DNA of 64,000 nucleotides from the NCBI GenBank assembly GCA_965372795.1, contig CBDVDR010000006.1:97076-161075 (forward strand), written 5' to 3'. The notes beneath the pieces were generated by a model. The model searched no databases. It was not told the origin of the DNA and saw only the letters and a program-made list of their open reading frames with translations. A program made the translations under genes and the position numbers. The stretch is from an uncultured bacterium. GTDB lineage: Bacteria; Zixibacteria; MSB-5A5; GN15; FEB-12. The first letter of the stretch is position 1. Every line of letters begins with the position of its first letter. Below are positions 1 through 64,000 of the stretch, in pieces.

Positions 1-236
1 ACAGTTTCTGTTTGGAGACCAAGAGACTGTATTAAGAATAATTCCTCATTATTTGTAATGACCTCAATATAGCTATCGGTGCTTGTTATTTCATCAAGTT
101 GCAGACTTTTAATTTGCAATACATCTGACTTTGTTTCATAAAATATCTTAACCTGCATTGAAATTGATTTGGCGGAAATTGAACTAATTAATGTGAGGGA
201 AATGACAAGGCATAACTGAATTAGCTTCCTAAACAC
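1..236 (-). CDS. 5' part of an exported protein running off the window start; N-terminus resembles the pro-domain of M14 zinc carboxypeptidases
   Basis: Not in the ORF track. GGAGG then GTG at 236; open frame MFRKLIQLCLVISLTLISSISAKSISMQVKIFYETKSDVLQIKSLQLDEITSTDSYIEVITNNEELFLIQSLGLQTET to base 1, with a signal peptide. The catalytic domain is not visible. Confidence 0.6.
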   Translation of the reverse strand, partial: MFRKLIQLCLVISLTLISSISAKSISMQVKIFYETKSDVLQIKSLQLDEITSTDSYIEVITNNEELFLIQSLGLQTET

Positions 237-397
237 TGATGAACCTCCAATTTGTTGTAACCGGTTAGACCAGTAAGAACTTTGATGAGTTTTTTAAAAG
301 ATAATAATAATATCTATTTTTCCAAGCCAATTTTAAAAGTAGTTATGCCAATAACTTGCCTCTTTTCATAAATTGGTTAATTATTTATAATCTGAGA

Positions 398-426
398 TTG
401 CAAATTGCAACTATTGACTGTATAAT
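398..426 (+). promoter_or_regulatory. sigma70-type promoter of rsmE
   Basis: TTGCAA-N17-TATAAT, 23 nt upstream of the ATG at 450. Confidence 0.6.
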
Positions 427-449
427 CTTATATAATAAAGGTTAAATTA

Positions 450-1199
450 ATGAATATTATAATACTAAAAGACGGTGATAAGGATGCTAACTCGACTTAC
501 AAAATTGCTGATAACAGAGCAGATCATATCAGGACTATTTTAAAAGGTGAGGTTGGACAATCAGTCGAAATTGGACTTTTGAATGGTCAAATCGGTAAAG
601 CTGAAATTAGTGAAATTACGAATCAGTTCGTTTCATTAAAAATTATAGAATTGAAAGACCCACAAATTGTTGCTCCAGAATTAACTTTGATTTGTGCCTT
701 GCCACGACCTCAGACATTGAAAAAAGTTCTTCTTACATCCGCAATGATGGGTGTATCTAACATTCATTTTATAAAAGCCAACAGAGTCGAAAAAAGTTAC
801 TTCCATTCTCCACTACTCCAACCGGAAAAATACACTCCATACCTCATCGAAGGGCTTTCACAGGGCAAGTCAGTTCTCTTACCCGAAGTTAAATTCCATG
901 AGCGATTCAAAGTATTTTTTGAAGATTATTTCCCTAATCAAATTGAAAGTGAAAATCAAACTTTATTAAAGCTTCTTCCTGATCTTGATTCATCACAAAA
1001 TTTAATTGAGATGCATCAGGAAAATCCAGAAAGAATTATAATTGCTATCGGACCTGAAGGTGGATGGGTGCCCTTTGAAACGGAGTTGATTGCTTCATTG
1101 GGATTTAATAAGTTTTCATTGAGTCGATGGACCTTAAGAGTAGAACACGCTGTTACAGCAGTATTATCACAAATCGAATTACTCAAAAACAAAGCATAA
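450..1199 (+). CDS. rsmE: 16S rRNA m3U1498 methyltransferase (SPOUT)
   Basis: HIRTILK N-terminal motif; IAIGPEGGW and LRVEHA SPOUT motifs. Confidence 0.92.
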   Translation: MNIIILKDGDKDANSTYKIADNRADHIRTILKGEVGQSVEIGLLNGQIGKAEISEITNQFVSLKIIELKDPQIVAPELTLICALPRPQTLKKVLLTSAMMGVSNIHFIKANRVEKSYFHSPLLQPEKYTPYLIEGLSQGKSVLLPEVKFHERFKVFFEDYFPNQIESENQTLLKLLPDLDSSQNLIEMHQENPERIIIAIGPEGGWVPFETELIASLGFNKFSLSRWTLRVEHAVTAVLSQIELLKNKA

Positions 1200-1200
1200 A

Positions 1201-1231
1201 AAAAGCCGGATAGATTGACTATCCGGCTTTT
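1201..1231. terminator. bidirectional intrinsic terminator
   Basis: AAAAGCCGGATAG-ATTGA-CTATCCGGCTTTT between convergent genes. Confidence 0.85.
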
Positions 1232-1246
1232 ACGATCTATTTCAAC

Positions 1247-2248
1247 TTAGAAGTTGAATTTCGCTGTAAAATACTGATTAGCATCAAAGTAATCAGTTTC
1301 AGTCCATGAATACTCAATTGTCAGCTTAGATTCACCAATAGGATAGGAGAAACCAGCTCCAAATGAGACTCCATAGATATATTCTTCCTGATCAGCATAA
1401 TTGTATCCCGCACGGAGTGAATATCTGCTGTCATAGATATACTCGAAACCACCCTGATAAATATCTTCTGCGAAGGTATTTGAGGTGAAGTTTCCTGCTA
1501 ATGTGGCATAATTCGGACCTTCATTCATAAAGTCGTATGAGAATCCAAATTTAATATATCCCGGAAGTTCAAAAGACTGTGCATTACCACGAACTGAACG
1601 CTGTCCGGCAACTTCAAATGATTGATCAAAACCCGAGCCGGAGAATTCCATGGTTGGACCATAATTCATTATAGCCATACCAAAAGAAACACCTTTCCAA
1701 CGAGGATCATAGATAAATCCAGCATCAAATGCCATACCAGAAGCTGAGACATCAAAAATAGCTTCATTGATAAACTTTACAGAAGTACCAAATGAAACAT
1801 TTGCAGTTAAAATTCGTGCATAAGAAATTCCCAAGACTGAAAAGGTCGGACTAAATAATGATCCGGTACCTTCCGGGCTGGAAATTGTAGTCTCTTCAAT
1901 ATCACCAATAGTAACAACTTTGGCAGTAAAAGCAATGACACCAAAGTCTTCTAAGTTGGTGGCAATACCACCAAAATTAACATTGATATCAGCAAAGTAC
2001 GGAATATGTGTAAACATCGCTTCCGAACCTTCCAAAGATGCTAACCCGGCAGGATTCCAGTAAACGGACTCCAAGCCGCTAACATTTGAAATGACCGCAC
2101 CACCCATAGCGGAGCCACGAGAACCAACTGGTATCAGCAGTTCTGTAGCACCGGCGGTACCGATCCGTTTTGTGTTCCCCGCATAGGCCGTTGAGAGGGC
2201 CATTCCAAGGAGCACTATGATAACAATCGCTACTTTATATTTCATCAT
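1247..2248 (-). CDS. PorV/PorQ (UPF0164)-family outer-membrane beta-barrel
   Basis: Signal peptide; GTAGATELLIPVGSRGSAMGGA and YWNPAGLA motifs; C-terminal Phe. Confidence 0.85.
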   Translation of the reverse strand: MMKYKVAIVIIVLLGMALSTAYAGNTKRIGTAGATELLIPVGSRGSAMGGAVISNVSGLESVYWNPAGLASLEGSEAMFTHIPYFADINVNFGGIATNLEDFGVIAFTAKVVTIGDIEETTISSPEGTGSLFSPTFSVLGISYARILTANVSFGTSVKFINEAIFDVSASGMAFDAGFIYDPRWKGVSFGMAIMNYGPTMEFSGSGFDQSFEVAGQRSVRGNAQSFELPGYIKFGFSYDFMNEGPNYATLAGNFTSNTFAEDIYQGGFEYIYDSRYSLRAGYNYADQEEYIYGVSFGAGFSYPIGESKLTIEYSWTETDYFDANQYFTAKFNF

Positions 2249-2264
2249 CTAACCTTCCTTAGAA

Positions 2265-5200
2265 TTAATATTGACCCAATTGTTCTTCTTCAACGAATAT
2301 GGCCATCTTTCCGATTTTTTGACCAAAACCTTCAGCTTCTACAACATATACATATATGCCGGAAGCAATCGGAACACCATTAGTATTCAGCATATCCCAG
2401 GTAGTTTCAGTTTCAGAGTCGTCTTTTTCGACCTTTGCAACTATATCACCAGAGATAGAGAAAATTCTAATCGTGCACTTTTCCGGAAGGTTTGTAAATT
2501 TCAGGTTTCGGTTAAAGACAGAATTATCAAATCCAGAAAACAAATAATAAGGATTTGGTACTACTTTAATATCATTGAGAAGCTCTTCGGAGGCATCTGC
2601 TACAACTGGAGCTTCAGCAACAAATGAGAAAGTATCCACTGCTGCATTAATTCTTTGATAATTAAATGAGAATTCATCTTCACCGGTTCCACCTGGAGAA
2701 AATGGAACTGATCCACGTCTTGCGACCAATATCCAATATAGAATTGGCATTGGATCATCAATTGCATTTAACATATAGTCAGGATTAGCAGTCTCTGAAT
2801 ATTCATCCAGATAAATCCATAACCATTCACGTGGTCCGGATCCAGAAACATTATCATAATCGATATAACTACCAGGGAACCACATACCATCAACCAAGCC
2901 ACCTTCAGTGTTATTTTCAAGGAAGCCAACTGTAAGTCTTTGTGGAGGGTCTACACTGACATTCCACGCAGATAATGGTACATTAGGTTCAAAAATCTGG
3001 AAGCCGTAACTTCCTGAATTCGGATCTATAATAAATGGAGCAAATTCTGGAATTGCTGGAGGACCAGCTCCTCTGAGATAACGATAACCATAAGAAACAT
3101 TTTCATCGTTAACATCAAAATTACCATCTTCATCAACTGTTGCCAATTTTAATAAAATGTCAACATGATCAGGAATTGGAACTGGATCATGACTACCAAA
3201 ACCATGAGTATCACCAGGACCACCCCAACCGATAGCTCCTTCAAATCCTTCGAATCCAAAACCATCAGCTCCACCAGCCCAGGTAAAGCGACGAGTGCCA
3301 CTTGGGGCATCCCATTCGCCTACACCACCGGCAGGACCGATAACTTTGAGCAGAAATCCATCAGCGATTGCATAGTCAGAATCACCTGCCTGATTTGTTT
3401 GATCAGCAAGAATGACTTGACCGGTAGTTACATCAAGAAGATGCCATACCCAACCACTAACGAGTTCTTCAAAAATCACTTCATATGTATGACCGGTTAA
3501 AGCTAACGGATCAATAATCGTAGCTGTAACTGTACCATCTGAACTGGTTCTTGAAAGATCAATTTCAATTTCTTGACCGAATTCAGTACTAACTTCTGTG
3601 CCAATTGTTGGTTTTGATGGTTTTGCAGTAACAATTGTCTGAGAAGTTAAAGTCTGTTCACCAGCAAGTTTTGTTTGATCAACTGAATAAGCATCAACTT
3701 TGAAATAATATTCAGTATTATTAAACAGAACAGCACCGGAGAAAGCATCTTGAGAAATCTCAAAATGACGTTGTAATCCAGTGTTTTTACCTTCTTTAAC
3801 GATAACAGGGAATGGTTCACCTAAGACACTGTTAAAGAATGTATCAACAACAACAGAAATATCATTAACAACATCAAAGTTGCCTAACATTTTCCACGGA
3901 CCGGATGGACTTTCACCCTGATGTACAGTATATCCTTCAAAAGGATAATCACCAGAATTTTCTTCTGAAATATTAGTCCATGCCAGTACAACCTGCTGAT
4001 CCAAATTAGTAACAGTTACAATCGGTTTTGCAGGTGGCGGAGGAGGATTGAATCCACTTTCATAGATTCTTTGTGCTGAAGCATCAATCTCTTTCATAAG
4101 AGTAATTGATGATAAACGATCAGAACCCTGACCAACAACAATAGCAGCCAGAATTTCAGTTGAATCACCAGGAGCAAAATCAAATGGTCCGGTTGTTACC
4201 ATGAAACGACGATCAGCCGGATCAAAGTCAAGAGAACCAATGCCAGTGACTGGATCACCAGCAAAATGGAATGTAGTTACAACACCCTGATCATCCGTAT
4301 AGTCAGAACCGTCAGCATTCAAACCTTGCATATAGTTATATGTTTCAGTTTTATTCTGAGGGTCAGTACCGTTAATGTACTTGGCAAAGGATGACATTGG
4401 AAGGTTACGGTATTGTGGGAAAGTTGTTCCCCACATTAGCGCTGTATCTGCATCATCTCCCGTGAACTCAAGTGGTCCTTGGAAGAAGTCAAATCCAACC
4501 GCTGGTGGGTTCGAGCCATAACTACCGTCATCATTATTACCGTTATAACAATACCCTAATGATAATGCAGTATCACATCCATCTAAATCATCACCGGCAT
4601 CTCCTAAATCAGGATCTGACCAAAGTGATACATAAACGTTTTCCAAATTTTTTCCGCCTTTGTTCATAACTTTGAACTTAAGGAAGATAATATTTGCTAA
4701 CGAACCGGTACGATCGAAACCAAATACGGTCTGTTGTACCTCAATACCCATTGGATCTGTACGACCAGAGTTATTGGTATGAGCAGATGCGTCCGCATCA
4801 TTATAAACAGTCCAAAGCATTTGATCACCAATCATATCAGGAGTGCCGTCTTCTTTAACTGGGGCACCCTGATTAGCCGGCCAATCGTTATAATCATCAT
4901 TCGGATTGTCAGCAAGACTATCAGAATAAAGTTTATATACACGGAAAGAAGAATTATCTGGTATAAATGTGCCATCGGCCATTGGACCAGGGACATATTC
5001 TTCAGAATATTCTGCCAAACAAATCAAAGTATCGTTGGTAGCAGCATCAACGCCACCGATCCATAATCCAGCAGCATAAATCACAGAATTGGTATTAAAA
5101 CCACTCTCGATATCTGCTGTGCCGGTATATGGAAAATAAAGTCCATCGGTTTTACCAAACAGACCTCCAAGATCAGTTGCAAAAGCTCCATCATTCGAGA

Positions 5201-5351
5201 ATAACATCAACATACTGTTTACGTCGATGTATGTGTCAGTATCAAGGGCTGTAGTTCTACTGCCAGCCGATATTGACTTCTGGGGAGCTCGGGCAAAGAC
5301 AGGCAATGCCATTATTAGTATTAACATAAATACTAAAAGTGTTTTTTTCAT
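2265..5351 (-). CDS. large acidic exported protein with T9SS type-A/FlgD-like C-terminal domain
   Basis: Signal peptide; C-terminal IKVVPNPY...KFTNLPEKCTIRIFSISGD...WD...IASGIYVYVV; D/G-rich body. Confidence 0.75.
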   Translation of the reverse strand: MKKTLLVFMLILIMALPVFARAPQKSISAGSRTTALDTDTYIDVNSMLMLFSNDGAFATDLGGLFGKTDGLYFPYTGTADIESGFNTNSVIYAAGLWIGGVDAATNDTLICLAEYSEEYVPGPMADGTFIPDNSSFRVYKLYSDSLADNPNDDYNDWPANQGAPVKEDGTPDMIGDQMLWTVYNDADASAHTNNSGRTDPMGIEVQQTVFGFDRTGSLANIIFLKFKVMNKGGKNLENVYVSLWSDPDLGDAGDDLDGCDTALSLGYCYNGNNDDGSYGSNPPAVGFDFFQGPLEFTGDDADTALMWGTTFPQYRNLPMSSFAKYINGTDPQNKTETYNYMQGLNADGSDYTDDQGVVTTFHFAGDPVTGIGSLDFDPADRRFMVTTGPFDFAPGDSTEILAAIVVGQGSDRLSSITLMKEIDASAQRIYESGFNPPPPPAKPIVTVTNLDQQVVLAWTNISEENSGDYPFEGYTVHQGESPSGPWKMLGNFDVVNDISVVVDTFFNSVLGEPFPVIVKEGKNTGLQRHFEISQDAFSGAVLFNNTEYYFKVDAYSVDQTKLAGEQTLTSQTIVTAKPSKPTIGTEVSTEFGQEIEIDLSRTSSDGTVTATIIDPLALTGHTYEVIFEELVSGWVWHLLDVTTGQVILADQTNQAGDSDYAIADGFLLKVIGPAGGVGEWDAPSGTRRFTWAGGADGFGFEGFEGAIGWGGPGDTHGFGSHDPVPIPDHVDILLKLATVDEDGNFDVNDENVSYGYRYLRGAGPPAIPEFAPFIIDPNSGSYGFQIFEPNVPLSAWNVSVDPPQRLTVGFLENNTEGGLVDGMWFPGSYIDYDNVSGSGPREWLWIYLDEYSETANPDYMLNAIDDPMPILYWILVARRGSVPFSPGGTGEDEFSFNYQRINAAVDTFSFVAEAPVVADASEELLNDIKVVPNPYYLFSGFDNSVFNRNLKFTNLPEKCTIRIFSISGDIVAKVEKDDSETETTWDMLNTNGVPIASGIYVYVVEAEGFGQKIGKMAIFVEEEQLGQY

Positions 5352-5372
5352 AATTACTAACTCCTAACTCCC

Positions 5373-8267
5373 TTAGAATGAAAATCTCAATCCAGCAAGA
5401 ATCGTACGTGGAAGTCCGTAGCTCTGTGGATTTCTTGATTTAAGTTCATATTTATCAGCACCAGTTAATCCGGAATAATCTTCCTCTGTACCATCTGCGC
5501 TATTAAGCCAGCTGGTACCAGCATCAGAATCAAGCCAGCCGGTATTATCAGGATCACCTGTACCTTCATAAACAGAGTAAACATTATCACGATTCAAAGC
5601 ATTCTTGACCCAAACATAAGCTGAAAGTTTGTAGTTACTAACATCAAAGAATCGTTCAACTTTCATATCAACCTGGAAAGTCCAAGGAGTGTAATTTGAA
5701 TTACGAGGACCATTCGGGGTTGGTGAAGTTGCAGCAAGTGTGATTTCATTATAGACTTTTTGTGGAGAATAAGGTGTTCCACTCGAAGCCTGGATAACTG
5801 CATTGGCACCAAAGTTTTCAAAGATATAATAATCTCCGATTTTTGGACCTTCGCCTTTAGTAGTACGGAAATCTACAATACCTAATACACTATGACGCTG
5901 ATCAAATGATAGAGGAGCTGTTTGTTTAGGCTCATTAGCATTTACCCATGCGACATTACTCTGTGTGTTGGCATACGAACCAGTACCATTAGCATAAGAG
6001 AGAGAATATTTAAGATCTAATCTAATGTTATTAGTTCTGCGCATTACAACCTGGAACTCAAGACCTTTAATTGTACTATAGTCTGAGTTACGGAAACTTG
6101 CAAAACTCTTCGGGAAAGCAGATTGATTATAAACCTGCATCAATCCGGTTACATCTTTATAGAAGGCAGTAAAGTTAAATACTGCAACATCACTCAATTG
6201 ATGAGTGAAGCCAAACTCGTATTGTGTTGTTTTTTCAGGTTCCAGATTCGGATTACCAAAGGCATAAAAGAATCCACCGCGATTAATCATCTTTTCATAG
6301 AAGTCATAACCAACGAAAAGGCGGAGCAAGTTTGGACGCTGGAAGAACTTACCATAGTTTACATGCACCTGAGTTCTATCACTGATTGGGAATGAGATTC
6401 CTAAACGTGGTGATAATTTCGTGAATGATTTACTTGGCTCAAGATCTTCTGGTTCAAGAGTTGCTAATCCATCAGCATCTGGATCTGTTAAACGAATTGA
6501 ATCAGGATCAAGTGGCTGTTCCGGATTTTTAAGACGTTCAGCCTTATAATCATAATAATCAAAACGTAATCCGGCACTTACTATCATACCATACCATTCG
6601 AAACGATCCTGTAAATAAAAGGCACCGTTGATCGGATGCTTGGTTTCATTTTGCCAGGGTTCATCATCTGATTCTTCACCGTCAAATGTATAACCATAAC
6701 GGTCAACATCGATAAAGCCACCACGGTCTAAACCATTGTATGATTCAGTTGGGAACAAAGCACGATAATAGCGAAGAGTGTGACGTTGATAGTCAAAACC
6801 AAATTTCACTGTATGCATATCATGGACCTGGCTATTGATATCACCTTTGATACCGAAATATTCTGATTTTCTTCTGTAAAAATCATCATAGACGTGACCT
6901 TCATCACCACCGGTGATATATGTGCGGACTACACCATCAGTAGTAAGAGTATCAGTTGTTACTTCGGTAGTATCGATATCATAATTCCAGAACAGATTCG
7001 TGTTTTCAAAACGAGGGTTTCCACCTGGACGACCATAAGCATATAGGTCTTCCCTATGAACACCATCTCCACGGAATCTTTCCGTGATATAGTAAGTACC
7101 ACTCAGATTCATGAAAGTATTTTCATTAAATGTATGAGTAATTTTACCATTCATTCCAAGGTTTTCATCCTTATAATAAGGAGAATGCGTATAGTTCAAA
7201 CGATATGAATGCAAATATTCACGCCATTCATCGACCGAACCATTGGCACCTAAGTATAATTTGGTGTTTGGACCAAAAGAGTAGTCTAATTTACCCTGAT
7301 ATGACCAGCCACTGAGACTGTTGCTAGGCATAGGAGCGTAACCGTCAAGTGAAGATGGGTTACGATCTTTTTTCCAACGACGTTCGCCGGACAAAAAGAA
7401 ATGACCTTCTTTAAGTCCTGGAATCGGACCGCCAAAGTCAGCGGAATAATAATTCTCATCAAAAACCTTATGAAGGTCATCAAGATAATTATCAGTCACA
7501 ACTTCAACGTTACCATGGTATTCATCACTACCGGCATTTGAAATTACGTTTACAATACCAGAAGCAACATGACCATATTCTGCCGGGAATCCACCTGATA
7601 TAACAGTAACTTCTTTAATAGCATTGTTACTGATATTTGCAGTTGATGTACCTGACAATGGATCCTGTTGTGAGAATCCATCAACGTAGTAAGCGACTTC
7701 AGAAGGTCGACCACCACGCAAGTTTAATTCCGAACTGTTAATTGACTCACGGCCACCACGGGCACGGGTTGTCACATTCGGATTAATTCTAACTACGGAG
7801 TTCTGAAGACCTACCAGCTGCTCGAATCCACGAGTAGGCATAGCAAGAATTTCATCTCTCTTGACAATACTTATTGAGGCTACTTTATCCCTTATTACTA
7901 AAGGAGTCTCTGCAGTAACCCTAATAACTTTGTCAAGTTCTGTTGTAGCTGGTTCCATAGCATGACTCTGATAAGTAGCTAATTCCGCAGAAACGGATAC
8001 ATTACCAACTTCTAAGGATGTATAACCAACAGAACTAATTTTTAAAATAAATGTGTTTACAGGTACATTTAAGATTGTATACCTGCCATTTGCATCAGTA
8101 ATAGCACCTAAATCAGTACCATCAACTGAAACAGTAACACCGACAATCGGCTTCTCAGTTTGAGCATCAGTTATCATCCCAGTAATTTTACCGGTAACTC
8201 CAGCCCAACTTGATGTTGCGAACCAAAATAGCAGCAGGATTGCCACCAAGCTCAGGTTTCGCTTCAT
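5373..8267 (-). CDS. TonB-dependent receptor with N-terminal carboxypeptidase-regulatory-like domain
   Basis: Start moved to ATG 8267 (AGGAGG upstream). GKITGMITD...GAITDANGRYTILNVP; plug NLRGGRPSEVAYYVDG; GNPNLEPEKT; ends AGLRFSF. Confidence 0.92.
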   Translation of the reverse strand: MKRNLSLVAILLLFWFATSSWAGVTGKITGMITDAQTEKPIVGVTVSVDGTDLGAITDANGRYTILNVPVNTFILKISSVGYTSLEVGNVSVSAELATYQSHAMEPATTELDKVIRVTAETPLVIRDKVASISIVKRDEILAMPTRGFEQLVGLQNSVVRINPNVTTRARGGRESINSSELNLRGGRPSEVAYYVDGFSQQDPLSGTSTANISNNAIKEVTVISGGFPAEYGHVASGIVNVISNAGSDEYHGNVEVVTDNYLDDLHKVFDENYYSADFGGPIPGLKEGHFFLSGERRWKKDRNPSSLDGYAPMPSNSLSGWSYQGKLDYSFGPNTKLYLGANGSVDEWREYLHSYRLNYTHSPYYKDENLGMNGKITHTFNENTFMNLSGTYYITERFRGDGVHREDLYAYGRPGGNPRFENTNLFWNYDIDTTEVTTDTLTTDGVVRTYITGGDEGHVYDDFYRRKSEYFGIKGDINSQVHDMHTVKFGFDYQRHTLRYYRALFPTESYNGLDRGGFIDVDRYGYTFDGEESDDEPWQNETKHPINGAFYLQDRFEWYGMIVSAGLRFDYYDYKAERLKNPEQPLDPDSIRLTDPDADGLATLEPEDLEPSKSFTKLSPRLGISFPISDRTQVHVNYGKFFQRPNLLRLFVGYDFYEKMINRGGFFYAFGNPNLEPEKTTQYEFGFTHQLSDVAVFNFTAFYKDVTGLMQVYNQSAFPKSFASFRNSDYSTIKGLEFQVVMRRTNNIRLDLKYSLSYANGTGSYANTQSNVAWVNANEPKQTAPLSFDQRHSVLGIVDFRTTKGEGPKIGDYYIFENFGANAVIQASSGTPYSPQKVYNEITLAATSPTPNGPRNSNYTPWTFQVDMKVERFFDVSNYKLSAYVWVKNALNRDNVYSVYEGTGDPDNTGWLDSDAGTSWLNSADGTEEDYSGLTGADKYELKSRNPQSYGLPRTILAGLRFSF

Positions 8268-8950
8268 GTAAATACCTCCTATCAAGTGATTAATTGTTAT
8301 GCTTTCCTTGGAGCTTTTAAGAAAATGTCCCTATTTACTTGTTTAGATAGAAAACAAATACTAGAACCAAGAAAAATAAATACTTTGTTAAGTCCTTTAA
8401 CTATACTCTCATACACCTCCTGTTTTTTCACGATTTTGTTATCTTCCTTATTCACAACTATTTATATAGATACCTTTATGAATTTCATATATCACGCCAC
8501 ATTACTTAAGCCTATAAACGGCATTTTTACCGTCAACTGTCAACAAAAAAAAACTTATAAATTATCTATTTTTAACATGTTGCAGAGATTTTGTGAATAA
8601 CAATTCACTTCCTACTATACTAAACATGATTTCACGCCTATACTCCTTATCTATTGCATTACTTGAGCTTAAATAATACTCATACAATTTTGACAAGTTT
8701 AGAGCAATAAACTAAAGTTAGGTTAGTATTTGATTAATTCTGAGGATGATAAAACAAGAATTAGCTATTTTTTATAAAAACCTCCTTATTTTTATTAAAT
8801 TTAACGATTCTTTCTATTTTTAAACCAAAGGCAAGATATTAACGTCATAATTCATAAAAATGTTTGCACAAACGCAGTATTTGCCTTAGAAATTTAGTTA
8901 TTTGAGTATTACATTCCCTGCCTTGAAATGGATAAATTTATATCTTTTAA

Positions 8951-8979
8951 TTGACTCGATCTCCAAAGCTTCGTATAAT
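8951..8979 (+). promoter_or_regulatory. sigma70-type promoter upstream of the CBS gene
   Basis: TTGACT-N17-TATAAT. Confidence 0.6.
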
Positions 8980-9070
8980 ATTATGGTAGGAAAAAAACGA
9001 GCACAATCAGTAGCCTGCCATTATTGTTTAGTAAATAATAATATAACATATACATATAAAGAGGTGACTT

Positions 9071-9529
9071 ATGCGAGTCAAAACAGAATTAGAGAAAAAG
9101 AAGAGAAAAATCATCACAGCCTTACCAGATATGACCATTGACAAAGCGATGGACCTTATGATTTCAGAGAAAATTGGTTGTTTACCTGTCCTTGATCATA
9201 ATAAAAATTTGGTTGGGATAATCAGCGATAAAGATATTTTTAAAAAAATCCATGAAACCAAAGGTGAATTTCATCATCTGAATGTCGAAGACTTAATGAC
9301 CACTGAACTAATAGTTGCTCAACCTGAAGATGATATCAATTTTGTTGCCGGCATCATGGATAAATATTGGATCAGGCATATTCCGATTATTGAAGACAAT
9401 CAAATGGTTGGATTACTTTCAATTGGTGATATCAACAAAGTTCAAATGGAAGATACTGAAATCGAGAATAAATATTTAAAATTATATACTAGCGGACTTG
9501 GCTTAAGGGACAAATCTTCTGATATGTAA
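9071..9529 (+). CDS. CBS-pair domain protein
   Basis: Two CBS repeats (IGCLPVLD...LVGIISDKD; IRHIPII...VGLLSIGD); GAGGT SD. Confidence 0.9.
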   Translation: MRVKTELEKKKRKIITALPDMTIDKAMDLMISEKIGCLPVLDHNKNLVGIISDKDIFKKIHETKGEFHHLNVEDLMTTELIVAQPEDDINFVAGIMDKYWIRHIPIIEDNQMVGLLSIGDINKVQMEDTEIENKYLKLYTSGLGLRDKSSDM

Positions 9530-9587
9530 GTATAAAAGTTTTAGTTTTAAAAAAATCCAATTTGATGTTAATGTATCATGGATTTAA

Positions 9588-9613
9588 TGAAACCATAATG
9601 CCATTTCTACGTA
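9588..9613 (+). promoter_or_regulatory. ECF (SigW-like) promoter upstream of the STAS gene
   Basis: TGAAAC-N16-CGTA, matching the B. subtilis sigmaW consensus. Confidence 0.6.
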
Positions 9614-9655
9614 TTCCTTACTAACCGATAGATTAATATCATAAAGGAATATAAA

Positions 9656-10030
9656 ATGAAGTTCACAGATACCGTCCTGGAACGGACAATCCTCTTTAAA
9701 TTTTCCGGTAGAATTTATGGCGGGAAAGAAGCCACCTTATTCTATGGAAGGCTACATGAATATTTGAACCTTGGCTACAAAAATTTTATCATCGACTGCA
9801 ATAATGTCATTAGAATGAATTCATGCGGACTGGGTATATTAACCTCAGCCAATAATACTATCAAAAAAGTAAATGGAAATATTTGCTTAACTAATATTGA
9901 TAAGATTGAATCTCTTCTTGTAGTTACAAGGTTGGCAACTGTTTTTGATCACTATGACACGATTGAAGAAGCGATATTGCCAAATTCAATGAAGGTTCAG
10001 AGCAGACAACAAGATAGTTTGTTAAATTGA
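9656..10030 (+). CDS. STAS-domain anti-sigma-factor antagonist
   Basis: IIDCNNVIRMNSCGLGIL, matching the D-S-x-G-L-G phosphoacceptor region; about 120 aa. Confidence 0.85.
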   Translation: MKFTDTVLERTILFKFSGRIYGGKEATLFYGRLHEYLNLGYKNFIIDCNNVIRMNSCGLGILTSANNTIKKVNGNICLTNIDKIESLLVVTRLATVFDHYDTIEEAILPNSMKVQSRQQDSLLN

Positions 10031-10561
10031 AAAAACTTTGAGCCCTTTGACTTTTTTCCTTAAAAGAAAACGATCAAGAAGCCCAAAAAAGATTAAGACA
10101 AAAGCGATAAATAAAGCCGTTTCAAAACTTATACCAAATTTATCATATAAAATATCACCTTGAGATTTTATTGCTTGAGATGCATTTGATTCCATCTTAT
10201 TGAATACTTTATAAGTATTCACAAAAGCCTGCAAACCGTTATAATATACAAGCAGAATTATTGATGCGACTGCAGCTGCAAAGCCCATGACAAAATCGAA
10301 GACTCTCCCTCGTTCTTCTTTTTGTTGAGCAATTTGAGGAATAGGCAGAGTTGCAATTTTATCCATCAACCGATTCTCAAAGTCAATTGATAAATCAGGT
10401 GTTTTATCAATCCCCAAGCCGCCATATATTTCTTGATACGAATTTAAATCAGCCCGGCATTTTGAACATGAAGAAATATGACTTTCGAATTTACTTTGAT
10501 CTTTTAAAGTTCCATCAAGAAATTCTTGAATAAGATCGTCTTTCAAATGTTTCTGGCTCAT
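10022..10561 (-). CDS. zinc-binding (ZAS) transmembrane anti-sigma factor
   Basis: H...HISSCSKC (HxxxCxxC); two TM helices; ATGA overlap with the sigma gene. Confidence 0.85.
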   Translation of the reverse strand: MSQKHLKDDLIQEFLDGTLKDQSKFESHISSCSKCRADLNSYQEIYGGLGIDKTPDLSIDFENRLMDKIATLPIPQIAQQKEERGRVFDFVMGFAAAVASIILLVYYNGLQAFVNTYKVFNKMESNASQAIKSQGDILYDKFGISFETALFIAFVLIFFGLLDRFLLRKKVKGLKVFSI

Positions 10562-11130
10562 AAATCACCATCTTCATATTTTAACATCAATCGATCCTTC
10601 AATAGCTTCCGTCCTCGGAATAAATAGCTTTTAACGGTCCCTTCCGGAAGCTTCATAATTTTTGCAATTTCATCATACTTAAGTTCATCCAGATGATAAA
10701 GAGTGATTATAGTTTTATATTGCATCGGTAAAGAATCTATTTCATTTCTAATACGCTCAGAGAGATCAATTTGTTCGACCACTTTCTCGGGATTCATCAG
10801 ACTTGATGGGATATTATCAATGGTTTCATTCTCAGCCGAAATATCTTCATATAAAACAGCTTTTTTCTTTTCAAGAAACGTCAGACACCGATTGTAGGCA
10901 ATTCTTCCAATCCAGGTTGATAGTTTTGCATTAAAATGAAATCCACCCAAATTTTGATAGACTTTCACAAAAACATCCTGACAAATGTCCTCTCGTTCGG
11001 TTATGTTCGGTATCATCTTATACACTATATGGTTAACCAGTTTTCGGTAATTTTGAAACAATTCTCTAAAGGCACTTTGATCACCTTCTAATACCCTCTG
11101 AATTAACAGTTTATCATTATCTAATCCCAT
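10558..11130 (-). CDS. ECF RNA polymerase sigma factor (SigW/RpoE-like)
   Basis: Region 2 EDICQDVFVKVY...STWIGRIAYN; region 4 YDEIAKIMKLPEGTVKSYLFRGR. Confidence 0.95.
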   Translation of the reverse strand: MGLDNDKLLIQRVLEGDQSAFRELFQNYRKLVNHIVYKMIPNITEREDICQDVFVKVYQNLGGFHFNAKLSTWIGRIAYNRCLTFLEKKKAVLYEDISAENETIDNIPSSLMNPEKVVEQIDLSERIRNEIDSLPMQYKTIITLYHLDELKYDEIAKIMKLPEGTVKSYLFRGRKLLKDRLMLKYEDGDL

Positions 11131-11143
11131 ATCATTAACTTAT

Positions 11144-11171
11144 TTGACAGATTATAGAAGGAAAGGTTGCA
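11144..11171 (-). promoter_or_regulatory. ECF autoregulatory promoter of the sigma gene
   Basis: Minus strand TGCAAC-N17-GTCAA, ending 13 nt before the ATG at 11130. Confidence 0.65.
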
Positions 11172-11190
11172 TTTAAATTATAGTTTAATC

Positions 11191-11218
11191 TGCAACTTTA
11201 TTTTGCCCCAACAGTCTA
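11191..11218 (+). promoter_or_regulatory. divergent ECF promoter of the DUF6249-like gene
   Basis: TGCAAC-N17-GTCTA, twin of the minus-strand motif. Confidence 0.65.
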
Positions 11219-11260
11219 TTACACCAGAAGACAAAACGAAACATAAAAAAGGAGACTGTC

Positions 11261-11623
11261 ATGGATTGGGCAGAAGTTCTTATCCCGATTACAATATTCG
11301 GATGTGCAGTTTTAATAGTCAAAATCGTTACAGACTATAAACTCAGAAAGCAATTGGTCGAAAAAGGAGAAGTCAGCGAAAATGTTAAATATCTTTTCTC
11401 TGGATATTCAGACAAAGTCAAAATGAGATCTAACCTTAAATGGGGCTTAATTTTAGTTGGAATTGGTGTTGCTATGTTATTAAAGCAAATTTCACCTTTC
11501 TACATTTCCGATGAAAGTATCCTCGGTCTTGTTTTCTTATTTGGGGGCATTGGTTTTTTGGCATATTTTTATGTCGCATCGAAAGATTCCAACAATAGCA
11601 ATGCCGGACCTCAAAATCAATAA
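11261..11623 (+). CDS. small membrane protein (DUF6249-like), divergent from the ECF sigma
   Basis: TM, then R..LVEKG, then LKWGLILVGIG plus TM; AGGAG SD. Confidence 0.7.
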   Translation: MDWAEVLIPITIFGCAVLIVKIVTDYKLRKQLVEKGEVSENVKYLFSGYSDKVKMRSNLKWGLILVGIGVAMLLKQISPFYISDESILGLVFLFGGIGFLAYFYVASKDSNNSNAGPQNQ

Positions 11624-11652
11624 ATCTTTTTTCTCTGATCCCATTCGATAAG

Positions 11653-11678
11653 AAAGCCGGGCTTAGCCTGGTTTTTTT
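11653..11678 (+). terminator. intrinsic terminator
   Basis: AAAGCCGGGC-TTA-GCCTGGTTTTTTT. Confidence 0.7.
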
Positions 11679-11757
11679 ATTTGTCTCAAAATAATTGATT
11701 TTCCCATATTTATCATTAAATTAGCACGATTACAATCTATTATAATTGGAGGAAAGA

Positions 11758-13194
11758 ATGTCCGGACATCATATTCTATTTAAACTCTCAATGCTATTCT
11801 TGCTAATTATTATTACAGTTCCCGCTTTTGCAGAAACAGGTAAAATTGATGACAAATTAATCGACAGATTTATAAGTGACTTCAACAATCACGGTGATCA
11901 AAGTTCGTTGATCAATGCTTTGACTAATAACAATATAAAAAGCTTATCCCTAAATCGGGAAAAACTATTATCGCATGACACTTTCATGAATTTAAAACTC
12001 GAAGGCAGTAAAATCACCAACCAGAAAGGTTCCGGTCGGTGCTGGATGTTTGCCGGAGGTAATATTTATTCTCCAAAAGTTATAACCAAACTCAGCATTG
12101 ATAATTTTGAACTATCAGAATCCTATCTTGCCTTTTGGGACAAAATGGAAAAATCAAATCTGTTCCTTGAAAATATAATTGAACATCGCGATAAAGAATT
12201 TAATGATCGAACGATGCAGACTATTATTGACTCTCCATTTGGTGATGGCGGCTGGTGGCATTATTTTACTGATCTGGTAAACAAGTACGGCATCGTTCCA
12301 ATTTCAGCAATGCCTGAGACGAAACAATCAAGCAGCACCGGCAATATAAACAAACTTGCAACATCACTATTGCGAAAAGGTGCTTCAAATATTCGTCAGA
12401 TGCATCGCTGGGGGAATAAGGAAAGTGAGTTACGACAAATTAAAGAAGAAACTTTAAGCGAAATATATCGCCTTTTAACTTATAGCTATGGTAAGCCTCC
12501 GGTAGAATTTACATTACGATACAACACTGATGACAGCGCCAAAACTACTGTAAAAAAAACATATACTCCAATTAGTTTCAGCAGTGAAATTTTCGGTGAT
12601 CAATTGCCTGATTATGTTGCCTTGATTAACAATCCGGTCAGAGATTTTGATCAGCTTTATCTTCTTGAAGGGAGCCGAAATATTTATGAGAAATCTGACT
12701 TCAGCGTTTTAAATCTCACCTCTGAAAAACTTCGTGAATATACCTTAGCCTCCTTAATAGACTCTCAGGCAGTCTGGTTCGCCTGCGATGTCGGCAAAGA
12801 TAACTATAACGACTCTGGGTTATTCAAAGTTGATATTTACGATTTCAATTCTACTTTTAATATGGATTTTAAACTTTCAAAAACAGACCGGATTAATTTC
12901 CAGGAAATCTCCCCCAACCATGCCATGGTAATTTCGGGTACTGATACAACTGATACTGGCGAACCGGTTAAGTGGATGGTTGAAAATAGCTGGGGATCAA
13001 AAAAAGGAAAAGATGGTTACTGGTATATGTACAATGACTGGTTTGATGAATATGTACTGATGGTCATCATTGATAAAAAGTTATTATCAGATGAAGATGC
13101 TAAAAAGTTTGAACAAAAACCGATAACAGTCCCAACCTGGGAACCATTCTTTCTGGCGTTGAGAAATCTTGGCTCCAGTTTAAATAAATACTAA
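11758..13194 (+). CDS. pepC: exported aminopeptidase C / bleomycin hydrolase family (peptidase C1B)
   Basis: NQKGSGRCW (Cys), NHAM (His), VENSWG (Asn). Start moved to ATG 11758 (GGAGG upstream). Signal peptide. Confidence 0.88.
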   Translation: MSGHHILFKLSMLFLLIIITVPAFAETGKIDDKLIDRFISDFNNHGDQSSLINALTNNNIKSLSLNREKLLSHDTFMNLKLEGSKITNQKGSGRCWMFAGGNIYSPKVITKLSIDNFELSESYLAFWDKMEKSNLFLENIIEHRDKEFNDRTMQTIIDSPFGDGGWWHYFTDLVNKYGIVPISAMPETKQSSSTGNINKLATSLLRKGASNIRQMHRWGNKESELRQIKEETLSEIYRLLTYSYGKPPVEFTLRYNTDDSAKTTVKKTYTPISFSSEIFGDQLPDYVALINNPVRDFDQLYLLEGSRNIYEKSDFSVLNLTSEKLREYTLASLIDSQAVWFACDVGKDNYNDSGLFKVDIYDFNSTFNMDFKLSKTDRINFQEISPNHAMVISGTDTTDTGEPVKWMVENSWGSKKGKDGYWYMYNDWFDEYVLMVIIDKKLLSDEDAKKFEQKPITVPTWEPFFLALRNLGSSLNKY

Positions 13195-14559
13195 ATGGAA
13201 ATAATAAAAAAAATCAAACTGATTGTCGACCCTGAACAGATATCTCAACAGTCTGATCAGCTGATGGTTGCATCAAAAGATGAATCAACTCTACCCGGAG
13301 TTATGCCGTTAGCAGTTATCTGGCCCAAAGACAAACAGCAAATTTCTGAAATAATCAAACTATGTGCTGAGACTAATACGCCTATTACCACCAGAGGAGC
13401 TGGGAGTGCCCTTGAGGGTTCAACTATCCCCAGCGAAAATGGCATTGTTCTTGATGTCAGCCGAATGACTGCTATTCTTGAATACTGGCCTCAGGATTTA
13501 CAAATTAGGGTGCAACCCGGTTTGATCTATGATCACCTTAATGACAAACTCAAACGAGATGGTTTGTTTTTCCCACCCTCGCCGGGTGGCTCGGGAGATG
13601 TTGCCTCAATTGGCGGCATGGTATCTACTAATGCCAGCGGTATTTATTCTGTAAAATATGGTGGGACCAAAGAATATATACTTGAACTTGAAATTGTAAC
13701 CGGAACCGGAGAAATTCTAAAAGTAGGCAATCGCGCGATCAAGCGTTCCAGCGGATATAATCTTGTCGAACTAATCACCGGGTCAGAAGGTACTCTGGCA
13801 GTTATTACAGCTATCACTTTGAAGCTCGCTGGACTCCCCGAAGATAAGCTTCAAACCGCATATAAATTTGAAAATGAGATAAACGCTGCCAAAGCTGTCT
13901 CGGAGATGCGTCGTTATGGTATTGATCTGGCTGCTATTGAATTCCTTGATCGAAGAGTTATGAAAGCCTTAAACCAATTAAAAGATTATAAACTCGAAGA
14001 AGTACCATGCTTATTTTTAGAATTCCATGGACCCAAAGCATCAATTGAGTCCAATAATGAAATGGCTGAATCTATCTGCAAAGAGCATAATGGCACAACT
14101 TTAACTCTTGAGGAAGGTCAACGTCCCTGGGAAATTCGTCATTATGTTACCGAATCAATCAAACATCTGAAACCGGGATTCACAATTATTAGAAATGATG
14201 TTGCCTTTCCAATTTCCCATTTGCCGGATATGGTTGAGTATTGTTATAAATTAGCAGACTCTAATAATATTCCTATCCACACTTTCGGTCATGTTGGTCT
14301 GGGGCTCCTCCATGCCTTATTGTTAGCCGATATGAATGATTCTGACCAATGGAAGCTTGCTATTAAAATAAACGATGAGATCATTAAGAAAACACTCGAA
14401 TTAGGCGGTACTATCTCAGGAGAACACGGTATCGGAACCGGACACAAAAACCTCTTCAATCTTGAACATGGTTTATCTGTAGATTTAATGCGTAAGATAA
14501 AAAAACAATTCGATCCAAATAATATTTTAAATCCCGGAAAAATCTTTGATTTAGTTTAA
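13195..14559 (+). CDS. FAD-linked oxidase, GlcD/D-lactate dehydrogenase family
   Basis: TRGAGSALEG, GSEGTLAVIT, GTISGEHGIG, DPNNILNPGK. Confidence 0.9.
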   Translation: MEIIKKIKLIVDPEQISQQSDQLMVASKDESTLPGVMPLAVIWPKDKQQISEIIKLCAETNTPITTRGAGSALEGSTIPSENGIVLDVSRMTAILEYWPQDLQIRVQPGLIYDHLNDKLKRDGLFFPPSPGGSGDVASIGGMVSTNASGIYSVKYGGTKEYILELEIVTGTGEILKVGNRAIKRSSGYNLVELITGSEGTLAVITAITLKLAGLPEDKLQTAYKFENEINAAKAVSEMRRYGIDLAAIEFLDRRVMKALNQLKDYKLEEVPCLFLEFHGPKASIESNNEMAESICKEHNGTTLTLEEGQRPWEIRHYVTESIKHLKPGFTIIRNDVAFPISHLPDMVEYCYKLADSNNIPIHTFGHVGLGLLHALLLADMNDSDQWKLAIKINDEIIKKTLELGGTISGEHGIGTGHKNLFNLEHGLSVDLMRKIKKQFDPNNILNPGKIFDLV

Positions 14560-14637
14560 CTTCTCTCACTATCTCAATAAAGTATTGACCGATAATTAGA
14601 TGGTTATTTGAGGAGTTACACTTTTAATATTCCAAAC

Positions 14638-14665
14638 TTGACAATTTTTGCTCATTTTGTATAAT
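14638..14665 (+). promoter_or_regulatory. consensus sigma70 promoter of the DUF1573 pair
   Basis: TTGACA-N16-TATAAT, 49 nt upstream of the ATG at 14715. Confidence 0.7.
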
Positions 14666-14714
14666 ACTTAGCTAATTGGAACATTTTTTAAAAATAAATT
14701 TATAATAAAGTAAT

Positions 14715-15428
14715 ATGAAAACAAAAAAAAATACAATAATTACATTACTGTTAATTGCTCTTCCGGCAGTATTATTGGCAGCCTCTAAACTTGAAGTAAA
14801 AGAAAGTAAGTTCAATTTTGGCTATATTCCGCAAAATTGTAATATTACTCATAATTTCTGGTTTATTTCAGCAGGTGAGGACACTTTAAAAATCAATAAG
14901 ATAAAAACCGGCTGCTCCTGTGCTGTGATGCCCCTTGAAAAAGACTGGATTGCCCCTGGTGACAGCATGCAAATTGGAATTCATTGGAAAATAAAACGTG
15001 AAGCTGGTGAAGCGGCAAAAAATCCGGCTATTTATACAAATGCTAAGGCAGATCCTTATCGAATTGGTGTAGCAGGATCCGTTATGAAAAACCCGATGAG
15101 CGATATTGATGCTGCCTCGATAAGTCCTTATATCATAGAATTGGCTAAAGTTGGAAATAAATCCATTGATAGCCTTTCATTTGAGATTACGAATAAATTA
15201 GAATATGAAGTTTCAGTCAATATTATTGAATCGAATATAGAGCAATGTATTTTAACCCTTCCGGAACTTTTGGGACCATTTGAAGTTTTTACAGCTATGG
15301 CTGTTGTTAAACCAGAATTTCTCGATCAGGAGTTTACCGGTTCTGTTACAATTGAATTATCGGGACCTAAAGATACAAGAATAACGATTCCGATTAGAAG
15401 AAAAATATACAATTCAAGTTCTCAATAG
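14715..15428 (+). CDS. exported DUF1573-like (Ig-like) protein, Cys form (G-C-S-C)
   Basis: Signal peptide; FNFGYIP...F.F...GEDTLKINKIKTGCSC...IAPGDS. Confidence 0.8.
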   Translation: MKTKKNTIITLLLIALPAVLLAASKLEVKESKFNFGYIPQNCNITHNFWFISAGEDTLKINKIKTGCSCAVMPLEKDWIAPGDSMQIGIHWKIKREAGEAAKNPAIYTNAKADPYRIGVAGSVMKNPMSDIDAASISPYIIELAKVGNKSIDSLSFEITNKLEYEVSVNIIESNIEQCILTLPELLGPFEVFTAMAVVKPEFLDQEFTGSVTIELSGPKDTRITIPIRRKIYNSSSQ

Positions 15429-15490
15429 AATTTGACGAAAAAAGAGAAGAAAACGAAAAACATTATTTATATAGAAAGCATATAATAAGA

Positions 15491-16216
15491 ATGAAACGCT
15501 TAATTATTGTAACTATTTTAGTTGTCTTTGTAGCCTTGGCTGCCTTCAGTGCTCCGAGATTATCAATTCAGGAAAGTAGCTTTAATTTCGGTTATGTACC
15601 ACAGAATTCAAAAATATCTCATGATTTTTGGCTGATGTCTACCGGAGATGATACTTTAAAAATTCTCAAAATAATACCTGGCTGAGGATGCACAAAAGCT
15701 CCTCTTGAGAAGGAGATACTTGCTGTCGGTGACAGCACAATATTAGAAATCATATTCTCAACCAAGAAATATAAAAACAGAATCACTAAACGCCCGAGAA
15801 TCCAGACCAACGAAGGCACACCCGATAAAACGGTACAAATTATTGCCCACGTTGTTCAACGTCCTGACTCTACCTATCCTGTTATAATTCAACCTTACAA
15901 ACTCGACCTGTCCCAATTCACAGAAAAAGTAAGAGACAAAATAAACTTTAAAATCACAAACGTTTCTGACCAGCCTTTGGATTTATCTTTAATATCATTC
16001 TCTGCTAAAATGTTTGAAGTCAAGCTGCCAAGTTCTGTTGACCCCGGTAAAACAGCTGAAGGTACTCTCAAACTTAAAAAGAGTGCCCTTGATAAATCTT
16101 TCGAAAAATCTTTTACGTTTGAAATTAACGATGAAAAAAATAGCCGCTTTACTATACCTGTAAAAAGAACTGTTCGCATTACTGCAAACAAAGGGAGCGG
16201 CAAGGCTGGAAAATAA
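15491..16216 (+). CDS. candidate selenoprotein: exported DUF1573-like protein (241 aa) with UGA at codon 65 (G-U-G-C)
   Basis: ORFs 15491..15685 and 15977..16216 share a frame with no other stop between them. Readthrough gives KIIPG*GCTKAPLEKEILAVGDS, versus paralog KIKTGCSCAVMPLEKDWIAPGDS. Confidence 0.8.
15699..15715 (+). promoter_or_regulatory. putative bacterial SECIS hairpin
   Basis: CTCCT(C)T-TGAG-AAGGAG stem-loop; loop begins 20 nt after the TGA and has G in its second position. Confidence 0.55.
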
Positions 16217-16236
16217 TTCTGGTTTAATTCAGTTAT

Positions 16237-16268
16237 AAAAAAAGTCGCCGATTGGCGACTTTTTTTTT
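16237..16268. terminator. bidirectional intrinsic terminator
   Basis: A7-GTCGCC-GATT-GGCGAC-T9. Confidence 0.9.
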
Positions 16269-16279
16269 GAAATTTACTT

Positions 16280-17707
16280 TTACTCAATGTCCATTCGTTG
16301 TCCCTCGGCAAGATTCTCTTCCCATATTTTACTAAATGGTTCTCCGAAGACATTGGAATGAACTAAACGGAAATCAAAGTTCCCGCTCCAATCCTCGAAT
16401 ACAAACAGTTTTCCTTCAGCAATGGATCGATAGTACCAGACAACATACGGATTACCAATCCGAGGAGAGCTGATTTCATCAATTTCTTCATAAGGTCCGT
16501 AAGTAAGATAAATTCTACCTTGGTCAGATTGCCAACCATTGTTCTTTTGGGGGTTGTTTGAGAATAATTGATTTACATAATAAAATCTTTCAATTAACTC
16601 AAGACGTGATTCGTTCTCGGGCGTATTTTTTTCAGAATCGTGCTCTGCCCAATATTGGTTCAGATAATTATTTTTCCCTTCATCAGTCAACCGATTCAAG
16701 GTAGCCATATGCTCAGGATTCAAAACATATTTCACTAAATCAATTTTTTGCTTCAAGGAGAATCTATCATAAGGGTCTCCCCCGGCTGCTAATGGCTTGG
16801 CTATCTGATCAGGGATCGGTTCAATAATTGCAAATGGGATAATGGTAGTATCAACCTGTTTGCTTTGTTTATCTAAAGCAATCATTTGAAAAGCATAAAT
16901 ATTCACCGGCCACCCTTTGATATCAAACTCTTCCACTATCACTGCTGAAGAACCGATTTTTTCAATTTGACGTTCGCCAAGAAACATAAAGAAACTTGAA
17001 TCCTGATTCAAGGCCACATACGTCAGCTGGAATTTTGATGGTTTCTCAGAATTGTAATCCAGATTATACAATTCAGTATAAATGGTTATAGAAGTATCAT
17101 TAGTTCCATAAATTGATGGCGGGTTGGGGTAAATACGGTATCCGTTTTTCACCATCTTTGAATTCGTATCCAGACTTTCTCCGACATAGTCAATATTATA
17201 GGCCAGATAAATATCACTCAAAGTAAGTTTTGCTTTATAAATCGGATCGACAATAATCTCGCCGATAAAAAACTCTCCCCGGTTTTTATTGACTACATCA
17301 ATCACTGTAATTCTGGCAAGAAAAATTCCTGGTTTGGCAAGGAGTTGCAAGCGACTGAATATTCTAACATTTTTTTTAGCAGCTTCTTCTTTTGTGGCAG
17401 CGACAATTGCAAAATAAGTATATGATGAATCAATCGTTTGTCCTAATGTGTCTATTAAATCAACTTGTGCATAAACTCTGGCACTAAGTTTACCTTCGAT
17501 TTTTTCATCATTGAAAAATTCGAATTCATTTCTTTTTAATGCAATCGGAAATTCGAGTAATACAACAGAGTCCATTGACGGATTTGGAAATATTTTTACT
17601 GCGGTATAAACATTTATAATTTTTTCACCCGCGAAAATATTACCTGCAATTAGCAATATTATAAAAAAACAAAAAACACTTTTCGAAATAACCTTAATAC
17701 TGTTCAC
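16280..17707 (-). CDS. GWxTD-domain exported protein
   Basis: Signal peptide; YW...NE...RFYY.N..F...GWQSDQGRIYLTYGP...W.Y. Confidence 0.85.
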   Translation of the reverse strand: MNSIKVISKSVFCFFIILLIAGNIFAGEKIINVYTAVKIFPNPSMDSVVLLEFPIALKRNEFEFFNDEKIEGKLSARVYAQVDLIDTLGQTIDSSYTYFAIVAATKEEAAKKNVRIFSRLQLLAKPGIFLARITVIDVVNKNRGEFFIGEIIVDPIYKAKLTLSDIYLAYNIDYVGESLDTNSKMVKNGYRIYPNPPSIYGTNDTSITIYTELYNLDYNSEKPSKFQLTYVALNQDSSFFMFLGERQIEKIGSSAVIVEEFDIKGWPVNIYAFQMIALDKQSKQVDTTIIPFAIIEPIPDQIAKPLAAGGDPYDRFSLKQKIDLVKYVLNPEHMATLNRLTDEGKNNYLNQYWAEHDSEKNTPENESRLELIERFYYVNQLFSNNPQKNNGWQSDQGRIYLTYGPYEEIDEISSPRIGNPYVVWYYRSIAEGKLFVFEDWSGNFDFRLVHSNVFGEPFSKIWEENLAEGQRMDIE

Positions 17708-17721
17708 ATATCCCTCGTCTT

Positions 17722-19071
17722 TTAAAAGTCAGGCCTCATATTAAACCCATCATAGGGATATGCCAGCCGATATTCACCATCCTCATTTTCATCAATAAAT
17801 ACAAATTTACGATATCTTCCATCTCGATAATAATGCCATTCCTGATAAGGTCTTCGATTGGGAGACAGCGGAAAATCTTCAAGTTGATCAGGTTCTCCAT
17901 ACATAATGTATGTTCTTCCACGATCAGTTTTCCACCCATCCCTCCTCAAATAAGAATACCTTGAGGTAGCATGTCTCACCCGGCGATAGAATTCAGTTTT
18001 ATATTCATTATCTGATGTTCCGGGTGTTGGATCCCTTAATTCCCAGAATTCCTTAAATGCCTGGATTCTTAATTTTAAATCTTCAATTTTCTTCATCTCG
18101 TCAATTTCGCCATCATTTGCAATAAAGGATAACTGCTTAAGGACAACATCATAGTCATGTTTGATAAACATTTCAGGGGTCATTTGAATATTAAAAGCTT
18201 TATGTTTGGAATCAAATTTCTTCTTTCGGTTACTTCGAAGTTCGATTTCAAGTTCATAATCCCCGGGACGGAAATCATCAATTACAATATCTCTTAACTG
18301 CATTGATCGCGGGTATTCAATCGGTACTGTTACACTATCACGATAGATCATTTTACCATATTTATGATCACGGAGAATTGTAATCATTACTGCTTCTTTT
18401 ACATCTTTTTTCCCCGGATAAATTTCGACATAAAACAGTAGGTGGTTTTCTCTATTTAAACCGCCATAGATATGGGTAACTGATGGAACAACAGCAATAT
18501 TCCCTTTATTAAATGGGCTTGTTTCCGATTGTATTTCTCCGAATGCCTGGGAGAATTCAATTTCAGAAAACTTTGGAGATTTCTTATCATATTTTTTTAA
18601 ATTAACTTTCAAATCTTTGGTATTAACTTTTCGGCTATGTTTATCTCTCAATGTTACAATAATTTTATATTTTCCAGGATCCAAATCAAAATTCATTTGT
18701 AAAGTTCTGAAATCAGCCAAAGATTTTGTTTTGTCGATTGAGTTTACAATAATTGTCTTGGGAATTTTATCTAAAACTACTTCGTTTTTCTTTTTATCTA
18801 AGATAGTCAGCTCAACTTCATAATTCGCTATATACTGATTGTTCTCTTCTTTAAAAGATAAAAAATAATTGTATATCTGATAATAAATTTCAAGGCGAAC
18901 TTTGTCGGGCTGGTCTGATTTAAATATGGAATAATCAATAGGAATACTTTTTAATCGGATATTGCCTACATCCCCAAATTGAAATAACTCTCTCGATTCA
19001 GTTGAAAAAACTGAAATAAGAATTATTAAAATTATCGCCGTAAATGTATTATTTATTTTCTTCATATTCAT
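17722..19071 (-). CDS. GWxTD-domain exported protein
   Basis: FWELRDPTPGTSDNEYKTEFYRRV...GWKTDRGRTYIMYGEPD. Confidence 0.9.
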   Translation of the reverse strand: MNMKKINNTFTAIILIILISVFSTESRELFQFGDVGNIRLKSIPIDYSIFKSDQPDKVRLEIYYQIYNYFLSFKEENNQYIANYEVELTILDKKKNEVVLDKIPKTIIVNSIDKTKSLADFRTLQMNFDLDPGKYKIIVTLRDKHSRKVNTKDLKVNLKKYDKKSPKFSEIEFSQAFGEIQSETSPFNKGNIAVVPSVTHIYGGLNRENHLLFYVEIYPGKKDVKEAVMITILRDHKYGKMIYRDSVTVPIEYPRSMQLRDIVIDDFRPGDYELEIELRSNRKKKFDSKHKAFNIQMTPEMFIKHDYDVVLKQLSFIANDGEIDEMKKIEDLKLRIQAFKEFWELRDPTPGTSDNEYKTEFYRRVRHATSRYSYLRRDGWKTDRGRTYIMYGEPDQLEDFPLSPNRRPYQEWHYYRDGRYRKFVFIDENEDGEYRLAYPYDGFNMRPDF

Positions 19072-19161
19072 CTTTATAACAAATTTAGTTAAAGGTCAGT
19101 TCCAAATTGTTACAAGTCGTCAATATAACTATTTTATAAACGTAAGAAAGTAAGAAAACAT

Positions 19162-20412
19162 CTATTCGTAATGAAGAGCTGCGATAGGATCAAGCAACGA
19201 TGCTTTGTATGCAGGATATATTCCTGAAATTAATCCAACAGAGACCGAGACAGTAAATCCAACAATAATCCAAAAAATAGATATCGTAACCGGAAAACCA
19301 AGCAATGAATTGATTGACATGCCGGCAATAAGTCCAAAAATTACGCCTATTACTCCACCGGCTGCAGATAATGTCACAGCTTCGGTTAAAAATTGAATAA
19401 TTATGTTAGATCGCTTAGCTCCAATTGCCTTCCTAATACCTATTTCCCGCGTTCTTTCAGTGACCGAGACCAGCATGATATTCATAACTCCAATGCCCCC
19501 AACCAGAAGCCCGACAGAAGTTATCAGAATCATTGCCATGTAGATATAGTTAGTAATATTAGATACGTAATCCTTGAAATTATCCTGAGTAGATATTGCA
19601 AAGTTATTACCTTTGTTAAAAGGTACTTTACGATAAACTCGCAGAGCACTGATAAGTTCTTCTTTGGCAAGTTCTATATTTTCAAATAAATCAGCTTTAG
19701 TGATAAGAAATAATTCTTCTTCCCAGGGATGAATCTTTTCAAAAGTAGATAATGGCATTATAATTTGGTTGTTCTCTCCATCATTATCAAAGTTTGATTC
19801 TTTCTTTTCGAAAACACCAATAACCTCAAATTTATTTCCGTTTGCCCTAATCTCTTTTCCAATAGGGTTCTCCCCTTCAAACAATCCTTCAACAACGTCA
19901 TCACCTATCACACAGACCATCGCTCGAAACTGTAGATCAGTTGAATTTAAAAATCGCCCTTTAGCCAGAGTTGAGTTATTGACTTTCATATAATCGGGCC
20001 AGGTCCCCATCAGAGCAGGCCGGTTGGCTTTTCGGTTTTTATATTTAACTACATTACCACCACGGTTAAAATAATAATTTTGGGGAGAGACCCCATCTAT
20101 GTGAGGACAGTTCTCAACTATTACCTTAGCTTCACCGATTGTAATCGGAGGGCGGTTTCGATCCTCTTCAGAAAGCTGACCTCTGTCAACATCAAAAGGA
20201 TGTTTTGTAATCATTATGGTATTTGAGCCGATACTGTCAATCTCTTCATTAAACGCACCATCGAGCCCATTAACAATTGACGCCAGTCCGATTACGGAAC
20301 TAACTCCGATCATAACACCCAGAATAGTTAATCCCGAACGCATCTTACTTGCTCTTAATGACGAGAGAGCCATCAAAATTGCTTCTTTTATTTCAATAGG
20401 AGTTAATACCAT
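19162..20412 (-). CDS. MacB/YknZ-type ABC permease (FtsX domain)
   Basis: RSGLTILGVMIGVSSV; GGIGVMNIMLVSVTERTREIGIRKAIGA. Confidence 0.92.
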   Translation of the reverse strand: MVLTPIEIKEAILMALSSLRASKMRSGLTILGVMIGVSSVIGLASIVNGLDGAFNEEIDSIGSNTIMITKHPFDVDRGQLSEEDRNRPPITIGEAKVIVENCPHIDGVSPQNYYFNRGGNVVKYKNRKANRPALMGTWPDYMKVNNSTLAKGRFLNSTDLQFRAMVCVIGDDVVEGLFEGENPIGKEIRANGNKFEVIGVFEKKESNFDNDGENNQIIMPLSTFEKIHPWEEELFLITKADLFENIELAKEELISALRVYRKVPFNKGNNFAISTQDNFKDYVSNITNYIYMAMILITSVGLLVGGIGVMNIMLVSVTERTREIGIRKAIGAKRSNIIIQFLTEAVTLSAAGGVIGVIFGLIAGMSINSLLGFPVTISIFWIIVGFTVSVSVGLISGIYPAYKASLLDPIAALHYE

Positions 20413-20415
20413 TTT

Positions 20416-21639
20416 TTACTCATAACTCAAAGCTTTAATAGGGTCCAACCGGGCAGCTTTCATAGCCGGATATATTCCAAAAACTACGCCAATTCCGATA
20501 GATATAACAAGGCCGGCAGTAATAGCAAACACCGAAGGTTGAATTTGCATATCAATCATATTAACCAGTGATCTAGCAATCAAATAGCCGAAAACAATGC
20601 CGGCAACACCTCCTGTAAATGTAGTCATAAGAGCTTCAATCAAAAATTGCCCGAGAATATGTGACTGTTTTGCACCAATCGCCTTTCGGATGCCAATCTC
20701 CCGTGTCCTTTCGGTAACCGAAACCATCATAATATTCATAACGACAATCCCGCCTACAACAAGTGAAATCGAAGAAATCCCAACCAATCCAAGACGGAAT
20801 ATTTTGGTAATGGAATTTAACTGTTCCAGAATTGCATCAGCAGTAATTAGTGAAAAGTCATCCGGTTTATTATATGGGACATGACGGTTCGATCTTAAAA
20901 CCATCCGTACCTGATCCATTGTTTCATCTAATACTTCAACCGATCTTGCTTTGACTAATATTGAGGAAAACCGGCCTGGTTGACCAAACTGCTTGATATG
21001 AGCGGTAAGAGGAATCACACAAAAGCTATCACGATTCTGACCAAACATAGAACCTTGTTTATTCGCAACCCCGATTACAGTGTATTTTTGCCCATCTAAT
21101 TTTATTGTTTTACCAATCGGGTCTATGCCTTCAAAGAAAGTTTCCCGTAATAATTCTCCAATAAATACTACATGACGCTTCTCAAAATCATCTCCGGGAG
21201 CATGAAATCTCCCTTGTTCCACTTCAAAATCAACAATATCAATAAAATTGGATGTCGATCCGATTACGAAAACATTTTTTAATGATTGTGAACCATATTT
21301 TATCTGGGCATTATTAAAACTGCGAGGACAGATTTTCTCACAAAGGTTGCAGGATTCATCGATTTCATCAACCAGATCAATGTCAATCGGCTTACGTTTC
21401 ATCATTTCAAGATATTCTTCTTCAGAGGTTACAACCCCGTCAAAGGCTGCAATTATAAATGTTGACGGACCTAACTTATCAAGTTGCGCCTCGACGCCGT
21501 CCATCATTCCCTCAAGGGCTGATATAATAGTCATAACCGAGGTTACACCGATGATTACACCCAACAATGTTAAAGAGGTGCGAAGTCGATTTGCTAATAA
21601 AGCAAGTAAGGCAATTTTTGAAAGTGCGCCTGTTATCAT
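20416..21639 (-). CDS. MacB/YknZ-type ABC permease (FtsX domain)
   Basis: Same motifs as the neighbouring permease. Start moved to ATG 21639, directly after the ATPase stop. Confidence 0.9.
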   Translation of the reverse strand: MITGALSKIALLALLANRLRTSLTLLGVIIGVTSVMTIISALEGMMDGVEAQLDKLGPSTFIIAAFDGVVTSEEEYLEMMKRKPIDIDLVDEIDESCNLCEKICPRSFNNAQIKYGSQSLKNVFVIGSTSNFIDIVDFEVEQGRFHAPGDDFEKRHVVFIGELLRETFFEGIDPIGKTIKLDGQKYTVIGVANKQGSMFGQNRDSFCVIPLTAHIKQFGQPGRFSSILVKARSVEVLDETMDQVRMVLRSNRHVPYNKPDDFSLITADAILEQLNSITKIFRLGLVGISSISLVVGGIVVMNIMMVSVTERTREIGIRKAIGAKQSHILGQFLIEALMTTFTGGVAGIVFGYLIARSLVNMIDMQIQPSVFAITAGLVISIGIGVVFGIYPAMKAARLDPIKALSYE

Positions 21640-21640
21640 T

Positions 21641-22348
21641 TTATTGAACGCCGTTTCTAATGTCCTTAGATACGATCGTATCACTATCAATTTTACCATC
21701 AAGAATTGAAAGAACCCGGTCGGCTTGATTTGCAATAGACTGTTCATGTGTCACAACTATAATAGTGTTACCCTGGTCGTGAAGGTCATTAAACAGTTTC
21801 ATGATTTCAACCGAAGTTTTACTGTCCAGGTTTCCGGTTGGTTCATCAGCTAATATTAACGATGGATTATTAACTAAGGCTCTTGCAATCGCAACTCTTT
21901 GTCTTTGACCTCCGGAAAGTTCACTTGGTTTGTGAGTAATTCGATCAGAAAGTTCAACCTTTTCTAAAGCTAATTTTGCGAGATGATCACGTTCATCAGT
22001 CTGAGTGCCATTATATATTAAAGGCAGCTCGACATTATGGAGGGCTGTTGCCCTTGGCAAGAGATTAAATGTCTGAAAGACAAAACCAATTTCCCTATTT
22101 CGAATATTAGCCAGTTCATCATCATTCATAGAGCTGACACTTTTATCATTCAGGAAATATTCCCCTTTGGAAGGGGTGTCAAGGCAGCCGATAAGGTTCA
22201 TCAAAGTTGATTTACCTGAACCGGATGGTCCCATAATTGCAACATACTCACCTTTTTCAATTTTGATTGTGACACCACTGAGAGCATGAACATTTTCAGT
22301 TCCCATAGTGTAGGTTTTCCAGATATCTTTTGTTTCTATAAGAGTCAT
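21641..22348 (-). CDS. ABC transporter ATP-binding protein (MacB/LolD/YknY-type)
   Basis: [35 protein letters not shown]. Start moved to ATG 22348. Confidence 0.95.
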
Positions 22349-22349
22349 G

Positions 22350-23654
22350 TTATTTCTCAGATTTCTTTTTTTCAATTTCTACTAGTTCACCATCTTTTAT
22401 TGAACGTAATACCCGATATGGACCGGATACAACTGAATCTCCTTCAGCAATACCGTTCAATATTTCAATATTCTTTTTATCTGCAATTCCAGTTTTAATT
22501 TCAACAAATTGAGCCAAACCGTCTTTTATAACAAAAACACCTTTCAAATCCAGAGCTTTTTCATCAGAATCCTGTTTACTTTCAACTGATTCATTTTCCG
22601 CGGCATGGACATCAGTCGCCGTCAATGGAGAATCATTTGAAGTTTCGCCACTTCTCGCCAGTAACAAAGAGTCCATATCATAATTACGAAACACAACCGA
22701 GCTATATGGAATAGAAAGAGCATTGTCGCTTTTATTTGTTGTAACTTCAACCGTTGCAGACATTCCCGGTCGAATTTTTACATTTGGATCGTTAAATACT
22801 ACTTTCACCAAAAAGTTAGTTGATTGATTCTGTGTTCCACCACCTAAGATAGCAGTATTTCCAATTTCCACAACTTCTCCCGAAAATACTGTATCAGGGA
22901 AGGCATCTACTTCTATTTCAACTTCCTGTTTTAATTCAATTTTGTTTATTTCGGTTTCATCAATTTCAACTTCAACTTCAAAGACCGAAAGATCGGAAAT
23001 TGTCATTAAGGTTCTGCCTTGAGTAAAAGCAGTTTGAGCAGCTGCAATTTCTCCAACTTCACAATCTAAAAATGTAATTATTCCATTCATTGGCGGGACG
23101 ATTACAGCTTTACTAAGATTATCAAGCTGTTTTGCATATCTTGCCTCGGATTGAGACTTCTGAGCCTGAGTAGCTTCATAATTAGCCTTACTGTTCAAAT
23201 ATGTGTATTTAGCATTATTGAAAACAACTTCAGGAATTTGTTCTTTTTCAAACAGCTTTTTCTGGATTTCAAAGTCTTCTTCTGCTTTTTGCAGTGAAGC
23301 TTTAAAGCCGGTCAAACGTGCTTTGACTTCACTTAAAGCATACCTTGCCTGGTCTACATCCGATCTCAACTGAACGGTATCCAGCACAACCAAAAGGTCA
23401 CCTTTATTGACATAGTCACCTTCGCTAACATATAGACTGATAATTTCGCCAGTTATTTCTGATGTAATATCAACTTTAGTTTGAGGTTGAATTCTGCCGG
23501 AGGCTGAAACCGTTTCAATAAGTTTCCGACTATCGGCTGCTTCAGCATTTACTTTTGTCGCTTTATCGGTATTGGTAGTAAAGTTCAATACGATAATAGC
23601 CACGATCAGAATTCCGATGCCTCCGAATGTCAATATTTTTTTCTTCTTATTCAT
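22350..23654 (-). CDS. efflux periplasmic adaptor (MacA/YknX-type)
   Basis: N-terminal anchor; [19 protein letters not shown], coiled coil, [11 protein letters not shown]. Confidence 0.92.
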
Positions 23655-23713
23655 TATACAACCTTATTATTCCCTTCATTTCGATTAGCTTTAGGGATTG
23701 TATTATCTTTCAT

Positions 23714-25036
23714 TTAGTTATAAATCTTACCCATTGATTTTTCAATTTTTGCAACCGCAAGGTTTAGATCAAACTCTGCCTTAATCAATGAGACTTGAGC
23801 TTCTTTCAAAGAGACCTGGGCATTCAGCAGATCCAAAATTGTTGCTGCTCCAAGATCGTATTTTTCCTGGGTAATACGCAAATCCTCAACAGATGCATCA
23901 ACATTTTCCTGTGAAACAGTTTTCTGTTCTTGAAGTCTTTCAATATCGAGAAAGGCTGTTTTGATATCTTTAACCAGCCAGTTTTTTGAATCTGAATAGT
24001 TTGCTCTGGCATTGTTCAGCTTTATCTTGGCTGAACTAATATTTCTTTCACGGCTAAAACCATCAAAAATATTCCAGGAAATCTGAAATCCATATGATCT
24101 AGAATTTGAGCTTGAAGTTATCAAAGTTGGGTCACCATAACTTTGAGGTCCGATTCCTTCTGAATGTCGGTAAGAAGCATTGAGACTTAGCTTTGGTAAA
24201 TATTCAGCTTTTCTTGATTTTAAACCATACTTTGAAGCATCAACCTCTTTTTTAGCAGACAACAAGAACGGTGTATTTTGAAAAGCATAGCTCAGTGCTT
24301 CATCCATCGTACCATTATAAATCGATTCAATATATTTTGGAGAAAAACTTACATCACTTTTTGGATCCACACCAATAGTATAGGCAAGCGCTGCTTTGGA
24401 ATTTGTTACGGCATTTTCTCCTGACAATAAAGTAAGCCGGTCACGACCAAATTGCACTTTTTGTTTTAAGACATCAGATTTTGCAGCCGATCCAAGTTCA
24501 AATCTCGACTCAATTAATTTTAACTGTTCTTCACTTCTCTTAACAGCTTCCTTTTGAACTTCAACATTTTCAACCGAGGCCAAATACGCATAATAAGAAG
24601 TTTTAACAGCATAAATTAAATCCAGTTCAGAATTTAGTACATTTAGCCTGGCTTTTTCCTGATCTACTTTTGATCCGATGTAATTAAACCATGACGGGAT
24701 ATTAATTCCCCACATATTTGCTGAAATACTTAAAAATTTATCAGATCTGTCTTCCTGATCGCCAAAAGAAATATCACCAATTTCCAAATCAGTTGTTTTC
24801 GATTTTGTGTATGAATATGAAGTATTAATTCCCGGTAAAAAAGCGCCCAACGCCGCTCTTTTATTATCATTTGAACGAGTTAATTCACCTCGGACAGCAA
24901 CAATGGAAGCTCGGTTTTTGAGGGCTAAATCAATACAATCATCAAGCGTTAATTGTTCAGCCTGGACAACATTCGAAAATAACAAACCTATAATCAGGGT
25001 TAAAAGTGTAATAGTTTTAATCGTGACAGATCTCAT
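23714..25036 (-). CDS. TolC-family outer-membrane efflux protein
   Basis: LTLDDCIDLALKN; RFELGSAAKSDVL; KYDLGAATILDLLNAQ. Confidence 0.92.
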   Translation of the reverse strand: MRSVTIKTITLLTLIIGLLFSNVVQAEQLTLDDCIDLALKNRASIVAVRGELTRSNDNKRAALGAFLPGINTSYSYTKSKTTDLEIGDISFGDQEDRSDKFLSISANMWGINIPSWFNYIGSKVDQEKARLNVLNSELDLIYAVKTSYYAYLASVENVEVQKEAVKRSEEQLKLIESRFELGSAAKSDVLKQKVQFGRDRLTLLSGENAVTNSKAALAYTIGVDPKSDVSFSPKYIESIYNGTMDEALSYAFQNTPFLLSAKKEVDASKYGLKSRKAEYLPKLSLNASYRHSEGIGPQSYGDPTLITSSSNSRSYGFQISWNIFDGFSRERNISSAKIKLNNARANYSDSKNWLVKDIKTAFLDIERLQEQKTVSQENVDASVEDLRITQEKYDLGAATILDLLNAQVSLKEAQVSLIKAEFDLNLAVAKIEKSMGKIYN

Positions 25037-25051
25037 ATAAAACTCCTTAAG

Positions 25052-25768
25052 TTAAAACAGTGCCATCACTGCAGTAAAAAGTACTTGCAAAATAGATAAC
25101 ATTCCTATTGATAGGACAGACAAGACATACCCTTTGTTGCGTGGTACATTATAAATTACTGATAATCCGATACCAACAACGATAATTTCCCATATAATAA
25201 ATAAATCAATTTTAGATAATGCGATATACATCAACGATTGAGGACCTTCACCAGCGGCTAAAATTCCAAGTGATAATGATGTTAAAAGACTTCCTTTGGC
25301 AAGCATCATTGGTAAAACTATTATTCTACCAATTATAAATAATACTTCGCCATATAACATCACAGAGAGTAATTGTTTGAAGTTCGCTTTCCCACCATAT
25401 ACAAAATTACCCCAGAAAAGAGCTAAGGCTGCCGCAATTAACGGAGTTAATCCCAGAGCAATCGGTCCGAGAATGAGAGTTGTCATTCTCATAGCAGTTT
25501 TAATCTGATCTGTAATTGGAGCACCCTGCAGTCGTTCCTGCATTTCCGGCATCGAAAGCTGCATTTCAACAACCATATCAACTATTGTATAAAAGAATGC
25601 TATACCGATACCAATGATAAAAATATATGGAATTAGAATTTTCGGATTATCTTTTAGATAAGCGAAAAATTCAGAAGGTTTTGTCATCACTTCATATAAT
25701 CCCTGAAATGATGAACTTTTTGGAGCTATCGTTTCCTCAACAACAGCCTGATTATTTTCGTTTTCCAT
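25052..25768 (-). CDS. Yip1/YknW-family membrane protein
   Basis: KPSEFF..L...P N-terminus followed by about five TM helices; first gene of the efflux operon. Confidence 0.8.
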   Translation of the reverse strand: MENENNQAVVEETIAPKSSSFQGLYEVMTKPSEFFAYLKDNPKILIPYIFIIGIGIAFFYTIVDMVVEMQLSMPEMQERLQGAPITDQIKTAMRMTTLILGPIALGLTPLIAAALALFWGNFVYGGKANFKQLLSVMLYGEVLFIIGRIIVLPMMLAKGSLLTSLSLGILAAGEGPQSLMYIALSKIDLFIIWEIIVVGIGLSVIYNVPRNKGYVLSVLSIGMLSILQVLFTAVMALF

Positions 25769-25796
25769 TTATCTCTCCCTCAGTTCTTAAATTTAG

Positions 25797-25823
25797 TTAC
25801 GTTTTTTTATAAAAATAGTTTCA
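25797..25823 (-). promoter_or_regulatory. ECF (SigW-like) promoter of the Yip1-TolC-MFP-ABC operon
   Basis: Minus strand TGAAAC-N16-CGTAA, 28 nt upstream of the ATG at 25768. Confidence 0.7.
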
Positions 25824-25893
25824 GAATCATATATTAGTTTTAAATTATTACAATCGAATGAGTGAAATATTCAGATAAAACGCAAGAAATTAT

Positions 25894-25929
25894 AAAAAAA
25901 AGGTACAGTAGTCAAATACTGTACCTTTT
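25894..25929 (-). terminator. terminator of hppA
   Basis: AAAAGGTACAGTA...TACTGTACCTTTT inverted repeat; the A-run is a U-tract on the minus strand. Confidence 0.8.
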
Positions 25930-25948
25930 AAACCGTTATTTTTTAGTC

Positions 25949-27949
25949 TTAATTAAAAAGATATGGACCAACGACTAATGATACAATTGCCATTAGTTTG
26001 ATCAAAATATTCATAGCCGGACCAGATGTATCCTTGAAAGGATCACCAACAGTATCACCAACGACAGCCGCTTTATGAGCGTCGGAGCCTTTACCGCCAT
26101 GGGCACCGGATTCAATATATTTTTTCGCATTATCCCAGGCACCGCCGGCATTTGCCATCATCAGCGCCAACATAACACCAGACATTGTAGCACCGGCAAG
26201 CATGCCGCCTAAGCCTTCTTTACCAAGCAACAAACCAATAACAATCGGTGAAAGAATCGCTGTAACACCGGGGGCTACCATCTGAGCCAGAGCGCCCTTA
26301 GTTGCAATATCAACACAGCGACCGGTATCAGGCTTGGCTTTTCCTTCCATCAATCCGGTTATTTCGCGGAATTGACGACGGACTTCCTCAACCATTTGAG
26401 CGGCGGCTTTTCCAACCGCAGTCATTGTTAAGGAGGCTACAAAGAACGGCAGAACACCGCCGAGGAAAAATCCAATAACAACTTTCGGCTCAAGAATATT
26501 TATTACCGTTAAGTTAACGGCTGAAGAATATGCTGAAAAAAGTGCTAAGGCTGTTAAGGCAGCAGAACCAATCGCAAATCCTTTACCGATAGCGGCTGTG
26601 GTATTGCCAAGAGAATCAAGTTTATCGGTAATCGCACGAACTTCTGGTCCTAAGCCAGCCATTTCAGAGATACCACCGGCGTTATCAGCAATCGGTCCAT
26701 AGGCATCAACAGACATTGTGACGCCAATAGTACCTAACATGCCTACTCCGGCAATACCGATACCGTATAAGCCGGCAAAGGAATAACCTACATAAATTGC
26801 AATACAAATTACAATTACCGGGAATAAAACTGATTCCATTCCTACGGCAAGACCGGAGATAATATTTGTTGCCGAACCGGTTTCTGAAGATTTAGCAATT
26901 TTTCTAATCGGACCTGCAGCAGTATAGTATTCAGTCAGTAAGCCTAAAATAATACCTGCAACATTACCGCCAATAATTGCCCAAAAAACATTTCTATCAA
27001 TTTTTAACCATTCAATAATATAAAATGATCCTATCAGCATAACTAAGGCACCTACGTAAGTGACGAGTCTTAACGCCGAAGCAGGATTCATACTTGAGAA
27101 AACACGAACTGACAAAATACCGAGCATTGAAGCAATCGCTCCAAAGGCTACGATTAAAAGCGGCAGTTCCATGTAAGCCATACGGTTGGCCATAATGACA
27201 TCTGATAATGTTCCGGAAGTAATTGTTGCTGCAATTGCAAAAGTTGCAATTATTGAACCAACATAAGATTCAAAAAGATCGGCCCCCATACCGGCAGTAT
27301 CACCAACATTATCTCCAACATTGTCAGCGATAACAGCAGGGTTCCGAGGATCATCTTCCGGAATCCCAGCTTCTACTTTTCCTACAAGGTCAGCACCGAC
27401 ATCAGCAGCTTTGGTAAAGATACCGCCACCTACACGGGCAAACAGAGCGATTGACGATGCTCCCATTGCAAAACCGTTAATGGTAGAAGCAGTTGCCGGA
27501 TCACCTCCGAAGAAATAATAGACAACGCCAACGCCGATCAATCCAAGCGAGGCGACTGACATCCCCATTACAGCACCGCCTGAAAATGCGATGGACAATG
27601 CCATTGCTTGACCGGAATCTTTTGCGGCTGCAGTAGTACGAACATTAGAACGAGTAGCTGCTTTCATTCCAAAAAAGCCAGCCAACATCGAACAACCGGT
27701 ACCGCCTAAAAAGGCGTATCCGGTATGCAGTGAAATTTTCCATGATAATAAAGCAAAAACAATAACAATAAATATTGCTAAGATTGAGTATTCTCGTTTT
27801 AAAAATACCATTGCTCCATCATGAATTGTTTCAGAAATTTCTCTCATTAGATCTGATCCGGTTGGTTTTCTTTTGATCCAGAAAAAGAGGATCAAGGCAA
27901 AAAGAAGCCCAACCAGGCCAATTACGGCTGATAATAAGCCAGAATTCAT
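25949..27949 (-). CDS. hppA: membrane-integral pyrophosphatase, K+-dependent, probably Na+-translocating
   Basis: [53 protein letters not shown]. Confidence 0.95.
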
Positions 27950-28194
27950 TTAACTAATCTCCTGTCAAGATATTAGTGTTTAATAAGTTATACATTATTT
28001 CCACTTAAAATTTAGCTGAAAATATAGAGGCAGACCGACGTTTTTGCAAGATAAATTTTGGATTATTTAAGTATTATATTCCATTCATTCAGAGCCCGAT
28101 AAAGCGACCTGAACTATCTTGCTTTCAAAGACTTACCTTCACAGACATAAATCTCTCTTTTGTTTATTTTCATTAAAATAAAATAATTAGCAAT

Positions 28195-28223
28195 AAAAAA
28201 GCCGACATCTAAGGATGCCGGCT
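28195..28223 (-). terminator. terminator of the lipoprotein gene
   Basis: A6-GCCGACATC-TAAG-GATGCCGGC. Confidence 0.7.
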
Positions 28224-28243
28224 AAATATATTCTTGTCTAAAT

Positions 28244-29725
28244 TTAAAATCGTTCGATAAGAACTCTGATTTTTGGGAAGCCTCTATCAGCAGTTGCTGC
28301 ACCGGTCCAATTACGCATTGTCAGATTGTTTTGTAGGTTCACTTCAATTTCTGAACGCTTAGTTGGTAATGCGCGAATCATTACAAATAGTGGAAAGTTG
28401 GTCTTGTTATCAGGACTTTGCAAGGCAATCGGTTCAAGCGTAATAAATACCGTTCCCGTATTTCCTGTTGCGTTCGGTAAAAGATTGATCGGATCGGAGC
28501 CACCTGGCAAATTCTGGAAGAATTCATCTCCCGGATTTGGTGGTATCCTTAAAGATTTCACATAAAGATTAGCATCATCGGGACCATCAATTTCACTGAA
28601 TGTACCGGTTGTAATCAAACCACCAAAATCACCAGGGATTGTGATGAAGTTATGTGCAGTATCATTATAAGTCACACCCCATCCCGGAGGATTTAGTGTG
28701 CCATAAGAAGTATCAAGAAGTGGAGAAACAATCCAGCCTTTGTATTTCCAACCATATCTTTCTAAATTTGGTAAACGGAAAGCATCCTGACTGAAAGTGT
28801 CTGTAAATAGTTGTCTTGGAGTAGAATCAGGATATGGGACAGTTTGTAAATACCAGTCAATAATATATTCTTTTACAGAATCTCTAAATATTAAAGTGTC
28901 TGAATCGATATCAGAACTTAAATCAAGAGTATCGGTGAAAAGTTCGGACGTATATCTGGCAACAATCTGTGGAAGGGTATCAATACCAAAAACGCGTTGA
29001 ATGGTATCAATCCAAACTGAATCAATCGACTTCCGGCTGATTATAATTGTATCTTTATCGAATCTTTTCATTGTATCACGAATCACAAAACTATCAACAC
29101 GAACAGTATCTCTTAGAGAATCAAGATTACGACGATAATTAGCAAACCAGATACCATAGCCATTTGAACTAACATTACGAGTATTTTGGATTACACCAAG
29201 ATGCCCGCTCTTAATAAACGTGGAATCGTCTGATACTGTTTCCATGCTAAATCTAACAATTGCCGACCAAAGCGGAATCGTATCACTTATTTCAGGAAAT
29301 ACCATATCAATTGCATCAACAGACGGTTCAGTTGCATTGTCTATTAACATAATTGCTGAAGGTCGAGAAGGATTTGGATCCGGATATTTCTCTACAGAAA
29401 TAAAGACCGATCGGTACAACAGAAAATCATCCGATAATAAGAATCTATTTGAATCAGATTTTTCAGCACCAAATTCATCATAAAATTTGCGTAATTTATT
29501 GTTATATCCAAACTTACCCATTGAAACGGTATCGGAAGCATCAGCAACCCATAACTCATATTGCATTCCATCATAACTGCTGGGGAAATTCCAAACTTCA
29601 TCCAGATAAACATAAGTGTTTGAGACACGTACGAGAACATCTTCTGGTTGTGAACAGCCAACATAAATAGTAATTAAGGCGATTGCCAAACCAAAGAATG
29701 TCAATCGTTTATTGCGGTTAGTCAT
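28244..29725 (-). CDS. hypothetical lipoprotein with two related 'YxxW...GxF' half-domains and a D-S/T-rich central insert
   Basis: Lipobox-like IYVGC; QYELWV..SMGKF and KYKGWIV..TTGTF..DGPD..N..PPNPGDEF; GAGGAGG SD. Confidence 0.7.
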   Translation of the reverse strand: MTNRNKRLTFFGLAIALITIYVGCSQPEDVLVRVSNTYVYLDEVWNFPSSYDGMQYELWVADASDTVSMGKFGYNNKLRKFYDEFGAEKSDSNRFLLSDDFLLYRSVFISVEKYPDPNPSRPSAIMLIDNATEPSVDAIDMVFPEISDTIPLWSAIVRFSMETVSDDSTFIKSGHLGVIQNTRNVSSNGYGIWFANYRRNLDSLRDTVRVDSFVIRDTMKRFDKDTIIISRKSIDSVWIDTIQRVFGIDTLPQIVARYTSELFTDTLDLSSDIDSDTLIFRDSVKEYIIDWYLQTVPYPDSTPRQLFTDTFSQDAFRLPNLERYGWKYKGWIVSPLLDTSYGTLNPPGWGVTYNDTAHNFITIPGDFGGLITTGTFSEIDGPDDANLYVKSLRIPPNPGDEFFQNLPGGSDPINLLPNATGNTGTVFITLEPIALQSPDNKTNFPLFVMIRALPTKRSEIEVNLQNNLTMRNWTGAATADRGFPKIRVLIERF

Positions 29726-29950
29726 CTAAATAGGTCCTCCTCAGCATTTTGCCGGATTCGAAGTTCAAATATCCACCATAAATCCAAGACAAATAATAAA
29801 ATATATCGCCCTGTAGAGTCAAGTCTTTATTTCAGTCTTTTCAGTTATTATAGGACGTATCAGGATTTTAATCATCTAAAGAAAACCTCTCAACTGGTCG
29901 ATTATAAACATAATAGAAATAATTTAATTATTAAAGTATATGAGGTTGTC

Positions 29951-32071
29951 TTGCAAAATTGTCATAAATGCAATAATGTTGTAATAAGTGCTGTTAGTGG
30001 AATTTGTGATAACTGTGGAGCTCTTCTAGACACTTCCGCAGAAAAAAACCAATTAAATCAAGAGAGTGATGGACTTGATTTTGTTGTCACAGAAGCATCC
30101 AACAACTCGCCGGAGTTTGTTGACGGCAAAAGTAATTACACGAGTGACGATAATGACTTATCTATTGAGTCAACATCCGATTTGATCGAAAATGAAGCTC
30201 AGAATAATGTTAACGTTAATTCGCATCCAAGCAGCTTCCAACAAAACCCTGATGACGAGCCTATTGGCAACTCTGCTCCACACCTTCCGGAATTCAGTCA
30301 AGAACCAAAGCTCGAAATTTCTAAACCTGAATTGGAAGTAAACTCTGATTTTGTTGATAATAGTCATTCTGAGATTGACCTTCCTCCGTCAAGCTCTGAC
30401 AAAATCACAGAGCTTTCCAAAGAAGATTTAAAGTCAATTAATAATGAACTTAATACTTCGGAAACATATCTTTCTGATAACGAAAAGTCAGAATTGCTTT
30501 CAAAACTTGGCAATATTCCCAAAAAGAAAATTATCGAAGAGCCTTCACCTCCAAAACCATCTTTAGAAGAATCATCTCTCCCCGCCCCCAAGATGGCTGA
30601 TCATAATAAAGGGATAGCATATTTTCACAAAAATTATATTCAAATAGTCAGTGCTCTGGAATTACATAATGGCGATGATTTAGTAATTAATGATAGAGAA
30701 TTTGTATTAAAACAAAAATCATTGAACAAGAATGTTTTATATAGTGCCGTTGCCTCACTCTTTATAATTGTTTTGATTTTTGTTGGGTCTCTTTTTGTCG
30801 GTGACATTAGCAATGGTGAAGGCTACATCGTTGGTGTAGTTTTCAATACTGATGGTTCGCCTTATTTAAATGGAACGACTATTAGATTTCCAGAAGACGG
30901 AAATTCAGTAAAATCAAATGCTCAAGGATTTTTTAAATCAAAAAGTTTATCGTCAGGTCCTCATAAAATTGAATACCTTTTGGATGGGAAAGTAGTGAAA
31001 GTCGATTATGCTACTGTAATTGAAGGTGACGTTTCAAATATCATGCTCTACCCTGATGACATCGCTGAAAATACTCAACAAGCGACAAAGACCGCTCAAT
31101 CAAAACCGATAGTAACAACGGCAGCATCTACTTCAAAACCAACCAAATCAGCCCCAACGAAGCAGATTTCAAAAAAATCTAAAAGGGCAGCTTCTAAACC
31201 GGGCAAAGTCGTTTTAGCCGCCAGTGTTGAAGGTGCTAAATTTGTATTAGATGGAAAAGTTCTGGGTGCCGGAAATCTTACCTATTCCAAAATTAAGGCT
31301 GGAAAACACAGCTATGCTGTTTCAAAAGAAGGATATCAAGAAGCAGCAGGGACTTTTACTCTTAAGTCGGCTGAGAAAAAAACACTGAAAATCACATTAA
31401 ATCCGATTGAAACAGCAAATGAAATTATTCAGTTTGATGAAAGTGATTTTTATCTATCAGGTGTAACAGCCTATAAAGAGAAAAAATACTATGCCGCTAT
31501 TGAAGATTTAAATGAAGCTATCAAAATAAAACCAAGTTATGCTGAAGCTTATGAAGTTCGTGCAAACTCCTTTAGAGCCCTAAAACAGAATGAAGAAGCT
31601 CATGAAGATTTTATTAAATCTGCAGAAATTTATCAGTTTAATAAAAATTATAATGCAGCCATAACCTCATATAACAGAGCTATTGAAATGAATAAAAAAT
31701 CCCTTCCAGCCTACCTTGGTCGTGGATATTTATATATGGCAAAAGGTGAAGAAATTGCCGCCTTAACCGATTATGATGCTGCCATTAAAATTGACAAGAA
31801 AAATTTTCAGGCTCAATTCGGTGCCGGAGAAGCTCGTTTCCGACAAGGAAACTATAAAAAAGCCATTAAGCATTTCAAAAAAGCAAAAGATATCGACAAG
31901 AATAACCCGTTAGTTTATCAGTATTTAATGGTTTCATATCTTGGACGGGATGATGCTAAAAATGTAATAAAAACTTTTGATAAATTTAGACATATTGCAA
32001 CAGAGAAACAGTTAACTGATTTTCTACTTGATAATAAATATAGTGGTGTTATTGACATTATTGATCAGTAA
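29951..32071 (+). CDS. membrane protein: Zn-ribbon, acidic linker, TM, Ig-like/PEGA, then TPR repeats
   Basis: CHKC...CDNC; TM near aa 262-283; PEGA-like VEGAKFVLDG...GKHSYAVSKEGY; about six C-terminal TPRs; TTG start with GAGG. Confidence 0.8.
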   Translation: MQNCHKCNNVVISAVSGICDNCGALLDTSAEKNQLNQESDGLDFVVTEASNNSPEFVDGKSNYTSDDNDLSIESTSDLIENEAQNNVNVNSHPSSFQQNPDDEPIGNSAPHLPEFSQEPKLEISKPELEVNSDFVDNSHSEIDLPPSSSDKITELSKEDLKSINNELNTSETYLSDNEKSELLSKLGNIPKKKIIEEPSPPKPSLEESSLPAPKMADHNKGIAYFHKNYIQIVSALELHNGDDLVINDREFVLKQKSLNKNVLYSAVASLFIIVLIFVGSLFVGDISNGEGYIVGVVFNTDGSPYLNGTTIRFPEDGNSVKSNAQGFFKSKSLSSGPHKIEYLLDGKVVKVDYATVIEGDVSNIMLYPDDIAENTQQATKTAQSKPIVTTAASTSKPTKSAPTKQISKKSKRAASKPGKVVLAASVEGAKFVLDGKVLGAGNLTYSKIKAGKHSYAVSKEGYQEAAGTFTLKSAEKKTLKITLNPIETANEIIQFDESDFYLSGVTAYKEKKYYAAIEDLNEAIKIKPSYAEAYEVRANSFRALKQNEEAHEDFIKSAEIYQFNKNYNAAITSYNRAIEMNKKSLPAYLGRGYLYMAKGEEIAALTDYDAAIKIDKKNFQAQFGAGEARFRQGNYKKAIKHFKKAKDIDKNNPLVYQYLMVSYLGRDDAKNVIKTFDKFRHIATEKQLTDFLLDNKYSGVIDIIDQ

Positions 32072-32076
32072 AAAAA

Positions 32077-32382
32077 ATGAAAAAAAAACTTAATTGTTGG
32101 GAATTTAAAAATTGTGGAAGAGAAAAGGGCGGCTTGATGACAGATATTCTGGGTGAATGCCCGGTATCGACTTCCATGAAATATGACGGATTAAATGAAG
32201 GTGTTGGCGGTGGACGATCATGTTGGATGGTTCCCGACACCAAATGCCTTTCAAGAAGATACGGTTCTCAATTAAAATCCTGCCTCGAATGTCCTTTTTA
32301 TAAAAGAGTCGTTTACGAAGAAGAAGAAGAAATCACTTTTAAATTTTATTCAGAAAAAAAAGTCACAAATATGTTCGGTTAA
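32077..32382 (+). CDS. two-CW-domain Cys-rich protein
   Basis: NCWEFKNCGRE...CP...GRSCWMV..T.C...C.ECPFY. Confidence 0.8.
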   Translation: MKKKLNCWEFKNCGREKGGLMTDILGECPVSTSMKYDGLNEGVGGGRSCWMVPDTKCLSRRYGSQLKSCLECPFYKRVVYEEEEEITFKFYSEKKVTNMFG

Positions 32383-32487
32383 GATCATAACAGGACTAAT
32401 TCCATCCTTTCAAATCTGCTTGCCATCAAGAACTTTTTTATATAATTTTCGTAGAAAGCACTAAACTTATAATTCTTGGAGATTACT

Positions 32488-34419
32488 ATGGCAAAAAAAG
32501 TATCCGCTTTTATTCTTATCACGACACTTATAATGACTTTATTGTTTTCTGCAGCTTTTGCAGAAGGTGCCAAAAAAGAGGTTACTACCATACTCAATAA
32601 AGGGGATTATATCCCTGACATTGCTACGTTTATGCAAATTGGTGGAAATTATATTTCCGGTTATAGCTGGGACGGTAAAGATGTCTATTTTACTTCAAGA
32701 AGTTCCGGGGCGTCACAAGTCTACCGGTTAACTGAAGATGGCTGGCCCTACCAGTTAACTATGTTTGAAGATGGTTTGGACTTCTTCACCTTATCACATA
32801 ATGGGGCAACCGCAATCGTGGGAGCTTCCATCGGAGGTTCTGAACAGTCTCAATTATATCTCATGGATACTCAATCAGGAAGACTCATCCCGCTTACTGA
32901 TGCGGCTGATATTCAGTATGGCTCTGTAATCTGGGGAGCTGATGACTCACATATCTTCTTTAGATCTAATGAAGAAAACGGACGGGATTTCTTTATTTAT
33001 CGCTTAGATATTTCCAATGGTAATTATGAAAAAGTTTTCGGAGATTCAACCGGCGTGCGTGGCTATAATGCTATTTTTGATGTTTCTAAAGATGGCACAA
33101 AAATGATTATCGGCAACTTCACTTCCAATACAAATGATGATCTGTACTTTCTTGATTTGAATTCTCTTGAATATCAAAAACTAACTGATGATGATGACGA
33201 CTATATGTACAGTTCAGTATCTATACTACCGGACAATGAAACAATCTGGTTGACTTGCAACAGCAACAAAGACGGCATAGCAAGATTAGCAACAATGAAA
33301 GTAGGTTCTTCTGAGGTCAATTATATAGATGATGGCTGGATAGATCCTATGTGGGAAGTTGAAGGATTAGGCTTTTCAAACGACTTCAAATATATGGTTG
33401 CGACTGTAAATGAAGAAGGCTACCAGAGATTGAAAATTCGGGAATTTGAATCTAAGAAAGAAATGCCAAGTCCGCCATTAGATGGTATTCTTGGCGGAGG
33501 ATACATTGCTGAAGATGGAACGGTGCTGTTATCTTTCTGGGGTCCAACTCGCGCTCCGGATATTTGGAAATGGGATCCAATCAATAATAAATTACAACAA
33601 CAAACCTATACTGTTTATGCCGGCATAGATCGTTCAATTTTCTCAGACCCAAATTTGGTTAAGTACAAAAGCTTTGATGGTTTAGAGATTCCAGCCTTTT
33701 TATATCTCCCCCCAAATTATAAAGAAGGGGACAAAATTCCATTCTTAGTTTCAGCTCATGGCGGTCCGGAAAGTCAATTCCAGCCTAACTTTATCAGAAA
33801 TTTTCAATATATGATTCTTCACGGGTATGGCATTCTTGCTCCAAATCCTCGCGGTTCATCCGGATACGGCCGTGATTATCTTAATCTTGACAATTACAAA
33901 AACCGTAAGAATTCACTGAAAGACTATAAAGCCGGAGTCGATTGGCTGATTGAAAATGGTTATGCAGATAAAGAAAAATTAGCAATCAGAGGCGGCTCGT
34001 ACGGTGGATATGTCGTTCTTGGCATGATTACCGAATATCCTGATCTTTTTTCAGCTGCGATTGACAATGTAGGTATTGCTAATTTTAAAACATTCCTGCA
34101 AAACACAAAAGCTTATAGACGGGCACTAAGAGAATCTGAATATGGTCCTTTATCTGACCCTGAATTTCTTGATTCGGTCTCGCCTATTTTTAAAGCACAT
34201 TTGATAAAAACTCCTCTGCTGGTTATTCATGGTGAAAATGATCCCCGCGTTCCTGTCAGCGAAGCCAGACAAATTCTAAAAGCTGTGATTGATAACGGCG
34301 GTGTTGCAGATTCTTTGATATTCCCTGATGAAGGCCATGGGGCTTCAAAAAGAGTTAATGTGATCAAGAGCTATCGCACTCAAGTTGAGTTCCTTGATAA
34401 ACATCTTAAAGGGGAATAA
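32488..34419 (+). CDS. exported S9-family (prolyl oligopeptidase/acylaminoacyl) peptidase
   Basis: HGGPE, GGSYGG, HGENDPRVP, DEGHG; N-terminal beta-propeller. Start moved to ATG 32488. Confidence 0.92.
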   Translation: MAKKVSAFILITTLIMTLLFSAAFAEGAKKEVTTILNKGDYIPDIATFMQIGGNYISGYSWDGKDVYFTSRSSGASQVYRLTEDGWPYQLTMFEDGLDFFTLSHNGATAIVGASIGGSEQSQLYLMDTQSGRLIPLTDAADIQYGSVIWGADDSHIFFRSNEENGRDFFIYRLDISNGNYEKVFGDSTGVRGYNAIFDVSKDGTKMIIGNFTSNTNDDLYFLDLNSLEYQKLTDDDDDYMYSSVSILPDNETIWLTCNSNKDGIARLATMKVGSSEVNYIDDGWIDPMWEVEGLGFSNDFKYMVATVNEEGYQRLKIREFESKKEMPSPPLDGILGGGYIAEDGTVLLSFWGPTRAPDIWKWDPINNKLQQQTYTVYAGIDRSIFSDPNLVKYKSFDGLEIPAFLYLPPNYKEGDKIPFLVSAHGGPESQFQPNFIRNFQYMILHGYGILAPNPRGSSGYGRDYLNLDNYKNRKNSLKDYKAGVDWLIENGYADKEKLAIRGGSYGGYVVLGMITEYPDLFSAAIDNVGIANFKTFLQNTKAYRRALRESEYGPLSDPEFLDSVSPIFKAHLIKTPLLVIHGENDPRVPVSEARQILKAVIDNGGVADSLIFPDEGHGASKRVNVIKSYRTQVEFLDKHLKGE

Positions 34420-34435
34420 AACTTATATAATTATC

Positions 34436-34469
34436 AAAAAAAAGGTCAGGCAATGCCTGACCTTTTTTT
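34436..34469. terminator. bidirectional intrinsic terminator
   Basis: A8-GGTCAGGC-AAT-GCCTGACC-T7. Confidence 0.88.
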
Positions 34470-34881
34470 ATTCGCCAATAACTTTTACAATTACTTTTTT
34501 TCGTCGCCTTCCATCAAATTCGGCATAGTACACTTGCTGCCACGGTCCAAAATCAAGCTTACCGTCTGTAATTGGCAACATAACCTGAGAACCGATAAGA
34601 AGATTTTTCAAATGTGCATCCCCATTATCTTCCCCGGTTTGATGATGACGATAATCTTTTCCAAAAGGTGCCAATGAATCAGCCCATTCATCAATATCTG
34701 CGATAAGACCGCTTTCAGCATCGTTTATGTAGATTCCAGCAGTGATATGCATCGCTGAGACTAAAATAAACCCCTCTTGAACCTTACTGCTTGATAGTAC
34801 CCTTTCAATTTCGGAAGTAATATTTATATACTCCCGTCTTTTTGCAGTATTAAAGGTTAAATATTCAGTGTGGCTTTTCAT
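34468..34881 (-). CDS. yjbQ: YjbQ/UPF0047 family protein
   Basis: [30 protein letters not shown]. Start moved to ATG 34881. Confidence 0.9.
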
Positions 34882-34896
34882 AATTGTAATCAAATT

Positions 34897-35355
34897 TTAC
34901 ATTGTTACGTAATCAATCCAGGTTTCAAGAGAATACTTATCCAATAATTCAGCTTTAAGGACTTTAGCATCAGCGAAGTTTTCATACATACCGATTCTAA
35001 CTCGATTATAAGTCTGACCTTCTATTGAAATTTCGCTAACAAATGGTTCATATCCTCGTCCGGTGTATAAATCAACCAGATAACGAGCATAATCTTCAGA
35101 TTCACATGATGCTACTTGAACCGTAAAACCATTTCCTGCTGGTCTTGCAGGCATTTTATCAACTTCGGGTTCTTCTTCTATTACTTCTACTTCGGCAACA
35201 ACAGGCATAGTGTCAGCCTGCATTGTATCGGCGATTGTATCAACCTGTCCAAGCATCTCTTTTTCAAGTTTATCAACTTCATCTTGTTTCTTGGAACACC
35301 CGGCAATTAAAGCCAGACATAAAAGCATCAAAAGTGAATATTTTAAAATTTTCAT
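34897..35355 (-). CDS. SPOR-domain lipoprotein
   Basis: Lipobox LIAGC; FTVQVAS...YNRVRIGMY...A. Confidence 0.85.
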   Translation of the reverse strand: MKILKYSLLMLLCLALIAGCSKKQDEVDKLEKEMLGQVDTIADTMQADTMPVVAEVEVIEEEPEVDKMPARPAGNGFTVQVASCESEDYARYLVDLYTGRGYEPFVSEISIEGQTYNRVRIGMYENFADAKVLKAELLDKYSLETWIDYVTM

Positions 35356-35523
35356 AATTCCTCCTTATGGAGTTTCTTTTTTCTTTTAATATTTATTAGA
35401 CTTCCGTATACCTTGCATATAAATTGAATCTTTCTAATTGAAGTCAATTAAAAAGACCATATAATTGAAATAATACTGTTTGAATTTGTATAATAATTGT
35501 ATTAATTAAGCGGACTTAAAATT

Positions 35524-36513
35524 ATGAAATATGAAAACATATTAGAATTAATAGGTAGAACTCCATTGGTCAGACTCCGGACTGGAATTCCGGAGAATGG
35601 ACCAAAATGTTATGTCAAACTTGAGTTCATAAATCCAACCGGTTCTGTCAAAGATCGGATGGCTTATCATGTTATGTCAAAAGCAATTAAATCGGGAATT
35701 CTAAAGCCCGGCGATACTGTGATTGATAATACTTCTGGTAATACCGGCTCTGCAATGGCAATGGTTGCGACTATTTATGGCTTGAAAGCAATCGTCACGA
35801 CACCTGAAAAAACAAGTCAGGAAAAGATAGATTTAATCAAATCTTTTGGTGCAAAAGTAATTGTCACCCCGACTGAGGCAGGTCATGACGACCCCAAAGG
35901 CTGTTATTTGGTCGCCCGTAACCTTGCTAAAGATAATGGTTACTTTGATCTCAATCAATATGACAGTCAAGATAATGTTGAATCGCATTATATTTATACC
36001 GGACCTGAAATTTGGCAGGACACCGACGGTGAAATAACTCATTTTGTGTGTGGCATTGGAACCGGCGGTACTTTTTCAGGTACATCCAAGTATTTAAAAG
36101 AACAAAATCCTGATATTAAAACGGTAGCTGTTGATCCTGAAGGTTCTATTTTTGCAGACTATATTCGTACACGAAAAAAAACTGTCGGTCATACATACAA
36201 AGTTGAGGGAATAGGGTCCGATGTCGTCACCGAAGCCTTACACCCTGACTTAGTTGATGAGGTAATAACTGTTTCTGATAAGGATGCTTTTAATCGAGCT
36301 CGATATATAACCGCTAAAGAAGGAATTTCTGGCGGTGGATCTTCAGGCGCGGTTGCCTTTGCAATGGAACAAGTAGCCAAAGAAGCCGATTCGAATGCAG
36401 TTATTGTAGGAATCTTCGCTGATGCCGGAATTCGTTATTTGAGTAAATGTTATAATGACGGGTGGATGAAGAAGTTCGGATATCTTACAGAGATGGAGAT
36501 TTCTGAAAAATGA
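35524..36513 (+). CDS. PLP-dependent cysteine synthase / cystathionine beta-synthase family protein
   Basis: KLEFINPTGSVKDR, TSGNTG, GIGTGGT, YKVEGIG. Confidence 0.92.
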   Translation: MKYENILELIGRTPLVRLRTGIPENGPKCYVKLEFINPTGSVKDRMAYHVMSKAIKSGILKPGDTVIDNTSGNTGSAMAMVATIYGLKAIVTTPEKTSQEKIDLIKSFGAKVIVTPTEAGHDDPKGCYLVARNLAKDNGYFDLNQYDSQDNVESHYIYTGPEIWQDTDGEITHFVCGIGTGGTFSGTSKYLKEQNPDIKTVAVDPEGSIFADYIRTRKKTVGHTYKVEGIGSDVVTEALHPDLVDEVITVSDKDAFNRARYITAKEGISGGGSSGAVAFAMEQVAKEADSNAVIVGIFADAGIRYLSKCYNDGWMKKFGYLTEMEISEK

Positions 36514-37199
36514 AAAGAACTGTAATTGTAATTTTTCTTTTATTTCTATTTCTCTTCGCATCAAACAGTTATTGTAAGAGACAATTGAATTATAATGAGC
36601 GAATTTTTGATTTCGGACACGTAGGAATTGACTTTAAAGTATATCACACCTTTAAGTTATTTAATGATGGTAAAACGGTTTTCAATGTTGACAGCATGGA
36701 TGTAAGTTGCGATTGCACGTCAGTGATTAAATCCGGCTCTATCCTACAGCCTAACGACACTATAAATTTTGAATTGGAGTTCGAGACAAAAAACTATTAT
36801 GGACCGACAACTAAAGCATTCAAAATTTTCACTGATTATGGGGCTTTGCCGGTTCATGAATTCTACTACAAAGCGACGGTTGGGCAATGGTTTAATGGTA
36901 TAAAGCCAAATCCTATATCTTTGTTCTTTCTGCCTGGTAATAACTCCAAAAAAGTTAGTTTCCCTAATCCTACTTATAAAAATTTAGAAATTGAAAATAT
37001 TCTCGCATACGATACAATTATTACAGTAAATATCCTGAATAAGTCAGCGAAGAAAAATCAAGCTATTGTAGTCGAGATTGTACCTTCATCTTTATTATCA
37101 ACAGGCACTTACTATACTAACTTCACAGTTTCTTTGATTGCTGAACCATCACAAAATCAGATTATTCTTACCATTCCAATAAAAATAGTTAAGTATTAG
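36510..37199 (+). CDS. exported DUF1573-like protein (S-C-D-C), translationally coupled to the cysteine synthase gene
   Basis: FDFGHV...F.L.N.G...DVSCDCT...LQPNDT; ATGA overlap. Confidence 0.75.
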   Translation: MKRTVIVIFLLFLFLFASNSYCKRQLNYNERIFDFGHVGIDFKVYHTFKLFNDGKTVFNVDSMDVSCDCTSVIKSGSILQPNDTINFELEFETKNYYGPTTKAFKIFTDYGALPVHEFYYKATVGQWFNGIKPNPISLFFLPGNNSKKVSFPNPTYKNLEIENILAYDTIITVNILNKSAKKNQAIVVEIVPSSLLSTGTYYTNFTVSLIAEPSQNQIILTIPIKIVKY

Positions 37200-37279
37200 A
37201 GATATGTCCCGACAATATATGTCATAAGGTATAAAGAATTATTACTGACAGTTACTGTCTTAATATTTCAAACATATTT

Positions 37280-37354
37280 GAGGATGACTCTCTGCTGTCC
37301 CCGGGTAGTTTCCTAGCCCCCTCTACCCACCCAGAGCATCATCCTCTTTTTTTT
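37280..37354 (+). ncRNA. structured GC-rich element with U-tract: candidate sRNA or complex terminator
   Basis: Nested pairings GAGGATGA/TCATCCTC, CTCTG/CAGAG and GGGTAG/CTACCC, followed by T8. Confidence 0.45.
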
Positions 37355-37370
37355 ATATATAAAATCTCAT

Positions 37371-37402
37371 AAAAAAAACCACTCAAATTGAGCGGCTTTT
37401 TT
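37371..37402. terminator. terminator downstream of the ferredoxin gene
   Basis: A8-CCACTCA-AAT-TGAGCGG-CT6. Confidence 0.65.
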
Positions 37403-37418
37403 AATTTATGAAAAATAC

Positions 37419-37607
37419 TTATTCAGCTTTTTCAATACAATCAACCGGACAAACAGCTACACATTCGGGACCATCAGACTGATCCGTACATTCGTTGCAT
37501 GTTTTGGCGTCAATCACATAGATATCGCCTTCTTCAATTGCTGAAGTAGGACATTCCGGCAAACATAGTCCACAAGCTGTACATTCATCAGTAATTTTCA
37601 TTGCCAT
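37419..37607 (-). CDS. 2[4Fe-4S] ferredoxin (YfhL/Alvin-type second cluster)
   Basis: CTACGLCLPECP and CNECx8CVAVCP; GGAGG SD. Confidence 0.93.
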   Translation of the reverse strand: MAMKITDECTACGLCLPECPTSAIEEGDIYVIDAKTCNECTDQSDGPECVAVCPVDCIEKAE

Positions 37608-37884
37608 AATATATATCCTCCGATAAAAAGTTCTTCTTTTAACTTGGGAAATAATATATTTACACTGTCCTGTAAAACAAGAAGAATGTTTAACTTTTTC
37701 AAACTATTTCCATTAGTTTTACCCCCCTAATTCTATACTAAATTGTATTTATTTATTCATGAAAACAAACAATTTTCAAACTTTAATTAACAATCTGAGC
37801 TAATTGTCCGGTTGCTTTTAGTGAAAACTTGTCTTATTATATCTCTACAAAATCGTATCAAATGTCTTCGATAAAGGAAACAAC

Positions 37885-40800
37885 ATGAAAATTGCCACCC
37901 ATGTCTTTATTATTTGCGTCGTGCTTTTTATTATTACAGCCAACACAAAGGCAACTATTGATTTCCCTGATCTTCAACAGGATCAAATCACATCAAATTT
38001 CAAAGCTGTAACAGTATATGAGACTGAAACAGGAATCGCTATGGGTGCAAGATTTAGTCATGTGGGAAGTGGATTTGTTCTTGATTTAATAAGGATCCAA
38101 TCAATTCCTCAAGGATTTATATGGGTTAATTCTTCTCCTCCATCTGATCAGGGAGAACCGCATACCTGTGAGCATCTTCTCCTTGGCAAAGGTACAAAAG
38201 GTAAATATGTTTCAACTCTTGAAGGTATGTCGCTTGGTAGAAGTTCTGCATTTACAATGCAGATGCAGACCTGTTATCATTTTCATACTTCAGGGGGAAA
38301 AGATATCTTCTTTAAGTTACTTGAGGAAAAACTCGATGCGATGATACATCCTACATTCACCGATGAAGATATCCGCCGGGAAGTTTGTAATATCGGCTAT
38401 AAAATTGACCCGCTTGACAGTACTCTTATCCTCGAGGAAAAAGGCACTATCTACAATGAAATGAAAAGCGGTTTCGAACGTCAATGGTCAAATATATTTC
38501 GACCATTAGATCATATGATATTTGGCGAGAATCACCCCCAGGCTCTCAGTTCGGGAGGGTATCCACCTGCGGTTAGAACAATGACGCCTGAGGATATGTG
38601 GAAATTTCATGGAGAGACCCACCACTTAAATAACATGGGTATGGTGCTTACAATTCCTGATGATATTACAATTGAAGAATGCCTTAATCAACTTGAAAAC
38701 ATTTTTAAACAAATCGAGCCGGAGATCACTCCTTCAGAAGATCCTGCAACTGCTTACTTGAGAATTCCACCTGCAAACCCCGCTGAATTTGGACAAATTA
38801 AAATCGTAGAGTTTCCTAATAAGAACGACAGTGAACCGGGACTGCTTATCTTCGGATGGCCTTCTAATAGAACCATGGACTGGAATGAATCATACATGTT
38901 CAATCTATTTGTCTCCTGTATTGGAACCGGAGAATCTTCAAATTTATACAAAAAATTCATAAATTCCCAGACAAGAGAAATAGAGATTGGTGCAACTGCT
39001 GTTTATAACTGGTTCTCAGATAATCCGGGATTTCCTTTATTTATTGGATTACCCAATGTTGATCAGAAATACATTAACGAAGAAATGATTGATTCAATCA
39101 GAACTATGATAATTGATGAATTCAAGACAATTGCTGCTTATCAGGATGGATCTGAAGAACTAAAAGAGTTCAATGAACGCGCTTTAAATGGAATTATTTC
39201 AGAGCGTAGAAGTTTACGAAATTTCCTGAATCAACCTCCGGGATTCGGTTTCCGTGGATCTGGTGCCGGTTGGTTCTCTCATCTTCAGGAATTAAGTAAA
39301 AGCGATGGATTCAGGAAAAAACTGACAATGAACGAACGCTTAGCAGCTGCAGAGGAATTATTAATATCAGATAAAAATATCTGGAAAAAATATATTGAAA
39401 ACTGGAAACTAACTTCACCAATACCTTTTGCAGTAGCCGGAAGACCAAATCCTGATTTAATCAAAAGAAAAGATATAGAATTAAAAGAAAGACTCGATCT
39501 GTTTACAGCTTCGTTAAAGAAAAAATACAATGTCGATACGGACCGGGAAGCTATTTTATTATATAAAAATGAGTATGATTCAAAAACAGCAATTATTGAG
39601 GCAGCTATTGCAACAATAGAAATGCCCGGATTTGTTGAGAATCCACCCTTGACTTTAGATCAAAGCATTAATTATACGGTAGAAAAATTACCGGGAAATG
39701 CTGATTTTGTTTTCTCAAAATTTGATAATATTACTTTAGCTAATGTCGGGTTAGCTTTTGACATGAATGTTATCCCGGAAGAGCTTCTCCCTTACGCTGC
39801 CTTATTACCAACCATGTTAAATGAGGTCGGCGTGATAAAAGACAGCAAACCAATCCCGTATGAAGAATTCAGCGAAATAATAAAGAAAGAAATTTCAAGC
39901 TTATATGCTACCTTTGATGTGAATCCGAGAACAAACAGGAATGAACTGATAATATCAACGACCGGCAGTAATTTAGAAGAATCAGAGAAAGCTCTTGCCT
40001 GGCTCTCTACCCTTGTTTTTTCTCCGGACTGGAGAGTAGAGAATTTGGCAAGAATACGAGATGCCGTTGATTTCTCATTAAGTCGTTATCGTAATCGCAT
40101 GCAAGGCAGTGAAGAATCGTGGGTTGACGATCCTGCGACCGCATTCCGGGAACAAGCAAATCCCCTTCATTTAGCAACCAATAGCTTTTTAACGAAAACT
40201 CATTTCATCTATCGAATGAGATGGAAACTTAAAGAAGCATCTAATCAAGATGTCCAGAATGAATTCAATAATTTTATTGATGATGTAAAAAAAGCCGGTG
40301 TGGAAGCAGAAGATCAAAAAAGAGATAAATTGCTGTTTATCAATTCTTCTGAAGTTGATCAAGCCTCTTTGTTGGAAACAGGATTACAATCTGTTTATGA
40401 AAAATACCATTCTCTCTCCGATGAAGCAAAAAAACTGGCCGATGATGCTTTGAATGATCTTAAGAAAAATCTAACTGATATTCCGGATGATGCAATTGCA
40501 ACTGATTGGAAATATCTTTGCCAGCAGATGAAAGATGATCTTGCCATATCCCCCTCAATTTCGTTGAACAAATTTAATGATCTAATGAATCTGCTGCTGC
40601 ATAAAGATAATTATCGCGCCTATATGACAGGCTCATCAGCATCAAAAGAAAAACTTACTCCCATTGTAATTAATATTGCCAATCAATTTGATAGCACTCC
40701 ATCGACAAAACAAACATATTCAAATAAACAGTTTATCACTGAACGCTATTTGAGCCGATTTGGTGCATCCTCAACCCCGTTATATGTCGGGCTAATAAAC

Positions 40801-41463
40801 GAAAATACCAGTTCAGGTGTTTTTGTAAATTCGGCAGCTTCTGCCAGTTTTGCCGATAATGCTCCTGACACACTTTTAAAATTCCTCTCTGCACGGCTGT
40901 ATGGTGGCTGGGGAGCACACAGTATGTTTATGAAAACATGGGAAGCCGGACTGGCTTATTCAAATGGACTCCGTCATGATGAATACGCAGGTAAAATGAT
41001 TTATTATGCGGAACGATGTCCTGATTTGACCCAGACAATGCAGTTTGTTGTAAATGAATTAAAAAAGGCTCCTTATGATTCATCATTAGCTGATTATGCC
41101 GTAGCTCAGGCCTTTTATGTGTCTCGAGATGCGTCTGACTATTCAACTCGCGGTTATTCAATTGCAGCGGATCTCGCAGATGGTTTAACACCCGAGGTTG
41201 TGAACCGTTTCCGTCAGGGAGTCCTTGATATAAGAAAGACACCGGGATTCTATGATAAGATACAATCGAGAATGGAATCAACTTACGGAGAGATTTTGAC
41301 CGGTTATGGTCCGAAATTATCAGAGGTACCGCATGCAAACCACTTTGTGATTGGCTCATCAAAACAGTTTGGATCTTACCAGAAATATTTAAAAGCAACC
41401 GAAGGCGAAGTTATACTACATAAATTATACCCTAGAGATTTCTGGATGAATTTGGAAAAATAG
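37885..41463 (+). CDS. exported M16 (insulinase/PreP-like) zinc metallopeptidase
   Basis: Inverted zinc motif HTCEH, downstream GTIYNEM; signal peptide; 1192 aa. Confidence 0.8.
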   Translation: MKIATHVFIICVVLFIITANTKATIDFPDLQQDQITSNFKAVTVYETETGIAMGARFSHVGSGFVLDLIRIQSIPQGFIWVNSSPPSDQGEPHTCEHLLLGKGTKGKYVSTLEGMSLGRSSAFTMQMQTCYHFHTSGGKDIFFKLLEEKLDAMIHPTFTDEDIRREVCNIGYKIDPLDSTLILEEKGTIYNEMKSGFERQWSNIFRPLDHMIFGENHPQALSSGGYPPAVRTMTPEDMWKFHGETHHLNNMGMVLTIPDDITIEECLNQLENIFKQIEPEITPSEDPATAYLRIPPANPAEFGQIKIVEFPNKNDSEPGLLIFGWPSNRTMDWNESYMFNLFVSCIGTGESSNLYKKFINSQTREIEIGATAVYNWFSDNPGFPLFIGLPNVDQKYINEEMIDSIRTMIIDEFKTIAAYQDGSEELKEFNERALNGIISERRSLRNFLNQPPGFGFRGSGAGWFSHLQELSKSDGFRKKLTMNERLAAAEELLISDKNIWKKYIENWKLTSPIPFAVAGRPNPDLIKRKDIELKERLDLFTASLKKKYNVDTDREAILLYKNEYDSKTAIIEAAIATIEMPGFVENPPLTLDQSINYTVEKLPGNADFVFSKFDNITLANVGLAFDMNVIPEELLPYAALLPTMLNEVGVIKDSKPIPYEEFSEIIKKEISSLYATFDVNPRTNRNELIISTTGSNLEESEKALAWLSTLVFSPDWRVENLARIRDAVDFSLSRYRNRMQGSEESWVDDPATAFREQANPLHLATNSFLTKTHFIYRMRWKLKEASNQDVQNEFNNFIDDVKKAGVEAEDQKRDKLLFINSSEVDQASLLETGLQSVYEKYHSLSDEAKKLADDALNDLKKNLTDIPDDAIATDWKYLCQQMKDDLAISPSISLNKFNDLMNLLLHKDNYRAYMTGSSASKEKLTPIVINIANQFDSTPSTKQTYSNKQFITERYLSRFGASSTPLYVGLINENTSSGVFVNSAASASFADNAPDTLLKFLSARLYGGWGAHSMFMKTWEAGLAYSNGLRHDEYAGKMIYYAERCPDLTQTMQFVVNELKKAPYDSSLADYAVAQAFYVSRDASDYSTRGYSIAADLADGLTPEVVNRFRQGVLDIRKTPGFYDKIQSRMESTYGEILTGYGPKLSEVPHANHFVIGSSKQFGSYQKYLKATEGEVILHKLYPRDFWMNLEK

Positions 41464-41472
41464 CCAATAGAT

Positions 41473-41502
41473 AAGTCCCGTTCTTAAAAGCACGGGACTT
41501 TT
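41473..41502 (+). terminator. intrinsic terminator
   Basis: AAGTCCCGT...ACGGGACTTTT. Confidence 0.7.
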
Positions 41503-41518
41503 AAAGGGAGCGGGGGTC

Positions 41519-41920
41519 GTGAACTATCAAGCATCTATTATCTTCTTTCTGACAATCGTAGTCAGTTTATGTGGTTGCAATAATGAAGAGATTATCAGTG
41601 ACAATTTACCTCAATATCCTTCGGTTATATCAACCATCCCTTCAATTAATGCTGTTGATGTCCCAATAGATGTAATAATCGCTATAACATATGACAGTTG
41701 TTGTAATATTGAAGAGATACTCCCTTTAAAAATATCAATCTCTAATTTAGATGGAATTCAAAGCCGATTTGGTCAAACAGTAAGCTTTAAACCAGTTAAT
41801 TATCTGGGATATAATACTGAGTATGAAGTTACCGCAACAGATAACCTCCATCAAATATCAATCTGGAAATTTAAAACTATAAAGAAAGATACATTACCGG
41901 AGTTTCCCGAAACTCCCTAA
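41519..41920 (+). CDS. lipoprotein with Big_5-like Ig domain
   Basis: LCGC lipobox; PSVISTIP..NAVDVP.D..I.I.Y...F.P...L.YNTEYEVT...W.FKT. Confidence 0.7.
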   Translation: MNYQASIIFFLTIVVSLCGCNNEEIISDNLPQYPSVISTIPSINAVDVPIDVIIAITYDSCCNIEEILPLKISISNLDGIQSRFGQTVSFKPVNYLGYNTEYEVTATDNLHQISIWKFKTIKKDTLPEFPETP

Positions 41921-41952
41921 AATATTATTAAACGTTTTGGATTGGGGGGAAA

Positions 41953-43500
41953 ATGAAATATAGAAACTTTATAACGATTGTAATCGTTATACTATTACAC
42001 GCATCGGTTACTATCGCTGATGCTCCATCAACTTTTGTATATCAAGGTGTTCTGACAGACATTGATGGGCTTCCGATTATTGATGAAGTCGGAGTAACAT
42101 TTTCTATTTATCTCGAAGAAATCAACGGTTCAGCAATCTGGTCTGAACAAATAACTATTGCACCTGATGGCAACGGCTACTTTTATGCTGAATTAGGTAA
42201 TATTAATTCCTTATCAAATGTTTTCATTGCAACCGACAAATTATATCTCGGGATTAAAATTGGTAATCATACTGAAATGTTTCCCCGACAATTAATTACT
42301 TCGGTTCCCTTCTCAATTAATTCGAATATCGCCGATGGTTCAATTACCGGCTCAAAAATAGTTGATGGGAGTCTCGAATTGTCCGAATTAAACCAAAGTA
42401 GTGCCCTGATTGGACAAATAATAAAATGGGATGGATCAAACTGGGCACCCTCTGAAGATTTATCAGGAACCAGCAACAATAACGATATAACAGTTATTGC
42501 CGGATCAGGATTGACAGCCATTGGTGATCAGGATTCTATAATTCTGGGTATTGAAGAAAATGGCATTATCACTTCCATGATAGCCGACAATTCGATTACA
42601 TTTCATAAAATTGCTAATGAAACTATTGAAAATAAAAACATAAGCTCTACGGCTCAAATTGATATTTCTAAAATTGCAGGTGCAGCCACTCTGGAAAGCA
42701 GCCAAATTTTTACCGGCTCTAATAAATTTACAAACTCAATTGAAGTAAATTCCGGCTCAGAAAACAAGTCCGCTCTTTTAGCCAGAAGTGAAACTGGTAA
42801 AGTCGGTATTATTGCTCAGTCAAATAGTGATAATTCACCTTCTTTATATATTCTTAATGGTGTTTCTGATGTTCCGCCCGCAGGAGATCCTCAGGGAACC
42901 GGACCGTTAATTGAAGCCTGGACACTTAATGTTGTACTTTTCCCTTATAGTGTCAGCCTCGAACCCAAGTTTTCCGTAGCCCATAATGGTGATGTCTCCG
43001 CTGCAGGCACAATAACAGGTGGTGGAACAGATTTGGCAGAAATGGTTAATGTGGTTAATAATGTCGAAGCGGGAGATGTATTAGTTATTGATTCCAACAA
43101 TCCGAATAATTTTGCTTTGGCATCATCAGCTAAATCAAGATTAGTTGCAGGAATTTATAGCACAAATCCAGGATTTGTTGGCGTTGAAAATCAATCTAAC
43201 ACATCAATTTCTATCACCCCCGGAGATGATCCCCTTGAATATTTATACAATAATGAAGTTCGACAAGTATCTGATAATTTAAAGGGCGATAAGATTCCAA
43301 TGGCAATAGTCGGCATTGTGCCTTGTAAAGTTACAAATGAAAATGGAGACATATCACCCGGCGATCTTCTTGTAACATCAAGCAAAGCCGGCCATGCTAT
43401 GAAAGACAACGAGCCTTCTGTCGGGACCGTACTGGGGAAAGCACTTGAACCAATGAATAATGAATCAGGGCTGATCAAAGTTTTAGTGACCCTCCAATAA
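41953..43500 (+). CDS. exported fibre-like protein with C-terminal intramolecular-chaperone-like (peptidase G2-like) domain
   Basis: YQGVLTD..G.P N-domain; IADGSITGSKI repeats; GQIIKWDGSNW; DLAE...GDVLVI...STNPG...VGIVPCKV...GDLLVTS...LGKALE. Confidence 0.65.
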   Translation: MKYRNFITIVIVILLHASVTIADAPSTFVYQGVLTDIDGLPIIDEVGVTFSIYLEEINGSAIWSEQITIAPDGNGYFYAELGNINSLSNVFIATDKLYLGIKIGNHTEMFPRQLITSVPFSINSNIADGSITGSKIVDGSLELSELNQSSALIGQIIKWDGSNWAPSEDLSGTSNNNDITVIAGSGLTAIGDQDSIILGIEENGIITSMIADNSITFHKIANETIENKNISSTAQIDISKIAGAATLESSQIFTGSNKFTNSIEVNSGSENKSALLARSETGKVGIIAQSNSDNSPSLYILNGVSDVPPAGDPQGTGPLIEAWTLNVVLFPYSVSLEPKFSVAHNGDVSAAGTITGGGTDLAEMVNVVNNVEAGDVLVIDSNNPNNFALASSAKSRLVAGIYSTNPGFVGVENQSNTSISITPGDDPLEYLYNNEVRQVSDNLKGDKIPMAIVGIVPCKVTNENGDISPGDLLVTSSKAGHAMKDNEPSVGTVLGKALEPMNNESGLIKVLVTLQ

Positions 43501-43510
43501 AGACAATGGC

Positions 43511-45346
43511 ATGAAAAAAAGAATTCAAATAATTATAATAATTCTGATAATTTCAGATTCTATTTTTGCATTCAGAGCAAATGATAATAATTTTGTTCTT
43601 AATGGAGATATCATTTCAAACAGCGGAAGAACTATCGACAGTTCTACAATATTATATGGGATGATTACCGGGAAACCGGATATTACCTCATTTAATGATA
43701 AATATTATCTAAAAAATCATTTTTATAACAGCCCTTCAGCAATGAATAATTATAAAAAGATAGCACCTTTGGATACTTTGGAATTGTTGTCCGACTCGAT
43801 TGAAATATCGTTCCAGTTTCCGTTCAATTATAATTATGGTACAATTGCCTATCGAATTCCCGGAGATGAAAATTATTATACTGCTTCGTTGAAAAAAAAG
43901 AATAACAAACTATTCACATTTCAAATCCCCACTGACATTTTAACAATTAACGGTTTACAGTATTACTTAACATTTGGCTCTCAATTTCATAAAACTAATT
44001 TTGGAAACTCAAAAAAACCTTTACGTTACCTCAGCAAATTTCCAGAATCTTTGGGTAAATATCCTAATACTCTTATAGAAAAGAAATATCATCTTATCGG
44101 ATTCCCATTTAAGATTTCCGGTGATAACTCAGTCGATACAATTTTGAATAAATCATTCGGTGTTTATAATCCGACTCAATGGAGATTTGGAAGATACAGA
44201 ACGTCTGTGAATCGAGTATTAGAATATCCGATTACAAACGAAATATCAACCGGCAAAGGGTACTGGTTAATTAGTCGCACTACTACTGAATTCAGCGCAG
44301 AAGGATTGACTACCCAACCAAACAGGTTAATTGAAGGCATATGCTATTTTGAAATCCCCCTTGATTCAGGATGGAACCAGCTTGCTAATCCGTTTGGCTT
44401 CTCAGTGAATACCGACCATTTTTTAATCGAAAACAATAAGGTGCTGGAAAATTTCATAGACTCTAAAGATATTGAAAATAAAACATATACTTACCATAAC
44501 AGCTATTTCAATAATGAAAATATAATTCATCCATGGGAAGGATTTTTTGTTTATTCAATGAATTACGGTTTAAAACTCCTTGTCCCAGAAAAAAAGCATA
44601 ACCCGCTTTCAAAAATTTCCGATGTGAATAATATTCAAAATGGAATATATAATATTATCCTCAAAAATAATAATTTAATAGATAAAATCAGTTTCGGGTT
44701 TAATGATGATGCTTTGGTTAAGTATGACCGGCATGATTTACACAAACCTCCGGCACCAAACGGTAACCCATCGGTATATTTTAAAATTAGTGACAATAAT
44801 GAAAAATTTATCTGTGATTTTAGACCTCCGCTTGTCGATGGTTACACCTATGAATTAAACTTTAATTTAACAGAACAAGCAGAGCTTTCTTTTGTTGGAT
44901 TCGATGAACTTTTATCTGAATCTCTTCAATGTATCATCGATTTTAATCAAAATCAAATTATTGTAATTGTATCCGACACTACAATAATTATTCAGTCAGA
45001 AATTAAATCCGCAAAATTGATAATTGGCAATAAAGATTTCATTGAAAATACAACCTCTTCCCTGCCGACCTCGTTCGAGTTATGGCAGAATTATCCAAAT
45101 CCATTTAATTTGGAAACAAAAATCAGTTTTTTCATCCCCTATGACAGTCAAATCAAATTAGAAATTATAAACTTATTAGGACAAAAAGTTAAAACATTGA
45201 TCGATAAGAGGTATAAAGCTGGTAAATATATTGAAAGTTGGGATGGTACTAATGACAATAAAAAAGAAGTTGCCAGCGGGATATATTTTTATCGACTGAC
45301 AACTTCTTCTATTAAAATTTCGAAAAAGATGATGCTGCTAAAATAA
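43511..45346 (+). CDS. exported protein with T9SS type-A/FlgD-like C-terminal domain
   Basis: LPTSFELWQNYPNPFN...NLLGQKVKTL...WDG...ASGIYFYRL...KKMMLLK. Confidence 0.85.
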   Translation: MKKRIQIIIIILIISDSIFAFRANDNNFVLNGDIISNSGRTIDSSTILYGMITGKPDITSFNDKYYLKNHFYNSPSAMNNYKKIAPLDTLELLSDSIEISFQFPFNYNYGTIAYRIPGDENYYTASLKKKNNKLFTFQIPTDILTINGLQYYLTFGSQFHKTNFGNSKKPLRYLSKFPESLGKYPNTLIEKKYHLIGFPFKISGDNSVDTILNKSFGVYNPTQWRFGRYRTSVNRVLEYPITNEISTGKGYWLISRTTTEFSAEGLTTQPNRLIEGICYFEIPLDSGWNQLANPFGFSVNTDHFLIENNKVLENFIDSKDIENKTYTYHNSYFNNENIIHPWEGFFVYSMNYGLKLLVPEKKHNPLSKISDVNNIQNGIYNIILKNNNLIDKISFGFNDDALVKYDRHDLHKPPAPNGNPSVYFKISDNNEKFICDFRPPLVDGYTYELNFNLTEQAELSFVGFDELLSESLQCIIDFNQNQIIVIVSDTTIIIQSEIKSAKLIIGNKDFIENTTSSLPTSFELWQNYPNPFNLETKISFFIPYDSQIKLEIINLLGQKVKTLIDKRYKAGKYIESWDGTNDNKKEVASGIYFYRLTTSSIKISKKMMLLK

Positions 45347-45348
45347 AT

Positions 45349-46581
45349 TTAATTTTGCGTTGCCATCTCTTTTATTTCTTTTGTTTCAGAGATAACCGCT
45401 GCACCAATAGAGTCACCCCAGACATTAACCGTTGTACGACATCTGTCAAGGAACCAGTCAATAGCCCAGATTAAACCTATTCCCTCAAGAGGTAAACCGA
45501 CTGCCTGGAGTACAAATACCATCGTAACCGTACCGGCATGAGGTATACCTGCCGCCCCTATTGAAGCAAGAGTTGCTGTTAGAAATATTATAATCTGTTG
45601 TCCGACTCCGAGATCAATACCATAAATCTGAGCAATAAACATTGCAGCTACCGCTTCGTATAAAGCCGTTCCATCCATATTAATTGTCGCACCAAGGGGA
45701 AGTACAAATGATGCCGCTTTTGTGTCTATTTTATTTTTTTTCTCAACACATTCCATCGTTACCGGCAAAGTTGCAGAGGAGGAAGCTGTAGTAAAAGCTG
45801 TCGCAAGAGCCTGACCCATATTTGATAAATATGGTAGAGTTTTTCTACGACCATAATATTTAAGCATTAATGGCAGCACAGTTGTAGCATGAATTAACAA
45901 TCCCAAGATAACCGTTAATGAATACCAGCCTAAACCGGAAACAAGCCGATCAACCGAGTCGAGATTTTCTGCTACGATTCCGCCGATAAGAGCAAAAATT
46001 CCAATCGGAGCAATGTACAAAATCAAGTGAACCAATTTCATAATTGCTGCATTTAATCCCTCAAAAAAGGCAATAACCGGTTTACCCTTTTCACCGATTG
46101 TTGTAAGGACACCGCCAAACAGCAGTGAGAATACAATCAACGGCAAAACTTTCCCTTTTGAGGCAGCATCTATAATATTAGCTGGAATTAACCCGACAAT
46201 AACATCTATAAACGAATTGCCCCGACTATTCTCAACTAACTCAGGGACAAATCCGCCAAAACTCTCGACTCCATCGCCGGGGCGGATAATATTTACTATT
46301 ATTATTCCGATAAGAACTGAAAAACCGGTTGTAATAAAATAGTAGAGTAAAGTTTTCCCACTTGTTTTACCAAGTTTTCGGACATCTCCAAGAGTTGTAA
46401 CGCCTACAATCATTGAGGATACAATGAGTGGAATAACAACCATTTTTAAAGCATTTAGAAATATGGTTCCAATAAATTTTATCTCGAGCATAAAGCCGCT
46501 AATAGTTAAACCGCAGATAACACCCAAAATTGTTCCGATTATCATTCCATAAAGTATAATATTGCTTGATTTATTTTCCAT
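45349..46581 (-). CDS. dicarboxylate/amino acid:cation symporter (DAACS, GltP-like)
   Basis: TASSSATLP, PLGATINMDGTALY, DRCRTTVNVWGD. Confidence 0.95.
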   Translation of the reverse strand: MENKSSNIILYGMIIGTILGVICGLTISGFMLEIKFIGTIFLNALKMVVIPLIVSSMIVGVTTLGDVRKLGKTSGKTLLYYFITTGFSVLIGIIIVNIIRPGDGVESFGGFVPELVENSRGNSFIDVIVGLIPANIIDAASKGKVLPLIVFSLLFGGVLTTIGEKGKPVIAFFEGLNAAIMKLVHLILYIAPIGIFALIGGIVAENLDSVDRLVSGLGWYSLTVILGLLIHATTVLPLMLKYYGRRKTLPYLSNMGQALATAFTTASSSATLPVTMECVEKKNKIDTKAASFVLPLGATINMDGTALYEAVAAMFIAQIYGIDLGVGQQIIIFLTATLASIGAAGIPHAGTVTMVFVLQAVGLPLEGIGLIWAIDWFLDRCRTTVNVWGDSIGAAVISETKEIKEMATQN

Positions 46582-46775
46582 GTAGTCTCTCTTGTTTAGA
46601 TTATTCTTACTTTAACATAAAAATATAATGTTAAGACCACAATTTAAAAAAATAACTTCTTAAGTTCTAAATAAACATAAATTGCGTCTGGTTTAATAAA
46701 ACTTGTATAATGTTCTTTGCTGTATATATTAAATTTGTACATACCAAAAAATAGAAGATATTAGGGAGAGTAACA

Positions 46776-49031
46776 ATGAAGAGAATGATCATTCTTGCGA
46801 TTATTGCAATTCTTGCCTTATCGCACATTTCTGCTATTGCTGACAGCTCGATAGCACCACCAACAAATATTCGCATGACGAATATGAATCTTTTAAATAA
46901 TGAAGAACAAGTCTTTTTCTGCCCCACCGACAGCAATATCCTCATTGCTAACTGGCGAGATTTTAGAACCGGCTTCAGAAGGGTCGGTGTTGGTCGCTCA
47001 ACAGATGGTGGACAGACCTGGGTTGACTCACTTATTCCAACCGTTAATATGATTTATTCATTCAATTCTAAACAGTCAGATCCAACTATGACTGTTGATA
47101 GAACCGGAAGTTTCTATATGTCAGTTCTGGATTGGGATGCTTTTGGATTTACCAACGAATCGACAATTGCCTTTTATAGATCAGATGATAAAGGTATTTC
47201 CTGGGTTGGTCCTTATTCGGTTTTGAATCATACTCCTGTTCCAGGAGTTTTTGAAGACAAACAATTTATTACTACCGACCGTACCGGTGGCATTCATGAT
47301 GGCAACTTATATTGTGCCTGGGCAAGGTTTTATAATGGACCGACACGGATGGTGTTTGCCCGTTCCTTAGATCGGGGAGTCACCTTTCAGGATACTTTAA
47401 TTGTTGGACCACCATATTCTTCACCCACTTGTGGTATTGGTGAATATGGCGCCGGACAATTTGCACTACCGGTAGTTGATGCTGATGGAGGAGTACATGT
47501 ATTCTGGGTTGGGGGCTCCATCGATACTACTCTATGCGCCTTAATTGGAGGAATCCAACATGTTGTTTCAACAGATGGTGGAGCGACGTTTACCGATAAA
47601 AGTTTAGCTTATGAATTAATAAGCTCTACAGGTGCTGATGGAGGTATTAATACATACCAACAACCAGTTGTGGATGTTGATATTTTTGGCACTCCATTTC
47701 ATGGTAATATGTATATGTGTTTCACCAACCGTGACACAGAAGATGTTTTATATAATTCTGATGTAGATTTTGTTATGTCAACTGACAATGGTGTTACCTG
47801 GACAGATAGAATTCAAATCAATGATTCGCCATCGCCTACTAATAACCTCATCGACAGTTTCCATCCCTGGTTAGTTGTTAATCAGGAAGGTATCATATCC
47901 GTAATTTTTTATGACCAACGCTATGATGCTCCGAACTATTACTTATTTGACTTAATGGCAGCCTATTCATATGATGGCGGGGCTACTTTTACAGTTAATC
48001 ATAGAATTTCCGATGTGTCATCTTCACCCGGTGATTTGAAATATATGGACTCAGAAGAGAATACTGCGCTTGATTTTAACAGTTTTTCTAAACAACCATT
48101 AGCTATATCCAGAGCCGGGTTGTTAGGTGAATATATCGGTTTAACTTCATATTATGACAAACATAATGCTGTATGGACTGATTCCCGCGATGGCAATTCA
48201 GAAGTCTATACTGCAAACTGGTATCTGCCAATTTTGGAACCGCGTTTATTAGCACCTGAGGATAATTCTTTCCAACCAGCCCAACCCGAGTTCAGATGGG
48301 CAACCTCATGGAAAAACAATGACGATAGTTATCTGATTGAAGTTTCTGATATTTCAGATTTTTCAAATATAATTGAAACTCAGACACTTGATACAAACTT
48401 CACTTCTTTTGTAACATCCTTTGATGATGGTCAATATTTTTGGAGAGTCAAAGCGACCAAAATTTCAACCAGTGAAAGTTCAGCCTATTCTGTAACTTAT
48501 ACTTTTGATGTTGATGGAACTCCTCCTGATGCTCCTATTCTACTATCACCAGCTGATGGCATTACGACCAATACAGAATCACCTACTTTTGACTGGTCGG
48601 TTGTGACAAAACTCCAATCCCCAATCAGTTACGATCTTTATCTTTCCACCGACAACAGTTTCCCGGATGACGGCAGCACTACCATCTTTGCTGATTTGGT
48701 TGTTTCCGAATACACCTTACTCACCGCTCTTCCTGATAATGTAACAACCTATTGGAAAGTGATTGCAAAAGATGGAGCCGGCAATGAAACATCCTCAAGC
48801 ATCAATTCGCTCACCTTTATCAGTTATATCTGTGGTGATATTGACAACTCGTTTGCTCTCCCAATAATTTCCGATCTGACATTTCTGGTTGACTATCTTT
48901 TTGCCGGAGGCGATGAACCGCCAATTCGTGCCTCGGCAGATACAAATGGAGATGGTGATGTTGGAATCTCAGATTTAACGACTATGGTTGAATATCTTTT
49001 TAATGGGGGAAGTTTGAATTGTAGTAAATAA
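46776..49031 (+). CDS. exported BNR/Asp-box beta-propeller (sialidase-like fold) + Ig/Fn3-like domains + dockerin-like tail
   Basis: Asp boxes STDGGQTW, SDDKGISW, SLDRGVTF, STDGGATF, STDNGVTW, SYDGGATF; dockerin-like C-terminus. Confidence 0.8.
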   Translation: MKRMIILAIIAILALSHISAIADSSIAPPTNIRMTNMNLLNNEEQVFFCPTDSNILIANWRDFRTGFRRVGVGRSTDGGQTWVDSLIPTVNMIYSFNSKQSDPTMTVDRTGSFYMSVLDWDAFGFTNESTIAFYRSDDKGISWVGPYSVLNHTPVPGVFEDKQFITTDRTGGIHDGNLYCAWARFYNGPTRMVFARSLDRGVTFQDTLIVGPPYSSPTCGIGEYGAGQFALPVVDADGGVHVFWVGGSIDTTLCALIGGIQHVVSTDGGATFTDKSLAYELISSTGADGGINTYQQPVVDVDIFGTPFHGNMYMCFTNRDTEDVLYNSDVDFVMSTDNGVTWTDRIQINDSPSPTNNLIDSFHPWLVVNQEGIISVIFYDQRYDAPNYYLFDLMAAYSYDGGATFTVNHRISDVSSSPGDLKYMDSEENTALDFNSFSKQPLAISRAGLLGEYIGLTSYYDKHNAVWTDSRDGNSEVYTANWYLPILEPRLLAPEDNSFQPAQPEFRWATSWKNNDDSYLIEVSDISDFSNIIETQTLDTNFTSFVTSFDDGQYFWRVKATKISTSESSAYSVTYTFDVDGTPPDAPILLSPADGITTNTESPTFDWSVVTKLQSPISYDLYLSTDNSFPDDGSTTIFADLVVSEYTLLTALPDNVTTYWKVIAKDGAGNETSSSINSLTFISYICGDIDNSFALPIISDLTFLVDYLFAGGDEPPIRASADTNGDGDVGISDLTTMVEYLFNGGSLNCSK

Positions 49032-49052
49032 ATTTCCAAAATTTACAATTTT

Positions 49053-49084
49053 AAAACGTCGCTTTAAAAAAGCGGCGTTTTTTT
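49053..49084 (+). terminator. intrinsic terminator
   Basis: AAAACGTCGCTTT...AAAGCGGCGTTTTTTT. Confidence 0.75.
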
Positions 49085-49171
49085 ATATCTTGTATAAATG
49101 GATAATTTCATTAACTTTAATAGAACTAAAATATCCATATACTAATATTAGAATAATCACAGGAGTAATAT

Positions 49172-50386
49172 ATGAAAACTCTAATAACTGTTTTGGTATT
49201 TTCATTATTATTGATTCCCTCAGTAGATGCAACTTTTTCAATCGTAGCCGTTGATACTGCTACAGGTGATGTAGGAGGGGCGGGTGCATCCTGTATCGAT
49301 AATGCTCAAATAATAACCAGTTTATTAGAAAATATCGGCGGAGTTCACACCCAAGCATGGTGGCTCAAAGACAATCAAAAAAATGCTCGTATTTTGATGG
49401 CAGCAGGAATTGATCCCGATTCAATAATTTCCTGGCTTTATATTAATGACGATGAAGGCCGACCGGAAAAAAGACAATATGGCGTGGTTACTCTTGCGGG
49501 AAATGGTGCTTCGGCAGGTTTTACCGGGACCTCAACAGATTACTATAAAGGACATATTACTGGTCCGGGATATGCTATTCAGGGAAATATTCTTTTAGGA
49601 CCAGAGATTCTGACTGGAATGGAAAATGCTTTTTTAACTACTGATGGTCCCTTACAGGACAAACTGATGGCAGCTCTGGAAGCAGCTAAGGTCCCCGGAG
49701 CTGATACTCGGTGTCTCGCTAATAATAAATCATCAATCTCAGCTTTCATCCGGGTTATAAAACCCGGAGATGGTTCTACCCCATTCTTATACAAAGCGAT
49801 TACAAATACAACCGGCTCAACCGAACCACTTGATCTTTTGAAAATTGAATTCGACAATTGGAAAGTATCACAGTTTACAAACGCTGATGAAACAGTTGTC
49901 GATGTATCGCCTTCAATCTTGCTTGCTGATGGTATATCCACTGCTGCAATAACGATCACACCAAAAGATGCTTCGGGAAACCTGCCTGCCTATGCTCCTA
50001 ATTCAATCTCAGTTTCTGTTTCACAAGGAACTGTTTCAGAAGCGGTTGATAACCTCGATGGGTCGTATTCATCAACCTTGACTGCTGGTACTGATTCCTA
50101 CATTGACGATATTCAAGTTGAAATCCAAACAGAAGACGTTATCACAACTTTGAACAATGCTACAACTGTTACATATTTTGTATGCGGTGATGTTGATTTT
50201 TCAGGAGGGTTCCCGATTATTTCAGATTTAACCTTTATAGTTGATTACCTGTTCGCCGGTGGCGATGCTCCCCCTGTTCAAAATGCTGCTGACACAAACG
50301 CAGACGGTGAGGTTGGCATATCTGATTTAACAACCCTTGTAAATTACCTTTTTGCCAGTGGAAATCTATCCTGCGGACTGAAATAA
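49172..50386 (+). CDS. DUF1028 (Ntn-hydrolase-like) + invasin/Big_1 Ig domain + dockerin-like tail
   Basis: TFSIVAVD..TG.VG.AGAS, RQYGVV, AIQGNIL; ADG...ITITPKDASGN...DGSY; dockerin-like C-terminus. Confidence 0.85.
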   Translation: MKTLITVLVFSLLLIPSVDATFSIVAVDTATGDVGGAGASCIDNAQIITSLLENIGGVHTQAWWLKDNQKNARILMAAGIDPDSIISWLYINDDEGRPEKRQYGVVTLAGNGASAGFTGTSTDYYKGHITGPGYAIQGNILLGPEILTGMENAFLTTDGPLQDKLMAALEAAKVPGADTRCLANNKSSISAFIRVIKPGDGSTPFLYKAITNTTGSTEPLDLLKIEFDNWKVSQFTNADETVVDVSPSILLADGISTAAITITPKDASGNLPAYAPNSISVSVSQGTVSEAVDNLDGSYSSTLTAGTDSYIDDIQVEIQTEDVITTLNNATTVTYFVCGDVDFSGGFPIISDLTFIVDYLFAGGDAPPVQNAADTNADGEVGISDLTTLVNYLFASGNLSCGLK

Positions 50387-50391
50387 GTTCT

Positions 50392-50425
50392 AAAAAAAAG
50401 GCAGGAAATGATTCCTGCCTTTTTT
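50392..50425. terminator. bidirectional intrinsic terminator
   Basis: A8-GGCAGGAA-ATGA-TTCCTGCC-T6. Confidence 0.88.
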
Positions 50426-50443
50426 AATTCAACAATTACTTCT

Positions 50444-51790
50444 CTAATTTGAAATCAGTAAATCTGCTCGTTTTAAGTGAAGCTTATCAAAACTTTCAGA
50501 TGAAATGACATAATACCACTCTGCAAATCCCGCATTTAAAATAGAAGACTGGTTCTTGGCATTTGCTACTTCACGCTCCCATTTAGCATGATCATCATAA
50601 ACTTTTTTATTTTCAATATCGGTGGAGGTAAAAAGTGAATCCGGTTTATCTAAGAAACTTCTGTTTTGGGGCCGTTTTGGTTCTTTGAACATTTTTCCAT
50701 TAAATTCTGTGGTAATAAATAGAAATCTGTTTTCAGCAGTTTGATTGCCCGAGGCATCTTCAGTTCCTGCTGTGACCGCCAAGCCTTGCCCATATACAAC
50801 TTCGCCAAATCGCAAAGTATAAATAAGTCCATCGGTTGTTTCAAACTGAAGCTCCCCTTCATTTGACAACAGCTGTCGATCCCTTGACAGGTAAAAACCT
50901 TTACTTTGTAATGATCGTATATCGGAATTTTGTAATTGCTTATTATCTGCACTAACTTTCAAATTAGCTGATAAACCTTTCGGCTTGGGACGCACCCCGA
51001 CAATCTCTAAGGAATCCAGCGTATTCAATAACTCCTGCATTTTAACCGTATCGACTGCTTTGGAGGATGGCATACTGTTAGCCTTCCATATTTCATCAGC
51101 CACGGTCAGAGTTAAAATATCTCTATTATCCATTGATCGGGTTCGTTCATTGATCGAATAATCTTTTAAAATAACCTTACTAATACGGTGCTTCATCGTT
51201 TTTAAAAGATCCGTTTCAATCCAATCTTCAAATTTGGTCGAGATATCTAAATTAATTTTAGAAGTGTAGACTCTTTTTTGATTTGGTAAACGCACAAACC
51301 TGATGTTCGGTCTGCCTTCAAGTTGCTTCCCAACGATTAAGTCAGCAAGAATCTGCTCACCTTTTTTTACTTTAATTCTTCGTCCTCTTCCGGTTAATGA
51401 GGCTGTTTCATCAAGAGGATCAATAACACCGCACTTTTCATGGTCAGCAGAATTATCTGATCGAATATCATCTTTTTTAATATCTATTACTCCGGCAGCT
51501 GTCTGAGCCAGCCGATCTTTTCCATCAGCCAAATAATTATGATGTGACGGTATCAACCAGCGACCGTTTTCAAATGTTACCTTGAATGGAACAGCCTTGC
51601 CGGTATTTTCATCAAAACTAATTACTTCAAGCGTTGTTGCTTCATTTGGATCAGTAAACTCAGGGAAAAATGGTTCGCCTTGTTCCAAAAATGCATCGGG
51701 AGTTATTCTTTTGGGAGCCATGATAAAGGCTAACACAGCCAAAAGAACAGCGACACCAATATAATATACTGTTTTTCTGGATTCGTTCAT
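50444..51790 (-). CDS. DUF4340-domain protein of a Gld-like ABC system
   Basis: N-terminal TM; W......YLAD; LIVGK...FVRLP; last gene of the operon. Confidence 0.75.
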   Translation of the reverse strand: MNESRKTVYYIGVAVLLAVLAFIMAPKRITPDAFLEQGEPFFPEFTDPNEATTLEVISFDENTGKAVPFKVTFENGRWLIPSHHNYLADGKDRLAQTAAGVIDIKKDDIRSDNSADHEKCGVIDPLDETASLTGRGRRIKVKKGEQILADLIVGKQLEGRPNIRFVRLPNQKRVYTSKINLDISTKFEDWIETDLLKTMKHRISKVILKDYSINERTRSMDNRDILTLTVADEIWKANSMPSSKAVDTVKMQELLNTLDSLEIVGVRPKPKGLSANLKVSADNKQLQNSDIRSLQSKGFYLSRDRQLLSNEGELQFETTDGLIYTLRFGEVVYGQGLAVTAGTEDASGNQTAENRFLFITTEFNGKMFKEPKRPQNRSFLDKPDSLFTSTDIENKKVYDDHAKWEREVANAKNQSSILNAGFAEWYYVISSESFDKLHLKRADLLISN

Positions 51791-51793
51791 CGC

Positions 51794-54460
51794 TTAACTC
51801 CTCAACCTTCTTGATAATAGGGTACCTTCATGCTCACGTCTTTTCCTCCGAACGAAAATCAAAACACCCATCATAAAGACTGGGATAGGCGGAAGCATCA
51901 CTGCCATAGTCTTAATCCGACTTTGAATACTTCTGACTTCAGCTTCCATCTTCTCTTTACTGGTCGCTATCTTAGCTTCCTTTTTTGATTCTATACTTGA
52001 TTTGAGCGCTTCGAATCTCCGGTTTTCAACCTCTTGTAAATTTTTTGCCATAATCTGCTTAGTTTGTTCATCAAGATCAGAGCGGGTGCGAACCAGTGCA
52101 ACTTTCTCATTCAATCGTTGTTGAGCCTCCGTTAACGCAACCTGGGCATCATCCTCAGCTTCTTTTTCCTCACGAATCCGCTTTTCAACAAATTCCTTAA
52201 TTTGACTTTCAACCGTTTCAAGAGTACGATGTTTGACTCTTTTTTTCCGAAGTTCAATAAAAGAATAATCTTCTATCAACTGATCCATACAGTTCAAAAA
52301 GAATGTTATATTATCGAAATTCAATCCTTCAATACCGCGTTGACGAATCTGGAAAAACTGTTCTCCTATAAAATCGATGTCACCAATTATAATTACATTG
52401 GCACGATTCAAAGTTGTATCTCCGGTAGCCGGATTAATATCAGGAGAGGCACCCCAGACTCTGGCAGCTAAAGTATATTTTTCACCGGTTGGTTGTCTTC
52501 TTGGATTTCTGTTCAGATTTATCCCAAAAATACTTCGCTGAACAATATCATTCCAATTATGTACACCGGAAATCAACCCTGTCTTAACTAATGATTGAAA
52601 ATCAAAACTGCTTCCTGGGGCTTTACGGAAATAACCGCTATATAGCATTACCATTTCCTGTAACCCGGCACTGGCTTGATTCAAATCATTAAAGGTCAGA
52701 CCCTTATCATTCCCTTCACCAATAAATACGATTTCCGGCTGCACCTGCAACAAATCAGGATGAGGGTTATATGAATCCCAAACCAGCTGACCATGATTCC
52801 AGAAAACTCCTATCGCATTCATCAGTTCTTGAATATTTCCTTTTTGGACAGCCTGAGATTGACCACCCATCATTGGATTTGCCTGAACTTGAGGAATGAT
52901 CGGCGAAAGCATCGGGTCAAAAACAGGAATCGGATCAACCAATAGCAAAGTAGGTTTTCCTGACAGTACAAAATTCTTTAAATTATTCATCCCCTGCTGA
53001 TCAAGTGATGATGGCAGCACTGCCAGTAAGCCGTCAAGGCTCATATCGATTGGTTCGGCGGGATTGACCGGAATTATCTCATACTGCTTATACAATTCTC
53101 TTACTACCGACCAGGGAGGATTGGTTGCCATTGTTTGATAATCAAATCCGCCAAATATTTTTGCTTCTGTTTGCAACAACCCTACTTTACTTCGGGTAGA
53201 TTTGGCTGCAACCCGAATTGAACGAACAAGTTCATATTCTACCGGTAAACCTCTGTCAAAAAATGGAATTATTTCTTCGTTGGCTCCACTGGTAAAAGCA
53301 ACACTCATAAAAATCTGTGATGTCGTGCTGCGACTGCTGCTGGAAGACATAACTTGCACCGGGGTGATGCCAAATTTTTCTCGGGCATCCAAAGCTTCAT
53401 CTGAATAAGGCTCGGTATCATGAATGAGAACTTGCACTTTGTCTCCCCCTAAGGCAGAGATTTCTTCAAGTTTCCCGATTAAATTAGCATGAGTTTCAAC
53501 GTATTCCTGTGGAACTTCCGGACTGATAAATGCCTGAATTAAAACCGGCCGATTATCAGGAATGTCATCAATTAATTGCTTGGTTTCATCAGAAAGAGAG
53601 TGTAGTTGTTCAGCGGTAGCATCTATTCTTAGTGCTAACCGTCCAAATATTATGTTAATACCGATTATGGCAATAACTAAAGAAAGTGTCCGTGCTAATT
53701 GATGCATCCAGAATTTATAGCCTCCCGCTTCAAGAGGCCAATGTCTTCGACCAACTATAACAACATTGATGTACAACATCAATGCTGCGATTGAGAGAAA
53801 ATATAATATCGAACTGAAACTTATTATTCCTCTGGAGAAGTCTTTGAAATAACTAAAAACACCCAATGGTGCCAAATAACTCTGAATGAATTCGCTTATG
53901 ACCCATTCTGACGATGTGACAAACACAAAGAAAGAACAAAACATCGCCCCCAAGATAAAGGCGATGGTTGCATTGGCGGTTAATAGCGATGCCAACATCC
54001 CGACTCCGATAAAACCTGCACCAATAAGAAAATATCCGATATAATTTGCAATCATCAAACCGATATCAGGAGTTCCAAGCCAGAATAAAACAATGATATG
54101 ACTTAAAGATAATAATAAAGATGCTGTGTAAATTCCCAATACTGCGAGATATTTACCTATGGTAATCTCTAAATCTGTAACCGGCAATGTAAAAAGGAGT
54201 TCATCGGTCCCCTGTTTTCTCTCTTCGGACCAGACACTCATTGTTAAAGCTGGAATAAAAACTAATAATAGAAAAGGGAAAACATCATTTAGCTGGTCAA
54301 GATTGGCAAGGTTGTTACGGAAGAATGTCGCTTGCCAGAACGCAGCCGCCGCACTAAGGAATATAAACAAAGTTATAAATACATAACCCGTTGGACTGCT
54401 AAAATATGAACGGAAATCTCTTTTACAAATCACCCAAATACTATTTATATTAATGTTCAT
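51794..54460 (-). CDS. GldF-like ABC permease fused to a GldG-like auxiliary domain
   Basis: [47 protein letters not shown]...NITFFLN. Start moved to ATG 54460 (GGAGG). Confidence 0.85.
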
Positions 54461-55226
54461 TATCACCTCCGTTTACAGATGCAGAAGTGACTGATTTTCC
54501 AAAATTTGTATATTTATAAAAACTTTCCTCAAGAGTACTGTTAGTTTCAAGTTCATTCAGGTTGCCATCAAACTTGAGTTGACCATCGTGTATTAACAAA
54601 ATCCGATCAGCAACCGCTTTAACTTCCTGTAATATATGAGTAGAGATTAAGATGGTTTTGGTTCTCCCCAATCTTTTAATGTTTTCACGAAAATCACGAA
54701 TCTGATTCGGGTCCAAACCTGCTGTTGGTTCATCCATTATCAGGACCTCCGGTTCATGCAACAACGCCTGGGCTAACCCTACCCGCTGTCTGTATCCACG
54801 AGATAATTTCCCGATCGGCTTTTCTCGAACTTGTTGCAGAGAACAAGTTTCGATAACTTTTTCAAGATTTTCTTTTAAAGTATTTTCAGGTAAACCTCTA
54901 ATTTGTCCAAAAAAAACGAGGAGTTCTCGGGGCGTCATACTATCATATAACGGTCCATCCTCGGGAAGATAACCGAGTCTTTTTGAAACCTCCATCCTCT
55001 GACTTCTAATATCAAATCCGGAAATTTGTGCTTCACCCTCGCTTGAGGAGAGAAAACCACTCAAAATTTTCATCGTTGTAGACTTCCCTGCCCCGTTAGG
55101 ACCGACAAAAGCTACTATCTGCCCCTGAGGAATACTGAAAGAGACATCCTTAATGGCAACAAAAGAACCATAAAATTTACTTAGTCCTTTGGCTTCAATC
55201 ATAATTTTTGAATCATGATTACCCAT
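54450..55226 (-). CDS. GldA-like ABC transporter ATP-binding protein
   Basis: [35 protein letters not shown]. Start moved to ATG 55226. Confidence 0.92.
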
Positions 55227-55491
55227 CCAATTTTTTCTCCTTTTATTATGTAAAAACCCTTTGGTGATTTTATACAATTTTCAATTAAATCAGTGTCAAA
55301 AATATCAAAAAATTTAATATATGTCAAGGATGGTATATTTGATGAATTTATCATAAGTTCTTCTTATGGTTTATTGTTATTTAATTCACAATATTATTTA
55401 TCAACTAATTCCTCTTAAATGAGTTAGCAAACTAATAAACTTCGGTAATTAGCCGACATTAATTAAAGCTAAGTTGTGTAACCAAAATAAC

Positions 55492-55519
55492 TTGACAAAA
55501 TGAGAGGGAATGGTATATT
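55492..55519 (+). promoter_or_regulatory. sigma70-type promoter
   Basis: TTGACA-N16-TATATT with extended -10 TG. Confidence 0.55.
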
Positions 55520-55605
55520 CTGCGTAGAGGTCAAAGATCTAATTTATACTTTCAATTGGTTATCAAAAAATACCTTAATGTCAACGACCCACATCCGGAG
55601 TTTGA

Positions 55606-58600
55606 GTGAGATATAGAGTACAGCTAAATGTAAGTGCAACACTTGCGTTATATATACTAATTACAATCCTTCAATGGAGTATTTTACCCGCATCTGAAGT
55701 TTTTGCCAAAGCTAATATTGATGACTCTTTTGAATATCTTACACTATCCAAAAATACACTTCACTTTATTCCTAACTACGGACAATTTGACAATAATGTT
55801 GCATTTAAAAGTGAATCTGAAAAAGCAGTTATTTGGTTTACTAATGACGCAGTCTATTATCAATTTACAAAAAGATTTGAATCGGAACCCGCAGACATTT
55901 TAGAAGAGTTCGGTTATCGCCCCTCCGACAATCTTGACTCCGTTAAATTTTCTATTATAAAATCCACCTTAGTTGGGGCAAATTTGAATCCTCAAATTAT
56001 AAGCCATCAACCGACCTCTCATAAAAACAACTATTTCATTGGAAATGATCCTTCCGGATGGGTAACTGATGTACCATCCTACCTTGAGATCACTTATCAA
56101 TCAGTTTATGATGGAATCGATCTCAAATATTATGGTACTCCATATTATATGGAGTACGATTTTGAAGTTTCTCCCGGAGGCGACCCTTCTCAGATACAGG
56201 TACATTTTGATGGCATAACTGATATGTTTCTGGCATCAAACGGAGACTTGATAATCAAAACCGAACTGGGACAAATCAGAGAAAATAAACCGGTTGCCTT
56301 TCAACAAAATGGTGAGGAAGAAATTTCGATTGAAGGAACATTTGTAATTATCGACGATGGTACTTTTGGATTTTCATTTACTAATGGATATGATCCGGAT
56401 CTTCCTCTCATCATAGATCCGATCCTGAATTACAGTACCTTATTTGGAGGAACTGGTAATGACTATGGCCGAGCTATCGCTGATGATTCTGATGGACGGA
56501 TATATATAACAGGATATACGAGTTCAAACGACTTCCCGCTCGATTCCGCTTTTGACAGTAACTATAACGGCGGTGGATTAAAGGGGTATGATATTTTCGT
56601 AAGTAAATTATCAGCCACAGGAGATACTGTTTTTTATAGCACTTACTTCGGCGGATCTGAAGGTGAAGACCAGGCCTTTTCGATTGATGTTGATAATTCC
56701 GGTAATGCCTATATAACCGGAATAACAAAATCGGACAATATCCCCTTGCAAAATCCATATCAAAGTTCATTATCCGGCGAACAAGATGCTATTCTTTTTA
56801 AATTAGGACCATTTGGAAATTCTTTGCTCTATAGTACTTATTTTGGAGGATCAGCAAACGATTATGCTTCTTCAATTGCAATAAATAACTCTGAAGTAGC
56901 TTTTCTTTTGGGAACTACTTCGTCAATCGATTTTCCGCTTTCTGCCTCCCCTATCGATAATACTCTTGATGGAACTGATGATCTGTTCATTGTCGCAATA
57001 AATACATCCACCGGAACATTGGACTATTCTTCTTATTTCGGCGGAGATGAAATTGAATCCGGTTTATCTATCCAATTGGATGATCTCGGAGATATCTACT
57101 TCTGCGGCTATACAAATTCAACAACGTACCCAACTGTAAATCCACTGTCTGACACTTATAATGGTGGTTTCTCAAGTGGTGACATTTTTGTAACAAAGTT
57201 AGATGCAACCGGCTCAACAATTTTATTTAGTACTTATATCGGTGGAACAGCAGATGAAATTGGATTATCACTTTCTTTGGATAATTCAAAAAATATTTAT
57301 GTAACCGGATTTACAATGTCTCATGATTTCCCGGTAAAATCTGTTATTGACGAATCATTTAATGAAACCATCGATGCTTACCTGCTTTGTATTGACGCTT
57401 CAGGTGACTCATTAATTTACAGTACTTATCTTGGCGGATTAAAATCAGATTTTGGTTCTTCAGTCGAGGTTGACCCATACGGTTATGCCTTTGTAACTGG
57501 AAACACACAATCTAATAATTTCCCAATTAAAAATGGATTTGATGAAATTTTTAATGGCAGCAATGATGTCTTTTTGACAAGTATTGCTCCCAATGGTGAT
57601 TCAATTATTTATAGCACTTTCTTCGGAGGATCAGATTTTGAATCTTCCTATGGTATTTGTCTTGATAGTGAAAATAATGCTACAATAATCGGATATACCG
57701 ACTCCGATGATTTCCCGACTTTGAATGCCATGTACGATACTACAATTGGCAACAATGATATTTATATTGCCCGCTTTGACTTCACGAGCCCGATCTGTAT
57801 AGATTCTGACAATGATGGTTTTGGAGATCCAGATCATCCTGAAAATGACTGTCCTGATGATAATTGTCCTACAGTAAATAATGTTTCACAATCTGATTTT
57901 GATAGTGATGGTGTGGGCGACATGTGTGACAATTGTATCACCTCTGCTAACCCTGCCCAAGATGATGCCGACGGAGATGGAATCGGCGATATTTGCGATG
58001 TTTGTACCGATACTGACAATGATGGTTTCGGCAACCCCGGTTTCCCATATAACACTTGTCCTGAGGATAATTGCCCGGATAATTTCAATTCTAACCAAAA
58101 TGATATTGATAAAGATGGCATAGGCAACGAGTGTGACGATTGTACTGATACCGATGGTGATGGCTTTGGCAATCCGGGTTATCCTGCAAATACTTGTGCC
58201 TTAGACAATTGCCCAACTATCTATAATCCTGATCAAACTGATGCTGACGCTGACGGTGTTGGTGATGATTGCGATAACTGTTTAGGTTTAAGCAACCCAA
58301 GTCAAAGTGATTTTGATAACGATGACATTGGTGATGACTGTGATGATTGCACCGATAAAGACAATGATGGCTACGGGAATCCCGGTTTTTCTAACAATAC
58401 CTGCCCTGACGATAACTGTCCCTTAAGCTACAACCCTGATCAGATAGATACTGATAGTAATGGTAAAGGGGACGTATGCGATACCGGGTGTTGTGTTGCT
58501 CCTATTCGTGGAAATGTTAATAGTGACCCTCTCGATGAAATCAACGTTTCCGATTTAACATTCTTAGTTGCTTATTTATTCTCCGGCGGCGAACCTCCCC

Positions 58601-58719
58601 CCTGTCCCGAAGAAGGTAATCTAAACGCCAGTGAAGATGGTTTGACAGATATCTCAGATATAACTTTCCTGATTGCATATCTCTTTAATAACGGATCAAC
58701 ACCGGCCTCTTGCCTATAA
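55606..58719 (+). CDS. exported SBBP beta-propeller protein + thrombospondin type-3 repeats + dockerin-like tail
   Basis: F.PNYGQF...NYFIGND...VYDGIDL...LIIDP N-domain; about seven YSTYFGG...YITG.T.S.DFP repeats; DNCP...NP.Q.D.D.DG.GD.C repeats. Confidence 0.88.
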   Translation: MRYRVQLNVSATLALYILITILQWSILPASEVFAKANIDDSFEYLTLSKNTLHFIPNYGQFDNNVAFKSESEKAVIWFTNDAVYYQFTKRFESEPADILEEFGYRPSDNLDSVKFSIIKSTLVGANLNPQIISHQPTSHKNNYFIGNDPSGWVTDVPSYLEITYQSVYDGIDLKYYGTPYYMEYDFEVSPGGDPSQIQVHFDGITDMFLASNGDLIIKTELGQIRENKPVAFQQNGEEEISIEGTFVIIDDGTFGFSFTNGYDPDLPLIIDPILNYSTLFGGTGNDYGRAIADDSDGRIYITGYTSSNDFPLDSAFDSNYNGGGLKGYDIFVSKLSATGDTVFYSTYFGGSEGEDQAFSIDVDNSGNAYITGITKSDNIPLQNPYQSSLSGEQDAILFKLGPFGNSLLYSTYFGGSANDYASSIAINNSEVAFLLGTTSSIDFPLSASPIDNTLDGTDDLFIVAINTSTGTLDYSSYFGGDEIESGLSIQLDDLGDIYFCGYTNSTTYPTVNPLSDTYNGGFSSGDIFVTKLDATGSTILFSTYIGGTADEIGLSLSLDNSKNIYVTGFTMSHDFPVKSVIDESFNETIDAYLLCIDASGDSLIYSTYLGGLKSDFGSSVEVDPYGYAFVTGNTQSNNFPIKNGFDEIFNGSNDVFLTSIAPNGDSIIYSTFFGGSDFESSYGICLDSENNATIIGYTDSDDFPTLNAMYDTTIGNNDIYIARFDFTSPICIDSDNDGFGDPDHPENDCPDDNCPTVNNVSQSDFDSDGVGDMCDNCITSANPAQDDADGDGIGDICDVCTDTDNDGFGNPGFPYNTCPEDNCPDNFNSNQNDIDKDGIGNECDDCTDTDGDGFGNPGYPANTCALDNCPTIYNPDQTDADADGVGDDCDNCLGLSNPSQSDFDNDDIGDDCDDCTDKDNDGYGNPGFSNNTCPDDNCPLSYNPDQIDTDSNGKGDVCDTGCCVAPIRGNVNSDPLDEINVSDLTFLVAYLFSGGEPPPCPEEGNLNASEDGLTDISDITFLIAYLFNNGSTPASCL
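57793..58490 (+). repeat. coding thrombospondin type-3-like Ca-binding repeats
   Basis: Four C(T/I)DxDxDG(F/Y)G(N/D)P....N.C..DNCP units interleaved with Q.D.D.DG.GD.CD units. Confidence 0.85.
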
Positions 58720-58903
58720 AGTCCCATATAATCTATTTTATAATTTAATACTTTTTAATCACTCTTGCTTTTTAATCAATTTATTTGTATTGATATTAAA
58801 TGAGTTCTGCTATAAAATATCGACAACAAATTCACCTTTTTATTCATTTCAATATTATAGTAAATTTTTATATTTGAATACAATTTCATAGCAAAGGAAT
58901 TTT

Positions 58904-61900
58904 ATGCGATTATTAATTAAAATTGTATTAATTTGTGCCCTCACAACATCAGCGATGGGACAACTTACACCTGTATCCCCGGTTGAAGGGATTAGATCCA
59001 AATCACCTACCCTAAAAGCTTTTACAAATGCTAAAATCTTTATCTCTCCAGAAAAAAAACTGGAAAATGCGATTGTCCTGTTCAAGGATGGTTATATCCT
59101 AAAAGTTGGTATAGATATTGAAATCCCACAAGGTGCTGAAATTATTAACCTTGCCGGTTATACTGTCTACCCGGGATTTATAGATCCCTATACTGAATAT
59201 GGTCTTCCAAAAAGGAAAAAATCTCATCGTGGAGGCAACCGCTCACTAAAATTTGATGGTACCAGAAAAGGTGGCAATTCCTGGAATGATGCTATTCATT
59301 CGGAAGTAAACTGGGTTTCCAGTTTTGAGCCGAATAAAAAGGAAGCGGAAAAATTATTAAACTCTGGCTTCACCACCGTTCATTCAGTAAGTCTTGATGG
59401 TATTTTTAGAGGTCGGGGATTTGTTGCCTTATTAGGCGATGACATTCCTAATAATCTGATATTAAAACCTTATTCCTATCAATTTGCATCCTTTTCCAAA
59501 GGTCGTTCAAAACAGGAATATCCCAATTCTTTAATGGGTACTATCGCATTAATCCGCCAGACATTTCTTGATATCGACTGGTACCAAAAGGCTCATTCTG
59601 CATTTTCAAAAAATAAAAATCAGGACATGCCGGAATTCAACAGCAGTATTGAGGCTTTGGCCAATTTCAAAAATGAAAAAATGATTTTTGAATCAGATGA
59701 TCTCCTCTCTTTACTAAGGGCAAAACGAATCTCTGAAGAATTTAAAACTACTTTCATATATATAGGAAGCGGTCAAGAATACACTTTAATTGATGAAGTT
59801 AAAAATATCACTGAACCTTTAATTTTACCGGTAAATTTCCCTGATGCGCCATCGGTTAATAATCAATACAATGAACTCGACGTTTCATTGGCTACTCTTC
59901 GCCATTGGGAAACGGCACCTTCCAATCCTTCAATCCTGGAACAGAATAACATCAAATTTGCATTTACAACTTATAACCTTGAGAATAAATCGGATCTGCT
60001 GCCGAATATCAGAAAGGCTGTTAAGCGAGGCTTAACTCCAAAAACCGCACTGGCTTCACTTACTGTAACACCCGCCAGGCTTTGTGGTGTTGCAAATCAG
60101 GTTGGAACAATCGAATCAAACAAACTGGCTAATTTCATAATTACTGATGGAGACATCTTTGATTCTGAGACCAAAATCTATTCTACCTGGGTTCTTGGAA
60201 CTAAATATGAACAAACTCCAATGCCGGCAATTGATTTTTCAGGAAATTACACTCTATCATTTAATGAGTTAACTTATGAATTAACCATTAAAGGTAAACC
60301 AACAAAACCATCCGGAGAAATCAAATTTGGCGAAGAACCTATCAAACTTGACCATGTTTCAATCTCATTAGAAGAGCTCTTCTTCTCATTAAAAATTGAT
60401 ACTTCCGGAATTTCAGGCGTATTAAGATTCTCTGGTCGGAAACAAAATGAAAAACTAACGGGTCATGTAACTTTACCAAATGGAAATATTATAAACTGGA
60501 CGGCACTGAAAACATCTGAATATATTAAAGACGAAAATGATGCTGATGATTCTGATTCTACTAAAATTGAAGAAGAATTCAAACCGATTGCCAAACTTAC
60601 TTTCCCTAACCGTTCCTTTGGATATGAGACAAAACCAATTCAGGAAAACGTCCTTATAAAAAATGCAACCGTTTGGACTTCAGAAGCAGAAGGCATTTTA
60701 GAAACGACTGATGTCCTTGTAGTAGATGGTAAATTTGCCCAGATAGGCAAGAACTTACAAGCCAATAAAAATACAAAAGTTATAGATGCAACCGGAAAAC
60801 ATCTGACTGCCGGTGTCATTGATGAACATTCTCATATTGCAGCTTCTGGAAATATTAACGAATGTACCGAAGCTATTACGGCTGAAACCAAAATGAGTGA
60901 TATTATAAATAATAATGACATCAATATCTATCGACAACTTGCCGGAGGAGTAACAGCCTGTCAGACTCTCCATGGATCATGTAATCCAATAGGAGGACAA
61001 GCACAGGTAATTAAGCATAAATGGGGTTCTACCCCTGAAGAACTTAAATTTGATTATGCTCCCCCAACTATCAAATTTGCTCTGGGAGAAAATGTCAAAA
61101 GGAGTTCATGGGGAAATGAACATAAAGTTCGATACCCTCAAACAAGAATGGGTGTTGAAACAATCATAAAAGATGAATTCCAAACTGCCCGTGAATATGA
61201 AAATGATTGGCAAATTTACAATTCTTTAAACAAAAAAAAACGTCAACAAACTATTCCCCCCCGTAAAGATATCGAACTTGATGCTGTGGTTGATGTCCTG
61301 AATTCAAACATGTTTATTCATTGCCACTCTTATGTCCAATCTGAAATATTGATGTTGATGCGGTTAGCTGAAGAATTTGATTTCCGGGTTTGGAATTTTA
61401 CTCATATTCTGGAAGGTTACAAAGTAGCTCCTGAAATGGCAAAACATGGTGCCACTGCTTCCTCATTTTCAGACTGGTGGGCATATAAATTCGAAGTCTA
61501 CGACGCTATTCCTTACAATGTTGCTTTAATGACTGAAAAAGGTGTTATTTCATCGGTCAACTCAGACAATGGCGATCTTGCCCGCCGGTTAAATCAGGAA
61601 GCCGGCAAATGTGTTAAATATGGAGGGATGACTCAAGAAGAAGCTATTAAGCTCTGTACTATAAATCCTGCCATACAACTAAAGATTGAAGATCGGGTTG
61701 GCAGTATCAAAGTCGGCAAAGATGCTGATTTTGTAATCTGGAATGGTAACCCTCTGTCAATTTACTCAAAAGCTGAACAGACATGGATTGAAGGAGCCAA
61801 ATACTTTAGCCTTGAAAAAGATTTAAAACTTAGAGAAGACACTAAAACTGAAAAATATGCCCTTCTTCAAAAAATTATCAAGAGCGGTGAAGGTAAAAAT

Positions 61901-62002
61901 AAATCAAAAAAACATGATATGAAATGGAATCTCTACGACAATAATGTTTATTTGGATCAAAGTTGCGGATGCATAGAAAGTGAAGACCATGAAAATAATT
62001 AA
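58904..62002 (+). CDS. exported amidohydrolase-superfamily protein with two tandem amidohydrolase domains
   Basis: Domain 1 YPGFIDPYT...GTIESNKLANFII; domain 2 GVIDEHSH...TINPA...GSIKVGKDADFVIW. Confidence 0.88.
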   Translation: MRLLIKIVLICALTTSAMGQLTPVSPVEGIRSKSPTLKAFTNAKIFISPEKKLENAIVLFKDGYILKVGIDIEIPQGAEIINLAGYTVYPGFIDPYTEYGLPKRKKSHRGGNRSLKFDGTRKGGNSWNDAIHSEVNWVSSFEPNKKEAEKLLNSGFTTVHSVSLDGIFRGRGFVALLGDDIPNNLILKPYSYQFASFSKGRSKQEYPNSLMGTIALIRQTFLDIDWYQKAHSAFSKNKNQDMPEFNSSIEALANFKNEKMIFESDDLLSLLRAKRISEEFKTTFIYIGSGQEYTLIDEVKNITEPLILPVNFPDAPSVNNQYNELDVSLATLRHWETAPSNPSILEQNNIKFAFTTYNLENKSDLLPNIRKAVKRGLTPKTALASLTVTPARLCGVANQVGTIESNKLANFIITDGDIFDSETKIYSTWVLGTKYEQTPMPAIDFSGNYTLSFNELTYELTIKGKPTKPSGEIKFGEEPIKLDHVSISLEELFFSLKIDTSGISGVLRFSGRKQNEKLTGHVTLPNGNIINWTALKTSEYIKDENDADDSDSTKIEEEFKPIAKLTFPNRSFGYETKPIQENVLIKNATVWTSEAEGILETTDVLVVDGKFAQIGKNLQANKNTKVIDATGKHLTAGVIDEHSHIAASGNINECTEAITAETKMSDIINNNDINIYRQLAGGVTACQTLHGSCNPIGGQAQVIKHKWGSTPEELKFDYAPPTIKFALGENVKRSSWGNEHKVRYPQTRMGVETIIKDEFQTAREYENDWQIYNSLNKKKRQQTIPPRKDIELDAVVDVLNSNMFIHCHSYVQSEILMLMRLAEEFDFRVWNFTHILEGYKVAPEMAKHGATASSFSDWWAYKFEVYDAIPYNVALMTEKGVISSVNSDNGDLARRLNQEAGKCVKYGGMTQEEAIKLCTINPAIQLKIEDRVGSIKVGKDADFVIWNGNPLSIYSKAEQTWIEGAKYFSLEKDLKLREDTKTEKYALLQKIIKSGEGKNKSKKHDMKWNLYDNNVYLDQSCGCIESEDHENN

Positions 62003-63278
62003 AATTTACTCTATATTATTACTGATTTTAGCTACGGCCACGGTTGCCCATGACTATGTCCCGGGAGTTGACCAGGATCATCCAATCCTCCTAAAAGGTG
62101 GCAATTTATATACTGTCAGTGATGGAATATTAAATGGATATGATCTCCTGTTTGAAAATGGCAAAATATCACAAATTGGTCAAAACATAGTTGCTCCTGA
62201 AAATTCCGAGATCATTGACGTTTCCGGCAAAAATGTTTACCCCGGTCTTATCTCGGCGAACTCTTCGATTGGTCTAATTGAAATCGGAGCTGTTGATGCT
62301 ACTAATGACATCGCTGAAAAGGGGAAAAATAACGCTGATGTTCAGTCTCATATTGCTTACAATCCCGACTCAGAGATAATCCCTTCTGTCAGATCCAACG
62401 GAATTACTACCGCCCTGATAGTTCCCGGTGGAAGACTAATAAAGGGTCAATCAAGTTTGATCAATTTAGATGGCTGGACAAAAGAAGATGCTATGGAAAA
62501 GCAAAATGTTGGACTGCATGTCGGCTGTCCCGGTATGTCTATTATTTCTGCCTGGTGGATGGAAAAGACTCCCGAAGAACAGAAAAAAGAGCATGAAAAT
62601 AATATTAAAGCGATTTTTCAGCTTTTTGATGAAGCAAAAATCTATTTTGACGCCAAAAAAGCTGATCCAGCCATGAAAATAGACTCCCGTTGGGAAGCTA
62701 TGATCCCTGCCTTAAAAAAGGAAATGCCGGTATTTATCCATGCTTCCGATATCAGACAGATCAAACTTTCCGTGGCTTTATCAATAAAATATGACCTGGA
62801 TATTATAATTGTTGGCGGTAATGAAGCCTGGAAGGCTGCTGATCTGCTCAAAGAAAATAACATCCCGGTAATCCTAAATAGAACTCAAACCCGACCTATG
62901 CGCCAGGATGACGCCTACGATCAAAGCTACACTCAGCCTAAGCTTTTACTTGATGCTGGGATCAAATTCTGCCTCTCCTATGGCTCTGCCACCAGTGAGA
63001 GAAATCTGCCATTTCAGGCAGGACAGGCAGCAGCTTTTGGATTAACCAAAGAAGAAGCTTTACGCTCAATTACTCTTTCAGTAGCTGAAATTCTGGGAGT
63101 TGAGAAAGAACTGGGGTCGCTTGAAATTGGGAAAAAAGCAACGCTGATTGTTTCCGATGGGGATGTCCTGGACATGCTGGGAAACAACATTATTTTAGAA
63201 TTTATTAATGGTAAAATGGTCGATTTGAATAACAGACATAAAGAGCTTTACAATAAATATCGTCAGAAAAATTTGTAA
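61989..63278 (+). CDS. exported amidohydrolase-superfamily protein (metal ligands degenerate)
   Basis: YPGLISANS, GSLEIGKKATLIVSDGD; overlaps the upstream stop. Start moved to ATG 61989. Confidence 0.85.
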   Translation: MKIIKIYSILLLILATATVAHDYVPGVDQDHPILLKGGNLYTVSDGILNGYDLLFENGKISQIGQNIVAPENSEIIDVSGKNVYPGLISANSSIGLIEIGAVDATNDIAEKGKNNADVQSHIAYNPDSEIIPSVRSNGITTALIVPGGRLIKGQSSLINLDGWTKEDAMEKQNVGLHVGCPGMSIISAWWMEKTPEEQKKEHENNIKAIFQLFDEAKIYFDAKKADPAMKIDSRWEAMIPALKKEMPVFIHASDIRQIKLSVALSIKYDLDIIIVGGNEAWKAADLLKENNIPVILNRTQTRPMRQDDAYDQSYTQPKLLLDAGIKFCLSYGSATSERNLPFQAGQAAAFGLTKEEALRSITLSVAEILGVEKELGSLEIGKKATLIVSDGDVLDMLGNNIILEFINGKMVDLNNRHKELYNKYRQKNL

Positions 63279-63298
63279 TATAGCTCCGAATTATTATC

Positions 63299-63328
63299 AA
63301 AACCCGCCTGATTTTCAAGCGGGTTTTT
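63299..63328 (+). terminator. intrinsic terminator
   Basis: AAAACCCGCCTGA-TTT-TCAAGCGGGTTTTT. Confidence 0.8.
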
Positions 63329-63587
63329 CTATATCTCATCGTTTAATATTGCAATGTAATGCATACTAATATTCTTCAATACATAGTAATTTTAAAGTTT
63401 CATCATTTTAAAATCCTCTTAATTTAGGAAAATTATCATTAATATAATTGAACATTTCACTAAAATTCTCTCTTGATTTTTTGTGAATTTCGAAGATTTA
63501 CTATCTGTATATTTTTAGTATTAATGAAATCGACACCTCATTATCACTTAATGACAATTCGATTTCTAATTTTACGCACGCTTCTCT

Positions 63588-63715
63588 TTGTGATTATTTT
63601 CACGTATTCATGAACATTTCATTCCACCGTACATATATCTTATTTTCCATTATCAACAATATTTAATAACTGATAAATCATTCTACCGATTGATATATTG
63701 TGATTATTTTCACGT
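63588..63715. repeat. two identical 18-bp CRP/Rex-like boxes
   Basis: TTGTGATTATTTTCACGT at 63588-63605 and 63698-63715. Confidence 0.6.
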
Positions 63716-63927
63716 TATGTTCGTTCCAGGCTATGTTTACTCCCGTAATTTATATAACGATATTGCCAGATTCTCTCGTATCTTTCTCAAATAATGAATC
63801 GATCAAATATAGATTTACATTCAATAATTCAACCCTTTCAAGATTATTATCACAAGATTATTGGAGCTTATTTCTAACCTCAGAAACTTCAATTTAAAGC
63901 CTCTCGGATAGTATTTATAGTCAATTA

Positions 63928-64000
63928 TTAGCCATTATTATCCTCCTTATTTTCTCTTATATTGTAACTACTTGTTGTCGTATTTGCGGTTTTATTGATT
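63928..64000 (-). CDS. possible 3' end of a gene entering from beyond the window
   Basis: Open frame INKTANTTTSSYNIRENKEDNNG* ending in TAA at 63928; too short to verify. Confidence 0.3.
   Translation of the reverse strand, partial: INKTANTTTSSYNIRENKEDNNG

Follow-up and report, generated by a model that had tools for sequence, protein, structure and literature searches.

An apparent stop codon in the gene of a predicted exported protein of Zixibacteria is almost certainly read as selenocysteine

An apparent stop codon in the gene for a predicted exported protein of Zixibacteria is almost certainly read as selenocysteine (Sec). In the window, by which we mean the whole stretch of 64,000 nucleotides that was analysed, a single 726-nt frame at 15491-16216 on the forward strand is interrupted solely by a TGA at 15683-15685. 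We hold with high confidence that this is a working selenoprotein gene in which this UGA is decoded as Sec. The gene represents a branch, probably unannotated, of a kind of selenoprotein already known. The features on which the argument relies are as follows, hairpin positions being counted from the U of the UGA.

14638..14665, + strand: promoter-like site 5' of the paralog gene, TTGACA-16 nt-TATAAT; a consensus match only, at 12 of 12 positions
14715..15428, + strand: gene of the upstream Cys paralog (237 aa), which has DUF1573, another Ig domain and the motif TG-C-S-C-AV
15491..16216, + strand: selenoprotein gene, 241 codons plus TAA, one in-frame TGA
15491..15553, + strand: predicted signal peptide, residues 1-21 (MKRLIIVTILVVFVALAAFSA), read from the sequence, with similar N-termini in orthologs
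15551..15862, + strand: N-terminal DUF1573 / HYDIN-VesB-type Ig domain, residues 21-124, with U65-G-C67 after the third strand
15683..15685, + strand: UGA very probably read as selenocysteine, residue 65; conserved column, machinery in the genome
15689..15691, + strand: TGC for Cys67, partner of Sec65 in U-G-C, near-invariant across a 61-protein alignment
15696..15721, + strand: helix 1, variable-sequence hairpin, proposed structured spacer, +14..+39
15722..15736, + strand: helix 2, GCUGUC-GGU-GACAGC, proposed SelB-binding SECIS, +40..+54, GGU loop at 15728-15730
15866..16177, + strand: C-terminal MSP/PapD-like Ig domain, residues 126-229
16237..16268, + strand: intrinsic-terminator-like hairpin with flanking A-run and T-run, -20.2 kcal/mol, z -5.4
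16280..17707, - strand: convergent GWxTD-domain gene, conserved neighbour of the Sec gene

The original prediction joined two open reading frames, 15491..15685 (64 aa and the TGA) and 15977..16216 (79 aa), into this one frame, described the read-through product as collinear with the 237-aa product of the upstream paralog, and placed the TGA on Cys67 of that paralog. All three points stand. With TGA translated as U, 15491-16216 gives 241 residues with one terminal stop and a single U, residue 65, in the context IIPG-U-G-C-TKAPLEK. BLASTP aligns this product with the paralog at 34% identity over 228 residues (E 2e-47), and U65 falls opposite Cys67, whose TGC codon begins at 14913 (14715 + 66x3).

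Homologs are present in all 41 related genomes. In 30 related genomes the TGA occupies the same alignment column in 31 of 31 orthologs (30 of 30 loci), a pattern far beyond chance, and the Sec forms found over all loci comprise 58 distinct sequences, two of them from other families of the class. Each of the 31 reads PG-U-GCT[K/Q], has exactly one TGA and is otherwise without stops, while 12 close Cys forms have PG-C-GCT at this column. Judged by its codon-position entropies, the frame 3' of the TGA is under purifying selection: over the 150 downstream columns these come to 0.96, 0.67 and 1.61 bits, and upstream to 0.71, 0.53 and 1.49 bits. Identity to the window protein averages 60% after the TGA and 68% before it. 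A TGA peculiar to this strain and relaxed selection behind it had been named in the original prediction as patterns that would speak against Sec; neither is seen.

The host genome is 98.65% complete, and the search for selA, selB, selD and tRNA-Sec that had been proposed as a check finds the complete set in it. tRNA-Sec scores 68.9 bits (cut-off 47) and is called by ARAGORN as tRNA-SeC with anticodon tca; selA, selB and selD score 513.6, 323.6 and 389.3 bits, and all four components lie above their curated cut-offs. The selD gene has an in-frame TGA of its own. When every long read-through TGA of the genome was scanned for coding potential, 5737 candidates resulted, from which plausible ones were picked by eye on the basis of their motifs: two AhpD-like proteins with CxxU, a thioredoxin-like protein with W-U-TWC, a HesB-like protein with GUSG, a W-U-PLC protein and selD. 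These further plausible Sec genes rule out that the machinery is devoted to the DUF1573 gene alone. Most of the candidates have a hairpin at about +24-30. Those of selD and the thioredoxin-like candidate have GGU/GGUC loops there, that of selD being a GGU triloop.

A nonsense mutation or sequencing error as the source of the TGA, leaving a pseudogene or only a 64-residue N-terminal piece, agrees with the end of the table 11 frame at codon 65 and is scarcely credible in the face of one TGA column shared by 31 orthologs from 30 genomes and by 58 distinct sequences, an intact downstream frame under purifying selection, complete Sec machinery and a conserved RNA hairpin specific to the Sec forms. 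A slightly better alternative is that UGA is read as a standard residue such as Trp, Cys or Gly, through a changed code or near-cognate suppression, as comparative data alone indicate read-through and not the identity of the inserted residue. We nevertheless consider it very improbable. TGA terminates 213 of the 1422 open frames of at least 300 codons in this genome, which shows the genetic code to be standard. The paralogs have Cys at the column, the classical Sec/Cys pairing; tRNA-Sec, SelA, SelB and SelD are all encoded; and the conserved hairpin has a G-G-U loop that is typical of SelB sites and common to selD. The selenoprotein proposed originally is thus backed by the machinery, the conserved TGA column, purifying selection and the hairpin confined to Sec forms.

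This hairpin, helix 2, is invariant in 31 of 31 Sec forms with the exception of loop base +48 (26 T, 5 C). The invariant sites include the third-codon positions +42, +45, +51 and +54, while other third positions carry 1-1.9 bits, and the 12 Cys forms vary at helix 2 sites. Helix 2 is paired in 100% of cases in Sec forms against 51% in Cys forms, its structure is maintained in 58 of 58 distinct Sec-form sequences, and it folds with -9.1 kcal/mol (z -3.3). For helix 1, 78% of cells are paired in the 31 Sec forms against 48% in the 12 Cys forms. Helix 1 includes 27 doubly changed cells. Its pairing in Sec forms was matched by none of 500 shuffles, and slid controls were 39-58% paired. Four of its pairs are changed on both sides; this count of pairs is not above that in shuffles (370 of 500 reach it). 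RNAalifold recovers helix 2 and, in place of helix 1, proposes a short helix of invariant bases, which the MFE fold of this copy likewise favours. No exact or near copy of helix 2 lies behind an open in-frame TGA elsewhere in the genome. A looser genome scan for GG[T/C] loops gave 27 hits, only selD and the DUF1573 Sec gene looking real, and an Rfam search of 15400-16300 returned nothing at the SECIS, its only matches being sub-threshold and sRNA-like, over the terminator.

The consensus bacterial SECIS of the bSECISearch type, as set out in the relevant part of one review (PMC13188914), has 16-37 nt between UGA and apical loop, a loop of 3-9 nt that carries G in its first two positions, an upper stem of 4-16 bp and an MFE of -7.5 kcal/mol or lower. 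Helix 2 resembles it in lying within the coding region and in its 3-nt GGU loop, 6-7 bp and -9.1 kcal/mol, but not in its spacing: 42 nt (+4..+45) separate UGA and loop, whereas the loops of the other Sec candidates of this genome stand at about +24-30. It is also unusual in that the gap between UGA and helix 2 is occupied by a second hairpin of variable sequence. [quoted passage not shown] Hence neither hairpin alone satisfies the published bacterial model.

It could then be suggested that Sec is inserted and that helix 1, with its loop about 21 nt after the UGA, is the SECIS bound by SelB; helix 2 would in that case serve to slow the ribosome, to stabilise helix 1 by stacking or to bind a regulator. 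In favour of this are the canonical spacing, a degree of pairing that is higher in Sec forms than in Cys forms and goes along with compensatory changes, and a loop that begins with G in 20 of 31 orthologs. We think it unlikely, because helix 1 is weak in this genome (8 of 11 pairs, -5.4 kcal/mol, z -0.63) and because the absolute constraint on sequence sits on helix 2, whose GGU loop recurs after the UGA of selD. We therefore propose that helix 2 is the SECIS, 42 nt from the UGA and so outside the published window of 16-37 nt. At UGA 15683-15685 an element of the coding RNA itself would recruit SelB with its Sec-tRNA(Sec). The putative binding site is the invariant hairpin at +40..+54 with its GGU triloop, and helix 1, by folding, would place helix 2 near enough to the ribosome to act. 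Sec would be inserted, and translation would continue to the TAA at 16214-16216.

The product belongs to a family known for some time. The OS_HP2 selenoprotein family appears in Table 2 of Zhang and Gladyshev (NAR 2007, PMC1976440). The corresponding entry of the GOS survey of 2008 (PMC2398784) gives pfam07610, UxC, two Sec sequences and 354 Cys homologs, and tables of two reviews (PMC9312934, 2022; PMC13188914, 2026) list a PF07610 selenoprotein with a UGC motif. In these entries OS_HP2/DUF1573 selenoproteins with UxC/UGC have thus been catalogued since 2007, and NCBIfam has NF041425 as well, which removes most of the novelty originally claimed. Our protein shares with this family the PF07610 domain, Sec at the first Cys of CxC and abundant Cys homologs. 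It matches PF07610 at residues 25-121 with 79.6 bits (67.7 bits for the paralog, cut-off 26.1) and PF22544 with 67.1 bits, and it has U65-G66-C67. Against NF041425, with U read as C, it scores 78.5 bits where the cut-off is 100, and no match above this cut-off occurs in any of the 41 related genomes. Having PF07610 and UGC but scoring below that cut-off, it is a member of the family defined in the literature and stands outside the curated NCBIfam subfamily. As NF041425 is the sole curated model, annotation pipelines probably miss the gene, as had been anticipated. A separate, membrane-anchored DUF1573 gene with U-G-C, of about 400 aa and present in eight relatives, comes nearer to NF041425 (78-96 bits); these longer genes repeat the arrangement of two hairpins, with a G-rich loop at about +44-48.

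What sets the present branch apart from OS_HP2/DUF1573 as described is a 241-aa protein that has a predicted signal peptide and two Ig domains and is kept throughout an order of Zixibacteria. Scoring below the NF041425 cut-off, this Zixibacteria-wide subfamily is probably new; new, too, are the proposed SECIS hairpin 42 nt from the UGA, the recurrent tandem pairs of Sec and Cys genes and the conserved synteny with GWxTD. A match to GWxTD occurs in 22 of 29 related loci (20 above the Pfam cut-off). A Cys paralog of the upstream type adjoins the Sec gene in the related loci that were aligned (18 such paralogs), and a genome may retain its Sec gene together with a closely similar Cys copy, the two frequently in tandem. 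On a quick tree of Sec and Cys forms, such pairs seem to arise or to be exchanged repeatedly.

Pairs of selenium-dependent and selenium-independent isoforms are familiar from hydrogenases and formate dehydrogenases. The DUF1573 pairs are like these in that both versions occur within the same genome, and unlike them in arising or being exchanged, apparently, many times within one small family. The Cys paralogs, nearby or elsewhere in the genome, would be the selenium-independent versions of the protein.

At the locus itself, eight promoter-like sites were found where 6.5 are expected, and 14638..14665 is the sole perfect one; possibly it drives both DUF1573 genes as one transcript. A strong terminator had been predicted at the end of the gene, and folding of 16217-16280 bears this out with a 13-bp hairpin and T-run at 16237-16268, none of 200 shuffles being as good. 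Since an A-run and a T-run flank it, the terminator may be bidirectional. A scan for consensus terminators missed this hairpin, and pairing between the A-run and the T-run is the probable cause.

The signal peptide and the Ig fold were also foreseen, and both agree with what we find. The N-terminus consists of MKR, a 17-residue hydrophobic stretch and AFS/AP, residues 2-17 are helical in the structure model, and the whole looks like a predicted signal peptide; export from the cytoplasm is accordingly what its sequence suggests. The model (pLDDT 94.8) shows two Ig-type beta-sandwiches. The N-terminal domain matches 2qsv_A with Z 14.3 (rmsd 2.4 over 104 residues) and VesB with Z 12.6; VesB, VesC and HYDIN-type domains together give Z 12-13.6. 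For the C-terminal domain 1row_B gives Z 11.7 and pilus chaperones about 10. With Z of 12-14 for residues 21-124 and 10-11.7 for residues 126-229, both domains fall within the PapD-like/ASH/MSP Ig superfamily. A sequence search of PDB with E up to 1 found nothing. The entry 2qsv, from Porphyromonas gingivalis, is an uncharacterised protein of two domains and is like our protein in N-terminal fold, size and two-domain build, though the 2qsv and HYDIN/VesB/ASH PapD-like domains have only 8-18% sequence identity with it. None of these structural matches is known to us as a redox protein or a selenoprotein, and they include no enzymatic analogue of the fold. Thioredoxin-fold oxidoreductases with CxxC or UxxC differ from it, for it is built of Ig sandwiches and has UxC; any redox function would therefore be analogous and not homologous. 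Some distant paralogs have lost CxC, so the scaffold can exist without this motif.

What might U-G-C do? The 241-aa precursor would be processed to a mature form of about 220 aa, an extracytoplasmic protein made of two PapD-like Ig domains. In the first of these, the DUF1573 domain, Sec65-Gly-Cys67 lies on the loop that follows the third strand. We suggest that Sec and Cys may form a reversible selenenylsulfide, which would undergo exchange with the thiols or disulfides of a substrate in the envelope. Alternatively the selenolate/thiolate pair may bind a thiophilic metal such as copper, making U-G-C a metal site (of a Cu(I) chaperone, for example) and not a centre of thiol-disulfide redox. We rate the metal site as a substantial possibility, if the less probable of the two. 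As read from the sequences, His44 is kept in 30 of 31 Sec forms, which speaks for a metal site, but it is replaced in several Cys paralogs that retain CxC; several of the selenoproteins in the review tables mentioned above handle metals, but a survey of the genes around three DUF1573 loci of this genome turned up no copper-handling family. One DUF1573 paralog adjoins genes for signal peptidase and cytochrome c maturation (ccm), and this points equally to thiol reduction; CcmH was not found in the genome. Neither a thiol-redox nor a copper gene adjoins the Sec gene in the window or in related loci. Redox or metal chemistry of some kind is what the U-G-C motif leads us to expect.

A more general reading can be put forward, tentatively, and as a whole it is rather doubtful: DUF1573 Sec genes may use a distinct class of SECIS, a GGU hairpin beyond 16-37 nt that needs a structured spacer; U-G-C may be an extracytoplasmic selenol/thiol centre for the maturation of envelope proteins; and the tandem Cys copies may be selenium-independent back-ups.

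To our knowledge Zixibacteria is a phylum known from metagenomes only, and the literature searched yielded no paper on a Zixibacteria selenoprotein; a well-supported, lineage-wide one is now added to it. There is a concrete cause for such genes to be annotated in pieces, a score below the curated cut-off together with a proposed SECIS beyond the consensus spacing, and for the same two reasons motif-based selenoprotein finders with default limits would probably skip the gene. The Sec and Cys forms, with an invariant 15-mer in the former and free synonymous drift in the latter, amount to a natural experiment on recognition by SelB. Whatever the chemistry is, Sec singles out CxC as the functional site in DUF1573, a large family whose function is unknown, and so makes the chemistry of the family directly testable.

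The forward-strand frame at 15491-16216 is very probably a real selenocysteine gene of a known selenoprotein family, and it stands for an unannotated subfamily conserved across an order of Zixibacteria. Under translation table 11 the frame is split into a 64-aa ORF that ends at the TGA at 15683-15685 and a 79-aa ORF that begins at an internal TTG at 15977. Retranslation with TGA as U bears out the original prediction of a single 726-nt frame broken by this TGA: the product has 241 residues and a single U at position 65, in the context IIPG-U-G-C-TKAPLEK. The claim that the TGA falls on Cys67 of the upstream paralog holds as well, U65 being opposite Cys67 in an alignment with 34% identity over 228 residues (E 2e-47), and both proteins match PF07610 (DUF1573) and PF22544 (HYDIN/VesB-type Ig). 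The locus is laid out as follows.

Features around the DUF1573 pair
14638-14665, + strand: perfect sigma-70-type consensus TTGACA-16-TATAAT, 50 nt upstream of the paralog start codon
14715-15428, + strand: upstream paralog, Cys form, 237 aa
15491-16216, + strand: the Sec gene
16237-16268, 3' of the Sec gene: terminator-like hairpin, 13 bp plus T-run, -20.2 kcal/mol, z -5.4
16280-25036, - strand: two GWxTD genes, two MacB/FtsX permeases, ABC ATPase, HlyD-type adaptor, outer-membrane factor

A terminator-like hairpin thus stands where the original prediction put a strong terminator; a simple terminator scan missed it. Since the paralog and the Sec gene sit between the sigma-70 consensus and this hairpin, they may form one transcript.

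A six-frame search found homologs in all 41 genomes (40 relatives and the window's own), most best matches having exactly one TGA. DUF1573-type frames were taken from 30 fetched loci as 66 segments, and the 64 domain matches of more than 150 profile positions were retained and aligned. In every one of the 30 loci TGA occurs in one common column, in 31 sequences reading PG-U-GCT[K/Q]-APL, each with a single TGA and otherwise free of stops. At this column 12 close relatives have PG-C-GCT (Cys forms), and more distant upstream paralogs have TG-C-x-C. Mean entropies at codon positions 1/2/3 are 0.96/0.67/1.61 bits downstream of the TGA (150 columns) and 0.71/0.53/1.49 bits upstream; given this similarity, the region behind the TGA codes for protein and is subject to purifying selection. 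When 150 genomes of the phylum, all of one class, were sampled, TGA forms were again the best matches through four families of the order, with single cases, both verified at sequence level, in two further families. Over all loci the Sec form amounts to 67 instances and 58 distinct sequences. The original prediction had set orthologs that keep the TGA and a conserved downstream frame against a TGA unique to the strain with relaxed selection behind it, and it is the former that we find; the recurrence of the column in 58 distinct sequences and the downstream purifying selection rule out a nonsense mutation, a sequencing error and a pseudogene confined to the strain. Some homologs carry a lone TAG or TAA within the matched region (in relatives, for example, G004:C252:22907-23605, G021:C1:183679-184374 and G020:C40:6566-7273); these may be pseudogenes or alignments overrunning the true stop.

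The complete selenocysteine machinery, whose presence had been proposed as a check, is encoded in the window's genome (3.35 Mb, 69 contigs, 98.65% complete). tRNA-Sec scores 68.9 bits (cut-off 47) and is called tRNA-SeC(tca) by ARAGORN; selA (513.6 bits) and selB (323.6 bits) are neighbours on the same contig. selD (389.3 bits) has one in-frame TGA of its own:

G000:C4:204174-205094 (locus L019, window's genome), + strand: selD, which encodes a selenoprotein too, motif ...SCAG-U-ASK...

Behind its UGA comes an 8-bp hairpin whose GGU triloop occupies +24-26, counting the U of UGA as +1. TGA also serves as an ordinary stop, terminating 213 of the 1422 open frames of at least 300 codons. A coding-potential scan gave more candidate selenoprotein genes in this genome, on contigs C19(-), C31(-), C1(-), C27(-) and C16(+): two AhpD/CMD-like (C-V-H-U, C-H-Y-U), one thioredoxin-like (W-U-T-W-C), one HesB-like (G-U-S-G) and a W-U-P-L-C protein, all judged by eye from motifs only. 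In most of them there is a hairpin whose loop contains G (GGUC or GUU), at about +24-30.

Two hairpins after the UGA of the Sec gene were compared position by position between the 31 Sec forms and the 12 close Cys forms.

15696-15721 (+14..+39): helix 1, a possible second hairpin between UGA and helix 2, variable in sequence
15722-15736 (+40..+54): helix 2, GCTGTC-GGT-GACAGC

Helix 2 is invariant in all 31 Sec forms save for the third loop base (26 T, 5 C), and this invariance takes in the synonymous third positions +42, +45, +51 and +54, other third positions having 1 to 1.9 bits. In the Cys forms the matching codons (A-V/P-G-D-S) are free to drift, and 51% of the helix 2 cells are paired, against 100% in the Sec forms. 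Among the 58 distinct sequences the third loop base (46 GGT, 8 GGC, 2 GGA) and two G-C to G-U changes are the only variants. Helix 2 alone folds at -9.1 kcal/mol (z -3.3). Support for helix 1 is weaker. Its cells are paired to 78% in Sec forms and 48% in Cys forms, four pairs are altered on both sides (27 cells), and none of 500 shuffles matches its double-change cell count, percentage paired or covariation score (slid controls are 39-58% paired). By the number of doubly changed pairs helix 1 does not stand out from shuffles (370 of 500 attain the same), RNAalifold recovers helix 2 and replaces helix 1 by a short helix of invariant bases, and the window's copy forms 8 of 11 pairs, at -5.4 kcal/mol (z -0.63).

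[quoted passage not shown] Helix 2 agrees with it in everything but spacing, which is 42 nt. Because of this fit, and of the GGU or G-containing loops after selD and the other Sec candidates, we take helix 2 as the putative SelB site; helix 1 would be a structured spacer whose folding would shorten the effective distance from UGA to helix 2, where SelB would bind. We keep as a rival the reverse assignment, in which helix 1 and not helix 2 is the SelB site: its spacing is canonical (21 nt), but its loop G is missing in 11 of 31 orthologs and 19 of 58 distinct sequences, and its energy in the window's copy is too weak for the consensus.

DUF1573 selenoproteins with U-x-C are a catalogued kind. 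A 2007 paper includes OS_HP2 ('Olavius symbiont's hypothetical protein 2') among its new selenoprotein families (PMC1976440), and a 2008 ocean survey assigns it to pfam07610, gives its motif as UxC and counts 2 Sec sequences beside 354 Cys homologs (PMC2398784). By this definition (PF07610 plus U-x-C) the Sec gene is a member, whereas it falls short of the curated NCBIfam model NF041425, 'OS_HP2 family (seleno)protein', scoring 78.5 bits where the cut-off is 100, a value that no match in any of the 41 related genomes reaches. Nearer to the model (78-96 bits, up to 95.8) is a second, membrane-anchored DUF1573 U-G-C type of about 400 aa, present in 8 of the 41 genomes compared and not found in the window's genome at E 1e-15 or better.

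Loci L088-L091 (in relatives G008, G012, G038 and G030): DUF1573 Sec type of about 400 aa

This type has a basic N-terminal region, one membrane helix, the motif KGS-U-GCT-AAVL, further Ig-like domains and its own two-hairpin arrangement after UGA, including a loop at about +44-48 that is rich in G. Full-length database homologs of the window's Sec protein are named merely 'DUF1573 domain-containing protein' or 'hypothetical protein', and full-text searches of main articles on DUF1573, its selenoproteins or Zixibacteria selenocysteine turned up no description of the Zixibacteria subfamily.

AlphaFold2, run on a 61-sequence alignment with U read as C (4 of the 64 sequences, with TGA at other columns, being left out), gave a confident model, with mean pLDDT 94.8 and pTM 0.87. 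An N-terminal helix (residues 2-17), presumably the signal peptide, is followed by two beta-sandwich domains (21-124 and 126-229) and a short basic low-confidence tail. Foldseek and a Foldseek-independent search concur on the PapD-like/ASH/MSP Ig superfamily, in keeping with the Ig fold first proposed. The first domain resembles the uncharacterised 2qsv of P. gingivalis (Z 14.3) and, at Z about 12-13.6, HYDIN-type domains and the Ig domains at the C-termini of two proteases, VesB and VesC; the second resembles MSP and pilus-chaperone domains (Z about 10-11.7). No solved chain was matched by sequence in the PDB, and the structure-search matches include no enzymatic analogue. U65-G-C67 comes after strand 56-62, and near-invariant residues over the 61 proteins include F31, F33, G34, H44, W47, G64, C/U65, C67, G80, D81 and S82. 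The CxC is lost in a few distant paralogs; to judge from these sequences the C/U-x-C pair is dispensable for the fold, which points to a functional site.

For the U-G-C site we favour a putative redox-active selenenylsulfide, with a putative metal-binding site as a close rival. Adjoining the DUF1573 pair there is no thioredoxin-like, DsbD-like or copper gene, and a look at three DUF1573 loci of the window's genome likewise turned up no copper genes. Downstream are the convergent GWxTD genes and, behind them, the MacB/FtsX-type ABC transporter set. The GWxTD neighbour is conserved across the order: among the long flank ORFs tested (45 of 150), one with this domain adjoins the DUF1573 cluster in 22 of 29 related loci, in 20 of them above the Pfam cut-off. 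On the opposite side there is no constant neighbour; 6 loci have an FAD-linked oxidase there, 5 an ABC ATPase and 2 a peptidase M20. The window's genome has three DUF1573 copies besides the Sec gene:

14715-15428 of the window, + strand: upstream paralog, 34% identity to the Sec protein
Contig C28: PG-C-GCT copy, 60% identity
L093:6967-7683 (G000:C9:65000-79000), - strand: C9 copy, 40% identity

The C9 copy, which comes after rseP and dxr, is flanked by a signal peptidase (S26) gene and ccmA-ccmB-ccmC-ccmE-ccmF; CcmF appears there as two ORFs. Among 19 such loci of relatives (54 of 89 ORFs tested against Pfam) the paralog adjoins signal peptidase in 16 and ccmA/ccmB in 11. A search of the window's genome gave no CcmH (PF03918), and no match passed the CcmG/dsbE cut-off, though thioredoxin-fold proteins do exist. 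This context is compatible with a periplasmic thiol-handling role of the family's CxC, but we count it as no more than a hint, since it concerns a 40%-identical paralog that is kept even in the absence of ccm.

On a quick maximum-likelihood tree of 63 rows the Sec label needs 14 changes, well-supported branches forcing at least 7, and several same-genome tandem Sec/Cys pairs are sisters (SH-aLRT 95-99). Either there was recurrent duplication with Sec/Cys exchange, or gene conversion evens out tandem copies while the Sec/Cys difference stays. Both histories fit a standing pair of a Sec and a Cys gene, whose Cys member would be a selenium-independent back-up. Such recurrent Sec/Cys paralog pairs mark this subfamily, as does a candidate SECIS hairpin outside the consensus spacing.
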